Shown here: piece by piece, positions 1-64,000 of the stretch | Layout of the letters: every line of letters begins with the position of its first letter | Position numbering within the stretch: position 1 is the first letter of the stretch | From: an uncultured virus (IMG/VR IMGVR_UViG_3300007734_000750) | Taxonomy: Duplodnaviria; Heunggongvirae; Uroviricota; Caudoviricetes | DNA: 64,000 nucleotides | Strand: one strand, 5' to 3' | IMG/VR virus record: IMGVR_UViG_3300007734_000750 | The notes under the pieces: generated by a model | Database searches by the model: none | Told to the model about the DNA's origin: nothing | Seen by the model: only the letters and a program-made list of their open reading frames with translations | Made by a program: the position numbers and the translations under genes

Positions 1-72
1 ACTGTAATAGTCCGGTGTATAAGAAAATTGGGGAAGCTATTGATAATATATTGTTGTGATATATTTATTGAT

Positions 73-465
73 ATGAAAATAATAATAACTGAGAGTAAAT
101 TACATCAAGCTGTTATTGACTACTTGAACGAAACATATGACACCAATAACATTGGTTGGTCATATGGTATTGATGATTGGGGTAATGAAGTGGACTACGC
201 AATTGAATTTTATGAAGGAGATTACGAAGAAGGTGATAATACCGTATTCAGATGGTATGGTGAAGATTATTGGACTGGTGAAGAAAGTGAATTATGGACT
301 GACGAATATATTAATGAGATGAAAAATAAATCACCACAATTGGAAATTTATGATAATACGGTTTATACAACACTAAATGGTTATTTCAATGATAAATGGT
401 ACCAACCATTTATTGATTGGTTTTGGGATAAATTCCACTTACCGGTTAAGACAATCAATAAGTAG
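73..465 (+). CDS. hypothetical protein, MKIIITE N-terminal family
   Basis: ATG at 73 just after TATTTAT motif; begins MKIIITESKL; C-terminus resembles ORFs 7641 and 28862. Confidence 0.8.
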   Translation: MKIIITESKLHQAVIDYLNETYDTNNIGWSYGIDDWGNEVDYAIEFYEGDYEEGDNTVFRWYGEDYWTGEESELWTDEYINEMKNKSPQLEIYDNTVYTTLNGYFNDKWYQPFIDWFWDKFHLPVKTINK

Positions 466-561
466 TGGAAAATAATTGACAAAATACCCATTTTAATGGA
501 AAATAACCTCTTATTTAGGGGTTTTTTTGGTTTTTAGTGGAAAATACCTTATATTTATAGT

Positions 562-723
562 ATGATATACCTTATTCTTTATATTAAAATTGGTCTAATA
601 TTCACATTCATTTTCGCAATAATAATGGGTATTACAGGTGAAGATGTCACACTTCAGGATATTTTGGTTACAACATTTTTTTATCCGCTTGTAATTTATC
701 ATTTATTAACAAGTAACTTTTAA
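562..723 (+). CDS. small membrane protein (53 aa)
   Basis: own translation MIYLILYIKIGLIFTFIFAII...; two hydrophobic stretches; TATTTAT upstream. Confidence 0.5.
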   Translation: MIYLILYIKIGLIFTFIFAIIMGITGEDVTLQDILVTTFFYPLVIYHLLTSNF

Positions 724-788
724 AAAATTGAGATATTTATAAAAACTAGAGCTTTATTATTCTAGCTTTAATAATTAAATTATTTATT

Positions 789-1022
789 ATGAATAAATTA
801 TTATTAGTTCTTAGCTTATTTTTATTACTAGTATCCTGCGATGGATACCAGATGGTAACCTATAATCCAGGTTATAAACCTGCTCCGGTTATACGATATA
901 ACTACCCTCCATATTATTACAATCCACCGGTGGTTCATTATTATAATGTTCCCCATTATTACAATCCTCCTCATTATGGTGGATATGGTGGAGGTCATCA
1001 TTATGGTGGCGGAAGACGATAA
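789..1022 (+). CDS. small Pro/Tyr/Gly-rich lipoprotein
   Basis: signal peptide with LLVSC lipobox; YYNPP repeats. Confidence 0.65.
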   Translation: MNKLLLVLSLFLLLVSCDGYQMVTYNPGYKPAPVIRYNYPPYYYNPPVVHYYNVPHYYNPPHYGGYGGGHHYGGGRR

Positions 1023-1075
1023 AAAAATACCCTCCTTTATTGGGGGGTTTTTTATTTCCCCTAATATTTATCAAT

Positions 1076-2197
1076 ATGAAAATTAGAATTAAAGAATCTC
1101 AATATACAAAATTGAACGAAGCTGTCGGTGTTCCAACTAATATCGTTTCGGTTGCCCAACAACTATACGACAAAATGATGTCGGAACTTAAACCTAAAAA
1201 AAATCTCCATTCATTACTTAACAAAGATATTGTTTTAAAGGGGGGGTTCCAAATTAACGATTATAAATTTAAAACAATAAAAATATCTTTTAATGTTGAT
1301 GACATTAATGATTATAATTTACCGGAAGGTCAAAACCCTAAAGTGTTAATGACAAGTATGACCCATCACGGAAGGGTTGAAATGAATGCTAAGTTTAATT
1401 ATGAACGAAAACAAGATATTAATAATGTTGAACTATCAATTAATTTTGCGATAGATAATAATACAACAACTCAAGAAGTGATTGATGAGTTCAAGAAAGA
1501 GAGAACCTTAATGATTTCAAGTTTGGCTCACGAATTAAAACACGCTTACGATGAATCTGTTAAGCCAATAGTTAATACGCATAAGAGAGTTGATTATCAG
1601 ATTGGTTCTCAGAGAAGGTTTGGTGACATTCCACCATTAAATGATTTATTAGGTTATATGTATTTTGCTCACACCACAGAAAACTTGGTTAGGGCGACTG
1701 AGTTGTATGCTGCATTGGAAGAGAGTGGGATTTCAAAAAAGGACTTTTACAAATTTATAACAAACCACAAAGTTTATTTAAATTATAAAAAGGGGGCTAA
1801 TTTAACATATGAAGGATTAAAAGAAGATTTAAAAGAAATCATTCCACTAATTAAAGAAACATTTGATGATAATAATATTGATTATCCTGAAGACGCATCC
1901 GATGATGAAATGGTTGAATTTACATTACAACAATTCTTTAAAATATTATTACAATGGAAGGGTGGTTTAATGAACGATTTTCTATCCAATGGTGATTTTA
2001 TGGAAAAGCTGTTTGGATTCAGAGGTGCCAAACAAAGATATTTTGATAAGTATCTTAGTAAGATTACCAGATTTGGTGGTGACTATGAAAGATTCTTCCG
2101 ATATGAAATCAATCAAACAAGAAACATTTGTTTTAAGATGATGAAAAAAATAAGTAAAATATATTCCCTAATAAAAGACAAAAACCCCTCAACATAG
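1076..2197 (+). CDS. HExxH zincin-like protein
   Basis: LAHELKH plus downstream E; start MKIRIKESQ after TATTTAT. Confidence 0.7.
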   Translation: MKIRIKESQYTKLNEAVGVPTNIVSVAQQLYDKMMSELKPKKNLHSLLNKDIVLKGGFQINDYKFKTIKISFNVDDINDYNLPEGQNPKVLMTSMTHHGRVEMNAKFNYERKQDINNVELSINFAIDNNTTTQEVIDEFKKERTLMISSLAHELKHAYDESVKPIVNTHKRVDYQIGSQRRFGDIPPLNDLLGYMYFAHTTENLVRATELYAALEESGISKKDFYKFITNHKVYLNYKKGANLTYEGLKEDLKEIIPLIKETFDDNNIDYPEDASDDEMVEFTLQQFFKILLQWKGGLMNDFLSNGDFMEKLFGFRGAKQRYFDKYLSKITRFGGDYERFFRYEINQTRNICFKMMKKISKIYSLIKDKNPST

Positions 2198-2280
2198 TTG
2201 GGGGTTTCTTTTTTACATCAAGATGTTGTCCGCGTTGTTAGATGGTAAGTAACCAAATAACCAATTTAATAGTTTCTTCA

Positions 2281-2622
2281 TTAGATTGAGATTGAGTAAG
2301 TAGTTTTAAAATTATTGTTTTTATAATTTTCATTAGGTGTTAAATCCCCAACTTGAAGGTCACCTTCAAAATAGTTTTGATAAGAACCCCAATACTCTTC
2401 CATTTCCCCATTTTTTAAATCATACAGAGCATCTTGTGTCTCCTCGTCAAATGATAGTTCTCCTTCTCCATCAACCCATTCATCTAAATTGTCGTAGATG
2501 TATTGTAAGAACTCTTCTTCAGTTTCTCCCTTGAAGTCAGGGAATTTTTCGCTGTCTAACTCCACCGGAGAGTTTGCGTTGTGGGAGGTGTAATACTCCG
2601 TTTTTCTAAAATGTGATTTCAT
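2281..2622 (-). CDS. hypothetical acidic protein
   Basis: ORF in minus-strand operon with clpP. Confidence 0.7.
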   Translation of the reverse strand: MKSHFRKTEYYTSHNANSPVELDSEKFPDFKGETEEEFLQYIYDNLDEWVDGEGELSFDEETQDALYDLKNGEMEEYWGSYQNYFEGDLQVGDLTPNENYKNNNFKTTYSISI

Positions 2623-2623
2623 A

Positions 2624-2959
2624 TTATTTTGATTTAAATTTTTCTCCTTTAACTTTCACCCATTCCAAGTCACCATCTAAGATTAACACATCGCTATATG
2701 ATGGGACATCGTTAGTATTTTCCTCGGTGTGTTTATCATTATAATCATCTCCAATAGATGGGATAACTTTAACAAAATCAGAACCTTCTTCAATGATTGT
2801 TATTTTCCAATCACCATTATATAAAATAGTTCCTTTAGTTCCTAATGAAGTTTTAAACTTGATAGGTTTTCTTTCGGCAGAGTAAGCCTCAACCTCATCA
2901 CTAATTTGTCCGTCAATTTCAATTAAATCATCGGACGCTCCGTAAATTCTTGTAATCAT
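2624..2959 (-). CDS. hypothetical protein (YGASDDLIE motif)
   Basis: ORF; N-terminal motif seen in phage hypotheticals. Confidence 0.7.
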   Translation of the reverse strand: MITRIYGASDDLIEIDGQISDEVEAYSAERKPIKFKTSLGTKGTILYNGDWKITIIEEGSDFVKVIPSIGDDYNDKHTEENTNDVPSYSDVLILDGDLEWVKVKGEKFKSK

Positions 2960-2960
2960 A

Positions 2961-3695
2961 TTATTTTTTTAAAATTTCTTTAGAGTAGAACTCGTCGAAC
3001 CCAACCATCATTTCTGTCATAGATTTGTTTGTCTCTAATCCAACAATGTTATCAATTAAACCAAATGCTTTCGCCTCATCTGAGTTGAACCATTTGTCAT
3101 TTCTTGATGACTCATACATCTCGTCAAATGTTTTCCCACAATTTTCCGCCAAGATTTTGAATAACATATAGTTATATTTCTCTGCCTCCAATTGATTGAT
3201 ACGAGTATCCTGAACATTTCCTTGTGTTCCGTGAGACACCATATGTGTCATAATTTTTGAGAAGATTAATGAACTTCTTTTTCCTTTTGCTCCTGATGAT
3301 ACCAATACTGAACCCATTGACGCGCACATCCCAACATTTAATGTTGCAACATCCGGTTTGATGTAGTTCATCGTATCTCTGATTCCAAGACCTGATAATA
3401 CACTTCCACCCGGAGTGTCAAGATACATACTGATATCTTTTTTATCTGTGGTTTCCAAGAAGATAAGTTGAGCTTGGATGATAGATGCCATCTGACTCTC
3501 AACCGGTCCGGAAACCCAAATAATACGGTCCATCATAAGTCGGGAGAAAATATCAAGTTGAGTTGCTCTCATCTCTCTTTCTTCCAAAATGTATGGAGTA
3601 ACACTCTCAATGTGTTTTTGGTAGTAATCCAAGTTAAGACCTGAGATACCTCTGTCGCTCATCGCGAACTTTTTAAAATCGTTTCCGTAATTCAT
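2961..3695 (-). CDS. clpP: ATP-dependent Clp protease proteolytic subunit
   Basis: DIFSRLMMDRII, TPGGSV, GMCASMG (catalytic Ser), IMTH. Confidence 0.95.
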   Translation of the reverse strand: MNYGNDFKKFAMSDRGISGLNLDYYQKHIESVTPYILEEREMRATQLDIFSRLMMDRIIWVSGPVESQMASIIQAQLIFLETTDKKDISMYLDTPGGSVLSGLGIRDTMNYIKPDVATLNVGMCASMGSVLVSSGAKGKRSSLIFSKIMTHMVSHGTQGNVQDTRINQLEAEKYNYMLFKILAENCGKTFDEMYESSRNDKWFNSDEAKAFGLIDNIVGLETNKSMTEMMVGFDEFYSKEILKK

Positions 3696-3919
3696 TATGC
3701 TGTTTGTTTTGTTGGGACTAATGTTAATGCTTTTGCAACGGCAGCATCTTTGGATTTTAATCCTTTCTCAACAAGTTTTCCGTTTTTATAGATTCGGAAA
3801 TCATAAGTCATTGAATATCCGTGTTTTTTTGTTGTGTCCGGTTTTTTTGTTGCCAATACATAAATGTCGTTAAGACCCACTTTAACAACATACTTCCCTT
3901 TTGAACTTGGTTTTCCCAT
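3695..3919 (-). CDS. small basic hypothetical protein
   Basis: start MGKPSSK; TATCTTTG promoter on minus strand near 3950. Confidence 0.65.
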   Translation of the reverse strand: MGKPSSKGKYVVKVGLNDIYVLATKKPDTTKKHGYSMTYDFRIYKNGKLVEKGLKSKDAAVAKALTLVPTKQTA

Positions 3920-4018
3920 TTTTAAATGTTTTAGATTATTAATATTGGACAAAGATATACAAAAAATCTTATTACAACAACTTTTTATTGAAAATATTTT
4001 TATTATACTTGTGGTATT

Positions 4019-4252
4019 ATGGACCAAAAAAGATTTGAAAAAATATTACACTCATTATATCCCAATCTTACAATTACAGATTATAAATTATGGGATAGAT
4101 ATACGGTTGATGATGATGGTAAATTTATTATACCAAATAAACCGGCAATATTTGTTGAGGTTAAAGGTGAGTATGAAAATGTGGGTGTTAGTATTGGTGA
4201 AGATATTAGTCGTATGACGGGGTTAGAAGTTATTATAGATAAATTTGAATAA
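4019..4252 (+). CDS. hypothetical protein
   Basis: first ORF of a tightly packed plus-strand run. Confidence 0.65.
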   Translation: MDQKRFEKILHSLYPNLTITDYKLWDRYTVDDDGKFIIPNKPAIFVEVKGEYENVGVSIGEDISRMTGLEVIIDKFE

Positions 4253-4657
4253 ATGAAAAAACCGGATTTAGTTGTTTGGAGTGAGAAAGATGGTTACGAT
4301 GCAAAATTAAAGTCGTATCCAACAAGTGCAGGTGGTCAAGGTTTTGATTTACCGAATGTCCCTTTGTTTAGAAGTTTATCATCAAAAAAGATGATGGATG
4401 TCTTTAATAGAGAACAACAAGAGATAAGAGAACGGATTGAAAAGATGTATGATGAGTATAATACTTCTATTATGGTGTGGGAATCTAAAATTTCTTTTGA
4501 GCCGATAGTTGGAAAGTCATATTTTTTATATAACTTTGCAGGAGAATTAACATTATCACTTATTGCACCAAATGAATGGGGTAGAGGAAAAGATTTTGTT
4601 GGTGAATATATTTTAAACTCGGATAACAAATGGATAACAAAAAAGAAGAAATTGTAA
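4253..4657 (+). CDS. DUF2452-like protein
   Basis: YPT...F and FEPIVGKSYFLY...LSLIAPNEW motifs recalled for this Bacteroidota family. Confidence 0.6.
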   Translation: MKKPDLVVWSEKDGYDAKLKSYPTSAGGQGFDLPNVPLFRSLSSKKMMDVFNREQQEIRERIEKMYDEYNTSIMVWESKISFEPIVGKSYFLYNFAGELTLSLIAPNEWGRGKDFVGEYILNSDNKWITKKKKL

Positions 4658-5037
4658 ATTACCACTTATCAATGGGACAAGAAATAAGTGAGGTTGAATT
4701 AAACGAAATTACGAAAAAAAAAGAATACATATTATGTGCAGCAATTTGGTATAAAGACATACCTTTGCAAAAAGTAATTGAAGGTGTTCTTCCAAAGAAT
4801 TGTGATAGAGGGTTGGTAGTGTTAGGACATAGACACGGACAATGTATGTGGACGATGAGTAGTTTAACAGGATTAAGGACTTGTACATTTGGTGAAGATT
4901 GTTCCGGAGAACACGAACAAGGGTTCTTAACAAACACAAATAGATTTGTTGATAGAGAAGAAGGTGGTCAAATAGCGTTTGATGCCGGTCAAACGGAAGA
5001 TTTAAGAACTACATTATATTCAGAAGATTTATATTAA
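4630..5037 (+). CDS. conserved phage hypothetical protein
   Basis: ILCAAIW, GHRH, EQGFLTNTNRFVDREE, LYSEDLY motifs. Confidence 0.75.
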   Translation: MDNKKEEIVNYHLSMGQEISEVELNEITKKKEYILCAAIWYKDIPLQKVIEGVLPKNCDRGLVVLGHRHGQCMWTMSSLTGLRTCTFGEDCSGEHEQGFLTNTNRFVDREEGGQIAFDAGQTEDLRTTLYSEDLY

Positions 5038-5041
5038 AAGT

Positions 5042-5257
5042 ATGTGTAAGAAATCCTGTAAAGAATGTCCCTGGACTAATAGGAATCAGTTTAACGATAT
5101 GATTATTGGACATTCAATAAAATACGACAAGTCCCACAATTGTCATATGATACCTCAGGATAAAAGAGGTGGTCTGTGGGAAACAAAAGAAGAAACAAAA
5201 TGTATTGGTAGAAAACAATTTGAAAAACAAAAAGAAGATGGAGAAAGAATTTATTGA
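5042..5257 (+). CDS. Cys-rich small protein
   Basis: CKECPW ... HNCH ... CIG. Confidence 0.65.
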   Translation: MCKKSCKECPWTNRNQFNDMIIGHSIKYDKSHNCHMIPQDKRGGLWETKEETKCIGRKQFEKQKEDGERIY

Positions 5258-5621
5258 GTATGAACAAGCACTTGCTTTAAAAGAATTAGGATTTAATGAA
5301 CCTTGTTTGGCTTTTAGAGATTTTGGATATTCTTTAGAAATTGGAGATATAACTAAAAATTCATCGTGGTCTTCCGAAATTATATCTGTTCCCCTTTACC
5401 AACAAGCTTTCAGATGGTTTAGAGAGAAACATAACTTTGATGTAGGTATTGCGAAAGATAGTCACGACATATATCATTTTCAAATTGATACTAATTATTA
5501 TGGTAATTGGATTTTACCAATATTTAATAGGAATTATGAAGAAGCAGAACTTGAATGTCTTAAAAAATTAATAGAAATAGTAAAAAACAAAAAAAAAGAT
5601 GAAAGCAACATTATCGTATAA
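5238..5621 (+). CDS. conserved phage hypothetical protein
   Basis: ALKELGFNEPC, PLYQQAFRWFREK, YEEAELECLKKLIEI. Confidence 0.75.
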   Translation: MEKEFIEYEQALALKELGFNEPCLAFRDFGYSLEIGDITKNSSWSSEIISVPLYQQAFRWFREKHNFDVGIAKDSHDIYHFQIDTNYYGNWILPIFNRNYEEAELECLKKLIEIVKNKKKDESNIIV

Positions 5622-5850
5622 CTTAAACGACCCCGATGACAGAATGGCTCACTTGAGAGCAGTTAAATCTATGGATATGGCATCCGCATTATTTGACATA
5701 ACAAGAAATTTAAGAAAGAAAATTCAAAACAGATATGAAGATATTGATAACACACATAACGATGTGTTTGACGGGATTGATGCTGTTTTTGATGAAATTT
5801 ACGATATTTTGGAAGATAACAACATAGATATAGATGAATTAATTAATTAA
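5599..5850 (+). CDS. hypothetical protein
   Basis: ORF overlapping the previous stop. Confidence 0.7.
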   Translation: MKATLSYNLNDPDDRMAHLRAVKSMDMASALFDITRNLRKKIQNRYEDIDNTHNDVFDGIDAVFDEIYDILEDNNIDIDELIN

Positions 5851-5853
5851 ATT

Positions 5854-6306
5854 ATGAAAAAGTTACTATTGTTATTTGTTCTATTGTTAGTGTCTTGCAC
5901 CATCCAACCCCCATACGAAGGTCCGATTAATAATACCGGACCAATTGTTGGTCAAAATCCTCCGGCAACAGGTGGAGTAATAACAGGTGAGAGTTTGGTT
6001 GGGACAACTTGGCGTATATTTTATTACCGAGTTGGTCCAACTAGTCAGGTAATGATGACTAACGACACATTAGTTTTTCTTACCTCATCAACATATACCT
6101 TTAATGGACAACAATCAACATATCATTTAACTCCAACCGGTTCCGGATATAATTTAAGTTTATATCAAACAACTTGGGGTAATTTGAGTGGTTCAATATT
6201 ATCAAACAATATAACTCAGGGTCAGATACTGGGAACCAAGTTCGTTGACATCTCGGTTGGGTCATCAAATACCACTGAATATTACTTGTGGATGAATAAA
6301 ATATAA
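5854..6306 (+). CDS. putative lipoprotein
   Basis: MKK-hydrophobic-LVSC lipobox. Confidence 0.7.
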   Translation: MKKLLLLFVLLLVSCTIQPPYEGPINNTGPIVGQNPPATGGVITGESLVGTTWRIFYYRVGPTSQVMMTNDTLVFLTSSTYTFNGQQSTYHLTPTGSGYNLSLYQTTWGNLSGSILSNNITQGQILGTKFVDISVGSSNTTEYYLWMNKI

Positions 6307-6351
6307 CGATGTCTCCGACATTAATGTCGGGGACATATTAAAAAACAAATT

Positions 6352-6789
6352 ATGAAAAAGATATTACTGATGTTCCTAATTGGAACAATGACAATGTTTT
6401 CACAAACAATAAAAGTGAGAGGGGTAACATTATCTTATGATAAGGTTAAGAAAATTATGACATTAACAACCACGCCAAAGATTATGTATACAAATGATAG
6501 GGATATGGATGTGAAGATTGAAATTAATAAAGAGTTTGCACTTCGTATGACAATCGGTGGGGTTAATTATTCCGTATCCGAACCTTATTTTGAACATAAA
6601 GGTCATAAAGAAGAAATGTTTTGGTATTTTACCACAACCTCACAAATTAAATATACGGAGATTAAAAAAAATTATGTTTATCAGTTCAGAGGTGTTGAGC
6701 CGGGTGAGGAATACATTTTGACCGTGAGTAATGTGTGTGATAACAAATATGTGACTAACGAACAAACAATGTCAATTCAAATCAATTAA
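6352..6789 (+). CDS. putative secreted protein
   Basis: signal peptide ending FS-Q, typical of Bacteroidota. Confidence 0.65.
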   Translation: MKKILLMFLIGTMTMFSQTIKVRGVTLSYDKVKKIMTLTTTPKIMYTNDRDMDVKIEINKEFALRMTIGGVNYSVSEPYFEHKGHKEEMFWYFTTTSQIKYTEIKKNYVYQFRGVEPGEEYILTVSNVCDNKYVTNEQTMSIQIN

Positions 6790-6790
6790 G

Positions 6791-7201
6791 ATGGAAAAGA
6801 AAATTAAAAGAGGAATAACAGCAAGCACATTTGATTTGCTTCACGCAGGTCATATCTTAATGTTAAAAGAGGCAAAATCAGTTTGTGATTATTTAATTGT
6901 TGCGTTACAGGTTAACCCAACAATAGATAGACCAACTAAAAATCAACCAATCCAATCGTTTTATGAAAGATGGGTTCAATTATCGGCGGTTAAATATGTG
7001 GATGAGATTATCCCATACACAACTGAATATGAGTTGGACACTATATTACAGAACTACGAAATTGACATTAGAATTTTAGGTGATGAGTATAAAGGTAGAG
7101 ATTTTACCGGAAGTTATTTAGATATGGAGTATCACTTTAATAAAAGAACTCACGGATATAGTTCAACAGAATTAAGAGAAAGGGTTTCAAATAATGGATG
7201 A
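6791..7201 (+). CDS. cytidylyltransferase (TagD/glycerol-3-phosphate CT-like)
   Basis: TFDLLHAGH (HxGH), ER, VDEII, RTHGYSST. Confidence 0.88.
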   Translation: MEKKIKRGITASTFDLLHAGHILMLKEAKSVCDYLIVALQVNPTIDRPTKNQPIQSFYERWVQLSAVKYVDEIIPYTTEYELDTILQNYEIDIRILGDEYKGRDFTGSYLDMEYHFNKRTHGYSSTELRERVSNNG

Positions 7202-7469
7202 ATTATTTAAAAAGTTTATGACCACCTCTGAAGGTGACCCCGATTTAATTTGGAATAAATGGCAATTTATTGATAAATTATTGTTTGACGATGAGTTCTA
7301 CCAAATGTGGGGTGAGAATTGTTGTGAGGAGTTGACTTACAAAGAAAGATATAAATTATGGTTCAGTAAAAACTATGAAACCGGAATGGAATATAATTTA
7401 GATATTGAACCTGATTTTGAAAATGATTATTATGAACCAACACCTAAAAGAAAATTATGTATATTATAG
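7194..7469 (+). CDS. hypothetical protein
   Basis: overlapping ORF in operon. Confidence 0.65.
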   Translation: MDELFKKFMTTSEGDPDLIWNKWQFIDKLLFDDEFYQMWGENCCEELTYKERYKLWFSKNYETGMEYNLDIEPDFENDYYEPTPKRKLCIL

Positions 7470-7648
7470 TTTGGAGAAATAGTCATAGAGAACCATTTAT
7501 TGATGTGGATTTTAGTCAATTTATGGAATCGTATTATAGTTACGAGGAGGCTAAGGCGGCTGCCGAAGAAATTGTTAAAAACGAAAACGAGGGTGACCCA
7601 AGTCCTTGGTATTTTGATTATAAAATTTATGAAGAATCAAATGGATAA
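7457..7648 (+). CDS. hypothetical protein
   Basis: overlapping ORF in operon. Confidence 0.6.
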   Translation: MYIIVWRNSHREPFIDVDFSQFMESYYSYEEAKAAAEEIVKNENEGDPSPWYFDYKIYEESNG

Positions 7649-8243
7649 ATTAGAAAAACTTTGTATCAAGTGGTTAAATGAGAATTTTAACCCGATGGAA
7701 CCATTCTTTATGAAAGAATACCCTGATTATGTTTTTCATATGAAAGATGGGAATTGTATCTTGCAACACAATAAAAAAAATGGGTATGTTTATGTGAGTT
7801 ATAGAGAAATTTGGAAGTTTTTTGAATCCTATTTTAGTATGACTAATCAACAAATTAAGGACATTACAAAGATATGGGTGGAGGAACACTACAAAGTGGG
7901 GATAACCACAACTATGATTTATGGGGATATACCATTCATAACGGTGGAGGAACACTACAAAGTGGGGGTGACATCAACAGCCAATTCGTTACTAACAGTA
8001 TTCAACAAGGTGGAGGAACACTACAAAGTGGGGGTGACATCAACTGGTTATTTTAGCTTCTGGAAAGATTGTTTGGTGGAGGAACACTACAAAATGGGGG
8101 TGACATCAACCTATAAGTCCTCTCCAATTTGGGATTTCGTGGTAGATGAACAATATCAAGAAATTCAAACCACCAATAACCAATTAGAATTTTACGATGA
8201 AAAGGATGTTGAAGAGTTATACGAACAAAATACAAATGAATAG
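7641..8243 (+). CDS. hypothetical protein whose C-terminal half is encoded by a repeat-spacer array
   Basis: ATG 7641; N-domain paralogous to ORF 28862; then VEEHYKxGxTxT + 10 variable aa with a 22-aa period. Confidence 0.8.
   Translation: MDKLEKLCIKWLNENFNPMEPFFMKEYPDYVFHMKDGNCILQHNKKNGYVYVSYREIWKFFESYFSMTNQQIKDITKIWVEEHYKVGITTTMIYGDIPFITVEEHYKVGVTSTANSLLTVFNKVEEHYKVGVTSTGYFSFWKDCLVEEHYKMGVTSTYKSSPIWDFVVDEQYQEIQTTNNQLEFYDEKDVEELYEQNTNE
7877..8176. CRISPR. CRISPR-like mini-array: four 36-bp repeats plus one degenerate, four 30-bp spacers, no cas genes in window
   Basis: GGTGGAGGAACACTACAAAGTGGGGGTGACATCAAC at 7943 and 8009; 1 mismatch at 8075; 4 mismatches at 7877; degenerate at 8141; spacers unrelated to each other. 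Confidence 0.7.
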
Positions 8244-8412
8244 AAAATTAGATATTAGTTGGAAATCTTATTCAAAAACCTTACCTTTGTCCAAAGAAAT
8301 CTATTTGGAAATATTTGGAGAACCAAAGACCCACGCAGAATGGGCGGATAGTTTTAATAAAATAGGGAGAATAAACAGATTAATAATAAAACACACAGAT
8401 GACATACGATGA
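8236..8412 (+). CDS. hypothetical protein
   Basis: ATG overlapping the upstream stop. Confidence 0.5.
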   Translation: MNRKLDISWKSYSKTLPLSKEIYLEIFGEPKTHAEWADSFNKIGRINRLIIKHTDDIR

Positions 8413-8629
8413 ATTAGAAATTTGGCAATCAGTCCAATACAGAATGGATGAAGAAGGGTTTGACTATTGCTTTGAAAGTTATTCCAATTGGGATGAAATC
8501 AAAGACGAGGAGTTCCACAGATTAAGATTGGGGTTCTTACAACATATGAAAGAACTTCGTGAATACATTGACAAAAAAGTTGAAGAAGGTGAAAACCTTG
8601 AATTAGATGGAGAATTAGAAGATGAATAA
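8399..8629 (+). CDS. hypothetical acidic protein
   Basis: ORF coupled to thyA. Confidence 0.7.
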   Translation: MTYDELEIWQSVQYRMDEEGFDYCFESYSNWDEIKDEEFHRLRLGFLQHMKELREYIDKKVEEGENLELDGELEDE

Positions 8630-9905
8630 CATAGACAAACAATACCAAGCACTATTACAAGACATCCTTGATAATGGTGTAGAGAAAAAAGACAGAACCG
8701 GAACGGGAACAATCTCTGTGTTCGGAAGACAAATCAGACATAAGATGTCAGAAGGATTCCCATTACTTACAACTAAAAAGATACCGTGGAAATCAATCGT
8801 CACAGAACTTCTTTGGTTCCTTCAGGGGAATACAAATATCAAATGGTTGGTTGATAATGGATGTAACATTTGGAATGGTGATGCTTATAAGAACTATTTG
8901 GATAAAAAAATGTTCTCATCAAGTTTTGAAGCTTTAGTAGAAAATGATGAAGATATTCTACTAACTCAAGAAGAGTTTATAGAGAAAATAAAAACTGATT
9001 TAAATTTCGCAAGTGGAAATGGAGAGTTAGGCCCAATCTATGGTAAACAATGGAGAAGTTGGGAAGGATATGAACACGGAATGGTATTAGGTGCAGGATT
9101 AAGTAAAGAACAACCAATAGACCAAATCCAAAATCTAATCAACGACCTTAAAACAAATCCAGACTCAAGACGATTAATGGTTAATGCTTGGAATGTTGGT
9201 GAGTTGGATGCGATGGTCTTGCCACCTTGTCATTATGGGTTTCAAGTTTATACAAGAGAGTTGAGTGATGAAGAGGTTATTGAATATCACTATAAACATA
9301 ACCAACCAAATGATAAGTGGAAAAAAGATGGTGATTCTTATTATTATTTTGTAGAAAAGTCAAATATGTGGTTTGAACATTCTGGTTCCGATATTTTATT
9401 TGGTATGAGACCAAATTGTCCTAAAAGAGCAATCTCTTTAATGTGGAATCAACGTTCAGTAGATACATTCTTAGGCTTACCATTCAACATTGCTTCTTAT
9501 GGATTGTTATTGGAGATAATTGCTAAAGAAGTTAATATGGTTCCTGATGAATTGATTGGAAATCTTGGTGATGTTCATTTATATTCAAATCATATTGAAC
9601 AAGCAAAAGAACAGATTGGAAGAAAATACACTCACGAAGAAAGAACAGAATTGTTAAAACAAGCGATGGGTGAAGAAAGATATAATAAAGCGGTTGATGA
9701 ATTAATGCCGTTTGGTGGTGGATTAAGTGAATATTATGATTCATATAAAATTCCTTATACAACAAGAGAACCTTATAAGTTACCGAGATTGAAATTCTCG
9801 CCTTGTCCAATAACCGGAATTGATATGGAGTATCAATCAATAGCACAATTCCAAATTGAGAACTATGAATCACATCCAACAATTAAAGCACCTTTAAGTA
9901 ATTAA
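8622..9905 (+). CDS. thyA: thymidylate synthase with insertions
   Basis: DRTGTGT, ELLWFL, LGPIYGKQWR, SRR, LPPCH, QRSVDTFLGLPFN, HLYSNH. Confidence 0.96.
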   Translation: MNNIDKQYQALLQDILDNGVEKKDRTGTGTISVFGRQIRHKMSEGFPLLTTKKIPWKSIVTELLWFLQGNTNIKWLVDNGCNIWNGDAYKNYLDKKMFSSSFEALVENDEDILLTQEEFIEKIKTDLNFASGNGELGPIYGKQWRSWEGYEHGMVLGAGLSKEQPIDQIQNLINDLKTNPDSRRLMVNAWNVGELDAMVLPPCHYGFQVYTRELSDEEVIEYHYKHNQPNDKWKKDGDSYYYFVEKSNMWFEHSGSDILFGMRPNCPKRAISLMWNQRSVDTFLGLPFNIASYGLLLEIIAKEVNMVPDELIGNLGDVHLYSNHIEQAKEQIGRKYTHEERTELLKQAMGEERYNKAVDELMPFGGGLSEYYDSYKIPYTTREPYKLPRLKFSPCPITGIDMEYQSIAQFQIENYESHPTIKAPLSN

Positions 9906-9907
9906 AA

Positions 9908-10144
9908 ATGTTAATACATATTCAGACACAGGAATTGGAAAAAGAGTTTATAAATCCGGTTAAAAATGGGTTTGTATCTCATCCGGCAATTGATTACCAA
10001 ACAAATGCCGTCCACGCACAATACGAAGGAAAAGATGTTATTATCTTCCACTTCAAAAAGTATGGATGGTTAAACGATAACAGATTTAACACCTACAACC
10101 TATCATTAGGACCAGCAGGTATAACAATTGAAATACTATTATGA
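9908..10144 (+). CDS. hypothetical protein
   Basis: ORF in operon. Confidence 0.6.
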   Translation: MLIHIQTQELEKEFINPVKNGFVSHPAIDYQTNAVHAQYEGKDVIIFHFKKYGWLNDNRFNTYNLSLGPAGITIEILL

Positions 10145-10344
10145 AAAGTCCATTAACCGGAAAAGAAATGAAACTAATGTCGGAACCATCCACATTAAAT
10201 TACAGAGGAAAACAATACAATGTGAATCACCACTTCTACCTATGTGAATTATCAAACGAACAATTCACAACAACAGAATTAGATGAACAAAATTTAGACG
10301 AATTATATAAACAAGTAGAAAATGAACGAAGCAACAGAATTTGA
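10141..10344 (+). CDS. stand-alone MqsA/YgiT-type N-terminal domain protein
   Basis: MKSPLTGKEM...FYLCELSNEQFTTTELDEQNL resembles N-termini of Bacteroidota MqsA-like antitoxins; no HTH. Confidence 0.6.
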   Translation: MKSPLTGKEMKLMSEPSTLNYRGKQYNVNHHFYLCELSNEQFTTTELDEQNLDELYKQVENERSNRI

Positions 10345-10507
10345 GATTTTAAGAAGCTTACACACCTTATGGTTAAGAGGTGGTATTACATCCACAGCAG
10401 TTTCAATATTATTAAAAAATCAATGTGGAATTATTTTAACCTCATTAACCGAAACAGAAATCAATGGAGAATCAACAGACGGAACAACAAAATACCGAAT
10501 TGGGTAA
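10322..10507 (+). CDS. hypothetical protein
   Basis: short overlapping ORF. Confidence 0.45.
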   Translation: MNEATEFEILRSLHTLWLRGGITSTAVSILLKNQCGIILTSLTETEINGESTDGTTKYRIG

Positions 10508-10832
10508 ACACGATTATTTTAAGAAGAATAAAGTAAAAATTAAAAAAATAGTTAAGGAGTATGAAACCGCCTCAAACAAAGAAGTTTGGGAAGGTGTAAG
10601 AGATAATTTTACCTTTGGGTTCTTAGGTGCCACCTTAGTGGTTTTCATCGCAACACGGACAGATATTGCTGTTTTAATGGGGTATCTGATATATTACTTC
10701 TTTATGGGTAAGATTGTAAACCGACCAAAATACGTAACTGACTTGGGTAAGTTAATTGTATTCCCGATACCGTCGGCGTTAGGTGCTTTTGCCGGATACA
10801 AATTAAGTTATGTTCTATTACATTTGATATAA
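10464..10832 (+). CDS. membrane protein
   Basis: about three hydrophobic segments. Confidence 0.7.
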   Translation: MENQQTEQQNTELGKHDYFKKNKVKIKKIVKEYETASNKEVWEGVRDNFTFGFLGATLVVFIATRTDIAVLMGYLIYYFFMGKIVNRPKYVTDLGKLIVFPIPSALGAFAGYKLSYVLLHLI

Positions 10833-10862
10833 AAAAAACCGACTGATGTCGGTTTTGTTGTT

Positions 10863-11459
10863 TTAAGCAATTTCGGTTTTATTGATTGAATGAGGTTTTG
10901 GTGAATTACCTGCGATATATCCCTGAGACACTTTGCGTAATAAATCTTTAGTCCCCCATTTTGAATTTATAACTGCGTCGGATAATTTAGATATCCCAAC
11001 ATCGTTTTTAAGACCATCAATTATTTTATCATAACCGTATTTGTCTCTACCATTTTTAAGAGTTTTACAAGTTGCCTCAATACCTACTTCCGGAGTTGGA
11101 TAATTTTTAACACCAACAGAAGTGTTTGAGATATTTGTTGCTCCCGGCATTTTCATTGTAGTATTAAATGGGTTGTTTCTTGCCTTACCACCTTCAGATT
11201 GTCTCCAAGCATACATAAATAACATATTACTTTTAGTTGGTTCCGCACCTAAACATTTTAAAATTGATTTATAAAAATCATCGTCAGTTGTTGTAGTGTT
11301 ATAGTCAATATCTTCTTCATCTGAGTCAGTCTTATCTAACATTTTAAGTATTTCATCAGCCATTCCTTTTAGAATATCTCCGGCACCTTGCTCATTAAGG
11401 TTATATAACGATTTAATTTCGTTTTTTTCTTCTTCTGTGATTATTAATCTTTTGGCCAT
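10863..11459 (-). CDS. putative virion-associated lysozyme-like protein
   Basis: WRQSEGG...NNPFNTT...GVKNY motif; N-terminus RLIITEEEK...LNEQ; TATTTAT upstream. Confidence 0.5.
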   Translation of the reverse strand: MAKRLIITEEEKNEIKSLYNLNEQGAGDILKGMADEILKMLDKTDSDEEDIDYNTTTTDDDFYKSILKCLGAEPTKSNMLFMYAWRQSEGGKARNNPFNTTMKMPGATNISNTSVGVKNYPTPEVGIEATCKTLKNGRDKYGYDKIIDGLKNDVGISKLSDAVINSKWGTKDLLRKVSQGYIAGNSPKPHSINKTEIA

Positions 11460-11511
11460 ATCAAATTTTCTTTTATTATAAATACTAACAAATTTTAATA
11501 TATTTATAAAT

Positions 11512-11901
11512 ATGAAAGTAATAATAAAACATACTGATTCTGATGTCCCAAAAGAAAATTATGAATTCTATAATGATTTTATAAAATATCTACAAAAATC
11601 ATATCCATTAAAAAATAATGTTACAATTAACTTTGTTGGTAAAAGGGAAGGTAATATGACTACCGGTCAAAGAAACAATAAAAATGAATTGTTAATATTA
11701 TCTAAAGGTAGAATGAATAGAGATATTTTAAGAACACTTGCCCACGAATGGGTTCACGAATATCAAAGAACCATTTTAAAACGCAATCAAGGTCCTGATA
11801 TTGGAGGTAAAAATGAAAATGAGGCTAATTCTGAATCAGGTGCAATAATTAAAAAATACGAAAAATTACATCCAAAAGATGAAAAAAAAATGTATGAATA
11901 A
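11512..11901 (+). CDS. HExxH metallopeptidase-like protein
   Basis: RTLAHEWVHEYQ ... ENEAN. Confidence 0.7.
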   Translation: MKVIIKHTDSDVPKENYEFYNDFIKYLQKSYPLKNNVTINFVGKREGNMTTGQRNNKNELLILSKGRMNRDILRTLAHEWVHEYQRTILKRNQGPDIGGKNENEANSESGAIIKKYEKLHPKDEKKMYE

Positions 11902-11928
11902 AAAAAGGGACTTAAAGTCCCTTTTTAA

Positions 11929-12357
11929 TTATTCAGAAATTTCAACGACTTCTAAATCAAATATAAGTTTTTTACCTGCTAAAGGATGATTAGCATCTAA
12001 AGTCACAGTTTCTTCACTTACTGCCACGACTTGTACATTAACTGGACCTTGTGGTCCCATACCTTGTAAAGATTCCCCCACTTGAATACCTTCAGGTACG
12101 TTTGTTTTTGGAACTTCGTTGATAAATTCTGGTTTTGGTTCTCCGTAAGCGTCTTCTACAGAAATTTCAACAGTTTTTTTATCTCCTTCTAACATATCAA
12201 TTAAACCAGCCTCAAATCCTTTAATAAGTTGACCTAAACCTAATTCAACTTCTAATGGTTCGCGACCTTCAGCAATTGATGTATCAAAAATTGTTCCGTC
12301 TTCTAATCTACCTGTGTAATGTACTTTTACTTTACTTGTTGTTTCTACTTTTTTCAT
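11929..12357 (-). CDS. FKBP-type peptidyl-prolyl isomerase (SlyD/FkpB-like)
   Basis: VHYTGRLEDGTIFDTS, LIKGFE, AYG, DANHPLAGKKLIFDLEVV. Confidence 0.93.
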   Translation of the reverse strand: MKKVETTSKVKVHYTGRLEDGTIFDTSIAEGREPLEVELGLGQLIKGFEAGLIDMLEGDKKTVEISVEDAYGEPKPEFINEVPKTNVPEGIQVGESLQGMGPQGPVNVQVVAVSEETVTLDANHPLAGKKLIFDLEVVEISE

Positions 12358-12480
12358 AAAATTAAATGTTTTTGATAATAATAATATAAATAAAAATAAA
12401 AATCAAACCTTATTGATTAAAAAACAAATTTTCACTATAATTATAATTATAAATTAACCCCCAAAACCCTTTATAATATT

Positions 12481-12675
12481 ATGTCAAACGAAGAACACGT
12501 TGAGGAAATGTACTATTTTGCACACATTTCAGGAGTATTCAAAGAATTCTCAAATGAAGTTACTAAACTTAGAAATAATGACCTTAAAAAACACTTTTCT
12601 GAGGTCGTTCAAGACGTGTTTGAAGAATTTGTTAATGAAGGATTAATTCAATCTGATTTACATTTATTTATTTAA
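12481..12675 (+). CDS. hypothetical protein
   Basis: ORF. Confidence 0.55.
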   Translation: MSNEEHVEEMYYFAHISGVFKEFSNEVTKLRNNDLKKHFSEVVQDVFEEFVNEGLIQSDLHLFI

Positions 12676-12937
12676 TGTCAATTGTTGATGTTATATAAAT
12701 ATTTTCGTTAATTCCCATATATTTCCAACTTTCATAAGATAAATGATTCATTCCATCCGGAAAAGTTTCTCTACATAATTCAGGGTCGGTCGTAAGTAGC
12801 TTACAATCAACCGTGAACGATTTATTATTGGTTGAATATCTAATAAAATTAACCACAATTTCACTACCTTCACCAAAAAGTAGCTCAAGGTCATCTTTTA
12901 ACACATTATTGATAAAAAATTCAAATGGTTTCTTCAT
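12668..12937 (-). CDS. hypothetical protein
   Basis: start MKKPF after TATTTAT on minus strand. Confidence 0.6.
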   Translation of the reverse strand: MKKPFEFFINNVLKDDLELLFGEGSEIVVNFIRYSTNNKSFTVDCKLLTTDPELCRETFPDGMNHLSYESWKYMGINENIYITSTIDIK

Positions 12938-13024
12938 ATTGATAAATATAAGTCTAAAAACTTGTATTTTCAATCAAGTATTTGATTTATATAAATTTAT
13001 TATTTATAATTAAAGAAAAAAACT

Positions 13025-13261
13025 ATGTATTTAAATGTAATTTTAACAATTTTCGTAATTGTCCAAGTAGTGACAATGATTTTAGTGTATAAATGGTGGA
13101 AAAAATATGGAAAGAATCTTTTTACTTCCATAAAAAAAGGATTTCCGTCTCAAATGATGAATTCTATGAGTAAAGGTCCAAATCCATTTGGTAATATTCC
13201 GGATATGAGTCAAATGATGAAACAATTTGAATCTATGACCAAAAATATGGGTAAAAAATAA
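13025..13261 (+). CDS. small membrane-anchored Met-rich protein
   Basis: N-terminal TM helix. Confidence 0.65.
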   Translation: MYLNVILTIFVIVQVVTMILVYKWWKKYGKNLFTSIKKGFPSQMMNSMSKGPNPFGNIPDMSQMMKQFESMTKNMGKK

Positions 13262-13263
13262 AA

Positions 13264-13476
13264 ATGGATGTATTTCAAATTCACCAAGAGTTCAATTGGG
13301 TAAATAAAGTATTATTTTCCTCACAAACTAACAAACAAATTGAAAGTTGTATCAACTTATTCAATAATTTTATGAACAAATGGCGTTTTGAGATGACGGA
13401 AGACCTAAAAATCACATTTAACCGAGATTTTAATGAAAATTGTTTGTCTCAAACAGAAAAAGTATTATCTTTGTAA
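13264..13476 (+). CDS. hypothetical protein
   Basis: ORF. Confidence 0.6.
   Translation: MDVFQIHQEFNWVNKVLFSSQTNKQIESCINLFNNFMNKWRFEMTEDLKITFNRDFNENCLSQTEKVLSL
13466..13473 (+). promoter_or_regulatory. Bacteroidota sigmaA -7 element (TAnnTTTG)
   Basis: TATCTTTG with TTTG at 13443; same motif at 16229, 31711, 36128, 48689, 49452, 49719, 52857, 54419, 58463, 59447, 60907, 61875. Confidence 0.75.
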
Positions 13477-13489
13477 AAAAATATTAGAA

Positions 13490-14125
13490 ATGGAACCAGA
13501 AAAAGACATATTTGACCAATGGGCGGACAAAAGAGAAAAAGAATCGTGGATTATAAGAAAATTACGGTTTATTCCATTGTGGTGGAATCACGATGGTAGA
13601 TATTACCACAAATACATCAAAATGGGTGTAAAGAACCTAATTTATTGGTTTCCAATCATATGGAAAGACCGAAATTGGGATAGTCATTACATCTTTGATA
13701 TAATGAAACATAAATTATCAGGACAAGCAGATTATATTGGTCGTAGAGATTTTCACACACGAGCGCAAGAAGATGCTAAAAGAATGAGATTGTGTGTAAA
13801 ATTGATGGGGTTGGTTCAAGATGAGTTTTATTCATCAGAATACTCTGATTATCACAAAACAAAACATTGGTTTGAGGATATTGATGAAAAACCTGGTTAT
13901 TCTTCTTGGGAATCACGATTATTAGAAGAAAATTTTGATGATTACTTCAAAAAATACCCATTAATTTACAAAAGAGTGTTAAATGGTGAAGGAGTTTTTG
14001 GTAGAGAAGGTCGTGAGGATGATAAACAAATTATAGCAATGAATATCGCCCACATAAATCACGATAGAGCAAGAAAATTGTTATTCAAAGTGATGGAAGA
14101 GAACATTGAGAGATGGTGGGATTAA
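13490..14125 (+). CDS. conserved phage hypothetical protein
   Basis: WFPIIWKDRNWD ... ERWWD. Confidence 0.75.
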   Translation: MEPEKDIFDQWADKREKESWIIRKLRFIPLWWNHDGRYYHKYIKMGVKNLIYWFPIIWKDRNWDSHYIFDIMKHKLSGQADYIGRRDFHTRAQEDAKRMRLCVKLMGLVQDEFYSSEYSDYHKTKHWFEDIDEKPGYSSWESRLLEENFDDYFKKYPLIYKRVLNGEGVFGREGREDDKQIIAMNIAHINHDRARKLLFKVMEENIERWWD

Positions 14126-14287
14126 ATTTAAAAAATAGAATATGGGAATTTATGGATTTATATTTTTTGTAGTTTTAGGGGTTGCTGCATTATGGGTTAA
14201 AGGAATTCATAGTATGCACGAAAACCATCCGGATTACAAAGGTGAAGATTTTTTTAACGAAGAAGAAAAAGAAAAAAAATAGAAATT

Positions 14288-14980
14288 ATGAGAGTAACAT
14301 TTTTAAGTGATACACACAACAAACACAAACAAGTGACATTGGATTTACCTGGTGGAGACTTACTAGTTCATAGTGGTGATATATCATCTATGGGTTACGA
14401 ACACGAAATCAGAGAGTTTTGTAAGTGGTTTAATAATATTGAAGGTTACACTCACAAGGTATTCATCGCCGGAAACCACGATTGGGGTTTCCAAGATAAC
14501 GTTGAGAAGGTAAAAGAAATATTAGATTTCTACTCCGGAATCACATATCTTCAAGATAGTGAGTTAGTCATCAAAGTTGGTGACGAAAGAGAAGTTAAAA
14601 TCTACGGTAGTCCTTGGCAGCCTTGGTTCCACGATTGGGCATTTAACCTTCAAAAAAATGGTATGACCTTGGCGGGTAAATGGGAGGCAATTCCTGATGA
14701 TACTGACATTTTACTTACTCACGGTCCAGCATTTGGAATATTAGATACCGTAGACGGTAGAAGATATGATAATTTAGGATGTGAGTTATTAGTAGAGAGA
14801 TTAGAGAGATTAAACGTAAAACTTCATAATGTTGGTCACATCCACACCGGATATGGTTACGTTAGAAAAGGAGACACACATCATTTTAATTCTGCGGTAT
14901 TAGATGAAAGATACGTCTATACTCAAAAACCAATGACTGTTGATTGGAATCCGGATACAAACGAAGTAGAGTTTGTATAA
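14288..14980 (+). CDS. calcineurin-like metallophosphoesterase
   Basis: SDTH, GD, GNHD, THGP, GHIH. Confidence 0.92.
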   Translation: MRVTFLSDTHNKHKQVTLDLPGGDLLVHSGDISSMGYEHEIREFCKWFNNIEGYTHKVFIAGNHDWGFQDNVEKVKEILDFYSGITYLQDSELVIKVGDEREVKIYGSPWQPWFHDWAFNLQKNGMTLAGKWEAIPDDTDILLTHGPAFGILDTVDGRRYDNLGCELLVERLERLNVKLHNVGHIHTGYGYVRKGDTHHFNSAVLDERYVYTQKPMTVDWNPDTNEVEFV

Positions 14981-15010
14981 TAAAAAACCCCCTTAATTGG
15001 GGGTTTTTAT

Positions 15011-15199
15011 TTATCCGTTCATAATCTGTTGTAATCTTGCCATAATTCTCCTTTGTTGTTCTTGAAGCTTGTTAATTTTGGCTTGCTGTTCTTGGTTTAG
15101 GTCAATGCTTTCACCTTTAATAGAGGCGATTTCATTAGCAATACTATCATAACCATATGTTAGATTACTATACTCTTGTGCTTTTTGTTCTTCGTTCAT
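15011..15199 (-). CDS. small coiled-coil protein
   Basis: ORF with TATTTAT upstream. Confidence 0.6.
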   Translation of the reverse strand: MNEEQKAQEYSNLTYGYDSIANEIASIKGESIDLNQEQQAKINKLQEQQRRIMARLQQIMNG

Positions 15200-15324
15200 A
15201 TTTTAATTATAAATATAGTAATTAAAAAGTAAAACATATTGACTTTTTATCTGAATATAGTATATTTATTACCAATGAAACGATATGAATTATACACGCC
15301 GAACAATTATATTACTTAACAAGT

Positions 15325-15357
15325 AAGTCCCTATTTTATTTTAGGGACTTTTTTTTG
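15325..15357 (+). terminator. intrinsic terminator in the 5' leader of the AsnRS-like gene
   Basis: AAGTCCCTA-loop-TAGGGACTT followed by T-run. Confidence 0.75.
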
Positions 15358-15392
15358 CCCATACGTAAACAATTAAAATTAAATATAAAACT

Positions 15393-16223
15393 ATGAAACA
15401 AACAAAAACTTACCACGAATTGGTACAAAAAATGAGAACGTTCTTTGTTAATAAGAACTTTATTGAGGTTCCATCTCAATCACGATTATCTATTTTAGCG
15501 GCTTGCGAAAATCCACATTCAGTAAAAACATTTGAATATGGTGGAGAAATTTGGCCGTTACCACAAACCGGACAAATGTGGTTGGAATATGAATTATTAA
15601 AAAATCCTGAATGGGATGGTGTATTCTGTATTTCCACTTCTTACAGAGAAGAGAAAAATCCAATCCCGGGTCGTCACGAATTAATCTTCCCGATGTTTGA
15701 ATTCGAATCAAAAGGAACTATGGAAGATTTGGTTGCGTTGGAACTTGAGTTATTACAATATTTAGGATTTGACTCACCGGTTGATGTAAATTACGAGGAT
15801 GTTTGTCAAGAATACGGTGGGGTGTCTATTTTAGAGGACGAACACGAATCAAGAATGTGGAAAGAAAAAAGTGAGGTTATCTCACTACAGAATTTCCCAA
15901 TTAGAACTAATCCATTTTGGAATATGAAACATAACTCTGATAATATCTTCAATAAGGTTGATGTTATTCTTTTCGGTCAAGAAACTATTGGTTCCGCAGA
16001 AAGAAGTTGTGATGTTGAAAAAATGAGAGAGATGTTCTACACGATTGAAAATGGGGGTTATTCCGCCAAGTTGTTTGAATTATTTGGAAAAGATAGAGTT
16101 GAGAAAGAATTGGAAGAATTTTTATCTTTAAACTTTTTCCCAAGATTTGGTGCGGGAATTGGTTTAACAAGATTGGCTAGAGCTTACGAATTAAATCAAA
16201 AAGTTTTGGAAATTGTAGAATAA
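15393..16223 (+). CDS. class II aaRS catalytic-domain-only protein (AsnRS/AspRS-like, possibly asparagine synthetase-like)
   Basis: motif 2 SYREE...RH..FPMFEFE, ETIGSAER, motif 3 GAGIGLTRL; no anticodon-binding OB domain. Confidence 0.8.
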   Translation: MKQTKTYHELVQKMRTFFVNKNFIEVPSQSRLSILAACENPHSVKTFEYGGEIWPLPQTGQMWLEYELLKNPEWDGVFCISTSYREEKNPIPGRHELIFPMFEFESKGTMEDLVALELELLQYLGFDSPVDVNYEDVCQEYGGVSILEDEHESRMWKEKSEVISLQNFPIRTNPFWNMKHNSDNIFNKVDVILFGQETIGSAERSCDVEKMREMFYTIENGGYSAKLFELFGKDRVEKELEEFLSLNFFPRFGAGIGLTRLARAYELNQKVLEIVE

Positions 16224-16240
16224 TTTATTACCTTTGTCCT

Positions 16241-16423
16241 ATGGGAATAACAGTTAAAGATTTAGGAAAAAAATGGGAACAAATTTACGACGATGTAGAT
16301 GAGACCGTTATTTGGAGATACGACACTTCAAAAAATAAATTTGGACCTTATGAGGTTGAAATAAAATACAAACGACCGGTGGTTAGAACCAAGAAGGTCA
16401 CAAAAAAGGTTACTTTAAAGTAA
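16241..16423 (+). CDS. small hypothetical protein, probably leaderless
   Basis: ATG 4 nt after TACCTTTG. Confidence 0.6.
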   Translation: MGITVKDLGKKWEQIYDDVDETVIWRYDTSKNKFGPYEVEIKYKRPVVRTKKVTKKVTLK

Positions 16424-16429
16424 CCTTTT

Positions 16430-16876
16430 TTATTTAGGGTTAATTATTCTTCTTTTAGCATTATCAATTAAAAATTGTTCCACACCCGGAATCTTTTCTA
16501 AAAATTGTAACTCATATAGGTAAGACATTGTTTCTTCATCAATCTCTTTTAATTTAATTCCATTTTTTCTAAAATATAAATGTCGTGATTCGTGAACTAA
16601 AACCGCGGCGACATTATTAACAGAACCCCTTAATATATCCGATTGAGATATCATAATTGTGTGACTGTCTTCAGTTGTTGAGAAATTTCCATTCCAAAAT
16701 GTTATGTGGTCACAAACTTCAATTAAAGTGTCATATTTGTCACTATCAATTTGTTTAATCAATTTTAACGCTTGATTAACTTTATTGACCCACCCATCCC
16801 CCACATCATCAATTTTCACTTGTCCTATAACGATATTGGTAATTAAAAGTAGAAGTATTACTACAAGATGTTTCAT
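16430..16876 (-). CDS. secreted HExxH metallopeptidase-like protein
   Basis: signal peptide; LVHESRH ... EE. Confidence 0.7.
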   Translation of the reverse strand: MKHLVVILLLLITNIVIGQVKIDDVGDGWVNKVNQALKLIKQIDSDKYDTLIEVCDHITFWNGNFSTTEDSHTIMISQSDILRGSVNNVAAVLVHESRHLYFRKNGIKLKEIDEETMSYLYELQFLEKIPGVEQFLIDNAKRRIINPK

Positions 16877-16970
16877 AATTTTTTTTAAATAAATAGTTTA
16901 TAATGTTTCCATATCGCCATTTAGTGATATTTATCATCAGAGTAAATAAATTAAAATAAAAAAAACCTAA

Positions 16971-18860
16971 ATGAAAAAATTAGTAACCTTACTATTTTTG
17001 TTTGTTGGTTTAATAGGTTCGGCACAGGTTTGTCCAACTCCTACTACAACAGGAGCTTTTGTAACACTTGATGCCACCTATCAACTAGCAACAACGGCTG
17101 CAGGTAGTACAGATGTTGGATTGTGTTTTTACAACAACACTTCACAACTTCTTACTGCCGCACAATTCAGGGTATTTTACGACAAGAACACCTTTTCAGG
17201 TGTCTCAACTGTAACTTCTTTGAATACTTCTTACGCACAGTATCTACAATTTGTAGATAACCCAACTGCGGGTTATGTGACAATCACAATGTCATATACT
17301 GGAAACTTATCCTCGTTTACGATACCAAATGGTGCGTTTGTTAAGTTAAACTTAACTCACGTTGCTGGTTTTGCATCGTTAACGTCTACAACACCAATGA
17401 CTTTTTCAGGTGTGCAAACATTCCCACAAACAGCTACGACTCAAGCGGGTATGGATTACGCATTGAATTTACAAAACTTTGGTGGTGTATTCTTGCAACA
17501 ATTGTTCTCATATAGTGGAACATTCACTAACGTAACCGGTTCAGGTGCTAAAAACATTCCTGTTATTTTAGAGAAAAAATTAATGACTGCTTCATCTTGG
17601 ACGACAGTAACAACTTCAACAACTGATGTTGATGGTAACTTTACATTTACAAATTTACCGATAGATATCACAAGTTGGGATGTTAGAATTAGAGTTGATG
17701 GGTCAACATTGGCAACAGGAAATATTATCTCTGTGTCTGATTCACAAAAAATCAATAGATTCGTGTTAGGTCAAGACGTACCTACAGGATTTGATTTTTA
17801 TACTGCTGACGCAAATGGTGATAATAACATTACTGTATCTGATGTTTATAGTGTATTCGGTAGAGTATCAGGAAGATTTACGGTTTGGCCTAACTTGGTT
17901 AAAGATGTTAAATTCTTCTCAGTTTCAGAATACGCGTCTATTAACGGTGCAACATCATCTTTACAATCCACAATTCCGGGTGTAACTGATTTAGTTTTCA
18001 ATATCTTACCAGGTTCTGCAAACTCAGTAACATTCTACGTTGCGGCTCCGGGAGATGCTAACGGTACAGGATTCCAAATGGCTCGTATGACTCCAATTGA
18101 AATTCTAAACCCTGCTAATGCTCCGTTACACATCATTGATGTTACTACAACATACGATGATAACACATTAAACACAATTGAGGTTCATTACCCAAACTTA
18201 TCTGTAAACACTGAGAACTTAGTTGAAATTCCTGTATCTGTGAAAACAAACGGACAACAATTAGGTTCATTACAATTGGCGATGAACTACGATAGTAACT
18301 TATTAGACTTTAGAGGTATTAAACTTGAATCAAAAATCGGAAATTGGGTTTCATTTATGAACCCTAATGGAAACGTTGTTGAATGGGGTGGATATGACCC
18401 AACTTTAAACACGAAATTGTTACAAGATAATGAATTGGCATTTACTCTACAATTCATTTCAAGACAAATTCAAAGTGATTGGGGTGTAAGTCCTTTATAT
18501 GTTACAAGAAAATATGCTGGTGACACTACTGCTAAAGATTTAAAAATAACACCAACAGACGGAATTGTTACAATTATGAAAGTTGGAGAAATTGGAACAT
18601 TATCAGGAGATATGATGGTTTATCCAAACCCTGTTGATGATTTAGTTAATGTTAAATTTAGAGTTACTGAAAATGGAAGTACTTGGTTAGGTTTATATTC
18701 TTTAGACGGAAAAGAACTTCAGGTTATTGTTAATAAATCAATGCCGAAGGGAGAATACTGTTATATGACAAGTTTAGGTTATTTACCAAGTGGTGAATAC
18801 GTAGCTGTGTTAAGAAAAAAAGATTTACCTGTTACATCAAAAATCATACTTAAAAAATAA
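16971..18860 (+). CDS. secreted cohesin/dockerin protein with T9SS C-terminal sorting domain
   Basis: signal peptide; ADANGDNNITVSD dockerin loop; VEIPV...LQLAMNYD cohesin-like; VYPNP...KIILKK CTD. Confidence 0.8.
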   Translation: MKKLVTLLFLFVGLIGSAQVCPTPTTTGAFVTLDATYQLATTAAGSTDVGLCFYNNTSQLLTAAQFRVFYDKNTFSGVSTVTSLNTSYAQYLQFVDNPTAGYVTITMSYTGNLSSFTIPNGAFVKLNLTHVAGFASLTSTTPMTFSGVQTFPQTATTQAGMDYALNLQNFGGVFLQQLFSYSGTFTNVTGSGAKNIPVILEKKLMTASSWTTVTTSTTDVDGNFTFTNLPIDITSWDVRIRVDGSTLATGNIISVSDSQKINRFVLGQDVPTGFDFYTADANGDNNITVSDVYSVFGRVSGRFTVWPNLVKDVKFFSVSEYASINGATSSLQSTIPGVTDLVFNILPGSANSVTFYVAAPGDANGTGFQMARMTPIEILNPANAPLHIIDVTTTYDDNTLNTIEVHYPNLSVNTENLVEIPVSVKTNGQQLGSLQLAMNYDSNLLDFRGIKLESKIGNWVSFMNPNGNVVEWGGYDPTLNTKLLQDNELAFTLQFISRQIQSDWGVSPLYVTRKYAGDTTAKDLKITPTDGIVTIMKVGEIGTLSGDMMVYPNPVDDLVNVKFRVTENGSTWLGLYSLDGKELQVIVNKSMPKGEYCYMTSLGYLPSGEYVAVLRKKDLPVTSKIILKK

Positions 18861-18923
18861 TTCACGGGGTCGTTAAGACCCCATAGCCTATATAAGGAAA
18901 ATAAACAATAAAAATTAAATAAA

Positions 18924-19262
18924 ATGTCAGAAGAAACAAATGCACCTGAATCAGACGGAACTTGGTCTGGGTTGAAAAAAACAATAATCGGAACCTTAAC
19001 TACTGTGGTAGCGGGGGGAGGTGTTTGGTTAAGTACGCAGCTTTTCGGTGGTCACTCTGAAGAAGAAGGTGGGGCAAAAACAGAACAAGCGGCTCCGGTA
19101 GCACCTATTGTAGTTAATGTTGCTAACAATAACACTAACCAACAAAAACAACAAGGTGGTGGAACAAATACTATTGTTAAAGAAAGAGTTATTGAGAAAG
19201 CGGCTCCTGCTCAATCAGCACCGGCAGCTCCTGCTAAACCAAAGGAAGAAGACCCTTGGTAA
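18924..19262 (+). CDS. membrane-anchored low-complexity protein
   Basis: one TM helix; N/Q/A/P-rich tail. Confidence 0.65.
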   Translation: MSEETNAPESDGTWSGLKKTIIGTLTTVVAGGGVWLSTQLFGGHSEEEGGAKTEQAAPVAPIVVNVANNNTNQQKQQGGGTNTIVKERVIEKAAPAQSAPAAPAKPKEEDPW

Positions 19263-19263
19263 G

Positions 19264-19977
19264 ATGAAGAAGTTATTTTTAATAACAACTTTATTGATTA
19301 GTTTTTTCTCTTTTAGTCAAACAATAGGTTCAGTTAAGACTGAGGACTATAAAGCAGACTTTGAAAAGAAACAATCTATTGAGGTGGTAAGTAATTATAC
19401 CGGAGACATTGTTATTCCAATACAGGTCTTAAAAATCGGTATAAACGAAGAACTATATGAGATGTATCCTGAGTTAAAAGACAAACGTGTCGGACTTGGG
19501 GTTGCAAATATTGTGTTAGAGTTTTTAGAATCAACAGATAGGTTTAAATTCACTGAAGATAAGGCGGAAATCAAAAATAAAATGATTGCCCAAGACAAAG
19601 CGTCTGATAAAGGTATATCAAGTAATAAGATTGAAGTTAAAGGTAATGTAATTTTAGCGAACTATTTTGTTTACATTGAAGTTTATGATTTTTCAGTATC
19701 TGAAGATGAGCAAATTAAAATGAAAGATGGTTCAAAAACAACTCAAACCACAAGATTAGGTTTACAAGTTAGATTTGTAGATGCTCAAACCGGAGAGATT
19801 TTCACAGGTAGTGGATTAGGAGAAGCTTCAACAGTTAAAACAGCATCATTATTAGATGGTCTTGATGAAATTAAATTTAACCAATCAACAATTGGTACAT
19901 CAACAAAAAAAGCTCTTGAAACGGCATCGTCAAGAGTGATAACTAAACTAATAAAAAAAGGTGTCTTTAAGAGTTAA
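19264..19977 (+). CDS. CsgG/HfaB-like secreted protein
   Basis: signal peptide; GLGVANI...DRF, LQVRFVDAQTGEI. Confidence 0.7.
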   Translation: MKKLFLITTLLISFFSFSQTIGSVKTEDYKADFEKKQSIEVVSNYTGDIVIPIQVLKIGINEELYEMYPELKDKRVGLGVANIVLEFLESTDRFKFTEDKAEIKNKMIAQDKASDKGISSNKIEVKGNVILANYFVYIEVYDFSVSEDEQIKMKDGSKTTQTTRLGLQVRFVDAQTGEIFTGSGLGEASTVKTASLLDGLDEIKFNQSTIGTSTKKALETASSRVITKLIKKGVFKS

Positions 19978-19984
19978 ATAAATT

Positions 19985-20335
19985 ATGAGTAAATTAGGAA
20001 AATTTTTAGGTGTTGGTAAACCAGAACCTGTTTTAGACAACAATAATAGATTCTATTATATGTTACAAGAAATGCAAAATAATCGTTGGAGAATTACCGC
20101 AATTGTGTTGGGTCTATTCACTCTAATCATTGTTGGTATCAACGCAGGTGTCTTTTTAGGTGCAACAATTGGTGAGGATTGGAAAGAAATGTTATTAATT
20201 TTATTAGGTGCTTTTGTAGGTAACTTAAATAAAGTTGTTGACTATTGGTTCAACTCTGAGGACAGAGATAAAATGTTAATTCAAAAAGTTGATGAAGAAG
20301 ATGGTGTTTCATTATCCTCAACATTAGAAAACTAA
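19985..20335 (+). CDS. two-TM membrane protein
   Basis: two hydrophobic helices; VVDYWF. Confidence 0.7.
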   Translation: MSKLGKFLGVGKPEPVLDNNNRFYYMLQEMQNNRWRITAIVLGLFTLIIVGINAGVFLGATIGEDWKEMLLILLGAFVGNLNKVVDYWFNSEDRDKMLIQKVDEEDGVSLSSTLEN

Positions 20336-20338
20336 AAA

Positions 20339-21856
20339 ATGATGATGAAAAAAGGTATTTTATTATTTCTTTTTTTAATCTCATCACTTTATTCGATGGG
20401 ACAGGGGTTTGTATATTCATACGATGACCCCTGTACGTCGAAAACAAAGGAAATTTATATAGATAACCCAAACGGGAATACAGCCTTATTTTACGGGGGT
20501 CAAACCCAAACATTCACCGGGGCTCAACTACAATCCGGAGCCGTCCAACAATGGATAAATCAAGTTAACTCTTCAAACCCATTAGGTCCCTGTAGTGGTG
20601 TTGGTTTAGCTCAAAATGTTACCGTGAACGCAACAATAGCATCAAATAATATTGGAGTATTAACAAGTGTTTTATCAACACTATCAAGTATTACGTCAAT
20701 GGCAGCCACTGTCACAACTTCAACCGTATCATCTATTGGAGGTTCCACAATTGGGGGAGTTGTCCAAGCGGATGAAAAAGTTACTGATAACAATAATAAT
20801 AGTAACGAGAATAAGGATAAAAGTAATAACAATACTAATGGAAATTCAACAACTAATAATAACGGAGGAAATTCAACAACTACTAACGGAAATACAGGAA
20901 CTTCGCAAGGCGGGGGAAATCAAAACGCTAGTTCAGGAGTTGAAGGAAGTCCTAATTCTCAAGGAGGAACAACTACAAGTTCAAATAACTCAACTGCAGC
21001 AGGAGAACAAACGTCTCAGTCATCTGTAACACCAAATACTAATAACTCCACAACATCAAATACTAATAACTCCACAGAAAGTGGTGGAGGAGGGGCAAAC
21101 TTATCAGGAGGAGCAAACGCGGTAAAGGCTGATACTAACGAGAAAAACGAAAAACAAGAACAAGCAAAAGAAGATGCTCAAACTTCTTCGTCTCAAAGTT
21201 CATCAGGAACTAAAAGTAAAGTTGCTGCCGTTAAACAAGGTAGTGTTATGATGACCGGTGATATTGTAACAATTGCGAGTGCAAGTGCGGGAGACCCAAC
21301 TCAAGTTAAGATTAACTCAAGTATTATTATGTCTAACACTAAAAACACATTTGCAAAAGGTGCGTTAATTAATTTTACAAGTTCGGTTAACAATTCAAAC
21401 ATAACATTATTTATGTCATTTAGAAAAAAAAAGTTAACTACAATTTTCGCTAATTCAACAATGATGAATTTTGAAAAAGATTTGTTTAACACAACATCTA
21501 TTATGGAATCTTATCAATACCATAAAATAACGGGTACTGTTGGACTTAATCTAACTACGGGTAATATTGGGGATTCAAAATTCCAAAGTATCTCTACATT
21601 GGCGGGTCTTATTGGAACTTTTAAAGTTAATAAGAATTTTGGGATGACCACAATGTTTGTTATGGTGTATTCACCGTATGTTTTTTTCTATGAAGGGATG
21701 TGGAATCAATCAGGGTATATTGCGGTACCATTTGTTGCTATAGATTACAAATTAACTAAAAAATTTAAGTTAAACATGAGTTTTAGTGGTGTAAACCAAT
21801 TAAACGATAAAACATTAAACTATCAGGTCCTATTGGGGGCTAAAGCATTTTTATGA
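20339..21856 (+). CDS. secreted protein with N/S/T/G-rich linker and probable C-terminal beta-barrel
   Basis: signal peptide; long low-complexity middle; alternating beta pattern in C-terminus. Confidence 0.65.
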   Translation: MMMKKGILLFLFLISSLYSMGQGFVYSYDDPCTSKTKEIYIDNPNGNTALFYGGQTQTFTGAQLQSGAVQQWINQVNSSNPLGPCSGVGLAQNVTVNATIASNNIGVLTSVLSTLSSITSMAATVTTSTVSSIGGSTIGGVVQADEKVTDNNNNSNENKDKSNNNTNGNSTTNNNGGNSTTTNGNTGTSQGGGNQNASSGVEGSPNSQGGTTTSSNNSTAAGEQTSQSSVTPNTNNSTTSNTNNSTESGGGGANLSGGANAVKADTNEKNEKQEQAKEDAQTSSSQSSSGTKSKVAAVKQGSVMMTGDIVTIASASAGDPTQVKINSSIIMSNTKNTFAKGALINFTSSVNNSNITLFMSFRKKKLTTIFANSTMMNFEKDLFNTTSIMESYQYHKITGTVGLNLTTGNIGDSKFQSISTLAGLIGTFKVNKNFGMTTMFVMVYSPYVFFYEGMWNQSGYIAVPFVAIDYKLTKKFKLNMSFSGVNQLNDKTLNYQVLLGAKAFL

Positions 21857-22302
21857 AAAAATTATTATTACTTATCGGGTTATTATTAATAACAACATCC
21901 TATTCTCAAAAATGTTATTCAGTAACAAATGTTGAGAATAACGGAGAAATTGAGGGGGTTAGTCCTAAAAGATTTACATTAGGTGTAAAACAAATAACTG
22001 AAGAAATCTTATCGGTTAAACATTCTATTTGTGAGAATGGTAAACCGGTTGAGGTTGTTATTTTAAGTATTGAAGCACCATCAACAGGATTATCTTTAGG
22101 ACCGTTTGAGAAAAAAAGAAAGAAAACTATTGTTAAAGTAAAAATCACTGTAGATGGTGATGATTATTTTGGACAAGGAGATTCAAATACTGATGTTCAA
22201 TCAACATTTATTGAATTACAGGATGAGAATTTACCATTTGAAAAATCTAATTTCTCATCGGCTTTAAAGAAAGGAATCCAAGAGGCGTTATCTGATTTTT
22301 AA
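21853..22302 (+). CDS. secreted hypothetical protein
   Basis: signal peptide ending YS-Q. Confidence 0.7.
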   Translation: MKKLLLLIGLLLITTSYSQKCYSVTNVENNGEIEGVSPKRFTLGVKQITEEILSVKHSICENGKPVEVVILSIEAPSTGLSLGPFEKKRKKTIVKVKITVDGDDYFGQGDSNTDVQSTFIELQDENLPFEKSNFSSALKKGIQEALSDF

Positions 22303-23969
22303 TGAAACATTTATTTTTTATATTATTCTTTTTCATATGTTCTTTAATGTGTGGGCAAACTCTTACATATTCGGGATACATTTATAATGCGGGTGGTTTA
22401 GGTGCGTCAAATGTCCCTGTTAAATTATATAAAAGAACAACACCAACATTGGTTGGATTTACATCTCAAACAAATTATAACGGACACTCGTATTATCGTT
22501 CAACAGGAACTGCAACTTGGACAGGGGCTAAAGCGTCTTGTGAAAGTATGAATGGTCACTTAGTTACAATGTCTAATGCTGCGGAAAATACATTTGTATA
22601 TAATACTTGGTCAAGTGGTTGGATTGGTTATTATCAAGATAGAGTTGCAGGATTTGCCTATTCAGAACCTTTAGGTGGGTATAGATGGACAGAACTTCCG
22701 GTATCAACAAATCTACAAGCGGATTACGATGTGGCTTCATATACCTCAGGAACATCATTAGTAGACATTAAAAATGGTGTTAACGCCACATTAACAAATT
22801 CACCAACCTATACTAGTACATCCGGAAAGTATTTGACATTTAACGGGACTAACCAATATGGTATTACAAATAATTTAGCGTCAAAAGTTCCTGGTGTGAC
22901 AACATCTTTAATGGTTTGGATATATCCTACAGGAAATGGTGTTATCGTGACAGAATTGGGGTCAGGTAGTACATCTTCAGGGTGGCACGATTCTCAAATT
23001 GAAATAACCGGTGGTAATACATTAAGAGTTGGTGTGTGGGGTCAATCAGGGAATTTATCTACACCTATCACATTGAATGCTTGGCATTTAGTTGGGTTTA
23101 CTTATGATGGGACAACATTAACAGGATATAAAGATGGTGCTAGTTTTTCATCTGCAACAGTATCACGACAAGCTCCAGTTCAAAATGGAAATGGACTGTA
23201 TTATGGGATAGGATTAACTGACTCAACCAATTTAGGTTCAGGTGCTTATGGAGCGTTTAGATTAGGAGACTTTCAAGTTTTTAGTAGAGGTATAACTGCA
23301 GATGAAGTAAATAGAATGTATAATTTATATTCTTATAGATATGGAATTTATCCATACTCAAATTGGAATGGGGGTGAACCTAATGATTCGGGTGGAGAAG
23401 ACTACATTCAATTTGTTAGTGGTGGTAAATGGAATGACTTAAATAATAATAGTTCTTTAAACTATGTGTTGGAATTTGATTATATAAATGATTACACGCC
23501 TTGGGCTTTATATAAAACCGTATATACAGATGCAACCGGAAAATACACAATTAGTGAAACAACAAATCCAGCAACGGAATGGTATTTTGTTATTGATGCC
23601 CCAACTCCGGTAACATCATTACAAAATAGTGATGCTTATGGTGCAAATACTAAGGCAATATCAAGAACATTCACCTCATTAGATTATTATCGTTATGATG
23701 TTAATAATGATGGTAGAATTAACATATCTGACGCATATTACATCTTTATGAAGAAGTTAGGTAAATTAACAACTTGGGGAACTTCGTTACCTAATAAACG
23801 ACTTTTTACATCAACAGAATATACAACAATAAATTCATCAACATCAGATTTACGTTCAACCTATGTTGGTAGTCAAAGTATAACAATAACCTCTCCGGTA
23901 AGTGGAGGTTCATCAAATTATTATTTAGTTAATACCGGTTATTCAAATTCAACAACAATCGGATATTAA
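22302..23969 (+). CDS. secreted C-type lectin/LamG protein with dockerin-like C-terminus
   Basis: C-lectin (TWTGAKASC, WIG, WNGGEPN, WNDL) interrupted by LamG (WHLVGFTYDG); YDVNNDGRINISD. Confidence 0.78.
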   Translation: MKHLFFILFFFICSLMCGQTLTYSGYIYNAGGLGASNVPVKLYKRTTPTLVGFTSQTNYNGHSYYRSTGTATWTGAKASCESMNGHLVTMSNAAENTFVYNTWSSGWIGYYQDRVAGFAYSEPLGGYRWTELPVSTNLQADYDVASYTSGTSLVDIKNGVNATLTNSPTYTSTSGKYLTFNGTNQYGITNNLASKVPGVTTSLMVWIYPTGNGVIVTELGSGSTSSGWHDSQIEITGGNTLRVGVWGQSGNLSTPITLNAWHLVGFTYDGTTLTGYKDGASFSSATVSRQAPVQNGNGLYYGIGLTDSTNLGSGAYGAFRLGDFQVFSRGITADEVNRMYNLYSYRYGIYPYSNWNGGEPNDSGGEDYIQFVSGGKWNDLNNNSSLNYVLEFDYINDYTPWALYKTVYTDATGKYTISETTNPATEWYFVIDAPTPVTSLQNSDAYGANTKAISRTFTSLDYYRYDVNNDGRINISDAYYIFMKKLGKLTTWGTSLPNKRLFTSTEYTTINSSTSDLRSTYVGSQSITITSPVSGGSSNYYLVNTGYSNSTTIGY

Positions 23970-24009
23970 GATATTTATGAATAAATAAACAATTGTAAAA
24001 TTAAAAATT

Positions 24010-24831
24010 ATGTTATTAAAAGTAGGCTCAAAAGGAGACGATGTTAAAAAACTACAGGCTAAATTAGGAACCGCTGCGGATGGAACTTTTGGACCTGGAA
24101 CAGAAAAATTGGTTAAGGAATGGCAAGCCAAAAATGGATTAACTGCTGACGGAATTGTTGGTGACGGAACTTGGTCAAAAATGTTTGCGGGTGAAGTAAT
24201 AAAAGAAGATGTTGTAATACCTACAGGTAGTGGATTCAAACTTGATAGTTTGAAAGGACATATTCCTGAGGCGGTAATTGCTCAGATTCCTGACACTGCA
24301 AAAAAATTCAACATTACTAACCCATTAAGATTGGCTCACTTCTTGGCTCAATGTGGTCACGAATCAGGTGGATTTAAAGCGGTATCAGAAAATGTTAACT
24401 ATTCTGCGGATGGTCTTAAAAAGATATTCCCAAAATACTTTCCTGGTAACTTAGCGGAATCTTACGCAAGAAACCCTGAAAAAATCGCATCAAAAGTATA
24501 TGGTGGAAGAATGGGTAATGGAGATGAATCAACAAAAGATGGTTTCAAATTCAGAGGAAGAGGTTATATCCAATTAACAGGAAAAGATAACTATAAAAAC
24601 TTCGCAAAATTCATTGGAGAAGATACTATTGCAAACCCTGATTTGGTTGCGACAAAATATCCATTGGCTTCAGCGGCATTCTTTTTTGACTCAAATAAAT
24701 TATGGGCTATCTGTGATAAAGGAGCGGATGACGCTACTGTAACTGCGGTAACAAAAAGAGTAAATGGGGGAACTATCGGTTTACCTGATAGAATAAAACA
24801 CTTCAAAGAATACTATAACTTATTAAAGTAA
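24010..24831 (+). CDS. endolysin: peptidoglycan-binding domain + GH19
   Basis: ADGIVGDGTW PG-binding; AHFLAQCGHESGGF, FRGRGYIQLTG, TKRVNGG. Confidence 0.92.
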   Translation: MLLKVGSKGDDVKKLQAKLGTAADGTFGPGTEKLVKEWQAKNGLTADGIVGDGTWSKMFAGEVIKEDVVIPTGSGFKLDSLKGHIPEAVIAQIPDTAKKFNITNPLRLAHFLAQCGHESGGFKAVSENVNYSADGLKKIFPKYFPGNLAESYARNPEKIASKVYGGRMGNGDESTKDGFKFRGRGYIQLTGKDNYKNFAKFIGEDTIANPDLVATKYPLASAAFFFDSNKLWAICDKGADDATVTAVTKRVNGGTIGLPDRIKHFKEYYNLLK

Positions 24832-24899
24832 TAAACTAACCCTTCTGAAAAGAGGGGTTTTTTATTTTTTAAAGTATTTATAGTAATAAATAAATATTA

Positions 24900-26183
24900 A
24901 TGGACATTTTAGTAACTTTTAAACAAATAAATAATCTAACCAAACAGTTAAAACTAACTGAAGATATTGATTTAAATAAAAATGTAGATTTTTCAAAGGT
25001 TTCATCATTAGATGATTTAAAAACCGCCGTGACATCAACAGGGTTACAGCACGGTGAAGAAACTAAAACAAGAAATAGAAGCCTTGAGTTACGTAAAATG
25101 TTATCGGCAATAGATAAGTTGGAAGATAAAGAAATCTTTGAAAAGTATTTTACCAAATTATCCGACTTAATATCCACATATAAAAAAGGTTCGTTTTCCC
25201 TTAAAAAATTATCTGAAATTATTATTGATTTATCTAATAAAGATATGAACGTTGCAAAACAACAAATCGAAGATATTATTAAAATATTTGAAGACCCAAG
25301 ATTTGCGGAAAAACATAAGAAAAAATTAATTTCAATATTAACAAGTAGTGGTTCTGTAGATTTAGATAAATTTTATGATGAAACTAAAAGAGCTTACGCA
25401 GATTATGAAAACTCATTTGCGGAAGGACCGTATAGTCCATTTAGTATTTATCGTACATCACCTCAATTAAAGGTATTATTATCTCAAGATTCATCTTATA
25501 ATAATATAACAATATCTGCAGCGGAATTTAATGAACAATCTTCGGATATTTCAAAAGTAATCTACCTTATTCAAAAATTATCATCGGGAAAATTTTATGG
25601 AAACCCTAATGAAAGTATTATTCGAATAATTTCATCATTAAATTTTACGTTTAATTTTGATTATTCACCAAGTAATGTTAAGGCGGACTTAATACTTAGA
25701 GAATCGTTATTATTTGAGGATAGAATGTTTAGAAAAACAACACAGATTGCTAAAAAAGATAGTTTTATTGAGGTTAAATATAAGCCGTTTAGTGAACCAA
25801 GTTATTTATCTGAATTTTTTAAAGTAGACGCGTCAAGTGTTAATGCAACTTTAATTGAAGAAGAATTATCTAAAATTCCTAAAGTTGATAACGTTAGAGA
25901 AACCTTTAAAATTTTTATGTCTACTCTTTCAGAAAATTTAAGAAATACAATTGAATCTACTGAAGGAGATAGGATTATAGACCATTTAACTAATAATTTA
26001 TCCGGAATAATATTTAAAGATAATATTTTTATCTCAAAAAAAGACATAAGGTTTTATTGGAATAATATTGGTTACGCAAAACGAAGTAGATTATCTATAT
26101 GGTATGAAGTATCGGATAGTCCGGATATGTATAAAATTTCTTCAACCTTACAAGGGTTTTCAAGATTTGTATTTAAACCATAA
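24900..26183 (+). CDS. hypothetical protein
   Basis: 427-aa ORF after TATTTAT. Confidence 0.75.
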   Translation: MDILVTFKQINNLTKQLKLTEDIDLNKNVDFSKVSSLDDLKTAVTSTGLQHGEETKTRNRSLELRKMLSAIDKLEDKEIFEKYFTKLSDLISTYKKGSFSLKKLSEIIIDLSNKDMNVAKQQIEDIIKIFEDPRFAEKHKKKLISILTSSGSVDLDKFYDETKRAYADYENSFAEGPYSPFSIYRTSPQLKVLLSQDSSYNNITISAAEFNEQSSDISKVIYLIQKLSSGKFYGNPNESIIRIISSLNFTFNFDYSPSNVKADLILRESLLFEDRMFRKTTQIAKKDSFIEVKYKPFSEPSYLSEFFKVDASSVNATLIEEELSKIPKVDNVRETFKIFMSTLSENLRNTIESTEGDRIIDHLTNNLSGIIFKDNIFISKKDIRFYWNNIGYAKRSRLSIWYEVSDSPDMYKISSTLQGFSRFVFKP

Positions 26184-26191
26184 AGAATTAT

Positions 26192-26473
26192 ATGGAAAAT
26201 AAAGAGAGTGTTGGTGGATTTATGGATACGTTTTTATCCAAACTTAAAGAACAATCCTTTACCATTATTGTTATGGTGGGAATCATTTGGTATCAAGGTA
26301 GAATGATGGAAGAAAGAGTTGCTTATTGGCAAAAGTTATATGAAGAAAAAGAATCTTATATTGAACAAACTACAAAGGACGATAAAGAAATTATGTTGGA
26401 AAGAATTAAGTATCTTCAAGACCAAAGAGACAAGTATGTTGAAGAGTCATTAAATGAATTAAAAGATAAATAA
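26192..26473 (+). CDS. TM + coiled-coil protein (holin-like candidate)
   Basis: one TM segment and charged tail, near endolysin. Confidence 0.5.
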   Translation: MENKESVGGFMDTFLSKLKEQSFTIIVMVGIIWYQGRMMEERVAYWQKLYEEKESYIEQTTKDDKEIMLERIKYLQDQRDKYVEESLNELKDK

Positions 26474-26480
26474 ATAAATT

Positions 26481-27425
26481 ATGAAAAAACACGCAAATTT
26501 TAAACAAAACAACAAAGCTGAAGCACATTCAAATGGAACTTCAGGTGGTGCATCAATTGATACCACAACTACTGCGTCAGCAGGTGTATCAACGGGAGAT
26601 GAAAACGCGTCAATCGGTATTGAGGCGTCGGTTAAAACCGGAACAGAGGCATCCGTAGAGGGTGGATTAGATGGTAATAATGTCTATGTTGAGGCAAATT
26701 ATTCAGATACAACTGAAGCACACGTAACAGTAGAGGGACAGGCTAACGATGAAGGTTTTGGTGCTAGTGGTACTGTGGATGCGTATGTTAAAACAGGAAA
26801 TGAAGCGAGTCTTGAAGTAAGAGCGGGTGATGAAGGAGTTGTTGCAAACGGAAGTGTATCCGCTGGAAGTTCAGTTGGTGTAGATGGAGAAGGAACTTTA
26901 GATTTAAGAGAAGGTTCTGTAACTGCAGGTGCTGGTGTATCAGTTGGAGAACAAGTTGGTGTTGGCGGAGGTGGTGAAGCCACTTTTGTTGATGGTGTTG
27001 CAACTGTTGGAGTTAGTGGTGAAGTCGCCGTTTTACTTGGGGTTGATGTTGACGTAAGTGTTAGTATAGATACAAACCAAATTGCTGAAGACGCTAGATT
27101 GGCGGCTGAACAAGCGGAACTTGCCGCGGCTGAAGCTCAAGTATTAGCTGAGGCTGCACGACAAGAATCTGAACGACTTGCAAAAATCGCTCAAGAAGAA
27201 ACTGAAAGAAAAGCGAGAGAAGCTCAAGAAGAATTTGATAGACAAGCGAAAGCGGCTAAAGAAGAAACTGAAAGATTGGCAAGAATTGCTCAGGAAGAGA
27301 CTGAAAGAAAGGCGAGAGAAGCTCAAGCAGAACTTGACAGACAGGCAAGAGCGGCACAAGATGAACTTGATAGAATTGCGAGAGAGGCTAGTAAATCAAA
27401 ATGGAACCCAAGAAATTGGTTTTAA
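26481..27425 (+). CDS. Gly/Val/Ala beta-repeat protein with coiled-coil tail
   Basis: repeated short beta strands; duplicated 33-aa ERLA.IAQEETERKAREAQ unit. Confidence 0.75.
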   Translation: MKKHANFKQNNKAEAHSNGTSGGASIDTTTTASAGVSTGDENASIGIEASVKTGTEASVEGGLDGNNVYVEANYSDTTEAHVTVEGQANDEGFGASGTVDAYVKTGNEASLEVRAGDEGVVANGSVSAGSSVGVDGEGTLDLREGSVTAGAGVSVGEQVGVGGGGEATFVDGVATVGVSGEVAVLLGVDVDVSVSIDTNQIAEDARLAAEQAELAAAEAQVLAEAARQESERLAKIAQEETERKAREAQEEFDRQAKAAKEETERLARIAQEETERKAREAQAELDRQARAAQDELDRIAREASKSKWNPRNWF

Positions 27426-27461
27426 TTTTTAACAATATATTTATTATAAAAAACAATTAAA

Positions 27462-28085
27462 ATGGATAAGAAATTAATTAACGAAGATATTAGTAATATG
27501 AAATACCTTTTTGGTTATAAACCAGGAAGAGTTATTTCTGAACAAGATATTGATTATACCACCGATGACTTTTTAGATACAACAGAAATTGATGAGGAAG
27601 GTAAAAGACATCCTGAAAGACACGTTAAACATAAGGATACTAATAGAACTGTTGGAATATATAAAAAAGGAGTGGGTTTTAATCCAACTATTCACGGAAA
27701 AGAATTAGGATTTGAATTCCACCCAACAAGTATACCTCGCGAAACGGTATTTGGTGGGACTGAAATAGGTGACTTTGATTATGAAGATGATGATTTTGAT
27801 TTCAAGAAGGCACCATATGATGATGAAGATACTTTATTTGAACAAGAAGAACCTGAAAATGATAGATATATGTTTTTTAGTAATTTAGAACAAATTCACA
27901 GACAAATGGGTATATTGTTAGAAAAAGACCCTGAAATGATTAGTAAAATATTAGACAATGGTCACGATTGGGCTCAAGACCATATTGCTACAGCAAAAGA
28001 ATCTATTGACCAAGTATTTGATTTTATAATGAATGAAGAAAATGGTGATGATAACGAAGAAGACTTTGAAGATGATAACATTTAA
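27462..28085 (+). CDS. acidic late protein
   Basis: TATTTAT upstream; LINE...ISEQ N-terminus. Confidence 0.7.
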   Translation: MDKKLINEDISNMKYLFGYKPGRVISEQDIDYTTDDFLDTTEIDEEGKRHPERHVKHKDTNRTVGIYKKGVGFNPTIHGKELGFEFHPTSIPRETVFGGTEIGDFDYEDDDFDFKKAPYDDEDTLFEQEEPENDRYMFFSNLEQIHRQMGILLEKDPEMISKILDNGHDWAQDHIATAKESIDQVFDFIMNEENGDDNEEDFEDDNI

Positions 28086-28120
28086 TAAAAAAACCCCTCC
28101 TAAAAGAGGGGTTTTTTGTT

Positions 28121-28813
28121 TTAAGATAGTTCCTTAGACATATTGATTGCCGCTTGTAGACATTCCTCAAAATTCTCAATTACTTTTCTACCTCTTTTTG
28201 TGTAGGGCATCACATAACCAATTCCTTCTTCAGCCATCCATCTTTTATCTAAGTCATCACCTTCATCGTATGACTTATTATATTTATTAAACCAACCGGC
28301 CCATTCCCACTCTTCGTAGTCCTCTTCTTTTGGTTTGTAAGATGGGTCAAATAATCTATCACCAATTTTAAATGTTTGACCACCTCTGTGAGTGTATCCG
28401 TGATATCCAATAAGATTTCCTTCATCATCGTATCTTTCGGCAACCCCGTGAGGGTATTGTTCACATACTTTCATATTGTTTTCGTAATACCACCAACCTC
28501 TTTCAACATCACCAACATATTCACCATCTTTTGTTAAGAATGAATTTGGTAAATGTTGTTCTTTTTTTAAATCGGGGGTGTCACCAAAATAGTGAGAACC
28601 AATTTTTCCGTTGGTGTGTCTATCAATAAGATATTTACATTGGGGGTTGATAATCCATCCTGCTGATGTTCTAATCGGTGTGATTCTTGAAACCAATTTG
28701 GTAAATCCTAAATCAAGATGAACTTTATTCAATTTTGATTTTCCGGTGTAATGTGGGAATTTTTCAAACTTTAATCTAAGTTTTCCGATGTAAGGTGTGG
28801 TATTTTTTATCAT
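28121..28813 (-). CDS. hypothetical protein
   Basis: 230-aa ORF; GYTHRG...FKIGD. Confidence 0.75.
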   Translation of the reverse strand: MIKNTTPYIGKLRLKFEKFPHYTGKSKLNKVHLDLGFTKLVSRITPIRTSAGWIINPQCKYLIDRHTNGKIGSHYFGDTPDLKKEQHLPNSFLTKDGEYVGDVERGWWYYENNMKVCEQYPHGVAERYDDEGNLIGYHGYTHRGGQTFKIGDRLFDPSYKPKEEDYEEWEWAGWFNKYNKSYDEGDDLDKRWMAEEGIGYVMPYTKRGRKVIENFEECLQAAINMSKELS

Positions 28814-28861
28814 ATTTTATAGTTTTTTGTAATGATACTAAATTTGAAAGTATTTATCAAT

Positions 28862-29194
28862 ATGAAAATAATAATAACAGAGAACAAATTAGAAAGAATC
28901 TCAATCAAATGGTTGAATGATAACTATAGTGATTTAGAGTTTATTCATACTGAAAAGGCTCCATTACTTAATTTTTATATGCAAAATAAAAATGTGATTT
29001 TTGACTATAGGATAAAAACTAAAGAAATTTTTATTACTATGGATATTTGGAAATTTTTTAAAGATTACTTTAGTATGGAATATAAAGAAATATCTAAACT
29101 ATTAATAAAATGGGTTGAAGATAATTATAACATAAATGTTAAAAAAATTAAACCGGCTGAAAACACAAGGTGGAGAGTAATAAGACCTTATTAA
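28862..29194 (+). CDS. MKIIITE-family protein, paralog of 7641 without the array
   Basis: IKWLNDNY...IWKFFKDYFSM...IKWVEDNY aligns with 7641. Confidence 0.8.
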   Translation: MKIIITENKLERISIKWLNDNYSDLEFIHTEKAPLLNFYMQNKNVIFDYRIKTKEIFITMDIWKFFKDYFSMEYKEISKLLIKWVEDNYNINVKKIKPAENTRWRVIRPY

Positions 29195-29195
29195 T

Positions 29196-29654
29196 ATGAA
29201 AATAATAATAACAGAATCACAATATAAAAAGATTATCAAAGAAGATACTCAATTGGAATATACTAGCGAATTTTTGGATGGTGTTACAGTTGTTGTGGTA
29301 TTTGAGGAAGACCCGTTATATGAACAAGTTAAAGAATACTTTGAAGAATATGGATTTGGGTTTATGGTTCCGGGCAAGAATCTAATCATTATTGATGGTG
29401 AGATACTATCCGACGCACCGAATGCTAAAGATTTATTGAAATTTATTGAGGCTCACGAGGTTACCCACGTATTATTATCTCACGATGGGCCAAGAGATGC
29501 AAAAGATGAATTGGAGGCTGACTTGGGAGCTTACCTATTATTACAAGACAAAGGATACTACGAATCAATCCGAACATTATTAGACCACTTCCAAGAGAGA
29601 CACGGAGTTGAGTTTGATGAGAGTATGTTGGATAACATAAAAGAAAGAATGTAA
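29196..29654 (+). CDS. MKIIITE-family HExxH protein
   Basis: MKIIITESQY; AHEVTH ... ELEAD. Confidence 0.75.
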   Translation: MKIIITESQYKKIIKEDTQLEYTSEFLDGVTVVVVFEEDPLYEQVKEYFEEYGFGFMVPGKNLIIIDGEILSDAPNAKDLLKFIEAHEVTHVLLSHDGPRDAKDELEADLGAYLLLQDKGYYESIRTLLDHFQERHGVEFDESMLDNIKERM

Positions 29655-29786
29655 TCAACCTGACATAATAACAATTTAACCTGACATCTTGTCAGGTTTT
29701 TTGTTTTGGCATAATTTTGATAATATCGGTGTTGTGCTTGACACATTAAAAATAAACACATATACTTTAACAAAACTTATTAAACT

Positions 29787-31655
29787 ATGGGAAAAATTAT
29801 TGGAATTGACTTAGGAACAACTAACTCGTGTGTCTCTGTAATGGAGGGTAACGAACCTGTTGTAATAGCAAATTCAGAAGGTAAAAGAACAACACCTTCA
29901 ATCATCGGTTTCATCAACGAAGGAGAAAGAAAAGTTGGTGACCCGGCAAAAAGACAGGCGGTAACCAATCCGACTAAAACAATATCATCAATTAAACGAT
30001 TTATGGGTTCTACCTATGACGAGAGTAAAAACGAAATTGGGAAAGTTCCTTACTCAGTTGTAAACGAAGGTTCTCAACCAAGAGTTCAAATTGACGATAG
30101 AAAATACTCACCACAAGAATTATCGGCAATTATCTTACAAAAGATGAAACAAACTGCTGAAGATTATTTGGGTGAAACAGTAACGGACGCGGTAATCACC
30201 GTTCCAGCTTACTTTAACGATGCCCAACGTCAGGCTACAAAAGAGGCGGGTGAAATTGCCGGATTAAATGTTCGTCGTATTATCAACGAACCAACCGCGG
30301 CGGCTCTTGCGTATGGTCTTGACAAAAAAGGGGATAGTAAAATTGTTGTGTTTGACTGCGGAGGTGGAACTCACGACGTATCTGTTCTTGACTTAGGTGG
30401 TGGTGTATTTGAGGTATTATCTACCGATGGAGACACACACTTAGGAGGGGACGACTTTGACAGAGTCATTATTGATTACTTGGTTGAGGAATTCAAGAAC
30501 GATAATGGTGGTTTAGACATCTCAAAAGACGCTATGGCATTACAAAGGTTAAGAGAAGGGGCTGAGAAAGCGAAGGTTGAATTATCTTCATCTCCTCAGA
30601 CAGAAATCAACTTACCTTATTTAAGTGCTGATGCGACCGGACCAAAACACTTGGTAAAAACATTAACAAGAGCGAAGTTTGAACAACTTTCTGCTGAGTT
30701 AATCAAAAGAACAATTGAACCTTGTAAAACGGCATTGAAAAACGCGAAACTTAAAGTTTCCGATATTGATGAGGTTATCCTTGTTGGTGGAACAACAAGA
30801 ATCCCGGCAATACAAGAGGCGGTTAAGAAGTTCTTTGGTAAAGAACCATCAAAAGGTGTTAATCCGGATGAAGTAGTTGCGTTAGGAGCGGCTATTCAAG
30901 GAGGTGTATTGGCTGGTGATGTGAAAGATGTGTTGTTATTAGACGTAACACCACTTTCATTAGGTATTGAAACAATGGGTGGTATTTTAACACGACTTAT
31001 TGAGGCAAATACTACAATCCCAACCAAAAAGTCACAAGTTTTCTCAACTGCTGTTGATAATCAACCTTCTGTGGAGATTCACGTCTTACAAGGGGAGAGA
31101 CCAATGGCAAAAGACAACAGAACGATGGGTAGATTCCATTTAGATGGTTTACCACCGGCAATGAGAGGAACTCCGAAAATACAAGTAACTTTTGATATTG
31201 ATGCAAATGGTATCATCAATGTTTCTGCGGTTGATGAAGCAACAAACAAAACACAATCAATTAGAATTGAGGGTTCAACGGGACTATCTCAAGAAGATAT
31301 TGAAAGAATGAAGGCTGAAGCTGAAGAAAACGCTGAAGCGGACAAAAAAGTTAAAGAGGATGTGGATACATTAAACTCTGCTGATAACCTGATATTCCAA
31401 ACAGGTAAATCTTTGACTGATTTAGAGGATAAGATTTCTGAAGAACAAAAAACAGAAATAACAACTCTTCTTGATACCTTGAAAGAATCTCATTCTAATA
31501 AAGATGTGGAAAATGTTAAAACGATTATGGAAGAACTTACCCAAAAGTTCCAAACCATCACACAGGAATTATACAATAGTGTAAATGAGAGTGAGACACC
31601 GGAATCAGATATAAATGCTTCGGATGTAGAGTTTGAAGAGGTTAAACCTGAATAA
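29787..31655 (+). CDS. dnaK: Hsp70 chaperone DnaK
   Basis: [34 protein letters not shown]. Confidence 0.98.
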
Positions 31656-31737
31656 CATTTTACAATAATGTTTTTTAATCCCAATAATTTGTTTATTGGG
31701 ATTTTTTGTTTATCTTTGTTCCTTAAATAAATAAGAT

Positions 31738-32025
31738 ATGAAACAAACAGCAATGCAAGATTTAAGAGAAGATTTACAACTAACAGTAGAAACTGCAAAA
31801 GATGCTCTTTTAGAAATAGAAAATCAAGAAATAAGAGAGGCTTGTCAAGAAGTTGTTAGATTAACTTTAAATAATATCATTAAAAGAATTGACGAAGAAC
31901 TTTTAAAGATGGAAAAACAACAGATTATTGATGCTTATCGTAAAGGTAAAGTTAATGGAATAGATAGTAGATTAGATGGTGAACCAAATATTCCCGCTCA
32001 AGATTACTACAACGAAACTTTTTAA
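31738..32025 (+). CDS. conserved phage hypothetical protein
   Basis: MKQTA...MEKQQIIDAY...YYNETF. Confidence 0.75.
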   Translation: MKQTAMQDLREDLQLTVETAKDALLEIENQEIREACQEVVRLTLNNIIKRIDEELLKMEKQQIIDAYRKGKVNGIDSRLDGEPNIPAQDYYNETF

Positions 32026-32038
32026 AACAAATAAGATT

Positions 32039-32695
32039 ATGAAAAACATATTTTTAATACCGACAGAAAACCCAAGTAGGTTGTATAAAGGAGATAATGG
32101 ACTTCTAGCATTTGGATTAATGAAAACTTCAACCCAAAGTATAAATGATTATTTTACTAACCAAAATATTTACATTACTTCTGATGAAAAATTTGTTAGA
32201 GACGAATATATCACCGACGGAATTGAGGTGATTAAGGCATCTCCAAAATTGGTTAATGCTCAAGGATTGGTTGATAGAAGAAATTGGAAGAAAATAATTA
32301 TAACTAATGATTTGGAGTTAATCAAATATGGTGTTCAAAGTGTTGATGATGAGTTTTTACGATGGTTTGTTAATAACCCAAGTTGTGATTTGGTTTTAGT
32401 TAGAGATAAACCAAAAGTGAAAGCGGTAGCTAAAGGTTTAGGTATTAAAAATTTTAATAATGGTTACAAAATAATCATTCCAAAACAAGAACAAAAACAA
32501 CATCTAATTGATATGATGGAATCTGATGAAGAATTGGGTTTGTATGGTGAGACAATTGATTCTATTAAATTAGAAGAAGTATTGGGTAGTTCATATTGTC
32601 GGTATAGTGTTATTGAAAACAAATTGGCTATCTTATATAGAAACCAAGAAAAAATATTAGAGGCGATAAAAATGTTGAATAATGGAACAAAATAG
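32039..32695 (+). CDS. hypothetical protein, paralog of 32908
   Basis: MKNI..PT..PSRL, NQNIYITSDE, KKII.T, DDEFL..FV.NPSC. Confidence 0.78.
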   Translation: MKNIFLIPTENPSRLYKGDNGLLAFGLMKTSTQSINDYFTNQNIYITSDEKFVRDEYITDGIEVIKASPKLVNAQGLVDRRNWKKIIITNDLELIKYGVQSVDDEFLRWFVNNPSCDLVLVRDKPKVKAVAKGLGIKNFNNGYKIIIPKQEQKQHLIDMMESDEELGLYGETIDSIKLEEVLGSSYCRYSVIENKLAILYRNQEKILEAIKMLNNGTK

Positions 32696-32903
32696 AAAAG
32701 AAATCAAACTTGAGGATATCTTCAACGATGAGAAGAAAGAAGGTATTAAAAGAGTAATTCATCAACACAAAGTTCTAAAAGAATTAACTTTAGTTAGTCC
32801 CGCTCATTTACAAATGACGAGTAATGGTCACGGAGAATTTCCTGATGGTTATAAATTAACTGAAAAAGGTATTCAATATATTATTGAACAATTAAATAAA
32901 TAA
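32682..32903 (+). CDS. hypothetical protein
   Basis: overlapping ORF. Confidence 0.6.
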   Translation: MEQNRKEIKLEDIFNDEKKEGIKRVIHQHKVLKELTLVSPAHLQMTSNGHGEFPDGYKLTEKGIQYIIEQLNK

Positions 32904-32907
32904 GACT

Positions 32908-33534
32908 ATGAAAAACATACACATATTACCAACAGATAAACCAAGTAGGTTATTTTATATAAAAAAAATTCTTGTACTTGATAGAAAAAAGAAAATATAT
33001 TCAGAGAGTTATAAAAACTTACACGAATATAAAAACCAAAACATCTACATCACTTCTGATGAAAAAATTAAAGAAGGAAATTATACTTATCATAGAGTTT
33101 TTGGAGTAGGTAAAATAACTAATGTTAATGGAAAAAAATGTTTTGTGACAATAAAACTAAGCTCTACAGATGGTTCAATTACAACCCCTTGGAAAAGAAA
33201 TATTCCTGATATTAAAAAAATCATTTTAACAACAGACCCTCAACTTATTGCAGATGGTGTACAAGCTATTGATGATGAGTTTTTAGAAAGGTTTGTGAAA
33301 AATCCAAGTTGTGAGTTTGCTCATTTAGGTTTTAAATCTATTATTGGAGATTCAGAAACAAAAAGAACTTGGAAAATAATCATTCCAAAAGAAGAACAAA
33401 AAGAAGTTGAAAACGATTGGGAAGAAATCTTATTTGATTTTATAGATTTTTACCCGTGTCAATTACCTGACGAATTATTTGAATGGTTGGAGGAAAATTA
33501 CGAAATACCAAAGAAAAAAGATGGAAAAGATTAA
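32908..33534 (+). CDS. hypothetical protein, paralog of 32039
   Basis: same conserved blocks as 32039. Confidence 0.78.
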   Translation: MKNIHILPTDKPSRLFYIKKILVLDRKKKIYSESYKNLHEYKNQNIYITSDEKIKEGNYTYHRVFGVGKITNVNGKKCFVTIKLSSTDGSITTPWKRNIPDIKKIILTTDPQLIADGVQAIDDEFLERFVKNPSCEFAHLGFKSIIGDSETKRTWKIIIPKEEQKEVENDWEEILFDFIDFYPCQLPDELFEWLEENYEIPKKKDGKD

Positions 33535-34021
33535 AGTTATATTTTTGGACATAGATGGAGTTCTTAATGTTTACTCCCACGACCACGATGAGTTTGGTAG
33601 TCAATTTATGCCACAATTCGTCAATAACCTTAAACGAGTTATTGAAGAAACCGGAGCCAAGATTGTGATATCATCAACTTGGAGATATGGGGGATTACAG
33701 AGGATGAAAGATTTATGGGAAAAGAGAAACTTACCCGGTGAGGTAATTGATATCACACCGGATTGTAATGACCTTTTCAACGAAGGTTCATTTAAGTGGT
33801 TGGACCAAATTGAAAGAGGTCACGAAGTTGAGTATTGGTTGGACGAACATCCCGAAGTGGAACAATATGTTATCTTTGACGACGATAATGATTTCTTACC
33901 CCACCAACGAGGTAATTTTGTTAGAACGGCGAACAATATCAATCATCCGGACTCATTAGATATCGGATATGGATTAACAAATGAGTGTGCAAACAAAGCA
34001 ATAAGAATATTAAAATCATAA
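33521..34021 (+). CDS. HAD-family protein (Swiss-Army-Knife RNA-repair-like)
   Basis: FLDIDGVLN, ISSTWR, RGHEV..WL, YVIFDD. Confidence 0.8.
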   Translation: MEKIKVIFLDIDGVLNVYSHDHDEFGSQFMPQFVNNLKRVIEETGAKIVISSTWRYGGLQRMKDLWEKRNLPGEVIDITPDCNDLFNEGSFKWLDQIERGHEVEYWLDEHPEVEQYVIFDDDNDFLPHQRGNFVRTANNINHPDSLDIGYGLTNECANKAIRILKS

Positions 34022-34025
34022 TAAA

Positions 34026-34208
34026 ATGAAAACAGTGTTAAGAGTAATTAGTAGAGAAGGTAGTGAATATATTGATATTCCAAACCCATATAATATGACA
34101 CCGAGAAAAGACGACCATTTTGTGTGGAAAGAAGAAAGTCATATTGTTTCTTGGGTTGAGTTTGATTTTGACACAAATACTCTCTATATTGTATCTGTAA
34201 CAAGTTAA
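34026..34208 (+). CDS. hypothetical protein
   Basis: ORF in operon. Confidence 0.55.
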   Translation: MKTVLRVISREGSEYIDIPNPYNMTPRKDDHFVWKEESHIVSWVEFDFDTNTLYIVSVTS

Positions 34209-34392
34209 GAGATGGAAAAGTTAGAAACAGAAACAGTTACAGAATACTTGGAACGAATTGAAAACCAATTTAATTACCATTCCGGTAATCTTGAAACCAT
34301 CTTCAAAGAGATGAAAGAAAAGGGTATAAAAATTTGTAGTAATTGTGGTTGTTCCACCTACAAAGATAAAGAACATAAATGTGAAGAATAAT

Positions 34393-34650
34393 ATGAAAAC
34401 ACACACAAAAGGAAACGTAATAGTTGAGGAGATTAAAGTTGGTGATATTCATTATGAATATGAATTGGGGGTAGGGATTAAATGTGAGGTAACAACATTA
34501 CCAACATTAAATGAAACCGGTCAATACATTTGGGAAAGTAAAAATCTGAAGACGGGTAATAGTATCCAATATTTGGTTGACCCAAAATATTCACATTATT
34601 CGGCAAATCTCTATGATTATGAAGCGTATAAAGTTAATACCTACATATAA
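34393..34650 (+). CDS. hypothetical protein
   Basis: start MKTHTKG. Confidence 0.65.
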   Translation: MKTHTKGNVIVEEIKVGDIHYEYELGVGIKCEVTTLPTLNETGQYIWESKNLKTGNSIQYLVDPKYSHYSANLYDYEAYKVNTYI

Positions 34651-34651
34651 G

Positions 34652-34828
34652 ATGCAAAACACATTTACAATAGACGAGATTAGAAAGTATATCCTATCAC
34701 AGGATAGCTTGGGTGATGTTCTATACAATTTAAGTGTCTCAAAAATACTTGAGGCAAATGAACCGGAAGAGGACGATGATGAAGATGATGAAGATGATTT
34801 TGATTATACAATAAAATATGATTTATGA
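34652..34828 (+). CDS. small acidic protein
   Basis: start MQNTF; acidic tail. Confidence 0.55.
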   Translation: MQNTFTIDEIRKYILSQDSLGDVLYNLSVSKILEANEPEEDDDEDDEDDFDYTIKYDL

Positions 34829-35115
34829 TAAATCCCGAACAATTACAAGAAGGGTGGGTTAAATTCAGTAGAGTTCCCTGTGTGGAAGGGTGTATCGATG
34901 TATGGTATGGTGATTGTGCTCATAACCCAAATAGTGAAATTAAACCACATTGGAATTTAAACAGTTTCAGAACCTATGTCAGATTAAATGGTGAGGGTAA
35001 ATGGTTTAGTAATGATTATAGAAGAGGTTTAAAGAGTTTTACTATGGAAATGGGTGAAGTTTCAACATCTCAAGAAATTTGGAACGAAATAAGTAAATAT
35101 AACGAAGAGGTTTAG
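34825..35115 (+). CDS. hypothetical protein
   Basis: ATGA overlap. Confidence 0.6.
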   Translation: MINPEQLQEGWVKFSRVPCVEGCIDVWYGDCAHNPNSEIKPHWNLNSFRTYVRLNGEGKWFSNDYRRGLKSFTMEMGEVSTSQEIWNEISKYNEEV

Positions 35116-35121
35116 GTGGGG

Positions 35122-36120
35122 TTATTGAGAAACTTCCCACCTAAATCCTTTATATTCCTCTTTTTTGTTTTTAATAATATTAGAATATAATGTTTGAAAG
35201 GGGATATCACTATGTTTTCCGGCATTACGAATACTCTTATAGGTGTCCATCAATTCACCGGTTAATGAGTATTTTTTAATTGTTAAATTATTTATTGGGT
35301 CGGAATCCCCCAAAAGTTCTTTGAATTTATCATATTTTCTATTTAATTTACTAACATTTCCATCCCCATATATGTAATTAAAAAAACATCTTAATTCTTT
35401 TTTACGATACACCCTTAATTTAAGAATTAAATCACCATTTTTTTCGGCAACAATATCCGGTTTTTTTAACTCAATATTTAAGTTATTAAAAATTGGTGTT
35501 AAACTATTGTATAATTTTTCACTAAGAATTAATGAAAATCTTGGAAATAAATCTCCGGCACTATTTTTACCTTCACCAACATATCCATCACCATCAAAAA
35601 GACCTCTAATTAAATGGGGGTATAAAATTTTATCAATTTTTGGTAAATCTACCGTAAATGATTTTGATTGTTGGATTCCTAATTTATTTAATGATTCTGA
35701 TATTTTTTTTGAACATATTTGTAAAGTATGTTGTTGATATGTTTTATTTGTTCTTTTATCATAAACAAATATTTCACTTATTTTATGACCTGAATCCAAT
35801 TCACTTTTAATAAATTCTAAAATTTCCAAATCTTTTAATCCAAATTTTAATTTATTTTTACTAACATATCCATCAGACATTATCCATCCTAAGATGTATG
35901 CTTTATTGGGTGTGTCTATATTATCAAAATAATTTTCATTTAAGGATTTAGACCGACTATTAGAACCAATCCTTAATCTTAAATTAATTCCTTCTTTTTT
36001 TAATACTTTTTGTACTGGTCCATACGATTTAAACCCAAAATATTCGGCAATCGTAATCATAGTTGAACCACTATTATACATCTCAATAATTTTTTCTTTA
36101 TTTATTTCTTTTTTAATCAT
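35122..36120 (-). CDS. free-standing LAGLIDADG homing endonuclease
   Basis: AYILGWIMSDG and LIRGLFDGDG; N-terminal HTH; NUMOD1-like C-terminus; antisense to flanking operon. Confidence 0.88.
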   Translation of the reverse strand: MIKKEINKEKIIEMYNSGSTMITIAEYFGFKSYGPVQKVLKKEGINLRLRIGSNSRSKSLNENYFDNIDTPNKAYILGWIMSDGYVSKNKLKFGLKDLEILEFIKSELDSGHKISEIFVYDKRTNKTYQQHTLQICSKKISESLNKLGIQQSKSFTVDLPKIDKILYPHLIRGLFDGDGYVGEGKNSAGDLFPRFSLILSEKLYNSLTPIFNNLNIELKKPDIVAEKNGDLILKLRVYRKKELRCFFNYIYGDGNVSKLNRKYDKFKELLGDSDPINNLTIKKYSLTGELMDTYKSIRNAGKHSDIPFQTLYSNIIKNKKEEYKGFRWEVSQ

Positions 36121-36179
36121 TTTTTATTATCTTTGTAAAAACATTTAATCAATCACTATATCTATAAATATCACATAAA

Positions 36180-36773
36180 ATGGAAAAAGACAAAAAAAAA
36201 TCAATTTTATTTTTGGATTTAGACGGAGTTCTATGTTTAAGTAATAATTGGGGTGGACGAGCCAAAAAATGGAAGAAGTATAAAAAACTTAATCCTGACG
36301 CTGTCAGCGACACAACCGCACCGGTTGAGGTAAGATTTGACGATTTAGATAAGAAAGCCGTTAAGGTATTAAATGAGGTATTGAAAGAAACCGGAGCGGA
36401 AATAGTTGTTTCCTCTGATTGGAGATTATTTGCAACATTAGAAGAACTTGGTGAATATTTTTTATCAAAAGGAATCTCAAAAGCCCCAATCGCATTCACC
36501 AAACGATACATAGGTTGTGATAAACCTGATGAATTTGAATGGACAAGAAGAACAATGTATGAACAACAAAGATGTATAGAAGTTAGACAATATCTAACGG
36601 ACCATCCGGATGTGACTCATTGGGTTTGTGTTGATGATTTGGAACTAGGTGAAACAGATACTCACGATAGAGAACAAAAGTGGGGATTATCCAACTTTGT
36701 TCACACACCAAGAGAAAATGAAGGAATCAAACAATCTGGTGTTAAAGAAAAATTATTACAATACCTTACATAA
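36180..36773 (+). CDS. HAD-family protein (Swiss-Army-Knife RNA-repair-like)
   Basis: FLDLDGVL, VSSDWR, WVCVDD. Confidence 0.8.
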   Translation: MEKDKKKSILFLDLDGVLCLSNNWGGRAKKWKKYKKLNPDAVSDTTAPVEVRFDDLDKKAVKVLNEVLKETGAEIVVSSDWRLFATLEELGEYFLSKGISKAPIAFTKRYIGCDKPDEFEWTRRTMYEQQRCIEVRQYLTDHPDVTHWVCVDDLELGETDTHDREQKWGLSNFVHTPRENEGIKQSGVKEKLLQYLT

Positions 36774-36774
36774 T

Positions 36775-37236
36775 ATGGAAAGAATAGAACATAAAACATT
36801 CAAAGATAATAGAGGGTCTTACACACCCATTTCAACAACGGAATTAGACCTAAAATGGACTCAGTGTTCAATCAGTGTCAATGATAAGGAATATACCTTT
36901 AGAGGTCTTCATTATCAGTCAAATCCCCCACAAACAAAGTATATTAAAGTAGTTCAGGGTTCAATTGTTGATTTTGCTGTTGATTTAGAAACCGGTGAGA
37001 CCGATTATGTCGTTCTTCGTGATTCTGACTCGGTATTAATACCAAATGATAAGGCACACGGATTTCTAACTTTGGAACCAAATACAATTGTGGTTTATTT
37101 AGTGGAAGGAGAATACAATCCGGAATCGGAACATAGTATTGTTTGGACAACTAATCCGGTTGTTAAAGACGTTGTGAATAACTTTAGAGGTAATCACCCA
37201 TTAGTGATATCTGAGAAAGATGAGATAGGTAAATAA
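36775..37236 (+). CDS. rmlC: dTDP-4-dehydrorhamnose 3,5-epimerase-like cupin
   Basis: DNRG, FRGLHYQ, AHGFLTLE, ISEKD. Confidence 0.85.
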   Translation: MERIEHKTFKDNRGSYTPISTTELDLKWTQCSISVNDKEYTFRGLHYQSNPPQTKYIKVVQGSIVDFAVDLETGETDYVVLRDSDSVLIPNDKAHGFLTLEPNTIVVYLVEGEYNPESEHSIVWTTNPVVKDVVNNFRGNHPLVISEKDEIGK

Positions 37237-37264
37237 AAAAACCCCCTTAATTGGGGGTTATTTT

Positions 37265-37537
37265 TTACTCTTGAGTTGTAGCATCTTTAACTTTTTTCTT
37301 TGTTGCTGTGAATTTATCTACAGAAGATAATCCTAAACAACCAAAAGCTAATAATGCAACCGCATCAACTAAATAAGGAGCTGGTGCAACATCCACAGTT
37401 GAAAAACTATTGTGATACATAGTAACACAAAGTGTGATTGAACATAGGATACCCACAAATCTTTTTGAAGATGTTACTCCGTGTTCGTCAGTAAACAACC
37501 CTTTAATTCCATCATAAATACTTGATAAAAATTTCAT
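37265..37537 (-). CDS. two-TM membrane protein, holin-like candidate
   Basis: SSKRF followed by two TM helices. Confidence 0.55.
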   Translation of the reverse strand: MKFLSSIYDGIKGLFTDEHGVTSSKRFVGILCSITLCVTMYHNSFSTVDVAPAPYLVDAVALLAFGCLGLSSVDKFTATKKKVKDATTQE

Positions 37538-37567
37538 AATTTTAATTTTGATAATTTATGAGTAAGG

Positions 37568-37702
37568 TTATCGTCCTTGACCTTGATAGTTTCGCTCTTT
37601 TCTGTCGTGTTTGTTTTTTGATTTTTTGTGTTTACCGGAAAACTTTTTCTTATTAAAAGAAAGTTTAGTACTAGAAGAGGAACCAGCCTTAGGTTTTGCC
37701 AT
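37568..37702 (-). CDS. 44-aa basic peptide ending YQGQGR
   Basis: own translation MAKPKAGSSS...KERNYQGQGR; TATTTAT upstream. Confidence 0.65.
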   Translation of the reverse strand: MAKPKAGSSSSTKLSFNKKKFSGKHKKSKNKHDRKERNYQGQGR

Positions 37703-37836
37703 TTTAATTAAGGTTTAATACGTTTATTTACTCATATATAAATATATCGTAAAATAAAAAAGGGGATAGTAGCGAACTTCCCCTTTATTTTGTTACCATC
37801 ACTGATAACGGTCCTAAACGTCCCCAATGGTGGGGT

Positions 37837-38340
37837 TTATTTTTCCTTAACCAAGATTAGACATCTTTTAAGGTATTCTTTTGCTCTTGAAGATGGGTCA
37901 GGGTGTCCTAATACTTTTTCAATATCTTTAACAAGTTCTTCTCCGTGTTCGTTTTCTTTGTATAGTTCAATTACTTTATCCATAGCTTTTAAACATTCCC
38001 CATTAGTTTCGTCAAAATAGTTTTTGTTTCTAAAAGTATTGATGTGATTCATTAAATTATATGCTAAATGGTCTCCTTTGTCTTCAATACCGTTGTGTAA
38101 TCTTAAAGTTCTTAACACATCTAAAGTATCAACCATTCCGTTAATTCCACCATCTCGTTTTAAAACGCTTGAAGTATAGTTACTAAAATTATCTGATGGT
38201 CCAATCATCATATCCAATGGTATTACATTACCTGCAACACATCTTGGTTTTTGTTCTTGTTCTTTTTCTGAATCTTGTTCAATCAAATGTTTTCTAATTG
38301 ATTGTTTAAGTTCTCTTTCGTTAATTGTTATATTTTTCAT
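37837..38340 (-). CDS. late protein with ITINE...LIEQ N-terminus
   Basis: TATTTAT upstream. Confidence 0.75.
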   Translation of the reverse strand: MKNITINERELKQSIRKHLIEQDSEKEQEQKPRCVAGNVIPLDMMIGPSDNFSNYTSSVLKRDGGINGMVDTLDVLRTLRLHNGIEDKGDHLAYNLMNHINTFRNKNYFDETNGECLKAMDKVIELYKENEHGEELVKDIEKVLGHPDPSSRAKEYLKRCLILVKEK

Positions 38341-38409
38341 AAATGAAATGTTTTATTCTATAAATATAATAAGAAATAGAATTATTCAAATATAAAAGTA
38401 TTTATTGTT

Positions 38410-39387
38410 ATGATAAGTGAAAAGACCATACAATTAATAAATAAAATTGTGTCAAAAGAGACATTCAAATATACAGGTGAGTTAATTCAAGGGGTTGACC
38501 AACTAGCTGATATTGATTATAAATTTAGAATAACCGGTCATAGAAAAATGATGAGTGTTGGTGAATATTATGATTACCTATTACTTGAAGTTACAATTAC
38601 AGGAGTTAACGACCCTATAAGTAATATGATATTTACACCTCAACCAACGGATACAAGTAAAGCAGTTGCTAGAATGTTTGAGACCCAATTATATGGATTT
38701 TATTCAAGATTAAATCAAGAAATTATGAATTATTTGAGATATTTTAATGATTCCGAAGAAGAATTTGTGAGAACAACAATTGATGAATTAAAATTTGACT
38801 TGAAAAAACCTGAAAACATAACAGAATCAAGAATGAGTAGAGTCGCAATTAGAACGACTGTAACTGATATTGTACATATATTAAAAAAGGGTAAATCCGG
38901 AGAATTTAGATTACCCGATACTGATGATGGTAGTGAATATTCTTTTATAAATTTACCTTTTGGTTATTCGGTAGATTTAAGTATTGAAATTGATGAAAAT
39001 ATGGAAGGGTATGAGATAGAGGGAGATTATTCATCTGAAGACGATGTTATTGAAATTGCGATATTATACAACCCAAAAACATTAAGAAGAAATTTTTACA
39101 ACATTATTGGTAAATTAAATGATATGGTTGCTCACGAATTAGAGCACGGATTTCAATATAATAAAGGTGAGCGAATTTACAATGACCCACCTGATGATTC
39201 ATTTGAGTATTACACCCAACCACACGAAATAACAGCACAAAGAGCCGGATTCAGAAGAGTTGCCAAATTAAGAAAATTACCATTTAATGATGTGGCTAGA
39301 GATTGGTTTAATGACCATAAAGACGTTCACGGATTAACAGACGATGAAATGGAAAAAGTGATTCAAATTATTATTGATGGAAAATAG
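38410..39387 (+). CDS. protein with C-terminal HExxH domain
   Basis: VAHELEH...YYTQPHEITA. Confidence 0.72.
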   Translation: MISEKTIQLINKIVSKETFKYTGELIQGVDQLADIDYKFRITGHRKMMSVGEYYDYLLLEVTITGVNDPISNMIFTPQPTDTSKAVARMFETQLYGFYSRLNQEIMNYLRYFNDSEEEFVRTTIDELKFDLKKPENITESRMSRVAIRTTVTDIVHILKKGKSGEFRLPDTDDGSEYSFINLPFGYSVDLSIEIDENMEGYEIEGDYSSEDDVIEIAILYNPKTLRRNFYNIIGKLNDMVAHELEHGFQYNKGERIYNDPPDDSFEYYTQPHEITAQRAGFRRVAKLRKLPFNDVARDWFNDHKDVHGLTDDEMEKVIQIIIDGK

Positions 39388-40156
39388 TGGTCAAATAAAA
39401 GGTGTTATATCATATATGACTAAACTCACTCACACTGTTAATGAGTTTAGAATCAAATTTGACAATATTGAGGTTGTTGAAGTAACTAGAGGTCAAACAC
39501 CTTATCCTCAAATCCAATACGATTTATATATTACACCAAAACAATCAGACATACCTTATTTATGGGATTTTTTCAATTGTAAATCAAAACACATAATACA
39601 AGATGGGTGTGAAATGGTTGGTCTTAGTTGGGGAAAGGTTTTTACTAAAGTTAAAGACATTTATTATGATGGTAGATTAAGTAGTAAATATGGTGGAGAT
39701 ATTCCTCAATCATTTATTCAAAAAATATCAAATAAAATACAAGAATTAGGACCAAAACAAATAAGTGCTTATTTTAATTGTGGGGGTCAAAGAAAACTAA
39801 CTTTAAATATTACTTATGAACTTTCAGATGTTTATATAGACGATGGAATGACCACAGATGTTTCAGTTTATTGTCATCAAGCATTAGTTGAGGGTGAACC
39901 TTTAGAAAACATACCTCAAGACCTTGCGGAAACTATTGTTGGATTTATGTCAGAAGTTGATTCTCTTAGAGAGCCGTTAGATGGAATTGTTTGGAATGAA
40001 ATTACTCAGTATATGGATTTAGCGGATTGTGAGATATGGACACATACTTATCCATATATTAGAACTATTGGTAACGTTGAGGTTGATGAATATAATTATG
40101 TAAATCAATCAACATTCTCAAGTAAATTATGTAGTTTTCTTTCGGGGGATTATTAA
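39377..40156 (+). CDS. hypothetical protein
   Basis: ORF. Confidence 0.72.
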   Translation: MENSGQIKGVISYMTKLTHTVNEFRIKFDNIEVVEVTRGQTPYPQIQYDLYITPKQSDIPYLWDFFNCKSKHIIQDGCEMVGLSWGKVFTKVKDIYYDGRLSSKYGGDIPQSFIQKISNKIQELGPKQISAYFNCGGQRKLTLNITYELSDVYIDDGMTTDVSVYCHQALVEGEPLENIPQDLAETIVGFMSEVDSLREPLDGIVWNEITQYMDLADCEIWTHTYPYIRTIGNVEVDEYNYVNQSTFSSKLCSFLSGDY

Positions 40157-40779
40157 CTTCTAAATCTTTTGATTAGTTTAATCATAATTTCTTTAAAAGT
40201 TGAACTTGAGATAGTTATAACTCCGTAAGATAATAATATTGTTATTATTTTATTGATGTCCGTTATTGATAATTTACCTGAAGAAATTTGATGAATATAA
40301 GGTAATAATGGAATCAAAAATGAGAACCCTAATACATTACTTACTTTAAATAATGTAATGTTTAAACTTTCCATAAAATCAAAAAATGTGTCTTTTAATT
40401 CTTGTGTTTTAGATAACGCAACTTCAAATTCGGAATCTAAATTTTTTTCACTAATTTTGTTTTTAATTTTTTGAATTATTTTTGGACTATTATAAAAGAA
40501 TGTTGCAATTACTCCTGTAAGTAATAAACTAATCTCAACATCATTCATAGATGGGTATTTACCCGAAAGAAAATCTCCTACCGGACCCATAAGACCACCA
40601 ATAGAAGCTCCAAAAGTTAATAAAGCCGCTTTATCACCACCGGTAATCTCTTTAATTTGTGTAGATATTAGTTTACCTATATCACTATTTTGTCTTAAAA
40701 TTTCCCCAAATTCACGACCGATTGACTCGGTAAGTATCATTTTTTCTTGGGATTCGGTGATTAAAATACTCATTTTCAT
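40153..40779 (-). CDS. membrane protein with ILITESQ N-terminus
   Basis: TATTTAT upstream; several hydrophobic segments. Confidence 0.7.
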   Translation of the reverse strand: MKMSILITESQEKMILTESIGREFGEILRQNSDIGKLISTQIKEITGGDKAALLTFGASIGGLMGPVGDFLSGKYPSMNDVEISLLLTGVIATFFYNSPKIIQKIKNKISEKNLDSEFEVALSKTQELKDTFFDFMESLNITLFKVSNVLGFSFLIPLLPYIHQISSGKLSITDINKIITILLSYGVITISSSTFKEIMIKLIKRFRS

Positions 40780-40829
40780 AATTATAAATACTTTAATTAT
40801 ATTTATTGTTATATAGAATATAAAAAAAT

Positions 40830-41405
40830 ATGAATCCAAAATTAAAAAAAGGTGATAGAGTATCTCTCTTATATATGTCAGGTGAAATATCTATGAACCC
40901 TGGTGAATGCGGTACGGTAAAAAGTGTTGATAATGTATTTGGTGATGTTCAATATGGTGTTAAATGGGATAACGGTAGTAATTTAGCATTATTATCAGAT
41001 ACTGACGCTTGGAAATTTGAAAAAAAACAAATTAAAGAGAATGAGTTAGACCGAATGAATGTTTTATACAAAAACATTGATGTGTTTAAATTTTTTAAGA
41101 TGGGATTTTTATACAAATACTTAAAATTAGTTAGAGAGGCGAGTATTGTTAATATGTTTGAGGCACCACCTTATTTATGGATGGGTAGTGAAAGAATTAA
41201 ACACGAATTTAAATACAAAAATATTCATAACGAAGAGGTGTTTGAAGAAATGGTTGCAATGTCCGATGCGGCGCAAGCAGAAATGATTAACGGGGTAGTA
41301 AATTATTTAGAAGACCAAGGTATTGAAGAGAATATGAATAATATTAACAAATACTTAAGAAAATTTGCAACAATGGTAGTTCAAAACTATATGCACATCG
41401 GATAA
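40830..41405 (+). CDS. DUF4314-like SH3 domain protein
   Basis: GDRV.L..M...G..GTV..VD...VKWDNGS.LAL. Confidence 0.65.
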   Translation: MNPKLKKGDRVSLLYMSGEISMNPGECGTVKSVDNVFGDVQYGVKWDNGSNLALLSDTDAWKFEKKQIKENELDRMNVLYKNIDVFKFFKMGFLYKYLKLVREASIVNMFEAPPYLWMGSERIKHEFKYKNIHNEEVFEEMVAMSDAAQAEMINGVVNYLEDQGIEENMNNINKYLRKFATMVVQNYMHIG

Positions 41406-41443
41406 TTCAATAAACAATTATATTTATATACAAAACAAACAAT

Positions 41444-42070
41444 ATGAACGCATATTATTTTAAAATGACAAACGAGGAAAGAGAAAACATCCTTGACCAA
41501 CATAAAACAATTTATGATGGATACGTAACAAGTTACGCACAACAACCAAAAGAACAACCATTATATACACAAGATTTTGCAAATGACAAACAAGGTCTAA
41601 CTGTAAATAATAAAGGTGTTGTTACAGCATATAAAAATATGGGTATCAATGAGATGAAATATGACGGGAAATCTACCGGTTTATTTTCATCTGAAGAACC
41701 AAAAGAAGGTTATATACCTTCAGGTAGTGCCTACGAACCGGAAGAAACTTTTGAATCTGAAGATAAAGATGATGAATACTATGTTTCATTAGGTGAACAA
41801 TTAGATATGATTGGTGATGGTGATGAAGATTTAGAACACGGTGTTTTTGGACACGATGATGAAGATGAATTTATGGATTATGATGGGGATGACGCATCAA
41901 CTTGGCCGGGAGCTAATTACGGTGATGAAGATGAGGATGAATTAGTATTTAATCTTGGTGATGGAATATTTGATGATGAAGATGATATTGATGATGAAGA
42001 GGTTGAAGGATTATTTGATGATTTAAGAGAATCTTTGGATATGTTTAAAAGATTTACAAAATATAACTAA
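41444..42070 (+). CDS. acidic late protein
   Basis: TATTTAT upstream; D/E-rich. Confidence 0.72.
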   Translation: MNAYYFKMTNEERENILDQHKTIYDGYVTSYAQQPKEQPLYTQDFANDKQGLTVNNKGVVTAYKNMGINEMKYDGKSTGLFSSEEPKEGYIPSGSAYEPEETFESEDKDDEYYVSLGEQLDMIGDGDEDLEHGVFGHDDEDEFMDYDGDDASTWPGANYGDEDEDELVFNLGDGIFDDEDDIDDEEVEGLFDDLRESLDMFKRFTKYN

Positions 42071-42071
42071 G

Positions 42072-42353
42072 ATGAAAAAAGTAATTAAATTAAAAGAAAG
42101 TGATTTAATTAACATCATAAGACGTGTTATTAAAGAACAAGAAATGGAAGAGGATAGGTTAGATTTTGCTAATATGTCTGATGACGAATTACACGATTTA
42201 CACCCGGAAATCAAAAGACATCCAAAACATTTTAAAGATTTCACACCAACATCAGAGTATTTAGGATGGAGAGGTGAAGTATCTAAAAGAAATATGTACA
42301 AACGAAATGGGAAATACCACAACGCTTTTCCCGATAAGAAAAAAGAAGATTAA
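42072..42353 (+). CDS. late protein with IKLKESDL...IKEQ N-terminus
   Basis: shared N-terminal motif. Confidence 0.7.
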   Translation: MKKVIKLKESDLINIIRRVIKEQEMEEDRLDFANMSDDELHDLHPEIKRHPKHFKDFTPTSEYLGWRGEVSKRNMYKRNGKYHNAFPDKKKED

Positions 42354-42358
42354 AAAAA

Positions 42359-42664
42359 ATGGAAATTAAAGAGTTAGAGTCGTTTTATATAAATGAGGCA
42401 TCCCAAACTTTAGATGTTACATTTAGGATACTATCCGATAATGAAGACGAAATTAGAACCGACCAAATTGATTTAACGGAATCAAAAACATTTGGTTATG
42501 ATTTAACAAATCAACCATCTTCAGATTTTTTTGATGATGAAGAATATGAAGACATATTTGACGATGATGATGAGACAGAATTAGATGAGGAAGAAATTAT
42601 ATCATTTTTAAATGAATATTATTTAATTTATCCTGATAAATTACCCAATACACAATTATATTAA
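42359..42664 (+). CDS. acidic hypothetical protein
   Basis: ORF. Confidence 0.7.
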   Translation: MEIKELESFYINEASQTLDVTFRILSDNEDEIRTDQIDLTESKTFGYDLTNQPSSDFFDDEEYEDIFDDDDETELDEEEIISFLNEYYLIYPDKLPNTQLY

Positions 42665-42694
42665 ACAAATAACCCCTCCGTTAAGAGGGGTTTT

Positions 42695-43201
42695 TTATGG
42701 TCCTACACGAGTTAAATGTAAGGTAACAATTTGATTTGGACCTGAACTTGAATACGGCCACATTCCGGTGGTTTGAAGGGTTAAACTTTCCAATCCATCA
42801 TCAAGGATTTTAAATGTCCTTACAGACCCATTTACATAAAATTGGATATAACCCAAGTCATATACATTATAATTCCTTATAACCGAATAAAAGTATTGTC
42901 TTTGCCAAATTGTTGTTCCATTTCCTTGTTGTATTGGATATAGTGAAATAACACTATAATCAAAATGCCATCTAGTGAATCCTACCCAAATATCGTCCAT
43001 TGGTAATATGTCGTATGGATTAACATAATGCGTTCCCATATTATATATTGTTCCACTACTATTTGTGGTGTTTTCCGTGCTTAACATAGTAATCTTATCA
43101 ATCACATATTCTCCACTTAATGATAATGAGGAAGGTTCTTGATAAACCTCACAAGAATTAAAGGTCATAATAACCATTAACAATAAAAGTATTTTCTTCA
43201 T
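42695..43201 (-). CDS. putative lipoprotein
   Basis: MKK-hydrophobic-FNSC lipobox. Confidence 0.7.
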   Translation of the reverse strand: MKKILLLLMVIMTFNSCEVYQEPSSLSLSGEYVIDKITMLSTENTTNSSGTIYNMGTHYVNPYDILPMDDIWVGFTRWHFDYSVISLYPIQQGNGTTIWQRQYFYSVIRNYNVYDLGYIQFYVNGSVRTFKILDDGLESLTLQTTGMWPYSSSGPNQIVTLHLTRVGP

Positions 43202-43262
43202 AGTATTTTATTTTTTTACAAATATATTACTTTTTTATTGATTTACAAAATATTTATCTATT

Positions 43263-43514
43263 ATGAGAACAGATGTTGATTATATTATTTCCTTAATGAA
43301 GGAATATACACCAAAAAAAGAAGGTGAATTGGATGAACAAGAGGCTGCATCATCAGGTGGTAGTGGTGGTGGAGCGGGAGCCGGAAACAATTTAAACACA
43401 AGAGGTAGAAAATGGGAAACCGGATTAACTCGTGGTCACGCAAATAAATTGGGGTTAAAAGGTGAAAAGTGGGAAACGGGTATAACTCGTGGTCACGCAA
43501 ATCCGGTTGCTTAA
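43263..43514 (+). CDS. small late protein with duplicated KWETGxTRGHAN
   Basis: direct repeat at DNA and protein level. Confidence 0.7.
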   Translation: MRTDVDYIISLMKEYTPKKEGELDEQEAASSGGSGGGAGAGNNLNTRGRKWETGLTRGHANKLGLKGEKWETGITRGHANPVA

Positions 43515-43547
43515 AAATAATTATCAATTTACGTATATTTATAGATT

Positions 43548-44999
43548 ATGGAAATATTAATAAGTAAAGATAGAAGTTTGTTGTATTTTGACGGTAAAGT
43601 ATCTAATTTAGATACCAAAACGTCTGTGGATATATTTTCACTTTCAATAAATGAAACTATTGATATTTTTAAACGTCAATCAAGTGAATTATTAAAGGAA
43701 AATAAAGACAACTTACTACATATAAATTCAATTATTAGGTCAATAGGTCATTTAATAAATGATGATTTAAATGTTGAGGATAAACAATTCTTTTTATTTG
43801 AACTTGAAAATAAATTAAAAATTGATTTATTAGTTGAGAGTATTAATGATTCAATATTACTTACCGAACAAGCTTGGGATTGGGTTAAAGATAAAGCCGG
43901 TAAAGCTTGGGATGCGACTAAATCAGGTGTTAAATGGGTTGGTGACAAACTATCAGATGTTGGTAAATATTTGTGGAATAAAGGATTACCTTGGTTTTTT
44001 GATAAATTAAGAGACTTTTGTTATAGTCCTATAGGTATAGGGTTAGACGTTGCATTAACTGTTGCGATTCCTGCGGCAGGTAAGGTGGTAATGAGTGTCG
44101 TATTTGGAGCATTATTATTATGGGAAATTAAAGAATTAATAGAAAAAGGACCCGGTTGGGGAACCATTTTAAATGTTATTTTCGCAGCAATAGGTGTTTT
44201 AGTACCGGCATTAAGTAAGTCAGGAAAGGCAGCTGTTGGTGGTGCAAAATCTTTAGGAGCAATTCCTGTTGCATCAAGAGGGATTATAGTTAAGATGATT
44301 GAGATGGGTAAGAGTATGATTAGTAAAATTGTTAGTATTGCCGGAAAAGGGGCTGAATGGTTGGCAGGATTATTTGGTCCGGGGGCTAAATCTTGGATGT
44401 CAGGTATTTTAAAATCGTTAGAAACAACATTAACTAAAGTATTTAATTTTGCCGGTAAAAAAGTTGTTGGTAGTGGTGAAAAATTAACATCAACTAGATT
44501 AGCGGCTGGTATCAGTAAAGGCGCTAAAACCGCAATAATATGGTCGGGAATTAATATGGGATTACATAAATTTATGAATTCCGAAATAGGCCAAAAGGCT
44601 GGTCGAAGAATTAGTAAATTATTTGGTGGCTCAGGTGCCGATTATAACGAAGAAGACCTCAGAAAAATGATTTTAGAGGATAACCCAAGTTTAAAAACCC
44701 CTAAAAAAATCGAATTTAATAATAATGATGATGGTCAACCGGAATTAGTGATGATTGATGGTATACAATATCGTTTAAGTTTTGATAATCCCGAGAATAA
44801 AGCATTATTAATACCTATTAAAGGTAAACCAAATACTACAACAAATAATGGTAATAATATAATAACTAATTATGATTCTATTTGGGATTATATGGAAAAA
44901 GATGGTAAATATTATGCTAAGAAAAAAGGTAGTAACAAATGGGTTTTAACTAACGGAAATGTTAGTTTATCAATTAAAAATAAAGTATATAATAAATAA
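43548..44999 (+). CDS. large late protein with amphipathic/TM helices
   Basis: TATTTAT upstream; W-periodic helix then hydrophobic segments. Confidence 0.75.
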   Translation: MEILISKDRSLLYFDGKVSNLDTKTSVDIFSLSINETIDIFKRQSSELLKENKDNLLHINSIIRSIGHLINDDLNVEDKQFFLFELENKLKIDLLVESINDSILLTEQAWDWVKDKAGKAWDATKSGVKWVGDKLSDVGKYLWNKGLPWFFDKLRDFCYSPIGIGLDVALTVAIPAAGKVVMSVVFGALLLWEIKELIEKGPGWGTILNVIFAAIGVLVPALSKSGKAAVGGAKSLGAIPVASRGIIVKMIEMGKSMISKIVSIAGKGAEWLAGLFGPGAKSWMSGILKSLETTLTKVFNFAGKKVVGSGEKLTSTRLAAGISKGAKTAIIWSGINMGLHKFMNSEIGQKAGRRISKLFGGSGADYNEEDLRKMILEDNPSLKTPKKIEFNNNDDGQPELVMIDGIQYRLSFDNPENKALLIPIKGKPNTTTNNGNNIITNYDSIWDYMEKDGKYYAKKKGSNKWVLTNGNVSLSIKNKVYNK

Positions 45000-45005
45000 T
45001 AGAAT

Positions 45006-45941
45006 ATGGAAAAAATTTTAATTTCAGAATCAAATAGAATTAAAGAAATAATGGGTATATCTACCACTAATAATGTATTATCTGAACAATGGGCATCAGA
45101 GATTGAGGATTTAATTACCTCTTTAAGAAATGGGGGTAAAATCACTCAAGAAATTGATACATTATTAAAAGATTTTGCGGAAGATTTAGTTAAAAATAGT
45201 CAATCTAAGAAAAAATTGGGTGATTTTCTTAAAAGTTCTGAAGGTCAAAGAACTATTAGGGAAATTGAATCGGAAATTTCACAATTACCTGATGGTATTA
45301 GAAAAAGTATGGCTAAAAGAAATTTAGGTAAATTAAAAAGTGCTGAAAAAAATTGGGGTTCAAGAGTTTCCGGAGGTGGAAATCGTGGTGGTAATACAGG
45401 TGGTAATACCGGTGGTTCATCAGTAAAAATTTTAAGTGATGAAGCTGAGGCTTTATTTGGTAGAGTTGGAAGAAATTTAACTAGTCAAGAAAGAGACTTT
45501 ATTGAAAGTGTTTCCGAAAAAATCTATAAAAATTCTAAAACTTTAACTGATGCTGAAATTTTAAAATTGGAAAATTTAGGTTTGGATGTTAAACGAGCAA
45601 TAAATAAACTTAAAAATGCAAAAGATTCAAGATTACGAATGAGAGGTAATACTTTAGATAATTTTATGAAAAATCTTAAATTAGGGGCTAAAACAGGTTC
45701 AAAAATACCTGTATATGAAATAGGTAAAACGGTTGTTAATTTAATTGGTGTTATGATAATTTTAAAAATGTATAATAAAATAAGTACAATAACTATTGCG
45801 GGAGAACATTTACCTCAATTACCATCACCAATAGGTCCTGGTGAGAGTATATTTGCCGATGGTAGTTCAACACCAACTCAAACACCTAATCAAACACCGG
45901 AAACAACACCGGATAATAATTTACCTTTAGAAACTTGGTAA
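45006..45941 (+). CDS. late protein with ILISE...LSEQ N-terminus
   Basis: shared motif; Gly-rich linker. Confidence 0.75.
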   Translation: MEKILISESNRIKEIMGISTTNNVLSEQWASEIEDLITSLRNGGKITQEIDTLLKDFAEDLVKNSQSKKKLGDFLKSSEGQRTIREIESEISQLPDGIRKSMAKRNLGKLKSAEKNWGSRVSGGGNRGGNTGGNTGGSSVKILSDEAEALFGRVGRNLTSQERDFIESVSEKIYKNSKTLTDAEILKLENLGLDVKRAINKLKNAKDSRLRMRGNTLDNFMKNLKLGAKTGSKIPVYEIGKTVVNLIGVMIILKMYNKISTITIAGEHLPQLPSPIGPGESIFADGSSTPTQTPNQTPETTPDNNLPLETW

Positions 45942-45942
45942 T

Positions 45943-48543
45943 ATGAACGAAATTGAATTAAGAAAACTTTGGGATAAGTTACAAGGTAAAATAAATGTTG
46001 GTGATTTTGAACGTTTTAAAGGTTTAATGTCAGATGTGGAATCGCGTAAACGATTTTATGATAAATTTTATGATAAATTAAAAAATCTTAGATTTGATTT
46101 ACAATCTTATGACGAATATGAACGTAGATTATCTTCAGGTGGAGTTCCTATTGGAAATGGTGGTAATTCATCTTCAAATGGAGGTAACATATCAACTGAT
46201 TGGTTAGTTGACCCAACAGGAAGTAAAAAATATGTATATCAAATTAGAGATTGTAAATGGTTTGCTAAAAACACATCAACTAATAAAGAATTTAATATTA
46301 GTGATAATCCAAAATATGATAGTTCAGTTAACATATTAAACAATGCTCACCCTGATTTAATTAAAAATTGTAATAAACAAAAAACAAATAATAAACCTGA
46401 CCAAACTCAACCTGAGGTAACCACTGTTAATTTACCTGACTGGGCAACTTGTTTAAAAGTATTAAAAAATGCTAAAGTAACTCAAGATAGTAAAGATGAA
46501 GAAATTGTTATTCATCTATTTGGTCGTGATTCAGGTTATTTTTGGAAAGATAATTCGTTTTTATACATATCTAAAGACGGAACTAAAACATATGGTAAAT
46601 GGTCTTGTAAAAATAATTCATTAGTTATTAAACTTGATGACGGTAATGTATGGACATCATCTGCAGGATGGGTTGTATCTCCAGACAAAACTGAAACACC
46701 TGACAAAAATTTTGACCCTACTTGGGTAGATGGTGACGAATTTTCATCACCAAGCGAACTTCCATCAACATTAAATCAAAACGAATCAACTATGGATAAT
46801 TTAGAAAATATTATAAATGAGGTTAATTCTCTCATTATTGAACAAACACAACAAATAGTTCAAGCTCCAAAAGATGAACTAACTATATTAACTACAAACC
46901 CATTTTTAAAAGATAAAGGTACTTTAGTTGCGTTATGTAGAAGTCAAAATGGAACATCAAAACCGGTTAATGTTAATGGTAAAATATATTTTGCGGCTAA
47001 AAAGACGTTTAAAAAAACTGATACTGCAAAAACAAAACCATTTTTTATAACATATGATGGAATGCTTTTAGAGGGTAGTGAATGTAAATACAATTATGTC
47101 ATAGATGATAAAACAAAAAGTCCTAAGAAAATGAGTGGGATGACATTTTATGATTTAGATTTACCATATACTGATATTTTATTAAAATTTGGTATTGACC
47201 CTAAAAACTATGATAGTGACCCATATTTTACAATTAATAGTGTTAGTGCAGATTTAAAAAAACTTGCTGAACAAGGTGCAGTATCTAATGTATTTAAAAG
47301 TTGGAATGATATGTTGAGATATTATCACCCACAAGATTACGCAAATTATTCAATAATCCCACCATCAGGAGGTTCATTAAACCCCCCAACTAATAGAGGT
47401 CAATTAGACCAATATTACCCAATTAACGGAAGACAGTATGGTTTAATGTATAACGATAAAGATGTTGTAATTTATTTCCCTCAAAATAAGGTACCTGAAA
47501 TTGAAGGGTCAACAGGTAAAAATGACCAATACACTAAAGATAAATGTGATAAAGCAATCAAAACTTATTTATCGGCAGTTATTAGATACGCGACTCGTCA
47601 AGACACTAAAGACAATTCAGCTGTTAACAATGGAAGATATAAATCATTCCTTCAAGGATGTTGGGGTTCTGGTGTATATGAAGACCTTGAAATTATTCCG
47701 GACGACTTACCTAAAGTTGATAAAAAACATAAATTATTTACATTTTGGAGAGGTAAAACTTTAAATAAAGATAATGTTTATAATATATTAGCAGGTAAAG
47801 ATGAAAAATTCCCCGCAGGTCAAAATCCATATTTACCATTAACACTTGATGGTAAAGGTGTGAATGAATCTAAAACAAAATTAGATAAATTAATCAAAGA
47901 AAATTTACAAAAATTATCTGAAGAGAAAAATAGTAATTTATTAGCTGAAACTAAAATTATTCAAACAAGAACTAAAATTTTAACTGAAAATAGAATTCTT
48001 AAATTTAAACAACCAAGAGAAAAATTCTTTAATGAAATTATCTCTGAGGCAATTTATTTAGAATCTCAAGGGTTTGATAAACAACTTATCAAAGAAGAAT
48101 TTTGGGATACATTGAAAGGTATGTTTGGACAACACGGGTCAGAAGCAATCTTTGGTACATTCAAAGAATATATGGGTAAATGGTTACTTAAAAAACTTAC
48201 ACCTGTAAATCCTGATGGATGGATTGGTAGTATAATTGTTGCGGCAATCGGTAATTTACATATCAATGATTTATCAAAATTAACTGATTGTAACTTCTTA
48301 ACTAAAAAATTAGCATCATCTATCGGTGAAGGTGTAGCACGTAAGATACAACACGACAAAGGATATGATGGAGGTATTTCAGACATAGTTAGAAATGGAT
48401 TATTTAGTGCAATTGACAACACTCAAATGGTACAATCTCTTGAATCAGGTTTAGCTAAATTAATTTGTCCTGCACTTAGCGGTGTTAAAACAAAAATAGA
48501 AAATAAGGCAAAACAAATGAAAACAATGGCAGTACAGGCCTAA
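45943..48543 (+). CDS. large multidomain putative virion protein (866 aa)
   Basis: long ORF; clusters of (I/L)xE motifs between domains. Confidence 0.75.
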   Translation: MNEIELRKLWDKLQGKINVGDFERFKGLMSDVESRKRFYDKFYDKLKNLRFDLQSYDEYERRLSSGGVPIGNGGNSSSNGGNISTDWLVDPTGSKKYVYQIRDCKWFAKNTSTNKEFNISDNPKYDSSVNILNNAHPDLIKNCNKQKTNNKPDQTQPEVTTVNLPDWATCLKVLKNAKVTQDSKDEEIVIHLFGRDSGYFWKDNSFLYISKDGTKTYGKWSCKNNSLVIKLDDGNVWTSSAGWVVSPDKTETPDKNFDPTWVDGDEFSSPSELPSTLNQNESTMDNLENIINEVNSLIIEQTQQIVQAPKDELTILTTNPFLKDKGTLVALCRSQNGTSKPVNVNGKIYFAAKKTFKKTDTAKTKPFFITYDGMLLEGSECKYNYVIDDKTKSPKKMSGMTFYDLDLPYTDILLKFGIDPKNYDSDPYFTINSVSADLKKLAEQGAVSNVFKSWNDMLRYYHPQDYANYSIIPPSGGSLNPPTNRGQLDQYYPINGRQYGLMYNDKDVVIYFPQNKVPEIEGSTGKNDQYTKDKCDKAIKTYLSAVIRYATRQDTKDNSAVNNGRYKSFLQGCWGSGVYEDLEIIPDDLPKVDKKHKLFTFWRGKTLNKDNVYNILAGKDEKFPAGQNPYLPLTLDGKGVNESKTKLDKLIKENLQKLSEEKNSNLLAETKIIQTRTKILTENRILKFKQPREKFFNEIISEAIYLESQGFDKQLIKEEFWDTLKGMFGQHGSEAIFGTFKEYMGKWLLKKLTPVNPDGWIGSIIVAAIGNLHINDLSKLTDCNFLTKKLASSIGEGVARKIQHDKGYDGGISDIVRNGLFSAIDNTQMVQSLESGLAKLICPALSGVKTKIENKAKQMKTMAVQA

Positions 48544-48700
48544 ATGTACCTCCGGAGTAGAGTCCGGACGGGATTAACCATCTAAAAGAAAGGGGAGAAT
48601 TCTGTATCTAGCGAAAAGGTGTCTTAGGACACCTTTTTGTTGCTTAAAAAATTTTTAAAATAAATTTGTTTAATTAAATCACTTATATTACTTTTGTCCT

Positions 48701-48964
48701 ATGAAAACATTTGATGATTTAGTATTTAAACAACACCCAATGGGTAGAGGAGCCGTTCAAGCAAGAATGGACTTAGGAAACGATATTGAAGTTTCTGTGG
48801 TTGGTGGTCCAAACTTATACGGAAATGGAACAACTTCCTTTGAAGTCGCCGCATTCTACAAAACACTTGGTAAGTTTGTACCAATGGAAGACGGTAATGA
48901 TGTTTCAGGATGGAACTCAAAAGAAGAAGTAACAAAAATTATTAACAAATTAGAAAATTTATAA
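48701..48964 (+). CDS. conserved phage hypothetical protein, probably leaderless
   Basis: MKTFDDL.F, SVV...YG...FEVA; ATG 4 nt after TACTTTTG. Confidence 0.75.
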   Translation: MKTFDDLVFKQHPMGRGAVQARMDLGNDIEVSVVGGPNLYGNGTTSFEVAAFYKTLGKFVPMEDGNDVSGWNSKEEVTKIINKLENL

Positions 48965-48967
48965 ATT

Positions 48968-49234
48968 ATGCCAGATTTTAGTACAGAAATTGATATTGAG
49001 CCTTACGAATATATATCGGCGTGTTCAAAAAGAGATATTGACGATTTAATTGAAAGTCTTATAGAGGATGGTCATTTAGATTCATTCAATGGGAGAGTTA
49101 AACCAAAAAGAGAAGGGGCTACAGTAATGGAGTTAGAGTGGGATGAATTAATGATGAAAATTAGAAATTCTAAACATTTATTATCAAATGAAGATGAAAG
49201 TAGAATAATTGACATTGCAAGTAAATTAGTTTAA
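48968..49234 (+). CDS. hypothetical protein
   Basis: ORF. Confidence 0.65.
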   Translation: MPDFSTEIDIEPYEYISACSKRDIDDLIESLIEDGHLDSFNGRVKPKREGATVMELEWDELMMKIRNSKHLLSNEDESRIIDIASKLV

Positions 49235-49652
49235 AGATATGTGGGTAATAGTAAAAATGGTGAAACATCATACCGGAGTTGAATTACCGGTTATATTAGT
49301 GGATTCTTATTCAGAAATAATGAGTTTTGATACAGAGGGAGAAGCGTTAAAAATGAAAGAAATTTTTGAAGCAAATTCAGATTCAGGTCATAAATATATT
49401 GTTAAAAAACATTAATTAAAAAAAAATATTTGACTTTTGATAAACTTTTCGTAAGTTTGTGATAGTTATAAGAAACAAGGTAGAGATACCACAAAAAAAA
49501 GAAAAATGAAAAATATTAATAAACATATGAATGTCTCGATTTGGAACCAACAATTTAGTAATTGTTCGTATCCGCGTATTTCGCATACAAGTTCAGCTGA
49601 TTTATTAAGTGATATTATTTTTGAATAAAAATTAATCATAACATATAATAAG

Positions 49653-49687
49653 AATCCTGAACTCAAAAAGTTCAGGATTTTTTTTTT
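49653..49687 (+). terminator. intrinsic terminator upstream of tRNA operon 1
   Basis: AATCCTGAACT-loop-AGTTCAGGATT + T-run. Confidence 0.85.
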
Positions 49688-49776
49688 ATAAAAAAATTGG
49701 AAGTTAGAAAAAAAGGATTACCTTTGTCCCATCAAAATAAAGGAACAAGTTATTTGAAATATTGGTAAGAAAAAAT

Positions 49777-49860
49777 GGAGAGCATCCGGCGGGATGAGGG
49801 GTCACTCTTGAAAAGTGATAATGGGTAACACCATTGTGAGTTCGAGTCTCACGCTCTCTT
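49777..49860 (+). tRNA. tRNA-Ser(TGA)
   Basis: TCACT-CTTGAAA-AGTGA; long variable arm; TTCGAGT T-loop. Confidence 0.85.
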
Positions 49861-49863
49861 CTA

Positions 49864-50526
49864 TTATTTAGTTATTCTGGAATTGACAATTTTAACGATA
49901 ATATCAAGGTATTTTTGGGATGTTGATGGTTTAACATATTTTTGTTGTGAAACATCAATTATACATAAATCAATTTTTAAATCGTGACATAATTTAGTTT
50001 TAGATTTATCGTTTTCTTGAATTTGAGATAATTTATTAACACCATAAATCGGTTCATAATGGAATATACCATTTAATTCGATTGCAAGATTAAGTGACGG
50101 GAAATAAATGTCTAATTCAGACCCAATTATTTCTTTTTTATTAAAATCAATTTGAAGATTAGGATATAGGATAGTAAGTTGTTCTTCTAACCAAATTTCA
50201 AGTTTGGAACGACGATTCCCGTGAGTTTTATTTTTGTTGTTATAAGTTGTGGAACAAGATTGAGAACAAAAATGATTACTTGATTTTTCCATTTGACTTG
50301 GTAATTTTTCAAAAGAACACCCACAATTAGAACATTTAATTAATTTTTTTGTTTTACGACAATTCAAGGAACAAAACATTATTCTATGAGATTTATCTGA
50401 TTTTAAATATTTTTGAATATCGTATTTAATTTTATAAAATGGAATACCACAAATGTGGCATTGGCAAGGTAATTTATCCCTTGATTTTGAATTGTCAAAT
50501 TCATCTTGAGTGAAAAGTGGTATCAT
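49864..50526 (-). CDS. Zn-finger PD-(D/E)xK-type endonuclease, probably mobile
   Basis: CxxC/FCS repeats; ELDIY...AIELNG..HY; inserted antisense in tRNA cluster. Confidence 0.75.
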   Translation of the reverse strand: MIPLFTQDEFDNSKSRDKLPCQCHICGIPFYKIKYDIQKYLKSDKSHRIMFCSLNCRKTKKLIKCSNCGCSFEKLPSQMEKSSNHFCSQSCSTTYNNKNKTHGNRRSKLEIWLEEQLTILYPNLQIDFNKKEIIGSELDIYFPSLNLAIELNGIFHYEPIYGVNKLSQIQENDKSKTKLCHDLKIDLCIIDVSQQKYVKPSTSQKYLDIIVKIVNSRITK

Positions 50527-50611
50527 AAAAACTATTATTTATTATAAATAGTTTAGATATTGTGAAAGTTTAATTTCTAAACCTAACTCTTCCTCAATAA
50601 AAAAAATATTT

Positions 50612-50682
50612 TGCCTATTCGTATAAAGGTGGTACAATGCTCTTTGACAGCATCGGAGGAAGGTCAGTACTTTCATAGGCAA
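50612..50682 (+). tRNA. tRNA-Gln(TTG)
   Basis: TGCCTAT/ATAGGCA; ATGCT-CTTTGAC-AGCAT; atypical T-loop. Confidence 0.8.
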
Positions 50683-50736
50683 CGAAGGGTTCGGTGGAAA
50701 CCCACGAGTAGGTGATGAGCCTATGTCCATCAAAAC

Positions 50737-50804
50737 GCCGAGTGGTCCGGGACCAGAGACGGTTCATATCTGACTCTAGAATGGCTCAACACCATTACTC
50801 GGTA
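50737..50804 (+). tRNA. atypical short tRNA with CAT anticodon
   Basis: GCCGAGT/ACTCGGT; tiny D-arm; extended anticodon stem; loop TTCATAT. Confidence 0.55.
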
Positions 50805-50810
50805 CAATTT

Positions 50811-50881
50811 GCCTCGTTGGCGTAATAGGAGCGTATTTGTTTTACATACAAATGGCGGTGGAGCATAACCATCACGAGGTA
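50811..50881 (+). tRNA. tRNA-Val(TAC)
   Basis: GCCTCGT/ACGAGGT; TTTGT-TTTACAT-ACAAA. Confidence 0.82.
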
Positions 50882-50889
50882 CAAAAATT

Positions 50890-50970
50890 GGAAAGTAAAA
50901 GTCGTTCGGATACGGCAACCTGATTGTAAACCAGGTCTTCACGGGAGTGGTTCGAGTCCACTACTTTCCA
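50890..50970 (+). tRNA. tRNA-Tyr(GTA)
   Basis: GGAAAGT/ACTTTCC; loop TTGTAAA. Confidence 0.8.
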
Positions 50971-51113
50971 CAAAATGATGAATTTTAGTATGAAAGAATG
51001 TCGACAATTCTGATTACAACAAACGAAATTATAACCCTCTGCCTGTGCACAGTAAAACTACTATTAAGCAGTCAAGAGTGAGACGAAACGGGTATCTCAC
51101 CATCATTTTAATT

Positions 51114-51186
51114 GGGGATTAAGCTAATCTAGTGAAAGCGTTGGTCTGAAGAATCAAAGAGACAGGAGCGTAACCTGTAATCCCCA
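51114..51186 (+). tRNA. tRNA-Phe(GAA)
   Basis: GGGGATT/AATCCCC; loop CTGAAGA. Confidence 0.85.
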
Positions 51187-51336
51187 CAAACAAGGTAATC
51201 GTTCCCAGAGTTGATGTGGCCACATCGGGACTCAAGAAAAGTAAAGTTACAGACGGATGCGTAACGCCTTGGACTACTATGATTTAATAATGATACGAGC
51301 TTCATACGTTTGCAAAATAACATAGTGGTCAAAATT

Positions 51337-51408
51337 GGACTTGTAGCTCAGTAGGAGAGCATTCGCCTGTTAAGCGAAGGGTCGGGATGGCAGAATTCCC
51401 CAAGTCCG
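51337..51408 (+). tRNA. tRNA-Asn(GTT)
   Basis: GGACTTG/CAAGTCC; TTCGC-CTGTTAA-GCGAA. Confidence 0.87.
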
Positions 51409-51484
51409 CGGAGTCCTGATACAACAGGAAACCCCCACTCCCATATGGCAGCCGGTCCGTTAAGCCGGTGAAGTGGGGTAATAT

Positions 51485-51556
51485 GGTGTTTGAAGCTTTT
51501 TAGTGAAGTGTTGGTTTGTGGAACCAAAGAAGACGGGGCGGTACCGTCCTAACACC
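51485..51556 (+). tRNA. tRNA-His(GTG)
   Basis: G-1:C73; TTGGT-TTGTGGA-ACCAA. Confidence 0.82.
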
Positions 51557-51668
51557 CAAATGTGTTGTTCCCGGTGAGAGAGGAATGAAATAGTCGGGTG
51601 AGATTATAAATTTTGAAATGATTTATGTCTATATTTGCACAACACAGAGGAGTTCTTAACCTCAAATT

Positions 51669-51740
51669 GGTCTCTTGGTGTAACGAATAGCACATAATAC
51701 TACGGATATTAGAGTGGGGGTTTGATTCCCTCAGAGACTA
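51669..51740 (+). tRNA. tRNA-Arg(ACG)
   Basis: GGTCTCT/AGAGACT; TAATA-CTACGGA-TATTA. Confidence 0.85.
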
Positions 51741-51817
51741 CAAAAAAATCGTCTTGGTAACACAAGTTAAGTGACAGGGCCAAGTCACGGATAGGTTAAG
51801 CGATGACCTATCAAAAT

Positions 51818-51906
51818 GGAGAGTAAAACAATCAGGGTATTGTCACCGCCTGCTAAGCGAGTGGTTCTGTAAAAGGGATGGATTTCGAGTATTCTGCTCT
51901 CCGCCA
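51818..51906 (+). tRNA. tRNA-Ser(GCT)
   Basis: GGAGAGT/GCTCTCC-GCCA; loop CTGCTAA; long variable arm. Confidence 0.82.
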
Positions 51907-51919
51907 TAAACATTAATTT

Positions 51920-51992
51920 CTAGATGTGGGAAAGTTGGTAATCCGCTACACTTGGAATGTAGAGAACATCGGTTCGAGTCCGGTCATTTAGA
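51920..51992 (+). tRNA. tRNA-Pro(TGG)
   Basis: CTACA-CTTGGAA-TGTAG; canonical T arm. Confidence 0.88.
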
Positions 51993-52056
51993 CGAGGGAG
52001 ATTGTTACTAATTTATAGAACCCTAATAGTATGGGGGAAGCGTAGAATTAGAACTT

Positions 52057-52130
52057 AGGTGGTTAGCTCAATTGGTTGGAGTACTTCGCTGATACCGAAG
52101 AGGTTATGAGTTCGAGTCTCATACCACCTA
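52057..52130 (+). tRNA. tRNA-Ile(GAT)
   Basis: AGGTGGT/ACCACCT; CTTCG-CTGATAC-CGAAG. Confidence 0.9.
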
Positions 52131-52214
52131 CAAATGTGGCTCACAAACTTTGATTATTAAGTTCAAATTAGTTATATTTTGAGCCAAATAACAAAGTGAA
52201 ATGAGCTCAATATT

Positions 52215-52286
52215 GACCTCGTAACTCAGCGGTAGAGTACCAAGCTTTTAACTTGGGAGTCGAGATTTCGAAATTCTCCGGGGTCA
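52215..52286 (+). tRNA. tRNA-Lys(TTT)
   Basis: CCAAG-CTTTTAA-CTTGG. Confidence 0.88.
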
Positions 52287-52319
52287 CAAAAAGAATGTTT
52301 AATTAAAAAATCAAAAGTC

Positions 52320-52829
52320 GTGAGTAAGTACCAAAAAACTTTGGTTTTGGATTCAAGTTTTATGGCAAGGAGTATTATATCCACAGAGAGGGCTTTCGTC
52401 ATTTCTTATAAAGGTAATGCCGACATCGTCCACGAACATCCGGAATCATTTAAATTAGTGAATCCTGAATTGGATATTAAAAAACCATCAATTATCCGGG
52501 TCTACAAATATGTAAATCAGGTAATCCAAAAAGTTCCTTTAAGTAGAGAGAATGTTTATCGTAGAGATAACTATGAGTGTGTGTATTGTGGTGATAGTAA
52601 TAGAAAGACATTGACATTAGACCACGTAATTCCCCAATCTAAGGGGGGGAAAGATTCTTGGGACAACTTGGTTACCGCTTGTAGAAGATGTAACGGTGAG
52701 AAGTCCAATTTAACTTTGGAAGAATATGGTAAGGAAATACCTCAACCAAGACGACCACACTATTTGATGTTGATGAAACAGGTTCACCACGAAATTCCAA
52801 AAGAGTGGGAACCATATTTATTTTTTTAA
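52320..52829 (+). CDS. HNH endonuclease (McrA-like)
   Basis: RDNYECVYCG, TLDHVIPQSKGG, WDNLVTACRRCN. Confidence 0.92.
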   Translation: MSKYQKTLVLDSSFMARSIISTERAFVISYKGNADIVHEHPESFKLVNPELDIKKPSIIRVYKYVNQVIQKVPLSRENVYRRDNYECVYCGDSNRKTLTLDHVIPQSKGGKDSWDNLVTACRRCNGEKSNLTLEEYGKEIPQPRRPHYLMLMKQVHHEIPKEWEPYLFF

Positions 52830-53035
52830 AAATTTTGGCAGAATAAAAAATAGTTGTATCTTTGTTGAAATAAAAACAGAGAAACTATGTCATTAGAAAA
52901 AGAAATTTTGGGATTCACAAATTGGTTATACACTAACAATTGGAAACTAATTGGTGATGGAATGTGTTTGAATACTGAAACAAAGGCGATTGGTCGTATT
53001 GACGAACTGATGGTTGAATATAATAAATAGAAATA

Positions 53036-53278
53036 ATGATACCAAAAAATGAAATGGTTGAAGGGTGGTATAATGGTTTCTGTAGAAACAACCACGTTGC
53101 TTATTGGGATGGTGAAAAGTTCCAATATGTAAGATATAGTTTCAATTTTTACTTGGAGACAATTCAACATTTTGAAGATGTTAAAGAAAGTGGATTTGAT
53201 GGGTTTGTTCCGGTGGAAAAGATTGAAAGAATCCCTATTGATAAACAATGGGAACTTAAAGATAAAATAGGTTATTAA
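53036..53278 (+). CDS. hypothetical protein
   Basis: WY.G.CRN..VA.WDG motif. Confidence 0.65.
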   Translation: MIPKNEMVEGWYNGFCRNNHVAYWDGEKFQYVRYSFNFYLETIQHFEDVKESGFDGFVPVEKIERIPIDKQWELKDKIGY

Positions 53279-53281
53279 ATT

Positions 53282-53351
53282 GGTCTTGATGGTCGTGGCG
53301 ACCGGTAGGTCTGCAAAATCTACAGAGTGAGTTCGATTCTCACCGAGACCT
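53282..53351 (+). tRNA. tRNA-Cys(GCA)
   Basis: GGTCTTG/CGAGACC, U73; loop CTGCAAA. Confidence 0.85.
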
Positions 53352-53359
53352 CAATAAAT

Positions 53360-53431
53360 GCGTCATTGGTGAAATGGTTATCATTTTAGTCTCCAAAACT
53401 AAAGTTTCAGATTCGAGTTCTGAATGGCGTG
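53360..53431 (+). tRNA. tRNA-Trp(CCA)
   Basis: TTAGT-CTCCAAA-ACTAA. Confidence 0.88.
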
Positions 53432-53437
53432 CAACAT

Positions 53438-53544
53438 CCTTCTGTAGTTTAACAAGAGCAAAACACAGAGACGAATACATCTCCCTCCGGTAACCATCCC
53501 AAGAATGTATTAAGAGTATGTGGGTTCGATTCCCACTGGAAGGG
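53438..53544 (+). ncRNA. tRNA-like RNA with enlarged anticodon domain
   Basis: acceptor, D and canonical T arm present; anticodon arm replaced by AATACAT/ATGTATT stem with 24-nt loop. Confidence 0.6.
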
Positions 53545-53614
53545 CAAGAAGACGGAGAGTGAGTCAAGGGTAATTCCGTTATGGTTATCCCTTGGGGGTC
53601 TCTCCTGAAGAATT

Positions 53615-53814
53615 AAAAAGTTTAACAACCGGGGTGTCCATACTCTAAAAAACTAATGGACTAGTCGTGTTGATAGGGGTGACCTCCCAACAGTAGCACC
53701 GTAGAAATACGGTAAAGGATAGATAAGGACTGGTACGCCGGTGAGGAACACGACCAATTCCGGAATTCCCATTGTAGCCCGCTACGACCCAAGGGCGGGG
53801 TTGTTAAACTTTTT
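53615..53814 (+). ncRNA. ~200-nt multi-stem structured RNA, unknown family
   Basis: 16-bp closing stem and nested GC-rich helices; no ORF. Confidence 0.6.
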
Positions 53815-53831
53815 TCTTTATATTTATCAAT

Positions 53832-54176
53832 ATGAAAAACTTTAAATTTTTAATGGATAAACTCAAGGACTATAACTTAGATTCTGAGGATTATGCGGTT
53901 TTTGGTTCCGCACCATTAGTAATTACCGGTATGATTGATGATGTTAATGACTTAGATGTGATTATACGACCATCAAAATGGGAATTTAATGATGAAGGTG
54001 AATATAGAACCAAAGATATTGAATTTTTCAATAATTGGCCCGAATACGATATTGATGACTTAATTGATAATCATTCATTCGTTTATAATGGGGTTCGATT
54101 CATAAATCCAAAGAAAGTTATTGAATATAAAAAATCCCTTAAAAGGAATAAAGATAAAAATATTTGGGATAATTAA
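53832..54176 (+). CDS. minimal nucleotidyltransferase-like protein
   Basis: VFGS...NDLDVI (GS + DxD). Confidence 0.65.
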   Translation: MKNFKFLMDKLKDYNLDSEDYAVFGSAPLVITGMIDDVNDLDVIIRPSKWEFNDEGEYRTKDIEFFNNWPEYDIDDLIDNHSFVYNGVRFINPKKVIEYKKSLKRNKDKNIWDN

Positions 54177-54351
54177 AAATAAATCTTACCAATAATTGAC
54201 TTTTTACAAAACTAACGTATATTTATTAGAAATTACAATAACACAACAAATGCAAACTTTAAACATATTACTTACGATAGCGGGAACTGAGGGTAGAGAT
54301 ACAACTTGGAAGCAGATGGTATGATATATATTTAAGTAAAAAAAATATTCA

Positions 54352-54386
54352 AAAATCCATCTTCAAAAAAGGTGGATTTTTTTTTT
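54352..54386 (+). terminator. intrinsic terminator upstream of tRNA operon 2
   Basis: AATCCATCTT-loop-AAGGTGGATT + T-run. Confidence 0.85.
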
Positions 54387-54473
54387 GTAAAAAAGTTTGG
54401 TATAATGAAATAAAGTATTATCTTTGTACCATCAAACTGAAACAAGTTAATTGACATATTGGTAATATAAAAT

Positions 54474-54544
54474 GGCCCGTTAGTTTAGTAGTAGAACCTA
54501 TCCCTTTCACGGATAAGAGGACGGAGCGTAACCGTTACGGGCTA
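54474..54544 (+). tRNA. tRNA-Glu(TTC)
   Basis: GGCCCGT/ACGGGCT; TATCC-CTTTCAC-GGATA. Confidence 0.87.
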
Positions 54545-54549
54545 CAATT

Positions 54550-54621
54550 GGGGATATAGTATAACGGCTATTACAATGGTTTTGCAAATCGTAAATTAGG
54601 GTTCAATTCCCTATATCTCCA
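54550..54621 (+). tRNA. tRNA-Ala(TGC)
   Basis: G3:U70; loop TTTGCAA. Confidence 0.87.
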
Positions 54622-54720
54622 CAAAAAACAGAAAGACAGAATACGGGAAGTCACTACCCGGGAAACACGGTTCTTTCTCCTTCAATTGTTATAGGATTGT
54701 CACCTTTGAATTGAAATTTT

Positions 54721-54795
54721 GGTCTCATAGTTAAACGGCTATAATATATCCCTGTCACGGATAAGTTCGGGGTTCGATTCCCCGTGGGACCGCCA
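54721..54795 (+). tRNA. tRNA-Asp(GTC)
   Basis: TATCC-CTGTCAC-GGATA; encoded CCA. Confidence 0.92.
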
Positions 54796-54869
54796 TAAAC
54801 AATACATTCGTGAAGTATATTTTCGGGTTGTGAAGTGGTTTTTCGGATTTTCTGTGATATTTATATTAT

Positions 54870-55415
54870 ATGGAAGAATTAAATAGATATCAGAAAGCGG
54901 CTTTAGTTAGTAATACAAGAAGTCGAGAAAAATCGTTAAATAATTATTACGAAAACCCAAAAATTTGTAAATGTTGTAATAATCCAATTCAGGTTGGTGA
55001 AAATCAAAAAGTGAGTGATATTAGGAAGAAAGTTTTTTGTAATAGTAGTTGTTCGGCAACATTTAATAATTTACAAAGAGAAAGTAAATTAAAAAATAAA
55101 ATCAAAACACCAAAAAAAGAAAAATTTGAATATATTTTAAGTTTATCAAAAAAATTTTTAATTGAAAAACATCAAACATATCATAAATATAGGTCAGTAA
55201 TTAGAAGACACGCACATTATGTCTTTAACACACATCACGAACATCAAGAATGTAAAGTTTGTGGATACGACACTCACATAGAAGTTTGCCACATTAAATC
55301 AGTTTCATCGTTTAGTGATGATACGTTAATAAGTGAAATAAATTCTATTGATAATTTAATTGGGTTATGTCCTAATCACCATTGGGAATTTGATAATGAT
55401 ATAATAAAAATATAA
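54870..55415 (+). CDS. HNH endonuclease with Zn-finger N-terminus
   Basis: CKVCGY..HIEVCHIK...NLIGLCPNHHWEFD. Confidence 0.85.
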   Translation: MEELNRYQKAALVSNTRSREKSLNNYYENPKICKCCNNPIQVGENQKVSDIRKKVFCNSSCSATFNNLQRESKLKNKIKTPKKEKFEYILSLSKKFLIEKHQTYHKYRSVIRRHAHYVFNTHHEHQECKVCGYDTHIEVCHIKSVSSFSDDTLISEINSIDNLIGLCPNHHWEFDNDIIKI

Positions 55416-55419
55416 ATAT

Positions 55420-55492
55420 GGCGGGCGGACCGGTTGGTATCGGGGGTAGTCTCATAAGCTTCATAAATCAGGTTCGATTCCTGAGCGTCGCA
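55420..55492 (+). tRNA. tRNA-Met(CAT), irregular stems
   Basis: loop CTCATAA; canonical T arm; bulged acceptor stem. Confidence 0.65.
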
Positions 55493-55507
55493 ACTAAGAA
55501 TAAACAT

Positions 55508-55580
55508 CGCAGGATAGAGCAGTTGGCAGCTCGTGTGGCTCATAACCATAAGGTCGGAGGTTCGAGTCCTTCTCCTGCTA
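55508..55580 (+). tRNA. initiator-type tRNA-fMet(CAT)
   Basis: C1:U72 mismatch; CGCAGG start; loop CTCATAA. Confidence 0.85.
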
Positions 55581-55602
55581 CTAATTTAATAACTAAATCC
55601 GT

Positions 55603-55776
55603 ATGGCTACAGTAGCAAAAAGGTCAAGACAACAAAGAGTTCTTGAAATGTTGGAGAAACAATTGAAAAATGGTGTAAAAACCGAAAAAGGAACACGAGA
55701 TGTGAAAGTTCCATTAACTGATTCTGATAAGAAGAGAATCAACAAAGAGATTGAAACTCTTAAAACAAAAGTATAA
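55603..55776 (+). CDS. 57-aa basic protein
   Basis: own translation MATVAKRSRQQRVLEMLEKQL... Confidence 0.6.
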   Translation: MATVAKRSRQQRVLEMLEKQLKNGVKTEKGTRDVKVPLTDSDKKRINKEIETLKTKV

Positions 55777-55825
55777 ACTTATAGATTTAAAATTTAAATT
55801 TATTTTCAAGGTATAAGTTTAATTT

Positions 55826-55897
55826 GCGAATGTCGTATAATGGTCATTACTCTTGACTTCCAATCAAGGGATGAGGGTTCGATTCCCTCCATTCGCT
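55826..55897 (+). tRNA. tRNA-Gly(TCC)
   Basis: GCGAATG/CATTCGC; CTTGA-CTTCCAA-TCAAG. Confidence 0.92.
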
Positions 55898-56102
55898 CAA
55901 AAATAGGGAAAAAGTAATTATATGAAGTAACCTTCGGGGACACTGCCGGAACCCTCTAACACATAGGTTGGTGAAAAGTATGATGAAAGACAACGGCGCA
56001 CCGGTCATCCATCTGGGAGTAATTACCCATAACGGACGTGGAGATGAAGTCACAACTCCTTAAGACCGCAATGGTGAAAAATTTGGTCGAACTATTTTAA
56101 TT

Positions 56103-56175
56103 GCCTCCATAGCATAAATGGAAATGCCACATCCTTCTAAGATGTCCAATATTGGTTCAAATCCAGTTGGGGGTA
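56103..56175 (+). tRNA. tRNA-Arg(TCT)
   Basis: ACATC-CTTCTAA-GATGT. Confidence 0.9.
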
Positions 56176-56180
56176 CAAAT

Positions 56181-56302
56181 GGTGTAAAAGGGTTGAGTGA
56201 TGGTGATTTGTAGGTAACACTCCTTAATACTAGGATTGGAGAGAAGAGTTGGTGCATATCACAAGTAATTCATCGAGGTAGGTTCGATTCCTATCTACAC
56301 TA
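56181..56302 (+). ncRNA. tRNA-like RNA without D-stem, with long central helix
   Basis: GGTGTA/TACACT acceptor; GTAGG-TTCGATT-CCTAT T arm; irregular long hairpin between. Confidence 0.6.
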
Positions 56303-56310
56303 CAAATAAC

Positions 56311-56385
56311 ACCCTCGTGGGCAAACGGGAAAGCCGTCTGATTTAGGCTCAGAAGATTTTGTGAGTTCGACTCTCACCGTGGGTA
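56311..56385 (+). tRNA. tRNA-Leu(TAG) with short variable region
   Basis: TCTGA-TTTAGGC-TCAGA. Confidence 0.82.
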
Positions 56386-56540
56386 CAATACATTATCATA
56401 ACTCGGTGTGATACACCGCCAACTACCTCCTTAAACTACGTGGGAACTGCGGTTCTCCCAATGTGGCCGAAGTGATAATGTTAAAATAGTAGTTTAAGAG
56501 ACAGAGTTGACTTCTACTTAAAAAAAATACTCTGCGACAG

Positions 56541-56623
56541 GCTTCCGTCGCATAGAGGTTGATTGCACCTGATTTGTAATCAGGAACCGAAAGGTCACGT
56601 TGGTTCGAATCCAACCGGAAGCT
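56541..56623 (+). tRNA. tRNA-Thr(TGT) with long variable arm
   Basis: GCTTCCG/CGGAAGC, U73; CCTGA-TTTGTAA-TCAGG; ACC-GAAA-GGT arm. Confidence 0.82.
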
Positions 56624-56842
56624 CAATTGAGATAGAGATACTCAATAGATTTGGCATCGTTACTTAAATAATGATGTAGCTGGTGCTCCAAACGGTTTTA
56701 TAGAGGGAGTCGTCGGGAAAACGGCAAGAGAACCATCTTGACCTCCGAGTATATGGTTGACTTTTAAGCGGTAAGACGCGTTGGGTTTTGAAGAGAAAAA
56801 CTGTGAATATCTACACCAAAATAATCTCATTGGTGGAAACAC

Positions 56843-56927
56843 ATCCGGGTGGTGGAATGGTATACACGCTAGACTTAAAATCTAGTTTTCTGAAGAGAAA
56901 TTGAGGGTTCAAGTCCCTTTCCGGATA
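56843..56927 (+). tRNA. tRNA-Leu(TAA)
   Basis: CTAGA-CTTAAAA-TCTAG; long variable arm. Confidence 0.9.
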
Positions 56928-56998
56928 CTGAGTAATATTTACAATTATGAAAAACAACCAACCCAACTCCACATAGTTTTAGCTATTAGCTAAAATTT

Positions 56999-57229
56999 AT
57001 GACTCAGAAATTGAGAATTTGGAGAGTAGTTCCCGTTAATAACGGTGTTCAGGCTCCCACGTTTTTCGTAGAAACTACGGAAGACGGACGTGAGAAGGCA
57101 GAAGAATCTGCAATGAGACAAGCAAGATTAAAATCAGGTTTGTCTAAGTTTAAGGAATGGAAATTCCGATTGGAGAAACTCTCTGTGAGGGTTGATAAAT
57201 TTGGTAGGTATGTGAAACACCACCAATAA
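56999..57229 (+). CDS. small basic hypothetical protein
   Basis: ORF in tRNA cluster. Confidence 0.6.
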   Translation: MTQKLRIWRVVPVNNGVQAPTFFVETTEDGREKAEESAMRQARLKSGLSKFKEWKFRLEKLSVRVDKFGRYVKHHQ

Positions 57230-57268
57230 GTTGACATATGTTTGTGGGTTCATTAAAAACCCATAATT

Positions 57269-57340
57269 GGTCTCGTAGCTCAAAGGTGGAGCAGTTCGCT
57301 CATAACGAAAAGGATGGGATATCGTGATTCCCCGAGACCA
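57269..57340 (+). tRNA. tRNA(CAT), probably Ile2 (lysidine type) or Met
   Basis: GGTCTCG/CGAGACC; loop CTCATAA; atypical T-loop. Confidence 0.75.
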
Positions 57341-57511
57341 CAACAACATCCAATGAAAGTTGGGGGTTTTTATTTACAACAAAATAAATCATCCTTATAT
57401 TTATAACTGAAACCTTGTTGCTGAGGTTCTCGTGTCCACAGAGGCATTTGAGTTGGAATTGATACCAACGAAGAGAAGTTCAATAAACATAAAAAATAAA
57501 ATAAGGAAATT

Positions 57512-58384
57512 ATGTATTACCAAACAAAAACAGGTACGCCTTGTGCGTACATCTCAAAAGACAGAAAACGTCTTAAACAATTTGGACAAACTGTCTATCT
57601 AAACAACGGGGACGAATTCCAATTGGAATTATTCAACCCATCATCAACCACAGTATTAGCGAAAATCAAACTTGACGGAAGTTATATCTCCGGAGGAGGA
57701 ATTGTTCTTAAACCGGGACAAAGAGTATTTCTTGAGAGATACCTTGACGACCCACGTAAATTTAAGTTTGAAACTTATGAGGTTGACGGAACATCAAATG
57801 AGGTATTGGATGCCATCGCCGGAAATGGGGATGTTGTTATTGACTTCTTTGATGAATATAAACAACCGGTGTGGAATAACCCTATAACTTATGTTGGTGG
57901 TTCATTTGGTGGGTCAATTCATACATACTACAATAACCCGTTTAACATAAATGGTTCAACAACAACCACAAATGGTAATGTATCATTTACATCGTCAAAT
58001 AATACTGCGGGTGTTAATTTTAATACTACATCAATAAGTAATACTTTTGAGGGACCAAACAAAAGAGATTTTTTAAGAAGTGAAACATCAAGATTAAAAA
58101 AATCTAAACCTCGTAGTGAAGTTACTATGGATTCTTTAATAGAAAATAGTGAAAATTCTATTGAAACCGGTAGAGTTGAAAAAGGTGGTTCATCTGACCA
58201 ATCATTTAAAACTGTTGATAAAACTTTTAACCATTACACTTGTTCAACATCTATATGGAAAATTCTTCCGGTATCACAACAAGTTTTTGAGAAACAGGAT
58301 TTAAAAGTGTATTGTTCTAACTGTGGAAAAAAAAGAAAAAAAGATTCCGATAAATTTTGTTCTTCTTGTGGGAACAAATTCTAA
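57512..58384 (+). CDS. hypothetical protein with beta-rich N-domain and C-terminal zinc ribbon
   Basis: CSNCG...FCSSCG; own promoter and terminator. Confidence 0.8.
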   Translation: MYYQTKTGTPCAYISKDRKRLKQFGQTVYLNNGDEFQLELFNPSSTTVLAKIKLDGSYISGGGIVLKPGQRVFLERYLDDPRKFKFETYEVDGTSNEVLDAIAGNGDVVIDFFDEYKQPVWNNPITYVGGSFGGSIHTYYNNPFNINGSTTTTNGNVSFTSSNNTAGVNFNTTSISNTFEGPNKRDFLRSETSRLKKSKPRSEVTMDSLIENSENSIETGRVEKGGSSDQSFKTVDKTFNHYTCSTSIWKILPVSQQVFEKQDLKVYCSNCGKKRKKDSDKFCSSCGNKF

Positions 58385-58486
58385 AAAATAAACAAATAAC
58401 AAGGTTTCAAAATAAATCCATCATTTTTTTCGTGATGGATTTTTTTATTCCAATAATTTGTTTATCTTTGTATAAAATTAAATAAA

Positions 58487-58957
58487 ATGGAAAATAATAT
58501 GAAACCCCCCTGTAGAATATATCTTGATGATGTAAGAACTCCGACTGGCGATAATTGGATTGTTGTAAGAAATTACGATGAATTTGTTGTGGAAGTTAAT
58601 AAAATTGGGTTGGAGAATATTGATATAATTTCTTTGGACCACGATTTAGGTGATACTGCAATGAAAGAATATTTTGATAATGTTTCACCAAATTATACTT
58701 TGGATTACAGTAATATTCACGAAAAAACCGGTTATGATGCTATTAAATTTTTGGTATCATTATTTCACAATACAAATGAAGAGAGATTTAATATGACAAG
58801 AAGTGAGAGAAAGGCTAATAAATTTGTGTTCCCAATTGTGTATGTTCATTCTGCCAATCCAATCGGGGCGGGAAATATAATGGGTTTTTGTAACAATTTT
58901 TTAATGAACGAGGGTCAAGCGCAAACTTGTGTAAGAGTCCGAATACCACACGTATAA
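58487..58957 (+). CDS. cyclic-phosphate-processing receiver-like domain protein
   Basis: IYLDDVRTP, ISLDHDLG, TGYD, VHSANPIG. Confidence 0.75.
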   Translation: MENNMKPPCRIYLDDVRTPTGDNWIVVRNYDEFVVEVNKIGLENIDIISLDHDLGDTAMKEYFDNVSPNYTLDYSNIHEKTGYDAIKFLVSLFHNTNEERFNMTRSERKANKFVFPIVYVHSANPIGAGNIMGFCNNFLMNEGQAQTCVRVRIPHV

Positions 58958-59466
58958 TGAATATATTTTTCTTAGATGAGAATCCGACTTTGTCGGCAAA
59001 ATACCACGTAGATAAACACGTAGTTAAAATGATTTTGGAAACGGCTCAGTTATTGTGTTCGGTTCATCACACGACCCCCCAAGTTGGCACCCAAGTTACC
59101 CCCCAAGTACCCTACAAGTTGTCACATAAAAATCATCCTTGTGCGGTGTGGGCTCGTCAGAGTTTATCAAATTATTTGTATTTGTGTGAGTTGGGATTGG
59201 AATTGGGTAAAGAATATACCCACAGGTATGGTAAGAAACATAAATCAATTGAGGTGATTGAATGGTGTATTGTAAATAGACCTAACATTCCGGACATTGG
59301 TTTTACCACTCCGGCGAGAGCGATGCCGGATGAGTTTAAGGTAGATTCTGTTGTGGAATCTTATAGAAATTATTATATGGGGGCTAAAATTAATTTAGCT
59401 TCTTGGAAAAACAGAGAAAAACCTTTTTGGTTTGGAAAAAAAGAATTAGATTTGCAGTATGATTAA
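58957..59466 (+). CDS. pyrimidine-dimer DNA glycosylase-like protein
   Basis: MNIFFLD, DKHVVKMILETAQLL, HKNHPC..W, EYTHRYGKKH. Confidence 0.75.
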   Translation: MNIFFLDENPTLSAKYHVDKHVVKMILETAQLLCSVHHTTPQVGTQVTPQVPYKLSHKNHPCAVWARQSLSNYLYLCELGLELGKEYTHRYGKKHKSIEVIEWCIVNRPNIPDIGFTTPARAMPDEFKVDSVVESYRNYYMGAKINLASWKNREKPFWFGKKELDLQYD

Positions 59467-60109
59467 GATAGATAAAGATAGAAAGGTATGGATTATATCC
59501 GACACTCACTTTGGACATAAGAATATATGTAGAGGAGTGACCGAATGGCGTCTTCCTGATGGAAGTGTTCCAATATCTCAAACAAGAGATTTTAATACAA
59601 TAGAACAGATGAACGAAACAATCGTCAATAACATTAATAGTGTTGTTGGGCAAGACGATGTGTTAATTCATCTTGGGGATTTTAGCTTCGGGGGTTTTGA
59701 AAACATCCAAAAGTTCAGAGATAGAATTTTGTGTAAAGAGATTCACCTTATATTGGGAAATCACGATACAAGCATAGAAAAAAATAGAGAGAATGTACAA
59801 GAATTATTTACAAGTGTTAGTCACTACACAAAATTGATGTATAAATTTAAAACATTTGTTTTATTTCACTATCCTGTAACGAGTTGGGATGGATTAAATA
59901 AAGGACATATCCAACTTCACGGGCACGTACATCTCCCAACAAATTTAAGGTTTGGTAAAGGTAAAAAAATGGACGTTGGTATGGATGGTCACCCAACATT
60001 TGGCGTGTATGATATTGATGATATTATACGAATAATGGATAAACGTGAGATTGCGTCGGATATGTTATTTGACCACCATACGGATGAATTAAAGGGTGTT
60101 GTTGGGTAA
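59459..60109 (+). CDS. calcineurin-like phosphoesterase
   Basis: SDTHFGH, HLGD, GNHD, HYP, HGHVH. Confidence 0.9.
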   Translation: MIKIDKDRKVWIISDTHFGHKNICRGVTEWRLPDGSVPISQTRDFNTIEQMNETIVNNINSVVGQDDVLIHLGDFSFGGFENIQKFRDRILCKEIHLILGNHDTSIEKNRENVQELFTSVSHYTKLMYKFKTFVLFHYPVTSWDGLNKGHIQLHGHVHLPTNLRFGKGKKMDVGMDGHPTFGVYDIDDIIRIMDKREIASDMLFDHHTDELKGVVG

Positions 60110-60718
60110 AAGGGGGATTTTATCCCTCTTTTCTAAATTGTCCCACCACCATAATGGTTGTAAATTAGTATAATGACAAAGTTTTTTTAATTCTTCATCA
60201 TTTTTTGCGGAAGATAGGGGGGTAATATGGTCAATATGCCAACCAAATTGTCCGTGATTTTCCCAAGACATTTCACCGGTAAATTTATTTTCTAAATGTA
60301 ATTTTAATTCTATTGGAGAACAACCAATTAAATCAAAAGTTTTTTCTTTTTTTGTTTTTAAAATTTTATGTATTTTTGACCTATAAAGAGTTTTTAATTT
60401 AAATACTGGGTCATTTTTTTTTCTTTCACGAAGAGCTTTATTTAATCTATCTTTATTTTTTCTAACCCACTCTAATTTTCTTAAACTAATTCTTTCTTTG
60501 TTTTCAGTCGCATATTTGGAGGTTCTTTTTGATATTTTTGTTTTATTATCCTCTCTATATTTTTTATCGTATTCTTTTCTAATATCTTTTCTATTGTTTT
60601 GATATAATTTAACACAAATTTTACAATTAGATACTTTACCTAATTTACCCTTACTTGAGTTATGAAATTCACATAATTCTTTTTCAATTTTACACTTAGT
60701 ACAAATCTTTGATTCCAT
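60089..60718 (-). CDS. HNH/EndoVII-like homing endonuclease
   Basis: N-terminal CxxC pairs; WHIDHITPLSS...LCHYTNLQPLW..DN. Confidence 0.85.
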   Translation of the reverse strand: MESKICTKCKIEKELCEFHNSSKGKLGKVSNCKICVKLYQNNRKDIRKEYDKKYREDNKTKISKRTSKYATENKERISLRKLEWVRKNKDRLNKALRERKKNDPVFKLKTLYRSKIHKILKTKKEKTFDLIGCSPIELKLHLENKFTGEMSWENHGQFGWHIDHITPLSSAKNDEELKKLCHYTNLQPLWWWDNLEKRDKIPLLPNNTL

Positions 60719-60851
60719 AATATTTTCTTAATAATTTTTCAATTAATTTTGATTTATTGGTTAAATCATCTTCCATTTTTTTGTTAATTTCCGGAGTTAA
60801 AGTTATGGATACTTTAACACGCTTGTCTTCTTCTTTTAATGTTGGTCTCAT
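60696..60851 (-). CDS. 51-aa ribbon-helix-helix-like protein
   Basis: own translation ...KRVKVSITLTPEINKKM...NKSKLIEKLLRKYY; TATTTAT upstream. Confidence 0.6.
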   Translation of the reverse strand: MRPTLKEEDKRVKVSITLTPEINKKMEDDLTNKSKLIEKLLRKYYGIKDLY

Positions 60852-60926
60852 ATATATAAATATACGGAAAAAATGTAAAATACTATTTTTATTAAAAAAA
60901 AATGTTTATCTTTGTAAAAAAATAAT

Positions 60927-61190
60927 ATGTTAAACACAAGAGTAGAAGACAACCACTTTAATGAAGATGATTCATTAATATCGTCACGGATTATAATTGA
61001 GGTTCCATTATCTCACGAAATGTTACAAGATTGTTATTCGTATGCAGCAATGGATGCACCATCTGAAATTAAAAGAATGTTGATGGAATTTCTTGGTGAT
61101 ACAATTGATGAAATCATTTTAGGTAAAAGACCTGATAATGTTGATGAACAATGGTTAAGAAGAAAACTAATAGAAGTAAAAGTAATATGA
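60927..61190 (+). CDS. hypothetical protein
   Basis: follows TATCTTTG. Confidence 0.65.
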   Translation: MLNTRVEDNHFNEDDSLISSRIIIEVPLSHEMLQDCYSYAAMDAPSEIKRMLMEFLGDTIDEIILGKRPDNVDEQWLRRKLIEVKVI

Positions 61191-61477
61191 GAATTAAACA
61201 AACAAAAAAAGATTTATTTGTGTGTTCCTGTCATAACACGGAACATCAAATGGTTGTCCTATATGATGAGGACGATATTGATGGTGTAAGATTTCCAATG
61301 GTTTATATTCACACACATTTGGTTAAACGCCCATTTTGGCAAAGAGTTGGTTATGGATTGAAATATATTTTTGGACATCAATCAAGATACGGAGCGTTTG
61401 ATGAGTTCATCATTAATCCTGATGACGTTGAAGGTATTGAAAAAATTGTTAAATATTTAAAAGAATGTGAATTATGA
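61187..61477 (+). CDS. conserved phage hypothetical protein
   Basis: CSCH..EH, FWQRV...KYIFG. Confidence 0.7.
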   Translation: MRIKQTKKDLFVCSCHNTEHQMVVLYDEDDIDGVRFPMVYIHTHLVKRPFWQRVGYGLKYIFGHQSRYGAFDEFIINPDDVEGIEKIVKYLKECEL

Positions 61478-61869
61478 AAGAGTTATTTTTATTGAGAGGA
61501 TTACCGGGAAGTGGTAAATCAACATTGGCAAAAATGTTAGTTGGTGATAAAGATTATTGTCACAAAGAGGCGGATATGTATTTTGTCGATAGGGATGGTA
61601 ACTACAAATTTGATGTTACATCATTAAGAGATGCTCACGCTTGGTGTCAAGAAGAAGTTGAGTTCCTTATGAAATACGAACATAAAGTTGTAGTATCAAA
61701 TACATTCACCCAAGAGTGGGAAATGACACCTTATTTTGAATTAGCGGAAAAATATGGTTACAGAGTTCATTCACTTATTGTAGAGAATAGACACGGAGGT
61801 GTTAATGTACACGGGGTTCCGGAAGATAAATTGGAAATAATGAAAAATCGTTTTGAAACGAAACTTTAA
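61474..61869 (+). CDS. P-loop kinase (AAA_33/polynucleotide kinase-like)
   Basis: RGLPGSGKST, EAD.YF, VSNTF, NVHGVP. Confidence 0.88.
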   Translation: MKELFLLRGLPGSGKSTLAKMLVGDKDYCHKEADMYFVDRDGNYKFDVTSLRDAHAWCQEEVEFLMKYEHKVVVSNTFTQEWEMTPYFELAEKYGYRVHSLIVENRHGGVNVHGVPEDKLEIMKNRFETKL

Positions 61870-61902
61870 TTCCATATCTTTGTCCCCTAAAATTATTTAA
61901 CT

Positions 61903-62232
61903 ATGAGCGGAGGAGCATTTGATTACAACCAATATAAGATTGGTTACATCGCAGACCAAATAGAGCAAACAATTATTAAGAATGGTCTTGAGAAAACACA
62001 AGAAGAACTTAAAAACGAAAGTTGGAGAGACGATTCTTGGTATGAAAAATACCCTGAGGACTTCTTCCATTACAAATACCCGGATGAGGTTATTGAGAAG
62101 ATGAAAGAGGCGGTTAAAGCTCTTCATATTGCTCAAGAATACGCTCAACGAGTGGATTGGTTATTATCAGGTGATGATGGTGAGGAATCATTCTTAAGTA
62201 GATTGGAAGAAAATTTGAAAAAAATAGAATAA
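61903..62232 (+). CDS. conserved phage hypothetical protein
   Basis: MSGGAFDY...VDWLLSGDDGEE. Confidence 0.75.
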   Translation: MSGGAFDYNQYKIGYIADQIEQTIIKNGLEKTQEELKNESWRDDSWYEKYPEDFFHYKYPDEVIEKMKEAVKALHIAQEYAQRVDWLLSGDDGEESFLSRLEENLKKIE

Positions 62233-62233
62233 G

Positions 62234-63259
62234 ATGTTAGAAAAACTAAACAAATATTACGAAGACGGGTTACTTTACAAACAAGTACATCCATACCTCC
62301 CATTAACCATATGGAACTATTCAGAAAAGTGCCAATATGAAAATCTTTGGGACGAAACTCTTTTGATGTGTAGAGGTTTAGTTACCGACCATACCGGAGA
62401 CATTGTTGCAAAACCTTTTGATAAATTCTTCAACATAGAGGAAGGAAAATTTGAACCAACTGAAAAGTTTGAGGTTTATGAAAAAATGGATGGCTCACTT
62501 TTAATAGTTTTTTGGTATGAGGGTCAATGGGTGGTTGCCACTCGTGGGTCATTTGGTTCAGACCAAGCAATTAAGGGTAGAGAATTACTTAAAAAATATA
62601 ACACCGACATAATGTTCAGACATCAGACTTTCTGCTTTGAAGTTCTCTATAAAAATAATCGTATAGTGGTAGATTACGGTGATTATGAAGGGTTAGTCCT
62701 ATTAGGAACCTTTGATAAGAATGGTAAAGAATATGATGTGGAAATGTGGAGAGAATACGGGTTTGATGTGGTTAAAAAATACGATGGTATCAATGACTAC
62801 AAACAACTAAAAGAAATGGTTAAAAACGACCAAGAGGGGTTCGTAGTGAAGTTCTCCAATGGGGATAGAGTCAAAGTTAAAGGTGCCGAGTATCTTCGTC
62901 TTCACAAAATAATGACCAACGTCACTACAACCGGAGTTTGGGAGTATTTAAAAAATGGTGAAGATGTTTTGGAATTATTAAAAGATGTTCCGGACGAATT
63001 TTATAAAAAAATTCAAAACTATGTTAAAGAATTAAGATATGGTTATTTTCAAATATCTGAAGATGCGGGTAAAAAGTTTGACGGTAAAATGTATGGTAAA
63101 TACAACGACAAAGAACCTATTGAAGATAGAAAAGAGTTTGCTGAGTGGGTATTAACCCAACCTAAACATATGTCAGGGATTCTATTCAGAATGTTTGATA
63201 AAAAAGATTACTCTGAAATCATATGGAACCTAATCAGACCGGAATTTAAAAAACTATAA
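62234..63259 (+). CDS. T4 Rnl1-like RNA ligase
   Basis: CRGLV, KFFN, EKMDGS (motif I), ATRGSF, FE, EGFVV, VKVK..EY. Confidence 0.9.
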   Translation: MLEKLNKYYEDGLLYKQVHPYLPLTIWNYSEKCQYENLWDETLLMCRGLVTDHTGDIVAKPFDKFFNIEEGKFEPTEKFEVYEKMDGSLLIVFWYEGQWVVATRGSFGSDQAIKGRELLKKYNTDIMFRHQTFCFEVLYKNNRIVVDYGDYEGLVLLGTFDKNGKEYDVEMWREYGFDVVKKYDGINDYKQLKEMVKNDQEGFVVKFSNGDRVKVKGAEYLRLHKIMTNVTTTGVWEYLKNGEDVLELLKDVPDEFYKKIQNYVKELRYGYFQISEDAGKKFDGKMYGKYNDKEPIEDRKEFAEWVLTQPKHMSGILFRMFDKKDYSEIIWNLIRPEFKKL

Positions 63260-63260
63260 T

Positions 63261-63288
63261 AAAGTGGGGGTAACACCTCACTTTTTTT
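63261..63288. terminator. terminator between convergent genes
   Basis: AAAGTGGGG-loop-CCTCACTTT with T-run. Confidence 0.7.
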
Positions 63289-63290
63289 AT

Positions 63291-64000
63291 TTAGTTATAT
63301 ACTCTTATTTCTATTGGAGTGTTTAGTAATATATCATTACTGAAAGTCCAAGTATATCCATCACCAGTACTTTGTGTATTTATTCTTAAACTTGAATCAC
63401 CAGTATAATAAAAACTATTTCTAAATGTTCCTTGACCATCTAAACTACCAAAATATAATTCAATAGTTAAATATGTTTTATTCCCAATAAATAATCCATT
63501 TGATGATACTACATAATTTCCAACATCATTATAACTAAACCAAATATTACCAATAGTGTTCTCTAATACAGTTGCTATTGGAGCACCTGTGTTGTAGGAA
63601 ACTTGATTTGGACCAGTATTAGATTTATCCCATTTTACAACAGAACTAGTTGCTATAAAACTAGTACCAACATTATTGTTTGGAGCTCCATTTGGAATAA
63701 AATCGGTTGCTGTATTTTCTGTTATAGTATAGGTAACTCCAATAGTTAATGTATTCGGATTGTCATCCCAGTTTATATATTGAATGTTATCCCCCCCACT
63801 TTGTGTTAATAAGGCTGTGAATACTTTGTAAGCTGTGGTTGCTGACGGAACATAAAATCCTGTAACATTAAATGTTCCTCCTGTATTATTTGTGAATACT
63901 GTGGTTCCGGAAGAATAAGTTCCACCTGTAACAAATATATCAGTTATTTCGGTGGTTTCATTAACTAAAATAAATAAATCATTTGTTGTTAATGCCGATG
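63291..64000 (-). CDS. 3' part of a Gly/Thr-rich putative tail/structural protein (runs off window)
   Basis: own translation VTGGTYSSGTTVFTNNTGGTFNVTGF, YKVFTALLTQSG ... PIEIRVYN*. Confidence 0.7.
   Translation of the reverse strand, partial: SALTTNDLFILVNETTEITDIFVTGGTYSSGTTVFTNNTGGTFNVTGFYVPSATTAYKVFTALLTQSGGDNIQYINWDDNPNTLTIGVTYTITENTATDFIPNGAPNNNVGTSFIATSSVVKWDKSNTGPNQVSYNTGAPIATVLENTIGNIWFSYNDVGNYVVSSNGLFIGNKTYLTIELYFGSLDGQGTFRNSFYYTGDSSLRINTQSTGDGYTWTFSNDILLNTPIEIRVYN

Follow-up and report, generated by a model that had tools for sequence, protein, structure and literature searches.

Can a CRISPR-type repeat-spacer array lie within a translated phage gene, and if so, what would have built it there and kept it readable? 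This question is raised by a small gene, 7641..8243, in the window, which is a stretch of 64,000 nucleotides from an uncultured virus of the Caudoviricetes, a large freshwater phage (IMG/VR record IMGVR_UViG_3300007734_000750). Cas-less viral arrays and phage-borne mimics of CRISPR repeats are already known, and none was found described inside a translated gene. Mini-CRISPR arrays carried by viruses without cas genes are the subject of one report (Medvedeva et al., 2019, PMC6858448). In Bacteroidota, type VI-B arrays are loaded in trans by the Cas1-Cas2 proteins of type II-C systems, as stated in another (Hoikkala et al., 2021, PMC8092290), and a third deals with phage-borne RNA anti-CRISPRs, or solitary repeat units (Camara-Wilpert et al., 2023, PMC10651486). 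We rate at about an even chance the explanation that the locus is a CRISPR-type array serviced by the host that started from the 3' end of the gene itself and has remained translatable. The observations set out below suggest a bacterial immune-memory mechanism writing into a phage gene.

Architecture of the array

Four 36-nt repeats follow one another in the gene at successive distances of 66, 66 and 66 nt (Table 1). Their length falls within the 23-47 nt of CRISPR repeats in general. The second and the third are identical, the fourth differs from them by one base and the first by four. A repeat search recovered 3 copies at no more than 3 mismatches, against 0 expected from 100 dinucleotide shuffles. 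The four 30-nt spacers in the window are mutually unrelated when compared by eye, and the repeat positions and the exact 30-bp spacer length given in the initial annotation, which had been made from the sequence without database searches, are confirmed together with the 66-nt period. Tandem Repeats Finder was silent on the array region, which is to be expected because the repetition covers only part of each unit.

Two degenerate units had also been proposed, at 8141 and 8207. Both are decayed repeats, the former identical to repeat 2 at 19/36 positions and the latter reading VEELY before running into a stop, and both are supported by the homologs, in which a decayed repeat and an old spacer, closed by a terminal repeat, make up the conserved tail. 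At the other end of the array, the variant of repeat 1 and the first spacer are the same in the window and at locus L045.

Table 1. Features of the array gene, its downstream neighbour and its paralog (positions in the window).
Feature	Position	Strand	Remarks
Whole gene P0001, 200 aa	7641..8243	+	N-terminal domain and array-encoded tail; ORF and translation
Folded N-terminal domain, codons 1-79	7641..7876	+	AlphaFold2 pLDDT
Repeat 1, variant ending ...GGGGATAACCACAAC	7877..7912	+	begins at third base of Trp79 codon
Spacer 1, peptide MIYGDIPFIT	7913..7942	+	also in L045, P0026, P0059, P0061, P0089
Repeat 2	7943..7978	+	0 mismatches
Spacer 2	7979..8008	+	unique among collected arrays
Repeat 3	8009..8044	+	0 mismatches
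Spacer 3	8045..8074	+	unique among collected arrays
Repeat 4	8075..8110	+	1 mismatch
Spacer 4	8111..8140	+	unique among collected arrays
Decayed repeat 5 (VDEQYQEIQTTN)	8141..8176	+	19/36 to repeat 2 (hand count); equivalent unit conserved in homologs
Old trailer-end spacer, NQLEFYDEKD	8177..8206	+	conserved across many homologs
Terminal decayed repeat, VEELYEQNTNE then stop	8207..8243	+	leader-facing part of repeat only
Downstream small gene (MNRKLDISWKSY..., 58 aa)	8236..8412	+	ATG overlaps array gene's end
Array-less paralog P0002, 110 aa	28862..29194	+	single WVE..Y motif copy

The gene body and its array-less relatives

The N-terminal domain is modelled by AlphaFold2 with a pLDDT of 94-97 over residues 1-80 and of 82 over residues 81-90. 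P0001 has no Pfam family, and its only match among the PHROGs is weak (phrog_23906, E=0.007). Searches of solved folds with the confidently modelled N-terminal domain returned no usable match either, the best Foldseek hit having an E-value of 0.09 and the best VIA hit a Z of 4.0.

The repeat derives from the native C-terminal motif of this protein family, as had been proposed from the window; the family consensus, ...ITKxWVEExYKLxV, and the array-less paralogs both support this. The paralog at 28862 indeed carries the motif once and has no array. It shares 34% identity with the array gene over residues 2-88 and ends in WVEDNYNINV.... A second array-less paralog, in the related genome G002, holds a single proto-repeat that is identical to the array repeat at 25/36 positions. 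Of 29 distinct loci, 16 were scored as having a conserved downstream ORF that overlaps the array gene's end, L029 among these 16 being a frameshift artefact, and in three further loci an overlap of ~14 nt with the downstream ORF was recognised by eye.

Arrays across related phages

P0001 has 253 homologs at E<=0.01, and the array gene is present at 44 fetched loci of related phages without cas genes, three of them complete (308-322 kb). The lengths of the homologous proteins rise in steps of 22 residues. Among the homologs listed, 120/120 close ones are at least 134 aa long, the array-less form measuring ~100-110 aa, and 121/121 parsed homologs contain at least one repeat unit. The nucleotide set consisted of 31 distinct arrays from the 44 loci and the window. 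Its spacers measure 30 nt (n=73), 27 nt (n=3), 33 nt (n=3) or 29 nt (n=1) and form 62 clusters that cannot be aligned with one another, and the longest arrays hold 7 spacers. The one 29-nt spacer, at L029, breaks the frame and occupies the newest position; in real Flavobacteriaceae arrays, 29 nt is the common minor spacer length.

The protein-level set comprised 107 distinct arrays, 95 of which have at least two spacers. A unique spacer stands at the gene-proximal end in 45/95 arrays and at the distal end in 24/95 (Fisher p=0.002), so that the polarised spacer turnover envisaged in the initial annotation is seen in the homologs. The order of spacers is the same in 73/76 co-occurring pairs, trailer-end blocks such as S1-S4-S2-S19 recur beneath differing proximal spacers, and the distal units of the arrays are decayed. 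This polarity is of moderate strength and does not hold for the window's own array, in which the shared spacer is the proximal one.

The edges of the units are defined by nucleotides and do not fall between codons. G is the first base of each of the 61 internal repeats, though the junction codon to which this G belongs encodes 12 different residues, and conservation falls at the unit edges, from 1.00 to 0.36 on one side and from 0.92 to 0.43 on the other. Repeat positions 1-3 are kept in 61/61 internal repeats, and at most positions conservation is 90% or higher. At synonymous sites, repeat 1 (3/9 codons varying) is not clearly less variable than the gene body (26/58).

Reading frame and tail peptides

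The 66-bp unit amounts to 22 codons, and the ORF at 7641-8243 reads VEEHYK[V/M]G[V/I]T[T/S]T followed by 10 variable residues in each unit. In-frame stops occur in 1/56 spacers, compared with 17-30/56 in the other five frames; the depletion of stop codons in this frame, for which the initial annotation had proposed a test in homologs, is thus found there. A stop is present in one array and a frameshift in another. Loci that lack an overlapping downstream gene, L018, L024 and L034 among them, keep the frame as well.

The tail is predicted to be disordered, residues 111-187 having a pLDDT <50. The composition of the spacer peptides is near that of a random stop-free translation, and they show no motif tied to position: at inner positions, no single residue is found in more than 23/161 peptides. 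Cys is rarer than expected (1.3% of residues as opposed to 3.0%), and Gly, Asp, Phe and Trp are over-represented (chi-square 122, 19 df). The spacer peptides resemble arbitrary DNA that has been translated.

Comparison with bacterial CRISPR repeats and search for cas genes

Reference arrays were extracted from Flavobacteriaceae genomes, and those lying next to Cas13b came from G039, G263 and G718. These three Cas13b-adjacent arrays combine 36-nt repeats with 30-nt spacers, as the phage array does. The 36/30 geometry had been ascribed to types II-C and VI-B, and it is indeed the same in the Cas2-linked (II-C) and the Cas13b-linked (VI-B) arrays of Flavobacteriaceae. The phage repeat agrees with the three Bacteroidota Cas13b-adjacent repeats at 14-20/36 positions in the sense of the gene and at 17-24/36 in antisense. 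Identities in this range of 14-24/36 were reached by 0-2473 of 100,000 shuffles, and the antisense values of 22-24/36 by 0/100,000. The resemblance of repeat 1 to Cas13b repeats, suggested in the initial annotation, finds support in a match of 20/36 that 2/100,000 shuffles attained. The Cas13b-adjacent repeats share 25-30/36 among themselves, compared with at most 24/36 for the phage repeat. The best Cas13b likeness is antisense to the gene, and this would place the variable end opposite to where it lies in canonical VI-B arrays.

With the 36-nt II-C class of Flavobacteriaceae the phage repeat shares 10-16/36 positions, and with the G401 repeat 12-18/36. Base 36 of the phage repeat abuts the variable end and its reverse complement starts with GTTGT; only this GTTGT start is common to the reverse complement and the II-C repeats. 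In Flavobacterium columnare, both II-C and VI-B arrays have 36-bp repeats with GTTGT at the leader-distal end (PMC8092290). A real Cas13b array likewise closes with a truncated terminal repeat, of which just the first 20 nt are left. A hairpin of the Cas13b type is absent from the phage repeat RNA, which has a weak fold or none on both strands, and an Rfam search at a permissive E-value gave no CRISPR-DR family, only chance rows of snoRNAs and sRNAs. No inverted copy of the repeat (anti-repeat) at 24/36 or better was found in the three complete related genomes or in the window; a tracrRNA might be encoded by the host.

No cas genes were found among the 89 ORFs of the window, nor Cas1, Cas2 or Cas13b in five related phage records, three of them complete. 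In the related phages, the Cas9 model matched only the HNH domains of ~170-aa proteins. The Cas13a model NF038188 had no match. The cas1 and cas2 genes that the initial annotation had thought worth seeking in the phage genome were found neither among the window ORFs nor in the five related records. An exact 20-nt core of the repeat, searched in a one-genome-per-species collection, gave two single hits and no bacterial array, one hit lying in an unrelated gene of Polaribacter and the other being a single copy in a Clostridiaceae MAG. When the array was compared by BLAST with 401 Flavobacteriaceae genomes, only short chance hits came up, the best of them in an unrelated gene. The suggestion that host Cas13b or Cas9 uses the array is not borne out by these searches, which yielded no phage cas genes, no bacterial array with the repeat and no Cas13b-type hairpin. 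The phages probably have bacterial hosts among the Bacteroidota, not archaea.

Origin of the spacers

In ~1 Mb of related genomes, protospacers were found for 1/62 spacers. Spacer 1 of locus L042 matches a virion-sized gene of 2314 aa at 28/30 positions in G002, 26/30 in G003 and 25/30 in G001, while shuffled spacers searched against the related genomes reached 24/30 at best (186 shuffles). This spacer copies the other phage's gene in a different reading frame. Its protospacer site is present in 15 IMG/VR contigs, again with a best match of 28/30, and the F. columnare PAM NNNNNTAAA is absent on either side of the L042 protospacer, which is a single case.

The four spacers of the window matched nothing in the phage database or in the three related genomes; in the phage-database BLAST, the window array gave three chance rows (E 0.9-3) and the L042 array no match. 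For four further spacers, one exact word of 24-27 nt each was searched in IMG/VR, where two returned nothing and two returned their own arrays only. The initial annotation had proposed a search with the window's four spacers; these went unmatched, and the one protospacer obtained belongs to a relative's spacer.

Origin and maintenance of the array

Under the favoured explanation, a CRISPR-type array serviced by the host, the 36-bp unit, which encodes W|VEEHYK.GVT.T, would be native to the 3' end of a small phage gene, and this 3' end would have acted as a pseudo leader-repeat junction. The host's Cas1-Cas2 integrase would have repeatedly added 30 bp of foreign DNA beside the gene body, each insertion duplicating the 36-bp unit. 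The integrase would be supplied by the host because the phages have none of their own, and the loading may be compared with that of the F. columnare VI-B arrays, which are filled in trans by a type II-C adaptation module (PMC8092290). The collected arrays show a turnover in which the far-end units decay and recombination between repeats deletes and shuffles spacers. Phages would persist only if an insert leaves the frame open, which may be the cause of the observed stop depletion. Translation probably has to continue to the natural stop for the sake of the gene itself and, in most relatives, of a downstream gene whose start overlaps it. The transcript, in sense or antisense, may provide a host effector with Cas13b-like repeats and phage-carried guides, which could be directed against competing related phages, or it may serve as a sponge for the effector.

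The exact geometry, the out-of-phase edges, the population pattern, the truncated terminal repeat, the protospacer, the Cas13b likeness and the parallels with the F. columnare arrays all support a CRISPR-type array, and we count the 29-nt spacer of L029 and the arbitrary-DNA-like tail on the same side. On the opposite side stand the lack of cas genes, of a host array with this repeat and of a hairpin, a Cas13b likeness below that of the Cas13b repeats to one another, the few protospacers, the moderate polarity, and the synonymous variation of repeat 1. The depletion of in-frame stops is counted against a plain CRISPR array because it is not a property of ordinary arrays.

One alternative keeps the integrase and drops the benefit. 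Host Cas1-Cas2 would mistake the 3' end of the gene for a leader-repeat junction and leave an off-target adaptation scar of no use to the phage, selection merely removing the inserts that break the frame. Off-target creation of arrays by Cas1-Cas2 has reportedly been observed in so-called neo-CRISPR work, as integration at pseudo-repeats in laboratory E. coli genomes. A scar would also agree with a repeat that is native coding sequence, with the single proto-repeats of P0002 and the G002 paralog, with the missing cognate host repeat and hairpin, and with the scarcity of spacers that match anything. We nevertheless consider it unlikely: every close homolog listed exceeds the array-less length and every parsed one holds a repeat unit, the arrays reach 7 spacers, and although synonymous changes would let a harmful target escape, the first three positions are kept in all internal repeats. 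Quite unlikely in our judgement, and the boldest of the readings, is that a clade of large freshwater phages has turned the 3' end of the gene into a landing pad for host adaptation, the captured DNA being translated and yielding either diversity of the protein tail or additional repeats that soak up a Cas13b-like effector.

Selection might instead act on the protein, with spacer capture or some other cassette mechanism varying a displayed tail, for instance one that evades or decoys a host factor. Such diversification could account for the near absence of in-frame stops relative to the other frames, for spacer lengths that are nearly all multiples of 3, for a frame kept without an overlapping downstream gene, and for the depletion of Cys and enrichment of Gly, Asp, Phe and Trp. 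We hold it to be very unlikely, however, as the peptides have no positional motif, the tail is predicted to be disordered, a premature stop would leave the folded domain intact, and one array has a stop and another a frameshift. Repeat finders often label protein tandem-repeat genes as CRISPR, and the locus could be such a gene, an ordinary tandem repeat with a 22-residue unit of which one half is conserved through homogenisation by gene conversion and the other evolves fast. The position of the array inside an ORF, the conserved family motif that the repeat encodes and the lack of cas genes and of a host repeat would all fit. This explanation is disfavoured, and we regard it as the least probable of those considered here: the spacers are unrelated and not diverged copies, the unit edges, marked by an invariant G, do not coincide with codon boundaries, one spacer equals 28/30 nt of another phage's gene in a different frame, unique units favour one end while order is conserved, and a 29-nt unit exists.

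Relation to known systems

The phage array resembles the mini-CRISPR arrays (PMC6858448) in being a repeat-spacer array on a cas-less virus, presumably dependent on host Cas proteins, and in having at least one spacer that matches a gene of closely related viruses. It differs from them in lying inside a translated gene, in frame and with up to 7 spacers, in having a repeat that is the gene's own coding sequence and matches no known host array, and in belonging to a phage of bacteria, probably Bacteroidota, and not of archaea. With type VI-B arrays it shares the 36-nt repeat, the 30-nt spacer, the lack of adaptation genes of its own and a terminal repeat reduced to its leader-facing part; its repeat agrees with the three Cas13b-adjacent ones at 14-24/36 positions. 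Unlike them, it has no cas13b nearby or anywhere in the phage, and its repeat has no hairpin.

Camara-Wilpert et al. (PMC10651486) describe RNA anti-CRISPRs as small RNAs that encode no protein and have a promoter of their own. They are likewise phage-borne repeat mimics without cas genes, and a role as a sponge is conceivable here too; the present array, in contrast, has multiple repeats and spacers inside a translated ORF, and no known host repeat matches it. In the survey of these authors, predicted ORFs were masked and candidates were obtained for all types except type VI (PMC10651486), so that arrays inside genes would be missed. A full-text literature search turned up no paper describing a phage CRISPR-type array that is in frame and translated. 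In neo-CRISPR integration, a non-CRISPR sequence is similarly said to become a duplicated 'repeat' once the integrase has inserted a spacer. That work reportedly concerned laboratory E. coli, whereas the array described here would be inherited and expanding in a gene of a natural phage lineage.

If the favoured explanation is true, the locus would show, in nature, both the birth of a new array on a pseudo-repeat and the heritable editing of a virus genome by host adaptation machinery. It would also offer a testable system for what Cas1-Cas2 needs at a leader-repeat junction and for the exploitation of Cas13b-type systems by phages. If the landing-pad reading is true, a virus would be receiving heritable, expressed sequence from the immune-memory machinery of bacteria, and even a neutral scar would be a rare record of natural off-target adaptation.

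Occurrence in public sequencing runs

In public sequencing runs, contigs of RNA libraries cover neighbouring genes only. Contigs of relatives in a third run span the flanks of the array but not most spacers, and two DNA runs yielded contigs that agree with the window at every base of the array.

A repeat–spacer array within an open reading frame

The array gene of the window encodes a product of 200 residues and carries, from position 7877 onwards, four 36-nt repeats at a spacing of exactly 66 nt, with 0–4 mismatches among copies; the number of repeat matches expected by chance was 0 (100 shuffles). Its four 30-nt spacers bear no relation to one another, and two decayed units end the array, with the stop codon within the last one. 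The initial annotation had placed a repeat–spacer array inside this coding sequence, and the spacing, the unrelated spacers and the shuffles confirmed it as written.

About 253 proteins match the gene product at E ≤ 0.01, and among the 120 matches listed the lengths cluster at 134, 156, 178, 200, 222 and 244 residues, i.e., in 22-residue steps. In homologs, VEEHYK[MV]GVT[TS]T repeats alternate with 10-residue inserts, and identical inserts turn up in different homologous proteins. A wider search over cluster representatives gave 399 relatives at E ≤ 0.001, of which the weaker matches among those listed are mostly ~90–150 aa and align over the N-terminal domain alone. The family consensus ends in ...WVEExYKLxV, which identifies the repeat as the family's native C-terminal motif. 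The array-less paralog in the window (P0002) contains the motif once. Furthermore, the complete related phage genome G002 encodes a second family member (locus L008, 4150–4260), without an array, ~0.7 kb downstream of its array gene. This protein ends in ...LWVEEHYNLSVTTITSTSIYY, its single proto-repeat matches the repeat at 25/36 positions, and it may offer a picture of the pre-array state.

Relatives were located by scanning with the protein as well as with a 20-nt core of the repeat (8 viral, 13 viral and 25 metagenome loci, two metagenome loci being without an array); three of the relatives are complete genomes of 308–322 kb. Together with the window, these loci hold 112 repeat instances in 31 distinct arrays, with spacers of 30 nt (73), 27 nt (3), 33 nt (3) and 29 nt (1).

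Spacer turnover and protospacers

From 116 parsed homologs, 107 distinct arrays were derived, 95 of them with at least two spacers. Unique spacers occupied the gene-proximal position in 45/95 arrays vs. the distal position in 24/95 (Fisher p = 0.002), and in the 68 arrays with at least three spacers the unique fraction was 28/68 for the first, 43/138 for middle and 12/68 for the last spacers. The order was the same in 73 of the 76 spacer pairs co-occurring in at least two arrays. Decay has affected the distal repeats, and of the terminal one only the first ~15 bases are left; in a real Cas13b array, too, the terminal repeat retains only its first 20 bases. The window array is atypical, as its proximal spacer, accompanied by a distinct repeat-1 variant, also occurs in a relative's locus (L045) and in four proteins, whereas none of the three distal ones is shared, which suggests recombination between arrays.

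When 62 distinct 30-nt spacers were compared with the three complete related genomes and the window (~1 Mb), spacer 1 of the relative's locus L042 matched a 2314-residue gene at 28/30 positions in G002, 26/30 in G003 and 25/30 in G001. The remaining spacers reached at most 24/30 in this ~1 Mb, and 186 shuffled controls had the same ceiling. The protospacer site is kept in 15 IMG/VR contigs, the best match being 28/30 and none 30/30. The spacer lies in the sense orientation of its source gene and is read in a different frame in the array. Spacer 3 of L042 encodes, in a non-gene frame, VLSGGGAKG, which resembles the glycine-rich motif of patatin-like lipases; this spacer, too, may have been taken from a coding sequence. 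All repeats of L042 are identical save one, and the sole spacer with a protospacer is found there as well.

Comparison with known CRISPR types

In a study of Flavobacterium columnare, the repeats are 36 bp long in the type II-C as well as the VI-B array, with GTTGT leader-distal and base 36 adjoining the leader, and the VI-B array, without cas1/cas2, receives its spacers in trans from the II-C module (Hoikkala et al., 2021, PMC8092290). Reverse-complemented, the phage repeat starts with GTTGT and has base 36 at the variable end, matching the layout in F. columnare. A guide RNA could come from either strand: a gene-sense transcript of the phage array shows canonical VI-B polarity, and the closer likeness to Cas13b repeats lies on the antisense strand. 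An antisense guide from spacer 1 of L042 would be complementary to the target mRNA.

Cas2 was detected in 49/201 Flavobacteriaceae genomes, and arrays in 25 of the 30 Cas2 loci fetched; eight of these 25 have a 36-nt GTTGTGG... repeat with 29–30-nt spacers, the others mostly 46-nt repeats. A motif scan of 401 genomes gave three 36/30 arrays, two adjoining Cas13b (PADLOC E 1e-207 to 1e-259) and one adjoining Cas2, Cas1 and Cas9. A phylum-wide sample, in which 2/401 genomes had Cas13b, supplied the third Cas13b array. The phage repeat agrees with the three Cas13b repeats at 14–20/36 positions in gene sense and 17–24/36 in antisense, with the 36-nt II-C class at only 10–16/36; identity among the Cas13b repeats themselves is 25–30/36. 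Its agreement with the repeat of bacterial genome G718 (22–24/36) was equalled by 0/100,000 composition-preserving shuffles, and that with G039 in gene sense (20/36) by 2/100,000. The G039 repeat is what we take to be the published Bergeyella zoohelcum Cas13b repeat.

Five related phage records yielded no Cas1, Cas2 or Cas13b, and the 89 window ORFs scanned included no cas gene. Cas9-model matches in related phages were rejected as HNH domains of ~170-aa proteins, below the family cut-off. Searches for an anti-repeat and for a bacterial array with the phage repeat found neither; the repeat forms no conserved hairpin and matches no Rfam family.

Origin and possible role of the array

One hypothesis, to which we give an even chance, is host Cas1–Cas2 integration from which the phage also profits in some way, through guides that act on competing phages or through a sponge effect on a Cas13b-like effector. 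The pattern is consistent with a host Cas1–Cas2 that integrates spacers at a pseudo leader–repeat junction, namely the gene's native 3′ end; these would then be inherited, decay and recombine, and selection would hold the 22-codon units open. A protein repeat unconnected with CRISPR, for which the native motif might speak, is the least probable reading. The repeat starts at the third base of a codon, and its own last base is base two of the final Thr codon; G occupies its first position in 61/61 internal repeats, where the junction codon encodes 12 different residues, and column conservation falls at the unit edges from 1.00 to 0.36 on one side and from 0.92 to 0.43 on the other. The repeat unit is set by nucleotides, not codons, because the invariant G and the edge drops are not expected of a protein-level repeat. 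The first spacer base (unit position 37) is T in 23, A in 26, C in 12 and G in 0 of 61 cases; the missing G could reflect an integration preference or ACG codon avoidance.

An off-target scar without function appears unlikely to us. In-frame stops occur in 1/56 distinct 30-nt spacers vs. 17–30/56 in the other five frames. Two exceptions to the open frame are instructive. L042 has a stop in spacer 5, and the overlapping downstream gene is absent there. At another relative's locus, L029, a 29-nt spacer at the newest (first) position shifts the frame; it could be a homopolymer assembly error, and 29 nt is the usual minor spacer length in real Flavobacteriaceae arrays. These are the only frame-breaking units seen, and their two contigs belong to a single metagenome. 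The array gene's end in the window is overlapped by the ATG of the downstream gene; an overlapping downstream ORF was scored in 16/29 distinct loci, including L029 as a frameshift artefact, and an overlap of ~14 nt was seen by eye in three further loci. Translational coupling could account for part of the frame selection, but is not the whole cause, because loci without overlap stay open too. Protein diversification as the selected function, with which an open frame would agree, is improbable in our judgement; the spacer-encoded peptides have a composition near that of random stop-free translation and show no positional motif, and AlphaFold2 pLDDT is <50 for residues 111–187 vs. 82–97 for residues 1–90.

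Judging by excerpts of both reports, the closest known kinds to the phage array are virus-borne mini-arrays (Medvedeva et al., 2019, PMC6858448) and RNA anti-CRISPRs, in the survey of which ORFs were masked and, in the excerpt, no type VI candidates appear (Camara-Wilpert et al., 2023, PMC10651486). No description of an in-frame translated array on a phage was found in text searches of the literature.

Genomic context

The window is AT-rich phage DNA (G+C ~32%) with 74/91 ORFs on one strand, and it encodes homing endonucleases besides ClpP, thymidylate synthase, Hsp70, a Tad6-like protein and an RNA-repair set. A T9SS sorting domain among its proteins suggests a Bacteroidota host. The closest named phages are Flavobacterium phages, the match being confined to thyA.

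Features of the window
Feature	Position (strand)	Details
ClpP protease	2964–3695	E 6e-52
Array gene (P0001)	7641–8243 (+)	
Thymidylate synthase	8622–9905	427 aa
Tad6-like ORF	28124–28813 (-)	Pfam Tad6, E 9e-12
Array-less paralog (P0002)	28862–29194 (+)	110 aa
Hsp70/DnaK	29787–31652	E 4e-255
HAD_SAK_2 gene	33521–34018	
HAD_SAK_2 gene	36180–36770	
RNA-repair-type gene cluster	58487–63256	cREC_REC, two metallophosphatases, AAA_33 kinase-like protein, T4-type RNA ligase

Tad6 is a type I Thoeris inhibitor family, and the array-less paralog thus adjoins a likely anti-defence gene. The RNA-repair kit could, speculatively, serve the repair of damage by RNA-cutting defences. Two stretches of the thymidylate synthase match the 266-position Pfam model, and this split match seems to reflect a large insertion.
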